Of a stretch of DNA of 64,000 bases, positions 1-64,000 are shown piece after piece. A model generated the notes under the pieces. That model made no database searches, was not told where the DNA came from, and worked only from the letters and a program-made list of their open reading frames with translations. Each line of letters opens with the position of its first letter. The first letter of the stretch is position 1. The position numbers were made by a program, and so were the translations under genes. Source of the stretch: Octopus vulgaris (taxonomy: Eukaryota); assembly GCA_951406725.2 (NCBI GenBank), contig OX597829.1:620001-684000 (forward strand). The letters are read 5' to 3'.

Positions 1-435
1 GTGTGTGTGTGTGTGTGTGTGTGTGTGTATCAAACAGAGGCAAATTAAATTGAAGACAGCAACTACAACATCACAAAACATTCAAATATCAACACCACAG
101 TACCGCTTTTAGTGGTAACTATGAGCCAGTAATGGAGCCTCTGCATGGTCAACCAGGATACTAGAAATAGCAACCAATCTCCCATACGAGTACATTTGTG
201 ACTCTCAAATCTACCATCTTTAAATCTGCCATTTTCGTTTACGATTCGTTTAGAAGAAGGCTGACATAACATTTAACGATTCTTAGGGCCTCCGAGACAA
301 AAAAGATAAATCTGTGAAAAGTGTGCAAAGCACTAGATTATTTGTTTTGTGTGTTTGTAACAATAATCGTAATGCTTATATCCACTCTTGAGTTTATATT
401 CCAATAGATTTGGCAAATTTTCCTGCAAATTTTTG

Positions 436-478
436 CAACACTGAAAAGGCTCCAGAAGTCGAAATGCATCTGATGTTG
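436..478 (+). ncRNA. Degenerate minimal hammerhead ribozyme motif (Penelope-type)
   Basis: caaca-CTGAAAA-ggct ccaga agtc-GAAA-tgca-TC-tgatgttg; 4-bp stem II, palindromic stem III loop, G8->A substitution, imperfect stem I. Confidence 0.45.
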
Positions 479-1489
479 ACGCTGGCCGATGCAAGACGAG
501 AATTTTCGTCTCTATCTGATATTCATTGCGTTTTTAACACAGCAAACCCATAAGAGATGTTATCTCAGGAGAAATACTTCAATAACTGGCTTATCACTAG
601 TGTGTATACATTACGTATGCCACATAGATGGCTATTTTAAGTAAGCAGCGCATATACTAGATTTTGCGTCATTCGGACCGCTTTTCACAAAATCAGCGAA
701 CGTTCTATTCTCTTTTTCTGCATCAACCGTTTATTTCTCATCTGTACATGTGGTTACTGCGAGTACCCGCCATTGAATACTCTCAAAAGAGTAGATCGGT
801 GCTGGGCTGATGACCTCGAAATTTTTCAAGGTGTTACCCCAGCATAGCCACAGAAACAAGTAAAGGGTAAACAATAAATGTAAAGTGCTTTTTCCTTTCC
901 CTTTTTTTTTTTTTTTAACCGAAGTTAATATAAATCCGGTCCTGAATGATTCTCAGTTAAATTTCCTGAAAAGAAAGAAGCAGCTGGATTGGTTTATAAC
1001 CTTTCAAAAAACATTGTCAAGTAGCCGCTGTTTCTTTAGTTATAAGCAGCAGCAACACTTTACATTGTATTCTGTCTCTCAACAGCTGACGCGTCTATTG
1101 TTTGTGTATCTCATAATTCGGGACAGTAACAGCACCACGCAATTGAACGTGAGGTTGTTAATGTGTAATCGCATATATATCTAACCGTCATTAGGAAAGT
1201 ACTTATTTCTGTTTTCTCCGGATGCCATATTCTTGAATTAATTTAAATTTCACCCACAAAATTTTACAGAAATCAACGCTTGTAAGAGAGCCTTTGGAAC
1301 TTTAAATTTAGTGAAAATCATAATTATTGCCAAAAAAAAAAAAGAAAGTGGTGGGGGTGCAAAAAGTAGGGGCATTTCCCAATCGCTTAGATACCAATCG
1401 GCAACTGTATTGGACCACCTGTAATCTATGAACCTTGCAACATGACTACCCGACGGAACTCGAGCTTTCGGTATTATGCTTTCGGTTAA

Positions 1490-1720
1490 GGCGGCGAGCT
1501 GGCAGAATCGTTTGCCCGCCGGGCGAAATTCTTAGCGGTATTTCGTCTGCCGTTACGTTCTGAGTTCAAATTCCGCCGAGGTCGACTTTGCCTTTCATCC
1601 TTTCGGGGTCGATTAAATAAGTACCAGTTACGCACTGGGGTCGATATAATCGACTTATTCCGTGTGTCTGTCCTTGTTTGTCCTCTCTGTGTTTAGCCCC
1701 TTGTGGGCAATAAAGAAATA
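1490..1720 (+). mobile_element. tRNA-derived SINE, family A (full length)
   Basis: ggcggcgagctggcagaatcg (A-box-like) ... gagttcaaattcc (B-box-like) ... ccccttgtgggcaataaagaaata; the same sequence recurs about 9 times in the window. Confidence 0.9.
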
Positions 1721-2089
1721 GCTATTATGCAATCTCGTTGTTCACACCGCTCCGTTCTCAAATTTTCCCCCACCGAATTATGCTCTCACAGTTGATATAT
1801 TTTCAGTGGATCTTTCCGAGGATCTTTAAGTCACAACCAAAATAGATGTTCTTCCTTCTTACTAACCCACGTCACTCTTGTGCATAAGAACGCACGTAGG
1901 ACGGTGCTGTTTGAAGAGACTGTAACGTAAGAGGATTGTCGAGCTTTGCTTTAAGCACATACTTCATATACATACATATACACACATATAAATTATTTGT
2001 AAGTATATGTGTGTGCAGATATATATGTACATATATATGCATACATTTATGCAAATATACATACATATACATTGATACATACGACGTAC

Positions 2090-2142
<53 letters not shown>

Positions 2143-2190
2143 TAAATAAATGGAGTTGAACGAAGATGCTATTAAAATTCTTTTACTTTC

Positions 2191-2263
2191 GACATATGTT
2201 TCGAAGACAACATGGTTTTATTCCAAAGGAATAAACAGTGTAAAATGCAATCTTCTCATCATC
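2191..2263 (-). ncRNA. Degenerate hammerhead motif
   Basis: Minus strand: ATGATGA-gaaga...tcttc-GAAAC-atat-GTC; 5-bp stem II and palindromic stem III, but stem I is not evident. Confidence 0.4.
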
Positions 2264-2409
2264 ATCCGTGTTACTTGCGTTAATTTTGCTACCCTGGTAA
2301 CTGTTTATTGAATTTTCCATGTTAACGGTAAACAAAGGATAATTCATTCATCCATTTAAATATATATATATAATATTATTTATTTATTTGTTTATATAGT
2401 TGACATTTA

Positions 2410-2560
2410 CAGGAAAACAAAAAATGAAGACAAGTGTATGAGCAACAAGCGGCTGTATTAGTTCGACGCTCAGGAAAGCGAGAAAGTCTTTTACGTTTCG
2501 AGCCTACGCTCTTAAATAGAAAAGTATAAGAGAAAATAAACAGAGAATTAAAAAAAGAAA
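2410..2560 (-). mobile_element. Hammerhead-bearing Penelope-like non-autonomous repeat, family F (diverged copy)
   Basis: Reverse complement contains gagcgtaggctcgaaacgtaaaagac, shared with 6370, 34190 and 36520. Confidence 0.65.
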
Positions 2561-2758
2561 CATAATAGCATAAAGGATATTTTTTATTGTCTTTAATTGT
2601 GATTAAGGATACCCAAGCACCTATATTGCAACAAAAAAGAGTTAAGCGCGTTTGAGTAGTCACTACTGACGAATCTACGACTGCTAGCGGATCTAGTCAA
2701 GTGAGCCTCGAGATTCACGGAGTGGTTACCTCCCCTGTCAGTGTATACACACACACAC

Positions 2759-2811
<53 letters not shown>

Positions 2812-2992
2812 AATATACATATATATGTTGCGCGTTTCTTGCAATATTAAGAGATTTTAACTCTTCTTTCTTGCAATATAGGTACTTCAGCACCCATAGT
2901 CAAAAATTAGTGATGATAAAAATTTTCCCTTTATGGTATTATATTGCACGCTTATAAAGGGTAAGGTACCTTCGTAAGCCCACGCTCTTATA

Positions 2993-3190
2993 TCAAAGCT
3001 GGACCTCTTCCTGTCGAGAGTCCCAGATGAACCTACCTCACGGCAAGAGGTGCAAATGAGAGTAGCTTTATCAAACTCCATTCTTCACCAAGTACCACAT
3101 ATTAGAGGAGGCTTTTAATAACAACAGCGTAGCACAAAACGGCGGTGCATCAGCATGGCCACAGCTCTGAGCTGAAACTAGAAGAAAATA
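2993..3190 (+). mobile_element. CR1-like LINE 3' end (ORF2 C-terminus plus tail)
   Basis: Translates SKLDLFLSRVPDEPTSRQEVQMRVALSNSILHQVPHIRGGF*; homologous to 9265-9500; tail ggcggtgcatcagcatggccacag. Confidence 0.7.
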
Positions 3191-3222
3191 TATATTATAT
3201 ATATATGTATATATACACACAC

Positions 3223-3256
<34 letters not shown>

Positions 3257-3659
3257 GTATATATATGTATATGTATGTATGTGCATATATATGTGTCTGT
3301 GTGTATGTATGTATATGTATATATATATATATAGATGTGTATATATAGATATATTTAAATAAATATATATATATATATATAAATATATACATATATATAC
3401 ACACACACATATACATATATACACACACACATTTATATATATATATATGTAGCATATATGTATATTTACTGGGCTGTACAGTTACATAAGTTACTGAGAC
3501 GCCGAGTACTTGGTCCAGTATACATATATATATGTATATATGTATGTGTATGTGTGTGTGTGCGTGTTTGTGAGCGCGCGTGTAAGCAGAACTGCAAGTT
3601 TGTGGAAGCGAAGAAATAAAAATATAAACCTGTGAAAGTATAAAAATAAAAGTATAAAA

Positions 3660-3692
<33 letters not shown>

Positions 3693-4360
3693 AAGTTAGA
3701 ATAAGTAATACAATAAAGCGTTTTAAGGAGATAAAAACTGTCCTTAATCAGCTTAGAAGTAGCTATAGAGAGCGAAACCTGAGAATTGAATAAAAACAGC
3801 CAAGTTCTTGACTTAAAGCTTAGAGGAGAAAGATAAAGGATGAAAAAAATAAAAGCATATATATAGAGAAAGATGGCGGCGGCGGATAAGAGCGTCGATC
3901 AACTTGACCGACTCAGAATAAGACTGGCGTTGTTGCCGCCTTTTTATTCTTCACTACCTCATACTAGCCTCCTGCCAGGATTGCTTCCATTGCAGCTTAC
4001 TGCTGCTGCTGAGACTACTGCCGCTGTTATTGTTGTTGTTGTTGCTTGTTGTTGTTACTGTTGTTGTTTTTGTTCTTTTTGCCTCGACTGTGCTTCTCCT
4101 TTGCTCTGGCAGGACACTCGTCTTATTGAAAGCGACGTGGTTCCTCAGACCTATAAGGTCACCGATTAATGCCTTATTATAACTGCAGTCGCCTCCTCCA
4201 CTTTCCTGCTTTCTTTTCTTTACCTCCTCCACCTTCTCCTCCTCCACCACCTCCTCTTCCTAATACTACTACTACTCATGTTACCCTTTATCAATCTACT
4301 TTTCTTCCTCCACCTTCTTCTTCATCGTCGTCTCCTTGTACCACATACCCTCTTTTTCAT

Positions 4361-4441
4361 CTTCTTCTTCTTCTTCTTCTTCTTCTTCTTCTTCTTCTTC
4401 TTCTTCTTCTTCTTCTTCTTCTTCTTCTTCTTCTTCTTCTT
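4361..4441 (+). repeat. (CTT)n microsatellite
   Basis: Perfect trinucleotide run. Confidence 0.95.
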
Positions 4442-4553
4442 TTTCCTCTCCCTATATAATTAGATATATATATATGAGTACATGTGCAAGCATGACTTTA
4501 TATATTATATATATATATATATATAAATATAAATATATATACATATGCATGTA

Positions 4554-4592
<39 letters not shown>

Positions 4593-4612
4593 ATACATAT
4601 ATACATACGTAT

Positions 4613-4679
<67 letters not shown>

Positions 4680-4924
4680 TATATTCATCGTCTGTGAGTA
4701 TGAAACACCTCCTCATATCTCTGGAAATTTACACCTACACTACGAATTAATTCACCTTCTCTGTGAAACTAATAAGCTTTTTTAAAACCTGTGATAAGAC
4801 TGTGCATCATCATTAAAGAACTTCGGAAGTCTGTTTACAACCTGAATCTGCTTTTAATGAAATTATCTCCGATACTTCATGAGTGTAGCCTCACCCACTA
4901 AGATGTCTAGAGAACTCAAATGCA

Positions 4925-5015
4925 TTTTAGCTGATGAGTACGGGACACTTTTATCTGCTGCAATATTTGCAACTTTTAATAAAGCCTGTCTTTGTATGAA
5001 ACAATTGTACTAAAA
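4925..5015 (+). ncRNA. Type-I hammerhead ribozyme with canonical core, inside a ~480-bp element (about 4685-5165) flanked by (TA)n
   Basis: ttttag-CTGATGA-gtacgggaca...tgtctttgtat-GAAAC-aatt-GTA-ctaaaa; 6-bp stem I, long stem II, palindromic stem III; predicted cleavage after 5009. Confidence 0.8.
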
Positions 5016-5231
5016 ACTAATCCATTCTTGTTGCTTCTTTCTCGTTTATAATCACCCCACATTACTGTATGGTTAACACCATATAGTTTTTCTGGTGCAT
5101 CTAAGTTAAGTACCGCATTCAAGTGAATTCATTAGAATTGACTTGAATCTTAATTGCTTTTATTGTATATATATATATATATATATATATAAAAGCATAT
5201 ATATACATATATATACATACATATATTCTTT

Positions 5232-5512
5232 TTATTCTTTTACTTGTTTCAGTAATGTAACTGTGCATGCCGTTAGGCGAGCAAATCGACCCCAGGACTT
5301 AGTCTTTGTAAGCCTAGTAATTATTCTATACAACTTTTTTTGCCGAACCGCTAAGTTACGAGGACGTAACACGCCAGCATCGGTTGTCAAGCGATGTTGG
5401 GGGGGACAAACACAGGCATACAAACGTATATACACACACATACATATACATATACATATATATGACGAGCTTCTTTCAGTTTCCGACTGCCAAATCCACT
5501 TACAAGGCTTTG
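5232..5512 (-). mobile_element. SINE family B, partial
   Basis: Reverse complement of the family B tail (ccgaaccgctaagttacg, gttgtcaagcgatg, ttctttcagtttcc). Confidence 0.85.
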
Positions 5513-5865
5513 AAGCATATATATTATATACATATATATATGTTTTATTTTTCAGCTCAGTTTTGTATGTCGAGCTGATATTTTTCAAGCACAAGATCCA
5601 AATTTTCAACGAAATGCAATAGTTTCTACCACCGTAACAAAAATCTCTGTGTTCAACTGGTAATTCTGTTATGTACATCAAAAGAGTGAAAGGCAAGGTC
5701 GACCTCGGCGGCATTAACCACAACAAAACCACTATCTCAAAACATCTGCACTTTATATTCTGCCGATTTTGATCAAATATTTAGAAGAACACGAAACCAC
5801 CTGCATGCTTCACATTACACATATAAATATATGTGTGTGCATGTATATATATATATATATGTGTG

Positions 5866-5918
<53 letters not shown>

Positions 5919-5921
5919 ATA

Positions 5922-6092
5922 GGAGCAGGAGTGGATGTGTGGTAAGTAGCTTGCTAACCAACCACATGGTTCCGGGTTCAGTCCCACTGCGTGGCATCTT
6001 GTGCAAGTGTCTTCTGCTATAGCCCCGGGCCGACCAATGCCTTGTGAGTGGATTTGGTAGACGGAAACTGAAAGAAGCCTGTCGTATATATG

Positions 6093-6141
<49 letters not shown>

Positions 6142-6342
6142 TTGTGTGCCTGTGTTTGTCCCCCTAGAATTGCTTGACAACCGATGCTGGTGTGTTTACG
6201 TCTCCGTCACTTTGCGGTTCGGCAAAAAGAGACCGATAGAATAAGTACTGGGCTTACAAAGAATAAATCCCGGGGTTGATTTGCTCGACTAAAGGCGGTG
6301 CTCCAGCATGGCCGCAGTTAAATGTCTGGAACAAGTAAAAGA
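5922..6342 (+). mobile_element. tRNA-derived SINE family B (full length, internal microsatellite)
   Basis: gtggatgtgtggtaag A-box, ggttcagtccc B-box, cttgtgcaagtg CORE-like block, internal TA/TG tract, tail ggcggtgctccagcatggccgcag...acaagtaaaaga; about 15 copies in the window. Confidence 0.9.
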
Positions 6343-6369
6343 AGATGTATGTAATGTGAAGCATGTATA

Positions 6370-6552
6370 TCGTCAGCCACTACACACATTTTTTTTCTCT
6401 CCTTGTTTTATTCTGTGTCCTTTTCTGTAGAAGAGCGTAGGCCCGAAACGTAAAAGATTTTTTCTATTCCTGAGCGTTATACTAATACATCTGTTTGTTT
6501 TGTACACGACCTGTCTTCGTCTTTTGTTCTTTTATTTTTTCGTAAACTCTCC
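6370..6552 (+). mobile_element. Family F Penelope-like repeat with hammerhead-like motif (CTGTAGA core, 6421-6456)
   Basis: tttt-CTGTAGA-a-gagc gtag gccc-GAAAC-GTA-aaag; near-identical to 34190-34345. Confidence 0.7.
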
Positions 6553-6766
6553 ATATATATATATATATATATATATACCTGCTGCTTCTTAAACCATTCT
6601 GTTGGCCTTCGTATCTCGACCAACATGTGTCCCCGCTACCGAAACGGTAATTATTTCTACGCCAGCTATGTTGTTGTGAATGATTTGTCTGTGTTCCGTG
6701 TTCGTCCCTTCCTGTGTTTCACGTTCATTATATATAAAAACATTCATTTATATATATATATATATG

Positions 6767-7085
6767 GACTGCCTCTGCGACGTTTACGACAACGAGGCTT
6801 CCTGTTGACCCAATCAACAACCGCCTCGTGAAGTTAACATGCAAGTTGCTGAGAACTCCGCAGAAACGCGTACACTTGACTTAGTTTTCAGGGAAGTAGA
6901 GCATTGCACAGAATGTTTCAAAGCTGGCCTTCTTTGAATTGCAGATACTCATTTTCGCTAGCTAAGGTAGACTGGAGCAACGTCAAATACAGTGTCTTGC
7001 TCAAGGACACAACTCGCCGCCGGAAATCGAACTCACAATCCCACGATCGTGAGCTAAACATCCTAACCACTACGCTACACACCTT
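6767..7085 (-). mobile_element. tRNA-derived SINE family C
   Basis: Reverse complement aligns with 16982-17300 (gtgtcttgctcaaggacac block, tRNA-like head). Confidence 0.8.
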
Positions 7086-7144
7086 CATATATATATATAT
7101 ATTAAGATAAAACTTACTTAGAAGTGGATGCGTGCGTTCTGTCA

Positions 7145-7760
7145 TATAATAACAAAATAATAAATAAAACACATGCATATATACATACATATATGTACGT
7201 ACCTACATCTTTATGTATATATACATGCTTATATGGGTACAGGACACAAAAAAAATAAGACGTCGAACACAATGAGAAACGAAAACATAAACACAAAACC
7301 AAGGAAATGGACATTTTTCTTAAACAACGAAAAAAAGCGTACAAGACATAGAACACAAGGAACATTCCCCTTCTTCAGCCGCTCCTGTTTCATCTACCCC
7401 GCGTTTCGAAGGTAAAGGCGAGACACAACTTCCTTGAAACACTCCTTCCCGCAAAAGCAAATTAAATAAAATTTGAGATTTTTTTGCGGAGGGGTAAAAA
7501 TGGTAACAAAAACAGGACAGTAAAAACAATACAAAATATAAATGTAAAAGACAGATATATATGTATGTATAGTTAATCCAAACATGAAAACACAAAGAGA
7601 AAACACAACAACGCGAGGACGTGGAACAAGTATAGTGTTATTGGACGCTCAGGAAAGGAAAGAAAGAAGGAGGATCTAACGTTTCGAGCGGAGCTCCTCG
7701 TCAAAAACATAGGAAAAGGAAAGATCCAAAGAATTGAAGACGGAGGAAAAAATCGCCAAT
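7145..7760 (-). mobile_element. Penelope-like non-autonomous repeat, family E, with hammerhead motif at 7674-7708
   Basis: Homologous to 11575-11825 and 55340-55770; minus strand gttt-TTGACGA-g-gagc tcc gctc-GAAAC-GTT-agat. Confidence 0.65.
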
Positions 7761-7813
7761 AGTACATATATATACAATAGTACATATATATACAATAGTA
7801 CATATATACAATA

Positions 7814-7869
<56 letters not shown>

Positions 7870-7940
7870 ATCTCTACGTTTGTATTCTACATATTCATGT
7901 GCTTGTGTATTCGTGTTTGTGTGTTTGTGTGCGTGTGCGT

Positions 7941-7972
<32 letters not shown>

Positions 7973-8476
7973 TTGCATGTGTGTGTGTGTACCTCTGTCT
8001 CCTTGTGTGTGCATGTTTGAGTGAGTCTGTGTATGATGGATAGATTGATTCATTCATTTGATTACAATGTATCCTTAACGGATCAAGGAACATCAAAGCG
8101 ATGCACGCCCACAAACATTGGTCACATAGAATGACGTAAGCCAGCCAGCTACGTAATTCATTATCACAGCACGGAACGCATCGATGGAAAGTAGTTCACA
8201 GTTGATTGGTAATCCACGACTCCATTAATATCCAAAAGTGTCCAGTGAATGGGAGAGAAACTGCAGCGTAAAAACATAATAATAATATCAGATGAATGGG
8301 TTATCTAGTACTGCTACAGTTGTTTCGTTAAGACGTAAATATACCACAGTCAAGTAATGCAGTGTGCACAACATCTGTAATGTACGTAATATTTTTCGCA
8401 ACTCTCAAAGCATCGGCCTTCTCTAATCAGTACGATAACAATTTATATAATGTGGGGTTATATATATATATATATA

Positions 8477-9048
8477 TAATAGAAATATTAAAATTACTAA
8501 GTCTCTCTAAAGGAGATTACGGCAGCGTTACTGGATATTAATAGTTATCGCCATACTAATATGGCAGTCTATAAATAAGACTAAAGCTGTCGCTGATTAG
8601 CTCCAAGAGGCCATCGCCTCTAGCTAGCTATATGAAACACGATCCTGCGTCCATTACAACCTTCGAACAAGGGAGGTCAGCCGCTTCGCCTTGCTAGTCA
8701 GACATCTGCAGACATGTTTCAGGGTTGTTGCCCTTTATCAATGCAGCGTAGTCAGAACCAGCAGATGTCGCTACTGACCGTCTGTTCGAAGATTTTATTT
8801 ACCTAGTTACAGTGGAATACATCCACTTGTTTTCAGTAATAGAAATATTAAAATTACTAAGTCTCTCTAAAGGAGATTACGGCAGCGTTACTGGATATTA
8901 ATAGTTATCGCCATACTAATATCGAAGGTTGTAATGGACGCAGGTTCGTGTGTCATATAGCTAGCTAGAGGCGATGGCCTCTTGGAGCTAATCAACGACA
9001 GCTTTAGTCTTATTTATAGACTGCCATATTAGTATGGCGATAACTATT
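8477..9048 (-). mobile_element. Retrozyme/Penelope-type element: 360-bp monomer, 86-bp tandem re-start and 126-bp inversion
   Basis: 8477-8562 matches 8837-8922; 8923-9048 is the near-identical reverse complement of 8540-8665; flanked by (TA)n; contains a hammerhead. Confidence 0.8.
8706..8746 (-). ncRNA. Minimal hammerhead ribozyme, U3:A8 variant
   Basis: ctgca-TTGATAA-aggg caacaa ccct-GAAAC-at-GTC-tgcag; stems I and II fully paired, palindromic stem III. Confidence 0.8.
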
Positions 9049-9061
9049 TATATATATATAT

Positions 9062-9238
9062 ACGGATTAAGTCGATTACATCGACCCCAATGCGTAACTG
9101 TTACTTAATTTATTGACCCCGAAAGGATGAAAGGCAAAGTCGACCTCGGCGGAATTTGAGCTCAGAACGTAGCGGTAGACGAAATACGGCTGCGCATTTC
9201 GCCCGGCGTGCTAACGCCTCTGCCAGCCCCTCGCCGCC
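9062..9238 (-). mobile_element. SINE family A
   Basis: Reverse complement of family A (gaaaggatgaaaggcaaagtcgacctcggcggaatttga). Confidence 0.9.
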
Positions 9239-9264
9239 CTTGCTTACATTACAATTGCAAGCAT

Positions 9265-9500
9265 TATCTTTTACTCTTTTACACATATCAGCCCCAAGGC
9301 TGTGGCCATGATTGGGCACAACCAGTGTAATCACCCCTTAAATAGCCAATTCTATGTGATCGGCTTTGGTGAAGGAGGGAATTCGACACTGCTGGCTCTT
9401 TTTGAATCTCCTTCCTTGATATTGGTTCACATGGAATCTTGGATAGCAGGGGGTCAAGTTGTTTCTTGAAAACATTATCCCCTATTCCATGAAGACCCCT
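9265..9500 (-). mobile_element. CR1-like LINE 3' end
   Basis: LHGIGDNVFKKQLDPLLSKIPCEPISRKEIQKEPAVSNSLLHQ, paralogous to 2993-3118; tail gtgcccaatcatggccacagcc...gtaaaagag. Confidence 0.65.
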
Positions 9501-9509
9501 ATTCTCCTT

Positions 9510-9711
9510 ATTCTTTAATCTTTTACTTGTTTCAAACACTAGACTGCGGCCATACTGCAGCACGGCTTTGAAGAATTTTAGACGAGCGAAACCACCTCAA
9601 TCCTTTTCCTTCTGAGCCAAGTACTTATTCTATCATTTTCTTAATCCGAACCGCTAAGTTACGGACACAAAATCAACAACACCGGTTGTCAGGCAATGGT
9701 GGGGCCGAAAG

Positions 9712-9715
<4 letters not shown>
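9510..9715 (-). mobile_element. SINE family B 3' half
   Basis: ttttacttgtttca...ctgcggccatactgcagcac...ccgaaccgctaagttacgg. Confidence 0.8.
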
Positions 9716-9747
<32 letters not shown>

Positions 9748-9964
9748 ACATACATATACGTATATACATATACATATAAACACATATAAACACACACGCA
9801 CATGCACACACACATCTACATAGCTGCCCACTAAATATTCTACCTAAGTAGTCATATCCATATACACACATTTTATATATACAGGTAGAACAGTTAGTGG
9901 GCTGTTATGTAGATGTATGTATATGTGTGTGGGTATGCCTTCTCCCGTGACTCAAAGAGACAAT

Positions 9965-10215
9965 TTTTCTCCTTAGAATGCGTTCTGTACCCAACAATGC
10001 TGTCTTCTGGATCACCTCGAGCCTGACAGCAGCTCCTAATGCTCCAGTTACCACTGGTATCACCATTACTTTCCTCATGCCCCATAACTTTCCTATCTCG
10101 TCCCGCAGTGGCTGGTATTTCTCACTATTTTCTGTTTCCTTACATTTCAACCTCGAATCGCCTGCTATTGCAACATCTATCATCTTTGCTTCATTTTCAT
10201 CTTTATGGATGATTA
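9965..10215 (-). pseudogene. R4/Dong-like non-LTR retrotransposon RLE-domain fragment
   Basis: MIDVAIAGDSRLKCKETENSEKYQPLRDEIGKLWGMRKVMVIPVVTGALG...IQKTALLGTERILRR; paralogous to the 41.7 and 43.4 kb fragments; abuts a degenerate TAA/TTA tract. Confidence 0.75.
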
Positions 10216-10353
10216 TCATTATTGCTATTATTAATATCATTATTATTATTATTACAATTATTATTTTAGTGTCCTTTCCTTTGTCACTAAAATACGAATA
10301 ATGATTTCACATCAGGAATCTTGCAAAATAGATATATAAACGTATATGTAAAA

Positions 10354-10384
<31 letters not shown>

Positions 10385-10529
10385 TTGATTTGAAAACCCC
10401 ACTGGATTGGGAGAAAGCGCTAATAATCCGAATGATGTGATCTGAATGATATGATAGATATATATGTAAAAAATGTAATATATAAATAAATATCTATAAA
10501 TATGAACCATCCGATCTGATTACCTCAGT

Positions 10530-10590
<61 letters not shown>

Positions 10591-11504
10591 CCTATCCATC
10601 TATTTATACATTCTTCCATATACAAGCGTGTATAGATTTGTAACTATTTACTATTTCATGCGTTCGTGTAGGTAAACTTGTGTGAGTAGACGCGCATGCG
10701 CTCGTGCACATAAATTTAGTTCACGTCACCACAAAGTTCACCGTTGGTGATTTGAGTTATTGAAGGTGGCAGCAGTGGTAACGATGGCGGAGGGAGAATG
10801 TGTTTTACCACCCAACCCACGCTCCCCCACCCTCACTACTTAAAAAAAATTTTTTCTTTTACTTCCATACCACCGTAAGTACGCACTTATATGCGCGCAC
10901 CCGCTTTACTCTACATTTCACTTACCTTAGAGTCGTTTAACCCCGAGTTATATAATTTACGCGGTAGGGGGTTGAATGCCTCTCACAGCTACCCGCAAGC
11001 TGTGACCTGTAAGGGGAAGCTTAGACGTAGGGGTCACTATGGACCTCTTGAGTAATCATTTAACCAATATCAACACTACCGGAAGCTGTGATCATGCTGT
11101 AGCACCGCCTGTTACAAATACAGACAAAACTAATCGATACTTTATTCAGCAAAAAGAAATTTAAAAGCGCAAATTCTTTCTTATATATAAATACGTTTTA
11201 CTCTTCTTTTCTTATTCTCATGTTTTTTTTATCCAATTTGCTCACTGGGTTGCGGCCAAGCTGGTGCATCAAGTTGTTGGGCTTAGTCGGACAAAATGAC
11301 ACCCAGTATTTCTGAGCTTCTTTTTTTTCTTAAACAAAAAAAAAAAACTCAGTTATAAAATTTCTATTGACGAACAGTCAAATGACAGGGACGTAACAAA
11401 ACCAACACCGGTTGTCAAGCTTTAGGGATCTGAGGTAAGGCAAACAAAAATATGCAGACGCAACTATCTATTTATTTATTTATATATGTGTGTGTATTTA
11501 TATG

Positions 11505-11556
<52 letters not shown>

Positions 11557-11574
11557 TATATATATAAATATATA

Positions 11575-11821
11575 TGATAAGTTAATAAATAAAACATATG
11601 CATACATACATATATGTACGTACCTACCTCTACATGTATATATACACACATATATGGGTACAGGACACAAAAAAACGTCGAACACAATGAGAAACGGATA
11701 CATAATAACAAAAACATGGAAACGAACTATTTTTCAAAGAACGAAAAAACAGAGAAACAAGACATACAACACAAGGAATATTCCCCTTCAGCTGCCCCTG
11801 CTTCGACTACTACGTGTTTCG

Positions 11822-11825
<4 letters not shown>
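11575..11825 (-). mobile_element. Family E repeat, truncated
   Basis: Shares atatgtacgtacctac...gggtacaggacac...gtttcgaagg with 7145-7410. Confidence 0.75.
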
Positions 11826-11899
<74 letters not shown>

Positions 11900-11901
<2 letters not shown>

Positions 11902-12110
11902 GGAGTAAACACATAAATGTAAAACAAGGTGGAAAAAAGAGTACTCAAATACCAGTGGTAGAGTAATATGCTTTATTTTAAGCAACAGAAAATTCAACAA
12001 AATCTGTTACTCTGAGTTTCTCGTTGCCGTTCATCAGACAGTTGAACGGCAACGAGAAACTCAGAGTAACAGATTTTGTTGAATTTTCTGCTGCTTAAAA
12101 TAAAGTATAT
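11900..12110 (-). mobile_element. Penelope-type element with a 68-bp inverted repeat and a hammerhead (12004-12041)
   Basis: Arms 11966-12033 and 12043-12110; minus strand ctgt-CTGATGA-acg gcaa cga-GAAAC-tcaga-GTA-acag; flanked by (TA)n. Confidence 0.75.
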
Positions 12111-12214
12111 ATATATTGTCTATATATATATAGACAATTGCAGCGCGGAAGGTGTTTATAGGCCATTTAAGAAACACACTGAAACCGTTAGATTCACTTC
12201 AACATTTAAATTTA

Positions 12215-12267
12215 TTTTGTCAAAATATTTTCCTCGCTTTCAGACCGCGACCTCTTCACTGACAAAA
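12215..12267 (-). ncRNA. Hammerhead motif with G3 variant
   Basis: ttttgtca-GTGAAGA-g-gtcgc...gcgag-GAAA-atat-TT-tgacaaaa; 8-bp perfect stem I. Confidence 0.6.
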
Positions 12268-12311
12268 CTTTGTACTGCATCTGAGAAAGTAACAGTTAGT
12301 TCATGATATAG

Positions 12312-12320
12312 ATGTACGTA

Positions 12321-12369
<49 letters not shown>

Positions 12370-12490
12370 ATGTATGTATGTATGTATGTGTGTGTGTATG
12401 TATGTATGTATGTATGTATGCATGTATGTACGTATTTATGTATGTATGTATATGTATGTATGTATGTATATATGTATGTATGTATGTATG

Positions 12491-12524
<34 letters not shown>

Positions 12525-12954
12525 TTTATGTATTTATGTATGTATGTATGTATGTATTTATGCATGTATGTATATGTATGTATATATGTATGTATTTATG
12601 TATGTATGTATGTATGTATGTATGTATGTATGTATGTATGTATGTATGTATGCATGTATGTATGTATGTATGTATATATGTATGTATGTATGTATGTTTG
12701 TATGTATGTATGTATGTATGTATGTATGTATGTATGTATGTATGTATGTATGTATGTATTTATGTATTTATGTATGTATGTATGTATGTATGTATTTATG
12801 TATGTATGTATGTATGTATGTATGTGTGTATGTATGTATGTATGTGTTTATGTATATATGTATGTATGCATGCATGTATGTATGTATGTATTTATGTATT
12901 TATGTATGTATGTATGTATGTATGTGTGTATGTATGTGTGTGTATGTATGTATG

Positions 12955-12986
<32 letters not shown>

Positions 12987-13262
12987 TGTATGTATGTATG
13001 TATGTATGTATTTATGTATGTGTGTATGTATGTATTTATGTATGTATGTATGTATGTATGTATGTATGTATGTATGTATGTATGTATGTATGTATGTATG
13101 TATGTATGTATGTATGTTTGTATGTATGTATGTATGTATGTATGTATGTATGTATGTGTGTATGTGTGTATGTATGTATGTATGTATGTATGTATGTATG
13201 TGTGTATGTATGTATGTATGTATGTGTGTGTATGTATGTATGTATGTATGTATGTATGTATG

Positions 13263-13296
<34 letters not shown>

Positions 13297-14090
13297 TGTG
13301 TGTGTGTATGTATGTATGTATGTATGTATGTATGTATATATGTATGTATGTATGTATGTAAGTATGTATTTATGTATGTATGTATATGTATGTATGTATT
13401 TATGTATGTATGTATGTATGTATGTATTTATGTATGTATGTATGTATGTATGTATGTATGTGTTTATGTATGTAAGTATGTATGTATGTTTGTTTGTATG
13501 TATGTATGTATGTATGTATGTATGTATGTATGTATGTATGTATGTATGTGTGTATGTATGTATGTATGTATGTATGTGTTTATGTATGTATGTATGTATG
13601 TATGTGTTTATGTATGTATGTATGTATGCATGCATGTATGTATGTATGTATGTATGTATGTATGTATGTGTTTATGTATGTATGTATGTATGTATGTATG
13701 TATGTATGTGTTTATGTATGTATGTATGTATGCATGTATGTATTATGTATGTATGTATGTATGTATGTATGTATGTATGTATGTACGTACGTACGTATGT
13801 ATGTATTTATGTATGTAGGTATGTATGTTTGTATGTATGTATGTATTTATGTATTTATGTATGTATGCGTGTATGTATGTATGCATGTGTGTGTATGTAT
13901 GTATGTATGTATGTATGTATGTATGTTCGTATGTGTGTATTTATGCATGTATGTATGTGCGTATGTATGTATGTATATATGTATGTGCGTACGTATGTAT
14001 GTGTGTACATGTATGTGCGCATGCATGTGTGCATGCCTATACGCATGTATGTATGTACTTATGTGCTTACGTATGTATGTGAGTATTTAG
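12312..14090 (+). repeat. (TATG)n tetranucleotide array, about 1.8 kb
   Basis: Direct reading; degenerates toward the 3' end. Confidence 0.97.
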
Positions 14091-14772
14091 GAGAGTGTGT
14101 AGACGTGTCTGTCTGTGTGTGTACATGTGAACGTATGTTTATGTAATGATATGTGTCAGTTCAAGTTACCTTGTTGAAGGTTGTATATATATACATTTAT
14201 ATATCGACACACACACACACATATGTATGTGTGTGTGTGTGTGTGCGCGTTTGTCCCTCTCACCACCGTCTAACGGTGAATGGATACAACGTCTTAGATA
14301 CATATATGCACATATAACCTTATACATATATACAAGTACACACAATCATATAGACACTTACACATACTCACAAATATACGTATAATCTTAAAGTATACAC
14401 ACATATACGCTCATCCATCTCTACATACATAAAACCCCTCTTTGGGTTTTACTTCTAGTCTTTATCAAATGATTTTTTGCATGCGAGCAAGATGCGTATA
14501 CATATGTGTACATGTATTTGTGTGTGTATTTTTGTTTTGCATTTATATATCTGTATATGTATGTGGTCTGCAAACATCTATCTGTGTATTTTGACGTATA
14601 CATTGTATATTGATGGTTTAGTATGAGTATATACTGTTGTGAAATATTTTAATATATTTTAATTTCAATTTTTATGTATTGAATTATATTTTCTACATAA
14701 TTAATGACAATATGTATTTGAATCAAATCTTCGATTTAAGGTTTTTCCTCAATTTTTATAATTTTATATTTT

Positions 14773-14839
<67 letters not shown>

Positions 14840-14841
<2 letters not shown>

Positions 14842-15012
14842 GACAAACAAGAACAGACAAACGGATTAAGTCGATTGCATCGACCTCAGTGCGTAACTGG
14901 TACTTAATTTATTGACCCCGAAAGGATGAAAGGCAAAGTTGACCTCGGCGGAATTTAAACTCAGAACGTAACGGCAGGCGAAATACGGCTATGCATTTCG
15001 CCCGGCGTGCTA
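14840..15012 (-). mobile_element. SINE family A, truncated
   Basis: Reverse-complement match to family A. Confidence 0.88.
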
Positions 15013-15183
15013 GGCGCAGACGTGGCTGCGAAGTACGAGACTTGCTTCCCAATCACATTGTTCTGGGTTCAATTCCACTGCGTGGTAAATTGCCTCGAGC
15101 CGACAAAATCTTTGTGAGTAGATATGGTAGATGGAAAGAAGATCGTCTTGTGGGTGCGTATGTGCGTGTGTGTGTATGTGTGT

Positions 15184-15217
<34 letters not shown>

Positions 15218-15420
15218 CTGTGTTTGTCTCCCGCTCTCGCTTGACAATTGATGCTGGTGTGCTTGCGGCCCTGTAAACTAGCGGTTAGACAAAAGAGACC
15301 GATAGAAATACTAGGCTTACAAAAATAAGTCCTAGCTCAATTTCTTCGATTAAAAACGCTTCGCGGCGGTGCTCCAGCATGGCCAATGTGAAATGACTGA
15401 AACAAGTAAAAGAATAAAAG
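15013..15420 (+). mobile_element. SINE family B
   Basis: ggcgcagacgtggctgcg...ggttcaattcc...ggcggtgctccagcatggcc...gaaacaagtaaaaga. Confidence 0.85.
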
Positions 15421-15539
15421 ACTATGCACACACACACACACACACACACATATTGTAAAAGATGGAAAAAATTTTATAACACTGATTACGGGATTCGAAC
15501 GTCGGTTGCATCTGCTATAACAATACATACTACGTGGAA

Positions 15540-15587
<48 letters not shown>

Positions 15588-15934
15588 TGGAAAAGTGAGG
15601 AGTGGGTGAAGTGAAGGACGGAGAAGCAGAACTTGAATCATGCGCAGCAGCGTTTTAGAGGTTTTGTTCTTTTTTTGTGGATTTTTTTCTTTGGCTTTTT
15701 TTGCTGTTGTTTTCTTCCTCTGCTCATAATAAAACTGTGAAATATGGTGGAGAACCCGCCGAGCAGTTTTACAGCGCTCCTTTTATTTGCAGGCAGGTTT
15801 TAGTAACGTCAGTATAAGTTGTCACGGCTTGCTCCTTAACACATCCCATAAAAATGAAGTCCTGTTTATAGTGAGGATTCTAAGACCTATAAAAGTTAGG
15901 AGAATGGTGATAGAGAGGCATTCGCAAAAAGCAC

Positions 15935-16027
<93 letters not shown>

Positions 16028-16041
16028 TACACACAGATATA

Positions 16042-16077
<36 letters not shown>

Positions 16078-16346
16078 TGTATGTATGTATACAGTCATAC
16101 TCGTACAAAAACATATAGCTGCACACGCATATACACACACATACGTGATGAAAGTATATGCACATATATAGTCATATATATCAATAAATACGCGCGCGTC
16201 TATGGATATATATGTATATGTGTATATATTATATATATATATATATATGTATAATATATAATATATGATATATATATTATATATATATGTATGTACACAC
16301 ATACACACATACACACACGCACGCACATATATATATCTCTTATTAT

Positions 16347-16402
<56 letters not shown>

Positions 16403-16741
16403 AAACATGTGTTTGTATGAGTACATAACATATCTATTAACGAAAACAGAGGTAGCAGCACGTGTGTGGTAAAATGTAAATAAATTTACATTCGTACGTT
16501 TCATAAACATGTTCCCCGTGGTATTTCTATTTGCACAGAGAGGTAAATAGAAATACCACAAGGTTTCCTTTCATTATCACGAAATGAACTGAGAAGCACC
16601 ACGTCTGGTTTCGCCTGGTTATTGCCGCCTCATCAGTAGCGTCAAAAAACGTTCGTTACAACATTGTCTGGGAAAGCAGGTTACCACATCTTCCTATAAA
16701 TACTACGAATAACTAGAATAGATTTCTCTGTCACACATTAT

Positions 16742-16950
16742 TCTTTTATTCTTTTATCTCTTTCAGTAATTTGGCTGCGACCATGCTGGAGCATCACCTT
16801 AAAGAGATTTTAGTCGAACTAGTCGACCTCAGGGTTTATTCTTGGTAAGACTAGTACTAATTCTATCGGTCTCTTATGCCGAACCGGTACGTTACGGGGA
16901 CACCAGGATCGGTTGTCAAGCGATAGCGGTGGGGGAGGGGACAAACACAC
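16742..16950 (-). mobile_element. SINE family B 3' half
   Basis: ccatgctggagcatc...ttctatcggtctc...gttgtcaagcgat. Confidence 0.8.
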
Positions 16951-16981
16951 ACATAAATATAAATACACACATATACAGTGA

Positions 16982-17300
16982 AGGCGCATGGCTTAGTGGT
17001 TAGGGCATTCGGCTCACGATTGTAAGGTCGTGAGTTCAATTCCCAGCGACTCGCTATGTCCTTGAGCAAGACACTTTATTTCTCGTTGCTCCAGTCCACT
17101 CAGCTGGCAAAAATGAGTTGTACCTGTATTTCAAAGGGCCAGCCTTGTCACACTCTGTATCACGTTGAATCTCCCTGAGAACTACGTTAAGTGTACACGT
17201 GTCTGTGGAATGCTCAGCCACTTGCACGTTAACTTCACGAGCAAGCTGTTCCGTCGATCGCATCAGCTGGGACCCACGTCGTCGTAACTGACGGAGTGCT
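16982..17300 (+). mobile_element. tRNA-derived SINE family C (full length)
   Basis: ggcgcatggcttagtggttagg A-box, gagttcaattcc B-box, gtccttgagcaagacacttta block; paralogs at 6767, 36988 and 39127. Confidence 0.88.
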
Positions 17301-17301
17301 C

Positions 17302-17354
<53 letters not shown>

Positions 17355-17408
17355 AAATTAAAAGAGGAAAATGCACACACTTTACATAGTTTTAATATAA
17401 CTTTTAAT

Positions 17409-17442
17409 ATATCGACCGGTTTCGCTTCGCTATTCATGATAT
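17409..17442 (-). ncRNA. Ultra-minimal hammerhead, A3:U8 variant
   Basis: atatc-ATGAATA-gc gaa gc-GAAAC-cg-GTC-gatat; 5-bp stem I; lies about 290 nt downstream of a Penelope endonuclease stop codon. Confidence 0.7.
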
Positions 17443-17730
17443 TATGGTTTACTTATTTGAATATGTATTTCCTTAAGAAGACATTTTTATCCATGTTGTC
17501 TGTGATGATATTTACGAGTGAATGACTTCAAGAGTAGAAAAATAAGGGGAGGCAATTGGTTATCGTTATTATTGTTGTTGTTGTGGGCAAGGGAGATAAC
17601 TGTTCAGCTTTCGGTAAGGGGAGGGGAATATACATGTACAAATAAAGGTTTCGAAAAGCTTGTTTAGTGAGGGGTATCTATGTACAGTGATATAAACGTG
17701 AATTGAAATATGTAAAAAGATAAAAGTTGG

Positions 17731-17881
17731 TTATGCGATCATATTAAGACATGTTCTGTATTTTTCGATGAAAAAAGTTTCTTTATTGAAACGTTTTTGT
17801 GGAGAGATTGTGTCTTTGCAGTGGTAGAAGGGGGAGACTGGAATTTGATTTGATGTTACCTGCACATTTTTCTATATGTTC
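17731..17881 (-). pseudogene. Penelope-like element GIY-YIG endonuclease C-terminus (frameshifted, 5'-truncated)
   Basis: EHIEKCAGNIKSNSSL /frameshift/ PFYHCKDTISPQKRFNKETFFIEKYRTCLNMIA*; fits the H..C...PFY...R..KE..FI.KY...LN pattern of Penelope-like GIY-YIG ends. Confidence 0.75.
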
Positions 17882-17899
17882 TACATATATATATATATA

Positions 17900-18410
17900 T
17901 ATATACCTAAGGTTCCACGCAGTGGGACTGAACCTGGACCATAACATGCCTTCGCCTATTGTAAATTCGGTGACAGTAGTGTCTATTATTTACTTGTTTA
18001 CAGCTAAGCTGGAGCCCCGATTTAAAGGATTTAGTTTAAACAAATCGACACCTGTACTTATTTGTATGCCGGGTGCATGTTCTTTCTATCTCTTTTTGCC
18101 GATCCGCTAAGTTACGGGGACATAAATAACTAACATTGGTTGTCAAGCGGTGCTGAGGCACAAGCACAAGGAAAGGCACTCACACACACACACACACACA
18201 CATGACGGGGTATTTTTAGTTTCTGTCTACCAAATCCACTCCAAGGCTTACCTAAGGTACCACACAGTGGTGCTGAACCTGGAACCCATACATAACAGGC
18301 TTCTTTCAGTTTCCACCTGCCAAATCCACTCAAAAGGCTTTGGTCGGCCCGAGACTATAGTAGAAGACACCTACCCAAGGTTCCACGCAGAGGAACTGAA
18401 CCCGGAACGC
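17900..18410 (-). mobile_element. Cluster of SINE family B fragments
   Basis: Repeated ggttccacgcag..actgaacc, caaatccactc and ttctttcagtttcc blocks. Confidence 0.75.
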
Positions 18411-18629
18411 GAAATTTTTTTTCCTACGCGAACACCGGACCCTAGTTATGAATTCATTTGCATACAACCAATCAGAGCTCAACTATCAAATTAATGTCCA
18501 CCTAATCACGAAAATACTCTGGTTGGGTTCAGTGGAAAATGTGCGTCATAGCAAAATTCAACTGATCCACTTTCGTGGGAAAATCAAGTTTTGCACCCGG
18601 GACCATGTGGTTGGTAAGCAAGCCACTTA

Positions 18630-18676
<47 letters not shown>

Positions 18677-18690
18677 ACACACACACTCAT

Positions 18691-18855
18691 GCACAGGCGA
18701 GGCTGTGTAAGGAGATTGCTTCCCAATCACATCGTTCCGGGTTCAGTCCCACTGCAAGACACCTCAAGGAAATGTTGTCTACTATGGCCTCGAGCCGACC
18801 AAAGCCTTGTGAATGGATTTGGTGGACGAAAACTGTAAGAAGCCCGTCGTATATA
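18691..18855 (+). mobile_element. SINE family B 5' half
   Basis: ggctgtgtaagg...ggttcagtcccactgc...aagcccgtcgtatata, followed by (GCGT)n. Confidence 0.8.
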
Positions 18856-18859
18856 TATG

Positions 18860-18939
<80 letters not shown>

Positions 18940-19149
18940 TGTGTCCGTGTATATGTGAGGGTGTATGTCCCAGTATACTTTTACATTTTACTTCTTTCAG
19001 TCACTGGACAGTGGCTAGCCAACAAATCAATCCCGGTATTTGTTTTGTAGCTTTGTACTTTATCCATCCTTTTTGTCCCATCACTTGCTACCAGAGACGT
19101 AAACAAACCAGCACCGGTTGTCCAGCGATAGTGAGGAAACAAAGACGCA

Positions 19150-19358
19150 CATACAAACACATACATATATACATACATACATACATATGCACACATACAT
19201 GCATGCATACATATGCATACACACATACATAGATACATACATATGCACACACATATACATACATATGCACAAACACATACATATATATGCACACGCACAT
19301 ACATACATACATATGCACACATACATACATACATGCATGCATACATACATACATACAT

Positions 19359-19389
<31 letters not shown>

Positions 19390-19906
19390 TACATACATAC
19401 ATACATAAATACATACATACATACATACATACATACATACATACATACATGCATACATACACACACACACATACATACATACATACATAAATACATACAT
19501 ACATACATACATACATACATGCATGCATACATACATACATACATGCATACATACATGCATACATGCATACATACACACACATACATACATACATACATAC
19601 ATACATACATACACACACACATACATACATACATACATACATAAATACATACATACATACATACATACATACATACATGCATACATGCATACATACACAC
19701 ACACACATACATACATACATACATAAATACATACATACATACACACACACATACATACATACATACATACATAAATACATACATACATACATACATGCAT
19801 ACATGCATACATACACACACACACATACATACATACATACATAAATACATACATACATACACACACACATACATACATACATACATAAATACATACATAC
19901 ATACAT

Positions 19907-19937
<31 letters not shown>

Positions 19938-20386
19938 TACATACATAAATACATAAATACATACATACATACATACATACATACACACACACATACACAC
20001 ATACATACATACATACATACATACATACATACATACATACATACATACATACATACATACATACATACATACACACATACATACATACATACATACATAC
20101 ATACATACATACATACATACATACATACATACTTACATACACACATACATACATACATACATACATACATACATACATACATACATACTTACATACACAC
20201 ATACATACATACATACATACATACATACATACATACATACATACATACATACTTACATACACACATACATACATTCATACATACATACATACATACATAC
20301 ATACATACATACATACATACATACATACACACATACATACATTCATACACACACACATACATACATACATACATACATAAATACAT

Positions 20387-20417
<31 letters not shown>

Positions 20418-20909
20418 TACATACATAAATACATAAATACATACATACATACATACATACATACATACATACATACACACATACACACATACATACATTC
20501 ATACATACATACATACATACATACATACATACATACATACTTACATACACACATACATACATACACACATACATACATACATGCATTCATACATACATAC
20601 ATACATACATACATACATACATACATACATACATACATACATACATACATACATACTTACATACACACATACATACATACATACATACATACATACATAC
20701 ATACATACATACATACATACTTACATACACACATACATACATACATACATACATACATACATACATACATACATACATACATACATACTTACATACACAC
20801 ATACATACATTCATACATACATACATACATACATACATACATACATACATACATACACACATACATACATTCATACACACATACATACATACATACATAC
20901 ATACATACA

Positions 20910-20943
<34 letters not shown>

Positions 20944-20945
20944 CA
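19150..20945 (+). repeat. (CATA)n tetranucleotide array, about 1.8 kb
   Basis: Direct reading; begins at the internal microsatellite position of a minus-strand SINE B (18985-19140). Confidence 0.97.
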
Positions 20946-21244
20946 TCGTCAGGACTTACAAATTCTGATACCGTGAAAATGCTGGCGTATTAACCTCGTT
21001 CCATCAATATACATTCGTATATAGACACAAATATACATACATATATAAAATAGATACGTTCATAGATGCATGCATGTATACACGCATACATATACATATG
21101 CATATATACAAAGAAAGCCCAGTATCCACAGATCGCCGTTACTCTGAGTTTCTTTGAGTTGCCAACAGACACGTCTCTCTTAACATGAAACTTAAATTGC
21201 TCTGATACACTGCACAGTTCTTTATATTTCTGAATATAAATAAA

Positions 21245-21626
21245 GGCGGCGAGCTGGCAGAGTGGTTAGCACGCCGGGCGAAATGCGCACTGACTTGAAA
21301 TTCCGCCGAGGTCGACTTTGCTTTTCATCCCTTCAGGGTCGATAAATTACGCACAGTTACGCACTGGGGTCGATGTAATCTACTTAATCCGTCTGTCTGT
21401 CCTTGTTTGTCCCCCTCTATGTTTAGCCCCTTGTGGGTAGTAAAGAAATAGGTATTTCGTCTGTCGCTACGTTCTGAGTTCAAATTCCGCCGAGGTCGAC
21501 TTTGCCTTTCATCCTTTCGGGGTTGATTAAATAAAGTACCAGTTACGTACTGGGGTCGATGTAATCGACTCAATCCGTTTGTCTGTCCTTGTTTGTCCTC
21601 TCTACCCCTTGTGGGTAGTAAAGAAA
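21245..21626 (+). mobile_element. SINE family A tandem dimer
   Basis: Full unit fused at 21450/21451 to a second unit starting at internal ggtatttcg; flanking direct repeat atttctgaatata (21226-21238 and 21630-21642). Confidence 0.88.
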
Positions 21627-21693
21627 CACATTTCTGAATATATCTCAAACTTGTCTTGCTATTGACTGCTCCAATCTTTGTTCAGGCAGATGA

Positions 21694-21745
<52 letters not shown>

Positions 21746-22100
21746 ATTCATACTTAAGCGTACATAAATAGACACACACACACACACACACACACATCCA
21801 CGCACAAACACACATTTGTAATACACACCCGATGCTCTCTCTCACACACGTATCTTCAATTAAGATACATAGGAAGCTATGTTAGATAGTTACAAAGCTA
21901 CGTAAACAGAAGCATGCATACACTCTCGGTTAATGTACATGTTTTGTAGGCGGAGCTGTAGGCATAACCTTGGCCATGATGGCTAAAACATACGTATTTA
22001 TGTATTTGCGTGTGTTCTAATGCAAAGCACACAGACGTAGTCATAGCTACATAACATTAACACATAAATAAATATAGATATAAGTAAGTATGCAGTTATA

Positions 22101-22145
<45 letters not shown>

Positions 22146-22482
22146 CTGCTGCTTAAAATAAAGTATATAATATATATATATATGTATATGTTTATATATA
22201 TATATGTGTGTGTGTGTGTGTAAATGTTATCATTTTGTCTAATTGTATGTGTGCATACACATACATTCATATATAAAACTCATATGTGAGTTAATATGTG
22301 TATGTGTATGTATATATGATATACGTGTGTGCGTATGCATGTATATTCATATATATATATATATATATGTTTGTGTATGTGTGTGTGTATATATATATAT
22401 GTATATATATGTGTGTGTGTGTATGTATGTATATATATATGTATATATGTGTGTGAATATATATATATATATATTCACATAC

Positions 22483-22557
22483 ATGAATGCGTCTGCCGTT
22501 GAAATTATGTGTGACACACATACGCACTGACGAAGCAGTACATACATATATATATAT

Positions 22558-22627
<70 letters not shown>

Positions 22628-22628
22628 G

Positions 22629-22674
<46 letters not shown>

Positions 22675-22748
22675 TGTATGTATGTATATATGTATGTTCG
22701 TCAGTGCGTATGTGTGTCACACATAATTTCAACGGCAGACGCATTCAT
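22483..22748. repeat. 52-bp perfect inverted repeat enclosing a TA/TATG microsatellite
   Basis: 22483-22534 is the exact reverse complement of 22697-22748; arms end in CTGACGAA. Confidence 0.85.
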
Positions 22749-22905
22749 AAGCAGACAGACAGTGGCAGATAACACCCCTTCCATTCATACTCACACACAC
22801 ACATACACTTACACACTCGACCATACACACACTCAACCACACACACACCACGCTTCGAATGCGTGGTTACATGCCAAGTCTTTCTCTACGCATTCGCTTA
22901 CGCTC

Positions 22906-22947
<42 letters not shown>

Positions 22948-23816
22948 ATATATACTCACACACCCGCTTACCCCTCCACAGCCTTCATACATATACACAC
23001 ACACACACACACACATACTGGATGGATACACTGATACGCGCATGGGACACACGTAGTCACCGAGTTTTTTACACAGACATACGCTAAACCATCTGCGCTG
23101 AAGTCTAGGCTATTAACAGAACAAAAGCCATTTCTTAAACGAGCAGCCACGAGAAGCTCGCTCGCTGGCAAAGTAGAAGGGAGAAATGCTAACTGACTCC
23201 TACAATAAATAAATACAATAAAACAAAACAATAAGATATATACGTAGATAAATAAATAAATAAAAAAAAAAAAGAAGAAAATTTTAGGAGGGTAGGGCAT
23301 TGGTATAAACAAAGCCAAAACTAACTGCTCCTTTACAAAGATGAATTATGGGGGTCCAGAAAACTTGTACAAGCCCCAGAGACAGCAGCAGCAAATGATC
23401 GTAGAGGATGAAGGATGTGGATGTATTATATTATTATTATATATCGGAAGAAAATATATCACCCAAAGCTGGAGAAAAAAGGAAGAGGAAAGAAGGAGGG
23501 AGGGGAGGAGGAGGAGGAGGAGAAGAAGAAGAAGAAGATGGCGATGAGGATGAAGACGAAGAAAAAGAAGAGGAAGAAGATGATGGCGATGATGATGATG
23601 AACAGTTGGTGTGTACATGCGTGCATCTGCGTGTTTGTGTGTGTGTGTGCGTACACGCGTGTGTACGTGTGTATGCATGTGTGTGCGAGTGTTTGCGTAT
23701 GGGACATGCGTTTGTGTGTGTGTGTTTGTATGTTGTGTATATATAATACGTGCGTGTGTATATATACATATGTATGCATATATATATGCGTGTGTATGTA
23801 TTCATGCATGCAAATA

Positions 23817-23863
<47 letters not shown>

Positions 23864-24261
23864 GTATGTATATGTATGTAGGTATATATATATATGTGTG
23901 TGTATGTATAAATATATAAGTGTGTGTATGTATTTATATATATGCATGTATTTGTATGAGTTAGTGTGCGTGTATTGTGTGTACATGTGTGCGCGTGTGT
24001 AAAAAAACTGGAAGAACAATGTAGACACGTCCAGTAAGAGAGGGGGGTGAGCAAGAGGAAGAGAGGGACGGAGAGAGAGAAAGAGAGAACCAGATGGCAA
24101 GTGAAAGAAAGGCGGACAACTTAGAGAAAGATACAGGAAGAGAGTCGGGAGAAAAATGTGGGGAAAAATGGCGAAAAATGTGAAATAAGGAGAGCATTTG
24201 TAAGAAATCAAGACCAAATAATATATAGGAGAGAAAGAAGAGTAGGTAAAAAGATCCAGGG

Positions 24262-24885
<624 letters not shown>

Positions 24886-25155
24886 GAGGGAGACTAAGGC
24901 GGGATTATAGGTGGGGCAGAGAAACAAGGGGACGAGTACGATGTACATGAGGGTAAAAGAAAGAGCAGACTAGGCAAAAGGGATAGAAAGAGAGAAAGTA
25001 GAGAGAGAAGAGAGAGTGGAAGGAGAAAGAGAGAAAGTTTAGAGAAGAGAGAGAGAGAGAGAGAGAGAGTAAGCCGAAGATAGAATATCTTGCCTTCATA
25101 TAAATGATATTGGAGAAGCATTTATTATCCAGTGAGACGGGGAAAAACGAAAAGA

Positions 25156-25196
<41 letters not shown>

Positions 25197-25852
25197 TGTT
25201 GAGAGAGAAATAGAGATTATTGTGGCGGTAGTGATGAAGATCGTGATGATTGAAAAAGAAGAGGAAAACAGAATTAACTGAGGAAGGATGAGGGGACAAA
25301 CGGCATGGGAGAAGCGAGAGAGAATGAGAGAGGGTGGAGAGGAGAGAGGTGCAGGAGAGAGGGAGAGAGGGATTCAAGCTGAGTAAAAAAAAAAAATGAA
25401 CGAGAGCGAGAGTAAGGTAAATTCAAAATAAGTTGAAATTTAAGAATTCTTTTGAATTCTAAAAGAATGTGAGAATGAGATTTTGGAAAATTAGATGTTG
25501 TGGGAGGAGAGTACTTAACAGAGTGATTGAAAGAACAAGATTGAAAGAGAAAGGGGAAATATACACGCTAAGTGTTAAATGCATGTTTAAATGTGATATA
25601 TAGACTAATATGTCGATTTATATGTAGCAGGACATAATCACCGCCGTACACAAACTGCACATTATGTTGCCTCTGAGAACAAGAGAATCCATAAAGCAAG
25701 GACTTTGGAACAATACAAACACCAACACATCTTTGTTTCGACATTCTTACTAAATGTAGGAGGCATCAACCCACCACTCTATGCTCTCAAGAATGGAAGA
25801 CCACATGCATCTGAGAATTGGTTTGCTGAAATGAAACGCTGTATCCTTCTTT

Positions 25853-26216
25853 CATCATCATCATCATCATTGTTCGACCATGTCGAGACAATGGAATTTA
25901 CTATGTTACGCCAGACTTCACGGTCCATCATGGCATTACGGAGGTCCTGTTGCTGGATGCCTGTATCCCTGGAGATTACATCAGGGTAGGAGAGTGTGCA
26001 CCCTCTGGTATCGCGAGTAGATGGCTTCCAGAGGAGAAGAGGAGAAATTACCTCGTTTTCAGCTCTACAACAATGTCCAGCAAACTGGACTCTTCCACCT
26101 TTCACAAGAGATGATACAGGTGGTAGTTTCCCATATATTTGTACTTTGGTTGGATGACGCTTCCACGAGAGATTTTGAGCTCTCATAAGGAGGCGAGTGT
26201 AAGTTCCATCCAACCT
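25853..26216 (-). mobile_element. RTE-like LINE 3' fragment with (GAT)n tail
   Basis: LDGTYTRLLMRAQNLSWKRHPTKVQIYGKLPPVS...FAGHCCR...LLLWKP...AMMDREVWR, typical of an RTE-type C-terminus; ends in tgatgatga repeats. Confidence 0.85.
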
Positions 26217-27235
26217 TCTTTACATCTTCACGGAAACCCACCAAGACAATTCCAATATGGATACCGACTGAAAAAAAATCTCCATCATCCATGCAGACCA
26301 CACTGGCAGAAATAAAGGAAGAGCAGCCATTTTTATCCATGATTCCTTTTCTGTGAATGTTAAAGACATATTTTCCAATGAATACTGTGAATCTATGTTA
26401 CTATACAACAAATTTATTGACATAACCATATTTGGTCGCTATATGATTCCTCAAACTCTTCTACAATTCTTTCAATGGTGCCTCCAAAAAGTCAAGTCTT
26501 CCCTCCAAAAGCACAACTCAGGAAACATAAATGATGGGTGATTTTTAATCTTCCTTATATGAAGAGCTCCACAAATACCCTGAAACCGGGTAACCTCATC
26601 TCGACACCAGATAAAACAGCAACAGAATTACTATTTATTTTCATGAATGGAATTTTTTTTTTCCTACTTATAGCTTCAGCCAACAAGTCAAGACAAAATT
26701 ATTTTAGTTTGTTAAGGTTATTTCTACAGACATTCTATAGAAATGATAACCAGCACTGATTTTTTCCACAGCGTTCCATATACGATACGTCAGATGTAAA
26801 CAATGAAATTTTAGGCCTGATATTAACAAACTACTCAGCATTTCCGATGAAAAAATCTCAGTTCTCTGACCAAGATATGATACTCTGCAACTCTAGTTTC
26901 CGACATACCAAAGCCAAACCAGCCACTCTCGCCCCAGTGCATCCGTTCGACAATATCTATCTTTACAAAGCGGGCTGGAGAGCAATTGGAGCGGATCTGT
27001 CATTTAACGACTGGTCATTCACTCACAGTTCTTCTGATAGTGAAGCAACTTGGTAGCATTTTGAGAACCGTTTCACCCACACATGTCCAAAGCGAGCCAC
27101 TGTGAAACTCACAAGCACAAACTGAAGATCGTAAGAGAGAAAGAAAATTACTTACCAAGAAAATTTTAAATATAAAAGAACAAAAACAAAAAACAATTGA
27201 AATGCTACAACCAACAGCATCCATAAACAACAGCA

Positions 27236-27592
27236 GTGGAGGCGCAATGGCCCAGTGGACTCGCGGTCGGAGGATCGCGGTTTCGATTCCCAGACCGGGC
27301 GTTGTGTGTGTTTATTGAGCGAAAACACCTAAAGCTCCACGAAGCTCCGGCAGGGGCTGGTGGCGACCCCTGTTGTACTCTTTCGCTCCAACTTTCTCTC
27401 ACTCTTTCTTCCTGTTTCTTGTCCCCGACTTCCTATGCAACCGCTGAGCCTGGATGCATATTCATCCATCCGTCGATGCTCTCGGTGTCGGGGGTTGACC
27501 TGCTTTCTCTTCTGCGAGTCTTACGAATAGTAAAGGACCACGTTTCGGACTTCTCCCACTGGGACGAAGACCGCTTCGCTCAACAAGCAAAC
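27236..27592 (+). mobile_element. tRNA-derived SINE family D with 11-bp TSD
   Basis: gtggaggcgcaatggcccagtgg...ggtttcgattcc; TSD aaacaacagca at 27225-27235 and 27593-27603. Confidence 0.88.
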
Positions 27593-27619
27593 AAACAACA
27601 GCAATAAGGACACTTAAAT

Positions 27620-28523
27620 GCCAAAAATATCTGCAGAGGTGCATGAAAGCGAACAGTAATAACTGTAGACGAAAAATAATTTTTAAAAAAAATCAAACAC
27701 AACCCCAAAGTCTCCTTTTGATTTACCAACAAACATTGGACTGCTGTTTCATCCACTGATGGATGATGATAACAGGATTCTAGCAGAGATCCTGCAGAAA
27801 CACTATATCTCTGTCTTTAGGGATCCTATTGACTTTAAAGGCGGTGAGCTGGCAGAATCGTTAGCGCGCCGGGCGACATGCCTAGCGGTATTTCGTCTGT
27901 CGTTACGTTCTGAGTTCAAATTCCGCCGAGGTCGACTTTGCCTTTCATCCTTTCGGGGTCGATAAATTAAGTACCAGTTACGCACTGGGATCGATGTAAT
28001 CGACTTAATCCCTTTGTCTGTCCTTGTTTGTCCCCCTTTATTTTTAGCCCCTCGTGGGCAATAAAAAAATATATTGACTTTGACATGAAATAGTTCAACG
28101 CATTCAACCCCAAACATATTTCTGACATAGCTTTCACTGCCTCGGGCATGATCGTACCAATAATTAAAACGAAATATCATTCTGCAGTAATCCCTGATAG
28201 ATTCCCTCCTTGTGTCTTGAAGGAATGCAGACATCCCTTGAAACCAACTAATGGATAACATCTTTTCACTCGGGCTATATACCCAAACATTTCTCTTCTT
28301 AGTCTTCAGGAAAGGAAAACAGATTTCTTGCAGTTAACTAACGCCCAATTAAACTCATCTCTCACACCATCAAGGTATTTGAAAGGGTTGTGAGGACAAA
28401 GATAACTGGCTTCCTGGAGAGTAAAAAATCATCTAAAGTTTTCGTTGTGGCAGAAACTGCCCAACACAACTTTTACCTTACAATAATGATACCCTTAAAG
28501 TCTGGGGAGATGGTTCGAACTCT
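27620..28523 (+). pseudogene. Decayed CR1/Jockey-group LINE reverse transcriptase fragment, interrupted by a SINE
   Basis: ILAEILQKHYISVF; N*RPIKLISHTIKVFERVVRTKITGFLES (NYRPISLTS..K.FE motif); FRCGRNCPTQLL (GFR.GRSC..QL motif); stops and frameshifts. Confidence 0.8.
27840..28071 (+). mobile_element. SINE family A with TSD
   Basis: Full-length copy; tattgacttt at 27827-27836 and 28072-28081. Confidence 0.92.
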
Positions 28524-29080
28524 GTAAAAAAGTATGAAAACACCTAATTCGTTCAGTGTTGCCGTCTCTCAGGAATCTCAGACATCGATGTTTCGAGTTT
28601 TTTGACTCTTGTCAATGCGATGTACCTAAGAGAGACAACTCTGAACGAACTTAATAAAGCTGTAGCTTTATATATATAATTCAGTCAACACGTCGACTGA
28701 TTTGCGCGAGGAAGAAGAACCCGTTCAAATTAATTAACGGAGCAGAGGCGCAAAACAGTGTTTAGGTAAAAGCAGAATGTTGTCACATATTTCAACTGCT
28801 AAAGGCAAATACACTGCAGTTACCCGCTATAGCTTTATTAAGTTCGTTCAGAGTTGCCTCTCTTAGGTACATCTCATTGACAAGAGTAAAAAAACTCGAG
28901 GCATCGATGTCTGAGATTCCCGAGAGATGGCGACACTGAACGAACTGGGTGTTTTCACACCTTTTTACCATAAGAGGAACATTTTCTCCACATTAACATC
29001 ACTGTATTTGCCTTAGCAATTTCAATTAACCTAAATTCTGCTCATACCAAAACACTGCTTAGCGCCTGTGCTCCGTTAAT
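28524..29080. mobile_element. Retrozyme-like element: inverted, circularly permuted ~320-nt units, each with a U3:A8 hammerhead
   Basis: 143-bp inverted arms 28524-28666 and 28826-28968; about 29000-29080 is the reverse complement of about 28733-28815; hammerheads at 28575-28621 (-) and 28871-28917 (+). Confidence 0.8.
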
Positions 29081-29751
29081 ATATATATATATTCTTTTCT
29101 ATTTTTATTTAAATTCTTCTTTTGGTTTCCAACAAAGATATAAAGCTCCTTTATAGAAAACGAAAACAATGTCACATTTTAAACCCGAGAAAAGCCTTGC
29201 ACAATTTTCCTGTTCCGTTTGTTGAATTCTTTTTCTGAAAATCCCAGCTTATCCAGAGTAACAGTTAAAACCAAATGCTCCAATTATTATTGGTATAAAT
29301 GTAAATTTGTAATCCAGATATAGAAGTTGGAAGTTCTGAAGCAGTTGTCCATAGTTTTCTTCTTTCTCTTTCCTTTTCAGAGATATTTACATCAGCAGGA
29401 CAGCCGACCTCTACATCAGCAGGACAGCTGACCTCTATGACGATGCATAGTTTTTCTTATCTCTCTCAAACAACAATACCTGGCCTCTTATTCTTTCACT
29501 TACAGCTGTTTTTATGGGAATGTTCCACAAGTATTCCTTGTACTGATATTTGCGTACGTATTCAATAAGAGGTGGATTCTCTATATTTACTATATTTACT
29601 CCAATGTATAATGGAATAATTATACACTGTTTTTGCAACAACGCGTAGGAAGGTAGTACCCTGTTGACATTTTTGAGCAGTTGTTAATCACGTGTGTGAT
29701 TATCTTCCACAGAAATATTATATAATCTACACATCTTGGAACTCATGCACG

Positions 29752-30185
29752 TATTTTGTTGGCCAAAAAGTTCGTTCGCAATTTTAAGGGGAAATAAGAC
29801 ACAAGTTTTAAACGTAAAGCGATTTATTCAATCAATGATATATTCACCGTTTCCTTCCAGTATCTTCAGGCATCTAATGGCAGATCCATTATTCCCTGCT
29901 CAAAGAATTTCCTGTCTTTACTGACGAAGAAATATTCCACGGGAATATTTTTAGTCTATTCAGTGATTTGAAGAGACCGAAACATGTAGAAATCTGGAGG
30001 TGCAAGGCCGGACAAATACTGAGGGTGAGGCAAAACTTCCCAGCCAAGCCCCAGTAGCAGCAACCGTGTCTGCCAAGAGGTATGCGGTCTGGCATTGTTG
30101 TATGAAAGACAACGCCCTTACGATTAGCAAGTGCTGCACGCTTCTGGCGGATCGCTGCGTTTAATTTGTCCAACTTGGCACCGTT
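29752..30185 (-). mobile_element. Mariner DNA transposon 3' remnant
   Basis: AIRQKRAALANRKGVVFH and, in another frame, HPQYLSGLAPPDFYMFRSLQ (HPPYSPDLAPSDY.LFRSLQ motif); TIR-like ttggccaaaaagttcgttcg. Confidence 0.85.
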
Positions 30186-30432
30186 CACAACCAAAGCGGA
30201 CAACTTGCCTACCAATCTACTTGAAACTTTTTCATTTTTGTCCCCAGTTTAGTCTACAGAAATCTTTATACCATTTACTTATTTATTTGACACAATAGGA
30301 AGTGTTATACGCCCTACTTTTTATTTCTTATATATACGTTCTTGATAATGAATTGTAAAACACAGAAATTAAAAAAAAAAATTTATATCTTTATAATGTT
30401 CATTTTGTTTATTTCCTTTTTAAGGCTCTAAA

Positions 30433-31053
30433 TCAGGGCTTCACAAGCATTTTTTTTTTTTTATCTATGGACCTCTATAGCCATTCGACGTTTAAAAATT
30501 AGTTTTATACATATTTCTTTCAAAATTCCTATTTTGAAGTACGCACATTCACTTGCGTGGGTTGAACTATGTAAAATGTGGAAACACATGACCCAGTGGT
30601 TAGAGCAGCGGACTCGCGGTCGAAGGATCGCGGGTTCGAATCTCAGACCGGGCGAAGTGTGTGTTTATGAGCGAAACACCTAAGCTCCACGCGGCTCCGG
30701 CAGAAGGTAATGGCGAAACTTCTGCTGATTCTTTCGCCATAACTTTCTCTCACTCTTTCCTCCTGCATCTTGCAGCTCACCTGCGATGAACTGGCGTTCC
30801 GTCCAGGTGGGGAATCTATACGCCAAGGAAACCGTGGCTCGAGAAGGAACAAACAACAACAACTATGTAAAATGTTAGAGAAAGAAACCTATCTGTCTCT
30901 TACTAATGCATACCAATACATACTTCTAAGACAAAATTTAATCACAGACACTTAAAATGCTCCTGTGGATTTCTAATTTATTATTTTGTTGCGTGCCCCA
31001 CAAAATCTTATATGGAACCCTAGGAGCCATACGGACTTCGGTTGAGAACCATT
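30433..31053 (+). mobile_element. hAT-like MITE with a nested SINE
   Basis: Ends cagggcttcacaa / ttgagaaccattg; flanks ctctaaat and ctctgatc resemble a decayed 8-bp TSD; second diverged copy at about 31190-31458. Confidence 0.65.
30578..30860 (+). mobile_element. SINE family D variant with 15-bp TSD
   Basis: tRNA-like head (cagtggttagagcagcggactcgcggtc...ggttcgaatc); TSD aactatgtaaaatgt at 30565-30579 and 30861-30875. Confidence 0.9.
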
Positions 31054-31189
31054 GCTCTGATCAAGAGGTGTAGTCATTAAGTCTGTTCTATTTTGTCTTT
31101 CTACTGTTCTTTTTCCCACAGATAAATCATATATGGGATATGATCTGTCATTTTCTTTTTACCTTCGAGTATCTTTGGTTACTATTTTA

Positions 31190-31458
31190 CTCTGGTCGAC
31201 CCCCATAGCATTCGATATTTAAAAACTAGTTTTATATAAACTTCTACCAAAGTTCCTATTTTGTCTTCCAATCATTAACTTGTGTAGATTAAACAAGGTA
31301 AAATGTTAAGAGAAAGAAACCTAGCTGATTCTTTCAATACACACCAATACATACATCCAAAGCAAAATTTTTTCAGGGACTCTTAAAATTCTACTGTGGA
31401 TCCTCAACTCAGAAGTTTTATGTGGACTCTCAGGGACCACATGGACTCCGGTTCACTG
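31190..31458 (+). mobile_element. Second copy of the hAT-like MITE, partial
   Basis: Aligns to 30470-31053 without the SINE (cattcga..tttaaaaa.tagttttata, agaaagaaaccta, ccaatacatac). Confidence 0.65.
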
Positions 31459-32819
31459 CTCTAAGTGAAGGGCATATACAACTGTAGTACATGAGGGTTT
31501 ACGGTTTTGTACATCGAAAGACGGATCACTTCCATATATATTTCTGCACGACTTTTGAAATGTCTTCGCCAGTTTTATAGCCTGAAACAGATTAAATATA
31601 TACCTCTCTTTAAATAGGACATCAGTTTATCATAAATTACTTTTCTCGAAGGTCTGTTACTTTATTTATGACAGATATAATTAACGAAGGCACGTGATAT
31701 TAAGGATCTTACTTGGTGACAACAAAACTTATGATGAGGTTGATTTGACCTCTACAACTATAAACGGGTGCAGGTCATCACCATCCCACATCGATCTACA
31801 CTACTGCTTTTATTAAGAAAATAATGTATTGCGGCTAGACAGACACAAGATATAAAGCTAATTTTTGTTGAAGACAATATATACCCACGTATTCAGTCAA
31901 GACTAATATTTAATAGTGCAATTAATTTAACTAATCACTCAAGGATGAAAACTCAAAATGAACAAGTTGGGATATGAAAGTCCAAAGCAAAACTATTTCT
32001 TCTAATCTGTATCTTTATAATTTAATATTTGCCCATGATCTCTAGTTAAGGTATACAAGACTCGGTGAAGGCCTGCCTATCTGTCAGGCTTGTGCCACTT
32101 AAGTCTAACGGCGTGTGGAAATGTCCTGGTGTTATGTGAACTAGAACTCTGCCTATTGCTCCTTCTGTGCAAAAAATATTGATAGCAGATGGAAATTACG
32201 ACCTGTGGAATACACTCCACAAGAAGGAAAGAGGGTATCTCCTGCTTGGAGTTCTTTTTTGCTTCTCTGAACACTCAGTTGATATTACCTCACTATGAAA
32301 TTCTTCATCTCACTACTTTATTCCAAGACAAAATACGGTGAATGGCTTTCTTACGAGTTCAAATATACATCAAACATATTTGGATTGGTAGCAAGTTTAT
32401 ATTTTGTATGCATCACGGCTTAGCATTTCTGTTCCGTGTCTTGAGGATAGAGACAGTCACGTGGATAGGGGAACCTGGTCGGCTCTACATATGATGACTA
32501 CTAACCTGGGATGATCCAAGTCCCACCAAGCAAGACCATGAAGCAAGCAGAAAAGCAAGCAAGCGTGAAGGAACACCGCAATTTAATTTTAGTTTTTTTT
32601 TTTTTGAAATAGAATTTAGAGTCACCAAGATCGAACTCAGAACATTAAGATATGCTTCAATTTGTCCGGCGCCGTACTGGCTTTGTAATCCATCGAAAAG
32701 TTCAGTCTAATAATGGTAATGTGTAACACAAGTTTTAAGGCTGGGAAGGGATTTTGACGTCATAACGTTAAATGGCCTAGTTAAATTAGCACAAGGTATT
32801 TATTTTATAAATATAAATA

Positions 32820-33185
32820 ATGAAGAAGAAGAAAAAAGAAGACGAAGAAGAAGAAGTAGTAGTAGAAGAAGAAGAAGAAGAAGAAGAAGAAGAAGAAGAA
32901 GAAGAAGAAGAAGAAGAAGAAGAGGAAAAAGGAGGAGAAGAAGAAGACGAAGAAGACGAAGAAGAAGAAAAAAGAAGAAGAAGGAGGAGAAGAAGAAGGA
33001 AAAGAAGGAGAAGAAGAAGAGGAAAAAGGAGAAGAGGAAGAAGTGAGAAGGAGGAGAAGAAGGAGGAGAAGAAGAAGAAGGAGAAGAAGAAGAAGGAGAA
33101 AAAGAAGAAGAAGATGAAGAAGAAAAAGAAGAAGAAAAAGAAGAAAAAGAAGAAAAAGAAGAAGAAGGAGGAGAAGAAGAAGGAA

Positions 33186-33229
<44 letters not shown>

Positions 33230-33510
33230 AAAGAAGAAGGAGAAGAAGGAGAAGGAGGAGGAGGAGAAGAAGAAGAAGAAGAAGAAGAAGAAGGAGAAGA
33301 AGGAGAAGAAGGAGGAAGAAGAAGAAGTAGAGGAAGAAGGAGAAGAAGAGGAAAAGAAGAAGAGGAAGAAGAAGTGAGGAGGATGCGGAGGAGGAGGAGA
33401 AGGAGGAGGAAGAGGAGGAGGATGAGAAGGAGGAGGAGGAGGAGGAGGAGGACGAGGAGGAGGAGGGGACGAGGAGGAGGAGGAGACGAGGAGGAGGAGG
33501 AGGAGGTGGG
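32820..33510 (+). repeat. Polypurine (GAA/GGA)n tract
   Basis: Direct reading. Confidence 0.95.
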
Positions 33511-34024
33511 GTGGTTACTCAGTACTTTAAGGCATTTTTCGAAAGTAATTAAAACATTAGCGTTCTCTTTAAATATGTTGATTGATATTGATATGAATAG
33601 CCTTCGGCAAAATATCGTTGGTTGTTTATTGTTTTCACGGTTTGTCATTGAGTGATGGTTCATGATTATAAAGATGGAATAAAAAAGCACAAATCATCAA
33701 CTGGATGTTTTTTTTTGGAGGGGGGACTTATAACAACTTTTCTATTTACTGTCAAACTAAAAGCCTTTAGGCAACATCACAGAATTGACTTAACAAACGC
33801 GTTCAAACACACACACATACACACACATACACATACACACACATACACGCGCACACACAAACAAACAAACGAAACATCAACGTTATTCAGCTTCGTAGAA
33901 ATGGTAAAAGCAAGAAGTTATATGTGGTAATGTGATATCATACACACACATATACATGCATACATATACACCATACATACACACACATACATATATATAT
34001 ATATACACACATTCACATATAGAC

Positions 34025-34595
34025 GCATGCGTGGCTGTGTGGTAAGAAGCTTGCTTCCCAACCACATGGTTCCAGACACCTTGGGCACGTGCTTTCTACT
34101 ACAGCCTCGGGCCAATTAACGCCTTGTTAGTGGATTTGTGCATTTCGTACACGGAAACTGAAAGAAGCCTGTCGTATATATATATATGATAGATCGTTAG
34201 CCTCTACACACATTTTTTCTCTCCTTGTTTTTTCTGTGTCCCTTTCTGTAGAAGAGCGTAGGCTCGAAACGTAAAAGACTTTTTCTATTCCTGGGCGTTA
34301 TGCTAATACATCTGTTTGTTTTGTACACCACCTGTCTTCGTCTCCCTATATATGTATATATATATATACATATATATATGCTTATATCTATGCGTGTGTC
34401 TTTGTGTTTGTCTTTCCATCACTGCTTGACAACCGGTATTGGTGTTTTTACGTCCCTGTAACATAGCACTTCGGCCAAAGAGGTCGATAGAATAAGTACT
34501 AGGCTTTAAAAAATAAGTCTTGTGGTCGACTTGCTCGACTAAAACCTTTCAAGGCGGTGCTCCAGCAATGGCTGCAGTCAAATGACTGAAGCAAT
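34025..34595 (+). mobile_element. SINE family B with a family F element inserted in its internal TA tract
   Basis: Head 34025-34175 and tail 34395-34595 separated by family F sequence. Confidence 0.85.
34190..34345 (+). mobile_element. Family F repeat with hammerhead-like motif (34242-34277)
   Basis: cttt-CTGTAGA-a-gagc gtag gctc-GAAAC-GTA-aaag. Confidence 0.75.
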
Positions 34596-34597
34596 AT

Positions 34598-34646
<49 letters not shown>

Positions 34647-35187
34647 GTCGATGAAAGCTATCATGCTGAAACTTCGAAGTCACTACCTGCTCATCGTCTT
34701 CTTTATAATGGTTTCAAATGTTGGCTCATGGATACCAAGTTTGAAGGGAACAGATCGATTACATCGACCCCAGTGTTCAACTTGTACTTATTTCATCGAC
34801 CCCGGAAGGATGTTAAGAATTGTCGACTTCCGAGGAATTTGAGCTCAGAACGTGCAGAACCAGGACATATGCCGCTAAGCATTTTGTCCGACGCGATAAT
34901 AATTTAACCAATTTACTACCGTCTTCCATAATAATCGCAAGCATAACAAACCAAGGTGCCAAAAATAAATAAATAATATTCATTGAATATTATTTAGAAA
35001 ACTGAAAATTTACTAGTGATGTAATAATTGGTTGAATTTCATCGCTAGGAAATAAATGTTAGAAAGCGCTAGTGAAATATCTAGTGAAAATACAAAATCT
35101 CGTTTATACAGGCTTATAGTGGGTTCTGTTACATCGTTATGATTAGTGAGTGAACAAAATGTTGACTATATACTTTAAATTTATAAA

Positions 35188-35385
35188 GGTGGCGAGCTGG
35201 CAGAAACGCTAGCACGCCGGGCGAAATCCGTAGCCGTATTTCGTCTGCCGTTACACTCTGAGTTCAAATTCCGCCGAGGTGACTTTGCCTTTCATCCTTT
35301 CGGGGTCGATATAATCGACTTAATCCGTTTGTCTGTCTTTGTTAGTCCCCTCTATGTTTAGCCCCTTGTGGGTAGTAAAGAAATA
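35188..35385 (+). mobile_element. SINE family A (internal deletion) with 19-bp TSD
   Basis: tatatactttaaatttata at 35167-35185 and 35386-35404. Confidence 0.9.
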
Positions 35386-36524
35386 TATATACTTTAAATT
35401 TATATATAATTCTCGTGGCTTGTGGCGAGGACCAACCTTTGGTTACCTTTCCTTCTGCAATCTCAACGGTTAACTACTCAAGAGTGACACAACGAAACAA
35501 AAAATTTACCTCATTCCCTGTAAAAGTTTTTGTTTAAAATTTGGCACAAAACAAGCAATTTTAGCGGGAGGATAACTCGATTACGTCAACGGGTACTTTT
35601 TTATCGAATCCGAAAGAAATGATAGGCATCGTTGACCTTGGCAGGAATTGAACTCAGAAAGCGAAGAGTTAGAAGAAATGTCGCAAAGCACAACTTTTTT
35701 AAGCTTAACGTATAAACTCTTGGCTCGTCGGGCGACGAACTTCTGACACCCCACCTTCCACTTCTCTCACGTTTAACTATTAAAGAGAAATAAATAAATA
35801 AATATGAAGAATCGTTTCCTAACTCTGTGCAACGAAGCCTGACTTTTCCTCCTGTAATTTCTATCTCGTATTTAAAATTTTCTCTATTACTTCGAAATTA
35901 GCACGAAACTTAAATATTCAATCCGAACGATGATGGCAATATGAATAACTGGTCTGTTAGCATGGACAATTTTTATTTCCATTCCTTCTCCAGATAGCCT
36001 CACACATCTTATTTCATATAAAATGCAAATGGTAAAACGAAACTTTGTGAATAAGAAATAAGCGCCCAGTGGCATGCAAGGATCTCGTCATCTATTTTCG
36101 GCCAATGTTTGCTTTTGGGCATCATTTCAGTGAAATGACCGGAGGCAAAAAAAAACGTACTGTCAAGTCTACTAATCTGCAAACAGTTCCAGGAATTTCT
36201 GTAGACACATCAATCTTCTCAACGCCAGTTTAAGCATTTTAATAGAATGCATTTATGTATACTTCTGGTGTGAGTTTTAGTAGCTGAAGTACATTCACCT
36301 TGAGGTGTTTTCTTCTTTATATAGAAACCGAAATTAAATAATGCCGTATGCAACGAAATTGACAGCTTTTTTTTTCAGATGACAAATCAGTAAGAACGGA
36401 CAGTGTAACACAACCAGATCGATCAATATACTCTGTATTTCGTTTCACTATTATTTCCTTAAAAATATTAACCTGGCTTTATAATAAGAAACTGAGTTGT
36501 ATTCCACCAGCAACTTCTCATGTA

Positions 36525-36702
36525 TAGGGAGAGTTTACGAAAACAACAAAAGACGAAGACAGGTGGTGTACAAAACAAACAGATGTATTAGTATAACGCT
36601 CAGGAATAGAAAAAGTCTTTTACGTTTCGAACCTACGCTCTTCTACGGAAAGGGACACAGAAAAAACAAGGAGAGAAAAAAATGTGTGTAGTGGCTGACG
36701 AT
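36525..36702 (-). mobile_element. Family F repeat
   Basis: Reverse complement of 6370-6552; core reads CCGTAGA. Confidence 0.78.
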
Positions 36703-36987
36703 ATTTTTGTTGTAAATGGACCGTGTGTAGTTATGGCTCTATACGTTCTGAATCCAAATCATGTGTAGTTTGATTTTTTGCCTTCTTGATAGGGGTTTGG
36801 GTGCAGGTTGCGATAACGTAAAGTACCAGTCATACATTGGTGTTGATATAATTCAGCTGCTCCCTTCTTTATGATTTTCTAGTCCCTTGCCTCTATAAAA
36901 AAAACAATTACGTGTTTTTCTATATCAAGGTAGTTATGTTTAAGAGAAATATTGAGAATATACTGGTGATTACTCTAATATGGTAAA

Positions 36988-37240
36988 GGCGTATAGCCTA
37001 ATGGTTAGGGTGTTACACTCACGATCGATAGATCGTGGTTTCGATTTCCGGAGCATACGATGATTTGGGTTTTTTTTCTTGAACAAAACACTTCATATCA
37101 CGTTGTATTTGTCCACTCAGTTGTAAATGTCTAAAATTAAGGACGGACTGGCGTCCCGTTCGGAGAGAGAGAGTTATGTAATCTCGGTCACATCTACGCC
37201 ATGGGAACAGAAGTCCAGACATATGAGTCCGAGGATTCGA
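36988..37240 (+). mobile_element. tRNA-derived SINE related to family C
   Basis: ggcgtatagcctaatggttaggg...ggtttcgatttcc...cttgaacaaaacactt. Confidence 0.6.
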
Positions 37241-37308
37241 GACAGTAAAGTGGTGGTGGTGGTGGTGGTTGTTATTGTTGTTGTGGCCGTTGTTGTTGTT
37301 GTTGTTGT

Positions 37309-37345
<37 letters not shown>

Positions 37346-37933
37346 GATGACGACGGTGATGACGACGACGGCGAGGACGACTACGATGACGACAACGATG
37401 ACACCGATATCAGCTGAAAAAATAAATAAAAAGCGATAGACAGGACGGAAAAAAACAGGAAATGTTACACAAATATAAATACAATAAGAAAATACAATAA
37501 AAATAATAACAGGACATAACAACATAACAACAGGTGTCTTTCGATTAAGGACAAATTGAATTAAGCTGACGTGTGGAAATGAAGCCTTACGGCAGAGATA
37601 TAATAGTTTCACAAACAGAGGGAAGAATATCGATGTTGCACGGACCCCACGGAAGAGCAGGCTGGCCAATCGGTCACGTGGGAAGAGAAGAGAGAGAGAG
37701 AGGAGTAGAAGCAGAGGGACAGAAGAACTAAGGAGGGGCGAGAGTAAATGACAGGGACACAGTGAAGGGAAAAGTGGGAGGAAACTGAGTACACACACAT
37801 GTATGTACATATATGTGTGTATGTTTATATATACATATACGGACATATACACAGATAGATAAGAACAGAGGCTGGTTATTATATATGTGTAATTGTATAT
37901 TTACATATAATATATATATTTCTTTCTTTCTTT

Positions 37934-38313
37934 TCTTTTACTTGTTTCAGTCATTTGACTGCGCCCATGCTGGAGCACCGCCTTTAATCGAGCAAAATAA
38001 CCCCAGGACTTATTCTTTGTAAGCCTTGTACTTATTCTATCGGTTTCTTTTGCCGAACCGCTAAGTTACGGGAACGTAAACACACCAGCATCGGTTGTCA
38101 AGTAATGCTAGGGGTACAAACACAGACGCACAAACATATACACACAAATATATATACATATATACGACGGGCTTCTTTCAGTTTCCGTCTGCCAAATCCA
38201 CTCACAAGGCTTTGGTCAGCCCGAGCCTATAGTAGAAGACACTTGCCCAAGGTGCCACGCAGTGGGACTGAACTCGGAACCATGTGGTTTGTAAGCAAGC
38301 TACTTACCACACA

Positions 38314-38317
<4 letters not shown>
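37934..38317 (-). mobile_element. SINE family B, near full length
   Basis: Reverse complement of 5922-6342. Confidence 0.92.
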
Positions 38318-38354
<37 letters not shown>

Positions 38355-38406
38355 ACATGTATGTATGTATGATTGTATGTATGTATGTATGCATGTATAT
38401 ATGTAC

Positions 38407-38479
<73 letters not shown>

Positions 38480-38982
38480 CATACATGTATGTATATAATA
38501 AACGTGTGTGGGTAATTGAATATACATCATGATAAAACAAAGCAATCGAGTCTTTGCTTAATTGTACAATATTAAAGAAATTTCTGGATATATGAGAATA
38601 GAAGTAAAACCGAGTTTTTTTTTCTAGATTTCTTTTTATGAGTTTCTTCAAAGGCCACGGTTACACCTACTTATTGCTTCAATGAACAAAGAAATCTTGC
38701 CAGTCAAGCATGAAAGTGGCCGAGTATTTCTGGACAATGCTGCAGACGATCGTATTCTCATATCTCATTCATCTGTTCATTTCACGCTTCTATACAATCC
38801 GCAAGTCATGTACGCATGTTGAAACCAACCTTCAGCTGTGTGCCTGTGTATGTTTACGTATCATGTTTGTGTGTGTTGTGTGTGTGTGTGTATGTATGAT
38901 TATCTATCTATTTATATATATATATATATAACCTACATAAATATATATATATATAACCTACATATATACATATGTAGGTTTA

Positions 38983-39023
<41 letters not shown>

Positions 39024-39126
39024 GTATGTATATATATACATATATACATACGTATGTATATATATACATATATATATATACAAATGTATGTATGCATATA
39101 TATATACACATACACACTTATATAAA

Positions 39127-39380
39127 GACGCATGGCTTAGTGGTTAGGTTATTCTGCTCATAATCGTAGGGTCACGAGTTCGATTCGCGGTAGCGTATCG
39201 TGTCCTTGAACAAGATACTCAGCAATACCTGAAATGAGCCAGCCTTTTCACCCTCTGTACCACGCTGAATCTCCCTGGGAAGTATGTGAACGAATACGCG
39301 TGCTCTACCACTTGTACTTTAATCTCACGTTCAAGTTGTTCCGTTGACTGGAACTTCCTCAGCGTAAGCGATGGAGTACC
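39127..39380 (+). mobile_element. SINE family C
   Basis: gacgcatggcttagtggttagg...gagttcgattc...gtccttgaacaagatac. Confidence 0.8.
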
Positions 39381-39408
39381 CAGTACATACATGTGTATAT
39401 ATATATAT

Positions 39409-39729
39409 GGGGGCACTCCTAAGCAGGACAATGTTACTAGTATTTAGCCCCAGGAAAACATCTTTTCCAGCTGCGAGCTTCGGCGTGACACAGAGTGTGG
39501 CAACGCCTGCTGCTTGAAATACAGGTACAACAGAAACAGAAAGGAAGAGTGAGAGAAAGTTGTGATGAAAGAGTACAGTAGAGTTCGCCACCACACCTCC
39601 TGCCGGAGCCTCGTGGAGTTTTAAGTCTTTTCGATCAATAAAAACGCAAAACGCCCAGTCTGGGAATCGAAACTACGATCCTATAACAGCTAGTTCGCTG
39701 TCCTAACCACTGGGCCATTGCGCCTCCAC
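39409..39729 (-). mobile_element. SINE family D
   Basis: Ends cctaaccactgggccattgcgcctccac, the reverse complement of the family D head. Confidence 0.85.
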
Positions 39730-39816
39730 ACACACGCACACACACACACACGCACACACATACACATATATGTATAAATGTGTATGTATATATATAAATA
39801 TATATATATCAATATA

Positions 39817-57203: not shown

Positions 57204-58389
57204 GTGTGTGTGTGTGTCTATATGCACATATATGCAGATATGCTTCACACTTCCTTTGAATATGAGTATGTAAATATATATATATATATATATATACAAC
57301 AAGCATATAAATATTGCATATATACGTACTCGTATATACATCCTTGCATGCATACATACAAACATATATATACGTATATATATATATGTGTGTGTATATA
57401 TATATACACACACACTTATATACATATATACATACATACATATATACATACTTATATATATATGTATGTACATATATATATGTATGTACATATATATGTA
57501 TATACATACTGTACTTGCATATATTTATGTATAGTGTCTAAAAATTAGATTACTATGGACGTGTGCATTTAAACCTACCTACCTAATATTTCTACATGTT
57601 TTGTTTTTATTTTTGTCTTTATTTCTTATATTTTATTGTAATTTTCAATTATTGTGTTTTTTACTTTATATTATATTTTCCCGATGACCACGACGACGAC
57701 GACGTCGAATAGAACGTTAGTGGGGATGACGACGAGGAGACTGATGATAATAAATAATAACCGAGTAAGAGACGCGTGAAGAGGAAAATGAAATATGAAT
57801 ATGGGGGAGGGAGTATTAGTAGGAGGAAAAGAGGAAGATGAAGGAGGGGAGGAGGAGGAGGAGGAGGAATAGATATGGTGAGGTAGGAGATTGAGGAAAA
57901 GGAGAAGAAAAGGGATTGGTAGTATGGAAGAAGAAAAAATAATGTAGGGGATGAGGAGGTGGAAGATATGATGAAAGAGGAGGAGGAGGAGAGAGGAGGA
58001 GGAGAATATGAAGAAGCAGAAGGAGTAGGAGTAGGAGGATGGAAGAAGAAAATGGTGGAAAAGGTACATAATGAGGTGTACGAGAAGAAATTAAAAGTAA
58101 ATAAACTGAAAACGTTATGGTATTTAAAGAACGTGTATATATGAGCCCCATTTATAAATGTTACATACAGGAATGATATACAACTATATCTATATTGATT
58201 TTGACAAATTACCTATAGAGATGGACATATGTATGTTCGAAGAAATAACAAGTATAGGAACTGTTTGTGTATTCCGCTCAGCAGTGGTTAATCTCGAGTC
58301 ATTTTGATAGTCTTGAACGTATTTTTAAAGCTGAACGTTGTGGTTGACCGTAAAATCTTTGTTAAAGCTGAAAAATTCGATGCATTTTG

Positions 58390-58761
58390 TCTCGAGTGAG
58401 GGTCATTATGTTATTAATAAACACAGGTAATGGTTCTCCTTCATTTCTTTTTTCTTATTCATCAGTTGGTTAACTGTCTAATTATTGAACTAATCGATTG
58501 ATTAATCATTCCGATCAGTGAAACGGTAGGTTTGTCAAAGTCCTTTCAGCGGCATTCGAAGGCTATGCGATTGATGAGGTTACATATGGTAACAAAAGGC
58601 ATCGACAGACCTAGCCGATTGATTGATTGATTGATCGAACGATTAATCAAACAATAGATTAAATAATTGGTTAAATAGTTAACCAATTAAAGGATAAATT
58701 ATAAAGAAGTGAAAACGAACCAGTGCGTGTGCATATTATTGGCATAATGACCCTCTCGAGA
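58390..58761. mobile_element. Foldback MITE with long imperfect inverted repeats
   Basis: tctcgag..agggtcattatg at left and cataatgaccctctcgaga at right; inner pairs ttggttaact/agttaaccaa and tgattaatc/gattaatca. Confidence 0.65.
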
Positions 58762-59107
58762 TACAACAAGATATATTTCAGCAAACGGGTTCACAACAAG
58801 AAATTTAAGAATCAAATATAAAACATTCGACGCATGTTTTTTTTTCCCCCATCCATTTGTTTATAGCAGTGCTTAGAAATAAAATACGTAGAATGTGGTC
58901 ACCGCGTTCGTCCGGTCAGTGGTATTACTGTGATTTCATTTTTGAAAAGAGGAAAAAGTTGCAAGGTGCAAGATCTGGAGAATACGGTACTTGTCAGATC
59001 ATCAGAATGTAGTGCTTGGATGGAACCTCTTGTACAAGCAACGCTGAATGGGCATGCCACTGACCGGAAGCATGCGACGACCATAATCAACAGACCTTAC
59101 TTCCAAG

Positions 59108-59590
59108 TACAGGTCGTCGTCGAATTACGCCCTATCCGACTTACGACCAATCAACTTTACGACGATTACTGCGCCAGCTCCCGGCAGCAATAATAATCGG
59201 TCTACGAATATCTATTTCTTTACTACCCACAAGAGGCTAAACACAGAGATGACAAACAAGGACAGACAAACGGATTAAGTCAATTACAATGACCCCAGTG
59301 CGAAACTGGTACTTTATTTATCGACCCCGAAAGGATGAAAGGGAAAGTTGACCTCGGTGGAATTTGGACTCAGAACGTAACGGCAGAGACTTCGAATTTT
59401 TTTTACTAACGCCAGTATAATAGTATAATACAGAATGCTGTGTGTGACTTTTACCTGAAAATGTACCTTAAGAATGTAAAAATATAAAACAAAGCTTTGT
59501 ACGCCGATAGGCCGACTCACAACCAAATCGACTTACAACCAAATCGACTTACAACCAAATTGACTTACGACCAGTCAGTCGGAACCAGTC
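59108..59590 (+). mobile_element. Tigger/pogo-like MITE remnant, interrupted by SINE A (59213-59388, -)
   Basis: TA-caggtcgtcgtcgaattacg start; repeated cgacttac(a/g)acca motifs, including a 16-bp tandem at 59513-59573. Confidence 0.5.
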
Positions 59591-60120
59591 GTGGTCATGT
59601 ACTGCTACAAACAACAGAAACGAGCGAGAGTGTTTTAACACAGTGCGCATGCTCGACAGATTTCAAGGCCAATCTGTGCCAAGTGGCTTCATTCTTCGTA
59701 CTGTAGTTCCGTTATCATAGCAATAGATCCGATCCTTTTTATATCTGCCTTCTGTAATGTGAGAAAGAATAAGGAAATTTCATTCTTACGTTCGTATGAG
59801 CATGCGTGCATAGGGGACATACATGTTGCATGCATTTGGTGTCCAGATTCATATTTCACTTACAAGGATATGGTTGAACTCGAAACCGTAGCAAAGGAAA
59901 CAGAGCCAGAAGGATAACTCTGATAAAGAAGCCTGAGATGTATAACTCACTGAGTTCGTGGCAAACATTTACCCCCAACGATCTGCCATTTTCAAAATGC
60001 CGTGGCTGGTCCTGCTCGAACCTTTATTACCGAAGGCAAATGATATGTGTGTAGATATTGGTTACCAAGCCCTCATACACCGGAGACGACGTGTGTGCGT
60101 GTGAGTGTGTGTGTGTGTGT

Positions 60121-60198
<78 letters not shown>

Positions 60199-60920
60199 GT
60201 GTGTGTGTGTGTGTGCGTGTGAGTATGTGTGTGTGTGCGTGTTTGCGTGTATGTGTGTGTGTATGTGTGTGCGTGTGCTATCCTCCAGTAACATCTAACC
60301 TTATACACTTGTGACCTACTTCTGCCTGACCAACATGCTGTGACTTCCTACAAATAATGACAGCTTTGCACTACTTACCCTCATTCATCAACTAATATGC
60401 ATTTTCCCAGATGGACATAGACACACCTATACATATACATACATACATACGTACATACATACATGACAACCGCACATTCACACACCTATGTATTTATATA
60501 TAATTATGCGTAAATGTTTATGGCTTGTTCTATTCATAACAGTTTAGCCTTAATTCTTCACCCGAACAGTTTTCCACTTTCACCGTTGTTAATGGCAGTA
60601 AGTCAATCAGAAGTGTCACTTTATTAAATTATCATTAACACACGCTGGATAAAATGCTTTGCGACATCTTGTCTGTATTTACGTCCTGATTTCAAGTCCC
60701 GCAGAGGTCGATTTTGTCATTCATCCATTCGGAGTCGATGAAATAAGTACCAGTTATGCACTGGGGTCGTTATTATCAGTTTAACCTCTTCTCCTAAATA
60801 TTTCATGCCTTGTGCTCAGCGGTATTTCGTCTGCCGTTACGTTCTGAGTTCAAACTCCGCCGTTATCGACTTTGCCTTTTATCTTTTCGGGACCGATTAA
60901 ATAAGTTCCAGTTACGCACG

Positions 60921-61132
60921 TAGGAAGTCGGGGACAAGAAACAGGAAGAAAGAGTGAGAGAAAGTTGGAGCGAAAGAGTACAACAGGTGTCGCCACCACC
61001 CCCTGCCGGAGCCTTGTGGAGCTTTAGGTGTTTTTGCTCAATAAACACACACAACGCCCGGTCTGGGAATCGAAACCGCGATCCTCCGACCGCGAGTCCG
61101 CTGCCCTGACCATTAGGCCATTGCGCCTCCAC
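60921..61132 (-). mobile_element. SINE family D, 5' part
   Basis: Reverse complement of 27236-27435. Confidence 0.88.
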
Positions 61133-61329
61133 TGCTGCTGCTGTTGCTGTTGCTGTTATGCTTTGGTTTTGCTTTAATTTATACGAGTTGTTCCCAAATC
61201 TCAACCAGAGACGTCAACGGATTACAAGGTTTTGCTGCTGATGAATTTTTAACAGGTGAAGCGCCGCCATGCAACTGCAAACACTGTATTTTGGACAAAT
61301 CCATTATTATTTCTGGTTAGTTAAAATAT

Positions 61330-61580
61330 GTTTGTCACATATTTCAACAGCTGAAAGGCAAATTCACTGCAGTTACTGTGAAGAAAGATTCTCTCTTATG
61401 GTGAAAATGTCTAAAAACGTTTTTTTCTATTATTATCAAAATGAAGCATCCTGAACGCATTTCTAGCTCTTTAGTCATTATCAATGGGAAGTACCGAAGA
61501 GAGGCAACTTTGGACAGTCTTAGTGAAAGGCATAGCCTTAACTAAAGCACAGTCAACATTAACTTAGTTGCGCATTTAGA
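61330..61580 (-). mobile_element. Diverged copy of the 28.5-kb retrozyme family
   Basis: ttgtcacatatttcaac.gct.aaaggcaaat.cactgcagttac and tcaatg.ga.gtacc.aagagag.caact match 28780-28823 and 28612-28640; keeps TTGATAA core on the minus strand. Confidence 0.65.
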
Positions 61581-61771
61581 TCGCCATGTCGGAAGAAATT
61601 CAGTAGTATTTCCCATTGGTAACGGCTTTAAGAAAAAAAAAATAAACAATAGGATCATTTAAGTAGTTTATAGTACTATTGGCCCTACATCGGAGAGAGA
61701 CGATCTTTGATCAAAATTACAAATTACAAAGAGCTTGACGCTCTTTATATTATGTATAACAGTGAAGATGT

Positions 61772-61868
61772 GTCGACCTCGGCGGAATTTGAACTCAGAA
61801 CGTAACGCTAGACGAAATACCGCTAAACATTTAGCCCGACGTGCTAACGATTCTGCCAGCTCGCCGCC
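61772..61868 (-). mobile_element. SINE family A, 5' part
   Basis: gtcgacctcggcggaatttgaactcagaacg...ctgccagctcgccgcc. Confidence 0.88.
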
Positions 61869-62129
61869 TTAAGAGTGCCGATATATAGTAAGAAGAGTAC
61901 ATCTAAAGTGGATGCTTCATTTTGATAATAATCCGTGCGCTGACAGCGTGGAGTCATTAAAAACAATGATTAAAAAAAAAGTTTTATTTGCATAACAGCG
62001 TCTGTTGTATTTCGTTGCGCTTTACCTGCTTAACAGTGCATAACCTATATTTTACATCGTCCTTAAAGGATGGATTGCATCTTTGTGGCTGGTGCTAATG
62101 ATGATGAAGAAGAGTGGAAGCGATGACAT

Positions 62130-62660
62130 AGGTGTAAGGTAAAAAAAACCCGCTTTGAAACCACATGGTTTCCAGTTCTGACCCACTGGATACCATGGAA
62201 AAGTGTCTTCTACTATAGCCCCACGCGGGCCAATGCACCGCTGGGGTATTTGACAGTTGGAAATTTTATGGAAGTCCGTTGTCTATGGAGATGATGCTTT
62301 TAGCGAGACATAACCCCCTTACAGAGGCAAACTTGCGATTTCTTACCGCTACAGGATTTTTGTTGCTGTGGATCTTCCTGTAGTAGGGCTGGAACAGATA
62401 TGTGTGTGCGTGTATGTGTGTGTGCGTGTATGTGTGTGTGCGTGCGCATGTGTGTATGTGTGTGTGTGTGTACGTTTATTTGTGTCTGTACTTATATCTA
62501 TCCCTCATTGCTTGACAAATAACTAAGCGGTTTGGCAGTGGATTTCGATAGAATAAACGCTAGACCTAAAAGAAGAGTGTTGGGGTTGACTCGATCGATT
62601 AAACTCTTCAAGGTGGTAGTCCACCATGGTCGCAGGCTAATGACTGAAACAAGTGAAAGA
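62130..62660 (+). mobile_element. Old SINE family B copy
   Basis: ccacatggtt...aagtgtcttctactatagcc...tgactgaaacaagtgaaaga. Confidence 0.65.
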
Positions 62661-62667
62661 TACAGTA

Positions 62668-63220
62668 AATGATGATGATGATGAAGAGGAGGAGCAGGAG
62701 CATGAGGCGGAGAAGGAAGAGGCGGAGGAGGAAGACGAGGAGCGGGAGGAAAAGGAGAAAGGAGGAGGAGGAGAAAGAGGAGGAAGAGGATGTAGAGGAG
62801 GTAGGGGAGGAGAAGGAGGGGAGGAGAGGAGGGAGAGGCAGAAGAGGAGGAAGCGGAGGCAGAGGAAGCGACGGAGGAGGTGGAGGAGGAGGAGGAGGAG
62901 GAGGAAGGACGGAGGAGGAGGAGGACGGAGGAGGAGGAGGAAGGGGAGGAGGATAGTGATCACTACTATCACCTCTTTTGTTGACAACAATGACAACGGT
63001 TATGATGCTGAGGAGAAAGAAGAGGAGGAGGAGGTGGAGGCAGAAGAAGAAGAAGAAGAAGAAGAAGAAGAAGAAGAAGAAAAAGAAAAAGAAGAAGAAG
63101 AAGAAGAAGAAGAAGAAGAAGAAGAAGAAGAAGAAGAAGAAGAAGAAGAAGAAGAAGAAGAAGAAGAAGAAGAAGAGCGGTGGAGGAGGAGGACGAGTGG
63201 AAATGAGATGATGATGATGA
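62668..63220 (+). repeat. Polypurine (GGA/GAA)n tract
   Basis: Direct reading. Confidence 0.93.
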
Positions 63221-63346
63221 TGGCGTTTATGACTATAACTTATAAAAGCAACGATTACTAAACTTCGAAATCAAGTAAATCTCATTTTTCTGTCTCACCT
63301 TTTCACTATCTATCAATGTATCTATCTATATATATATATCTGTCTG

Positions 63347-63423
<77 letters not shown>

Positions 63424-63557
63424 TTATCTACCCATCCATCTGTCTGTCTCTGTTAGTCTATCTGTCTGCCCGTTTCCCTGTCTCTCTCTGCCTGTCTCTC
63501 TAATCTATCCGTCTGTCTACTTATCTCTGTCTATCTGTCTAACTCTCTCTCTCTCTG

Positions 63558-63595
<38 letters not shown>

Positions 63596-63956
63596 TTCAT
63601 CTATCCATCTATCTATCTATCACTATCTCGCCTAACAATTTTTCTAATTTGTTACACAAGATTGAAATTATTTTGTCGGAAATTGTTACACCTTCCCTCC
63701 CAACACACGCCACTCTTTAATGGCGTCTTTATATTTTGACAGGAATATTTCTGCTTGAAAGATAATCATTTAAACATAAGTCCTTTCAGTCAGTGAAATG
63801 TTAACTTCCTAAACTATTCTCATCCTAAACATGGTATCCTAACTAACGTTCGCAGCGCTCGTTCGCTGGGCAGATTCAATTAAAATGAATAGTTACTTAC
63901 TTAAACAGCCTTTGTAATGCCTGTACGGACACAAATACATCTATATAGGGACATTT

Positions 63957-64000
<44 letters not shown>

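Follow-up and report, generated by a model that had tools for sequence, protein, structure and literature searches.

The locus at 28524..29080 of the window, the whole 64,000-nt stretch of Octopus vulgaris DNA analysed here, is probably a decayed two-armed insertion of an old, dispersed, non-coding repeat of 340 nt, which carries a family-wide type I hammerhead motif with a U3:A8 core and is likely a non-LTR retrozyme, with a Penelope-like element as its carrier and (TA)n as its target. It represents a new family of a known kind that, we infer, works like a Penelope-borne non-LTR retrozyme, with respect to cleavage, circles and the identity of the carrier.

Architecture of the locus

The locus contains two inverted arms, at 28524-28666 and 28826-28968, which are oriented away from one another. 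Each is 143 nt long and they differ at 13 positions, close to the 143 bp and about 12 differences given in the preliminary description; their match (E 4e-53) is beyond chance. All the hammerhead parts that had been listed for each arm were found: TTGACAA as the 5′ core box, GTC, a palindromic loop 3 and two of the stems, stem II with 4 bp and stem I long but interrupted, the box before loop 3 being GAAAC in the left arm and GAGGC in the right one. The left hammerhead has an intact core and a single stem I mismatch. The core of the right one carries G at 14 and at 15.1, which is a private decay, as among 114 copies of the family 111 have A14 and 104 have A15.1. The hammerhead call at the locus is based on motif, stems and covariation; Rfam returned no hammerhead on the locus at E ≤ 10, and none among the 150 of 338 matches listed for the whole window, those listed being microsatellite-like miRNA. 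Since canonical descriptors and Rfam miss these motifs, families of this kind are undercounted.

The segment 3′ of the right ribozyme (28994-29080) corresponds with 78% identity to the segment 5′ of the left one (28822-28733). The circular permutation originally claimed is therefore present here, and other copies are likewise permuted windows on one ring-like unit; it is not a free permutation, the 3′ ends lying in two fixed zones. Both arms have lost 19-21 nt of one hairpin, and this loss accounts for the apparent unit of 320 nt described earlier, the actual monomer being 340 nt. There is no ORF at the locus, where the longest stop-free stretch is at most 66 codons. A transcript of the whole locus is predicted to pair both arms as one long duplex (-270 or -282 kcal/mol), in which neither hammerhead motif could form according to the model. 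With its right core broken and its arms locking each other, the locus copy is predicted to be dead.

Table 1. Coordinates in the window of the locus, its neighbours and related repeats (m, monomer position; end zones E1 and E2 are described in the text)
Feature	Positions	Strand
Left (inverted) arm, m339 to m314, with a deletion of 19 nt; does not reach the usual end zones	28524..28824	-
Left type I hammerhead with U3:A8; core box at 28615-28609, GAAAC at 28594-28590, cut predicted after 28581	28575..28621	-
Right arm, m172 to m107, 21-nt hairpin deletion, end in distal zone E2	28826..29080	+
Right type I hammerhead; core box at 28877-28883, GAGGC (decayed) at 28898-28902, cut predicted after 28911	28871..28917	+
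Extended stem I around the right hammerhead, about 33 bp including bulges	28843..28944	+
(TA)n run at the right end, likely target remnant	29081..29093	+
9-nt block (m137) that exactly matches one conserved 59-62 nt upstream of the genome's U2 genes	28695..28703	-
Old LINE ORF2 remnant, neighbour, about 68% identical to other copies, SINE-interrupted, cut at the arm junction	25672..28523	+
Sister family C copy with its U3:A8 core box at 61484-61478	61330..61600	-
Unrelated young 360-nt two-armed hammerhead repeat, U3:A8 core at 8741, for comparison only	8480..9053	-

A dispersed family of 340-nt repeats

A search of the same genome gave 1105 first-look candidates, 40 of which were scored; 110 loci were read, and 100 were left once overlaps were merged by coordinate. 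The majority sequence was built from segments of at least 80 nt, and ends were counted on segments of at least 40 nt. The majority monomer is non-coding and has 340 nt and 39% GC (the retrozyme criterion is about 170-400 nt and GC under 45%), with natural repeat periods of 329-343 nt. In the numbering used here (m), the core begins at m223 and the predicted cut falls after m257. The separate retrozyme-type family that had been suggested is supported.

The copies are dispersed over many contigs with stereotyped ends, and their median divergence from the subfamily majority is 9%, CpG sites decaying about twice as quickly as other sites. Copy lengths range from 0.2- to 1.9-mers, and 45 of the 100 distinct loci are two-armed. 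More than one monomer is covered by 42 of 167 segments, the longest having 648 nt; two tandem hammerheads occur only in L051 and L058, both decayed, and no long arrays or multimers were found among the 100 loci read. The family is old, because it is also present in contigs from four DNA-sized runs that bear four organism labels. Four runs guessed to be RNA gave contigs with diverged family pieces, which speak neither for nor against expression and are uninformative on strand, ends and circles.

The U3:A8 core and the C4 lineage

In the majority sequence the core boxes and three stems make up a type I hammerhead motif. When positions 3, 4, 7 and 8 were left open in the search pattern, 80 genome matches were obtained and tallied by hand: U3 is present in 74, A8 in 77, both in 71 and C4 in 25, while C3:G8 is absent. 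Backwards patterns, as controls, gave 0 matches versus 51, 99 and 80 with the real patterns. Copies chosen by their 3′ half alone (n=44) have U3 in 40 and A8 in 43, and the 114 aligned motifs have U3 in 102 and A8 in 109, with four gaps at each position and no C3:G8. In the four DNA-sized runs, whose contigs were aligned to a U3:A8 reference, changes at position 3 all represent less than 3% of the depth, A8>G 2-9% and U4>C 6-15%. These genome-wide counts bear out the claim that U3:A8 is conserved in the family and is not decay. As a novelty U3:A8 does not stand, since it has been published (PMC3088659, PMC4209133), in PMC3088659 as a natural, active covariation, and it is also found in the 360-nt family of the window and in autonomous Penelope-like elements.

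The same counts decide on the proposal that the inverted arms come from DNA-level fold-back or satellite turnover and that U3:A8 is a decayed C3:G8. Hairpin deletions in both arms and the faster decay of CpG sites would agree with it, but C3:G8 at 0/80 and 0/114 refutes it for the core, and dispersed copies with stereotyped ends speak against the rest, so that we give it practically no weight.

The C4 variant is found in 14 of 20 copies of subfamily B versus 2 of 41 of subfamily A (p 1.6e-7), the subfamilies being defined by seven sites other than position 4. Judged by this distribution, C4 is a founder state and not decay. It is located in a CpG that decays towards U4; as to the direction U4→C4, the tree is too noisy, and the site table is compatible with one gain or with a gain plus reversion. 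The C4 lineage is the only somewhat surprising part of the family, and U4C is known from a viroid, with reduced activity in vitro (PMC3088659).

Predicted folds

The majority circle has a minimum free energy of -117.5 kcal/mol (z -10.8 versus 100 shuffles) with 68% of its nucleotides paired. Its predicted fold is branched, with 8-9 hairpin loops and one long stem closing a multiloop, and the rod-like circle that had been expected is abandoned. The active fold is predicted to lie 4.5 kcal/mol above the minimum in the monomer and 2.8 kcal/mol per ribozyme in a tandem dimer paired via a 10-nt palindrome; the corresponding values of the young 360-nt family are 6.0 and 4.5 kcal/mol. The modelled energies would fit dimer-dependent cleavage. 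The subfamily majorities would fold differently at m223-257: the model pairs the 5′ core box of A with stem II/loop 2, and in B this helix is abolished by C4 and a change in loop 2, the core box perhaps pairing with loop 3 instead. In the model the A and B cores would possibly be two different off states.

Sister family C and the young 360-nt family

The third copy in the window, described before as a diverged one that keeps U3:A8, does keep it, and it belongs to a sister family, C, 81% identical to the locus family; degeneration has affected its cleavage triplet and the 3′ strand of stem I. Family C comprises 2497 candidates, and among its copies (n=29, L123 being left out of the tallies) U3 is present in 27, U4 in 29 and A8 in 29. 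Its stem II has been rebuilt, and when the majorities of both families are compared five stem I pairs are changed on both sides. Such two-sided changes around a kept core are the strongest indication that the fold was under selection during the spread of these families. In family C (L111-L140) an extra base is found on either side of the 4-bp stem II, C/U opposite A, and the stem III loop has 2 to 6 nt and is mostly palindromic. The young 360-nt family has 2706 candidates, with copies 95-98% alike and U3:A8 in 25 of 28 motifs.

LINE junctions and a candidate promoter

The LINE reverse transcriptase remnant reported next to the left arm was confirmed: its relatives align right up to 28524, and one of them matches RVT_1 at E 1.7e-30. 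Its 3′ part is absent from the window, and the simplest reading is that this part and the end of the left arm were lost by a later deletion. On the other side, a frameshifted C-terminal remnant at 29110-29700 (minus strand), whose 3′ end abuts the TA run of the right arm, is by its motif presumably a restriction-like-endonuclease LINE, and a fragment at 29892-30250 (minus strand), with no Pfam match, is one that we take, also by motif, to be a mariner transposase. Pfam and Atlas searches with the window's own flank fragments gave nothing firm.

That LINE remnants flank the locus would suit a SINE-like element that owes its mobility to a LINE such as the neighbour, with the inversion due to L1-type twin priming, which also yields head-to-head inversions. 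We consider this origin very unlikely: the repeat has neither poly(A) nor a LINE-like tail, its outer ends fall at fixed internal zones, and the LINE, about 32% diverged from its relatives versus 9% for the repeat family, is a neighbour and not the carrier.

A different LINE lineage is joined to other copies of the repeat. Eight segments start at exactly m205 versus 0.5 expected, and seven of them are preceded by related LINE tails (L003, L042, L059, L067, L071, L086 and L095); such tails are also found at the U2 start in L226 and L233. Among copies starting at m180-210 the tail at m205 is the only long shared upstream flank found. Over 1053 nt, one m205 upstream flank shares 75% identity with the element ahead of two U2 genes, and the m205 flanks give weak zf-RVT and zf-CCHC matches; by their motifs we assume the tails to be Tx1-like.

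The 9-nt block shared with the U2 genes (Table 1) is a candidate snRNA-type promoter core, and suggestive only. One subgroup has a second U2-type block 31 nt before the m137 block. From the 21 invariant U2 columns, L018, a natural copy, has 16 (2/300 shuffles, a significant match), the majority 14 (71/300, not significant), subfamily B 15 (18/300) and family C none, and the LINE site is placed 68 nt behind the promoter-like block versus about 55 at U2. An snRNA-type promoter inside the monomer is plausible on this resemblance. The U2 genes themselves (L221-L255) have three promoter types, with two common blocks 31 nt apart, and some U6 genes share part of the U2 proximal block.

Ends, targets and template

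The 3′ ends of 130 of 167 segments lie inside m30-120, and 67 of those 130 are at a (TA)3 run; such a run occurs overall at 68 of 167 3′ ends versus 15 of 167 5′ ends. Two modes are observed, at m65-75 (E1) and at about m107 (E2), 35-40 nt apart. The arms of the 45 two-armed loci combine E1 with E2 in 24 cases, E1 with E1 in four and E2 with E2 in none, the remaining 17 having an end elsewhere. At the locus under study the right arm ends at E2 in the TA run and the left one stops at m314, not at E1. The 5′ ends are scattered and show no pile-up at the cut site (5 of 167 versus 8.3 expected), and the cut site is read through in 30 of 38 segments chosen downstream of it. Run-through of the cut site and copies longer than one monomer imply a circular template or an uncleaved multimer, both fitting the data. 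The permutation would then result from fixed priming combined with 5′ truncation at random, on a template of either sort.

The same element and carrier could therefore have been copied from linear, uncleaved read-through transcripts of tandem copies, with a weak or dispensable ribozyme and no circle. An uncleaved multimer explains the run-through and the long copies equally well, and the U4C lineage was amplified though this change lowers activity in vitro (PMC3088659). For the anole element, unprocessed RNA is described as the main substrate and hammerhead mutants as having no effect on insertion in vitro (PMC11167929), and 8 of 9 frog retrozyme dimers are reported not to cleave (10.64898/2026.07.22.740005). 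Nevertheless, over a 19% split the core has been retained and the stems carry two-sided changes, the 100 loci read contain no tandem source arrays, and 5′ ends hardly accumulate around the predicted start (17 of 160 at m182-207 versus about 12 expected, the 7 LINE-joined copies being left out). On balance we regard copying of linear transcripts as a real but minor possibility.

An excess of 5′ ends at m35-55 (18 of 167, p 0.016; among the long copies, 13 of 42) coincides with a 13-bp hairpin and is more readily explained as a stop of the reverse transcriptase or fold-back. A promoter at m313-330 with its start at m35-55, which had been considered, was rejected: by eye, the genome's U2/U6 upstream regions have no such block there. 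A single template for both arms was not retained either. Rare variants are common to both arms within loci in 11.6% versus 4.1% between loci, figures inflated by subfamily structure, and the arms of the locus share none (0/15).

A probable Penelope-like carrier

A Penelope-like element of this genome has an intact ORF of 765 amino acids with RVT_1, a Cys linker and GIY-YIG. The 20 Penelope-like loci (L171-L190) comprise the young family with the intact ORF and an older sister, with the hammerhead near the 3′ end, and U3:A8 is found in 27 of 27 of their motifs. The elements end in TA runs 67 or 105 nt past the cut site, both ends being used, one per arm, in L176 and L178. This 38-nt offset matches that of E1 and E2, which constitutes a footprint common to the repeat and the element. 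Penelope-like elements are described as leaving inverted 5′-truncated copies and a 30-40-bp tail (PMC8557442), and two-strand cutting and two internal start sites of reverse transcription have been reported in vitro (PMC11167929). Penelope carriers have already been proposed for non-LTR retrozymes (PMC7229834; 10.64898/2026.07.22.740005; PMC6765202).

The intact family is far younger than the repeat copies. No ORF with reverse transcriptase and GIY-YIG is joined to the repeat at the locus, and where upstream sequence was read in other copies it is more monomer or a LINE tail. Comparison by blastn with the 30 GIY-YIG loci found by Pfam gave no significant link (best E 0.16). A kinship of the T-rich motif after the hammerhead with the Penelope tail was considered and not kept as proof: the 36-nt offset is the same, but 122 of 1000 shuffles do as well in the comparison with the older element, and 379 in that with the young family.

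It could be argued that the repeat is a pLTR or a 3′ fragment of an extinct autonomous Penelope-like element and not an independent retrozyme. The end footprint and the core equal those of autonomous elements, a similar T-rich motif stands 36 nt past the cut site in both, and retrozymes are published as derivatives of pLTRs (10.64898/2026.07.22.740005). In contrast, what lies upstream of the hammerhead is more monomer, with periods of 329-343 nt, the sole long shared upstream flank found among copies starting at m180-210 is the LINE tail at m205, and the GIY-YIG loci gave no blastn link. A pLTR or fragment appears improbable on these grounds.

Taking a retrozyme carried by a Penelope-like element as the preferred reading, we propose the following model. 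Tandem founder copies would be transcribed, possibly from the internal snRNA-type promoter, with a start near m196-205. Two hammerheads would pair via the 10-nt stem III palindrome and cut out a monomer, which would be ligated into a circle. The GIY-YIG endonuclease would cut both strands of a TA run, the reverse transcriptase would prime one arm at E1 and the other at E2, and both cDNAs would be joined head to head. At the locus, the end of the left arm would later have been lost together with the LINE 3′ part, and the right core would have decayed. Points that weigh against the model are the scarcity of tandem hammerheads, the lack of a significant sequence link to the sampled Penelope-like elements and the youth of the intact family, the active fold lying above the predicted minimum, the anole hammerhead mutants, the 0/15 rare variants common to the arms of the locus, its left arm not ending at E1, and the non-significant promoter match of the majority.

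Relation to known systems

The literature searched on cephalopod hammerheads and retrozymes and on core variants describes neither the family nor a U3/C4/A8 core, although supplements (PMC4209133, PMC3088659, PMC7229834) may list them. As described in PMC7229834, metazoan non-LTR retrozymes measure 350-390 bp in mussel and 330/350 nt in axolotl, and the family resembles them in the type I hammerhead, the non-coding unit of about 340 nt, the 39% GC, the self-paired predicted circle and a palindromic stem III suited to dimer cleavage. It differs from them in having U3:A8, and partly C4, and in being dispersed, often two-armed, old and decayed. The min-HHRs of Cercyon Penelope-like elements of Schistosoma mansoni, with U3:A8 and about 1300 matches (PMC4209133), have in common with the family the core swap, the Penelope association and opposite-strand motif pairs 100-700 bp apart, whereas in the locus family the tandem monomer is protein-free and combines a long stem I with a stem II of the canonical 4 bp, U4C being added in one lineage. 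EN+ Penelope-like elements of Neptune/Nematis-type domain order, as presented in PMC8557442 and PMC11167929, agree with it in the inverted 5′-truncated arm, the partial tandems, the two ends 35-40 nt apart and the TA targets, U3:A8 being present in this genome's own element; the repeat differs by lacking an ORF and any significant sequence link to the sampled elements.

The family is an old, decayed case for Penelope copying of animal retrozymes, with the carrier footprint and the core state in the same genome, and its value lies mostly in annotation and as a test set. The U4 and C4 sublineages form a natural pair for probing the role of cleavage in amplification: a dead C4 core would make the ribozyme dispensable, and a live one would mean that hammerheads tolerate more core variation than search descriptors assume. 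A bolder reading, which we hold to be rather unlikely, is that the U3:A8+C4 hammerhead is catalytically active in nature and sustained a retrozyme lineage of its own during amplification, and that U3:A8 marks one Penelope lineage from which several retrozyme families of this genome were seeded, all of them copied from circles, at two fixed sites, and bearing an snRNA-type promoter exploited by Tx1 LINEs.

Newt satellite 2 (as cited in PMC2220036) is a hammerhead repeat of about the same size with an internal snRNA-type promoter, a feature that is suggestive only in the octopus repeat. Among Tx1-clade LINEs, Keno is inserted in U2 genes and Tx1 in Tx1D (PMC4494074); here one LINE lineage is found at m205 and at U2 gene starts, the m205 insertion belonging to other copies and not to the locus at 28524..29080.
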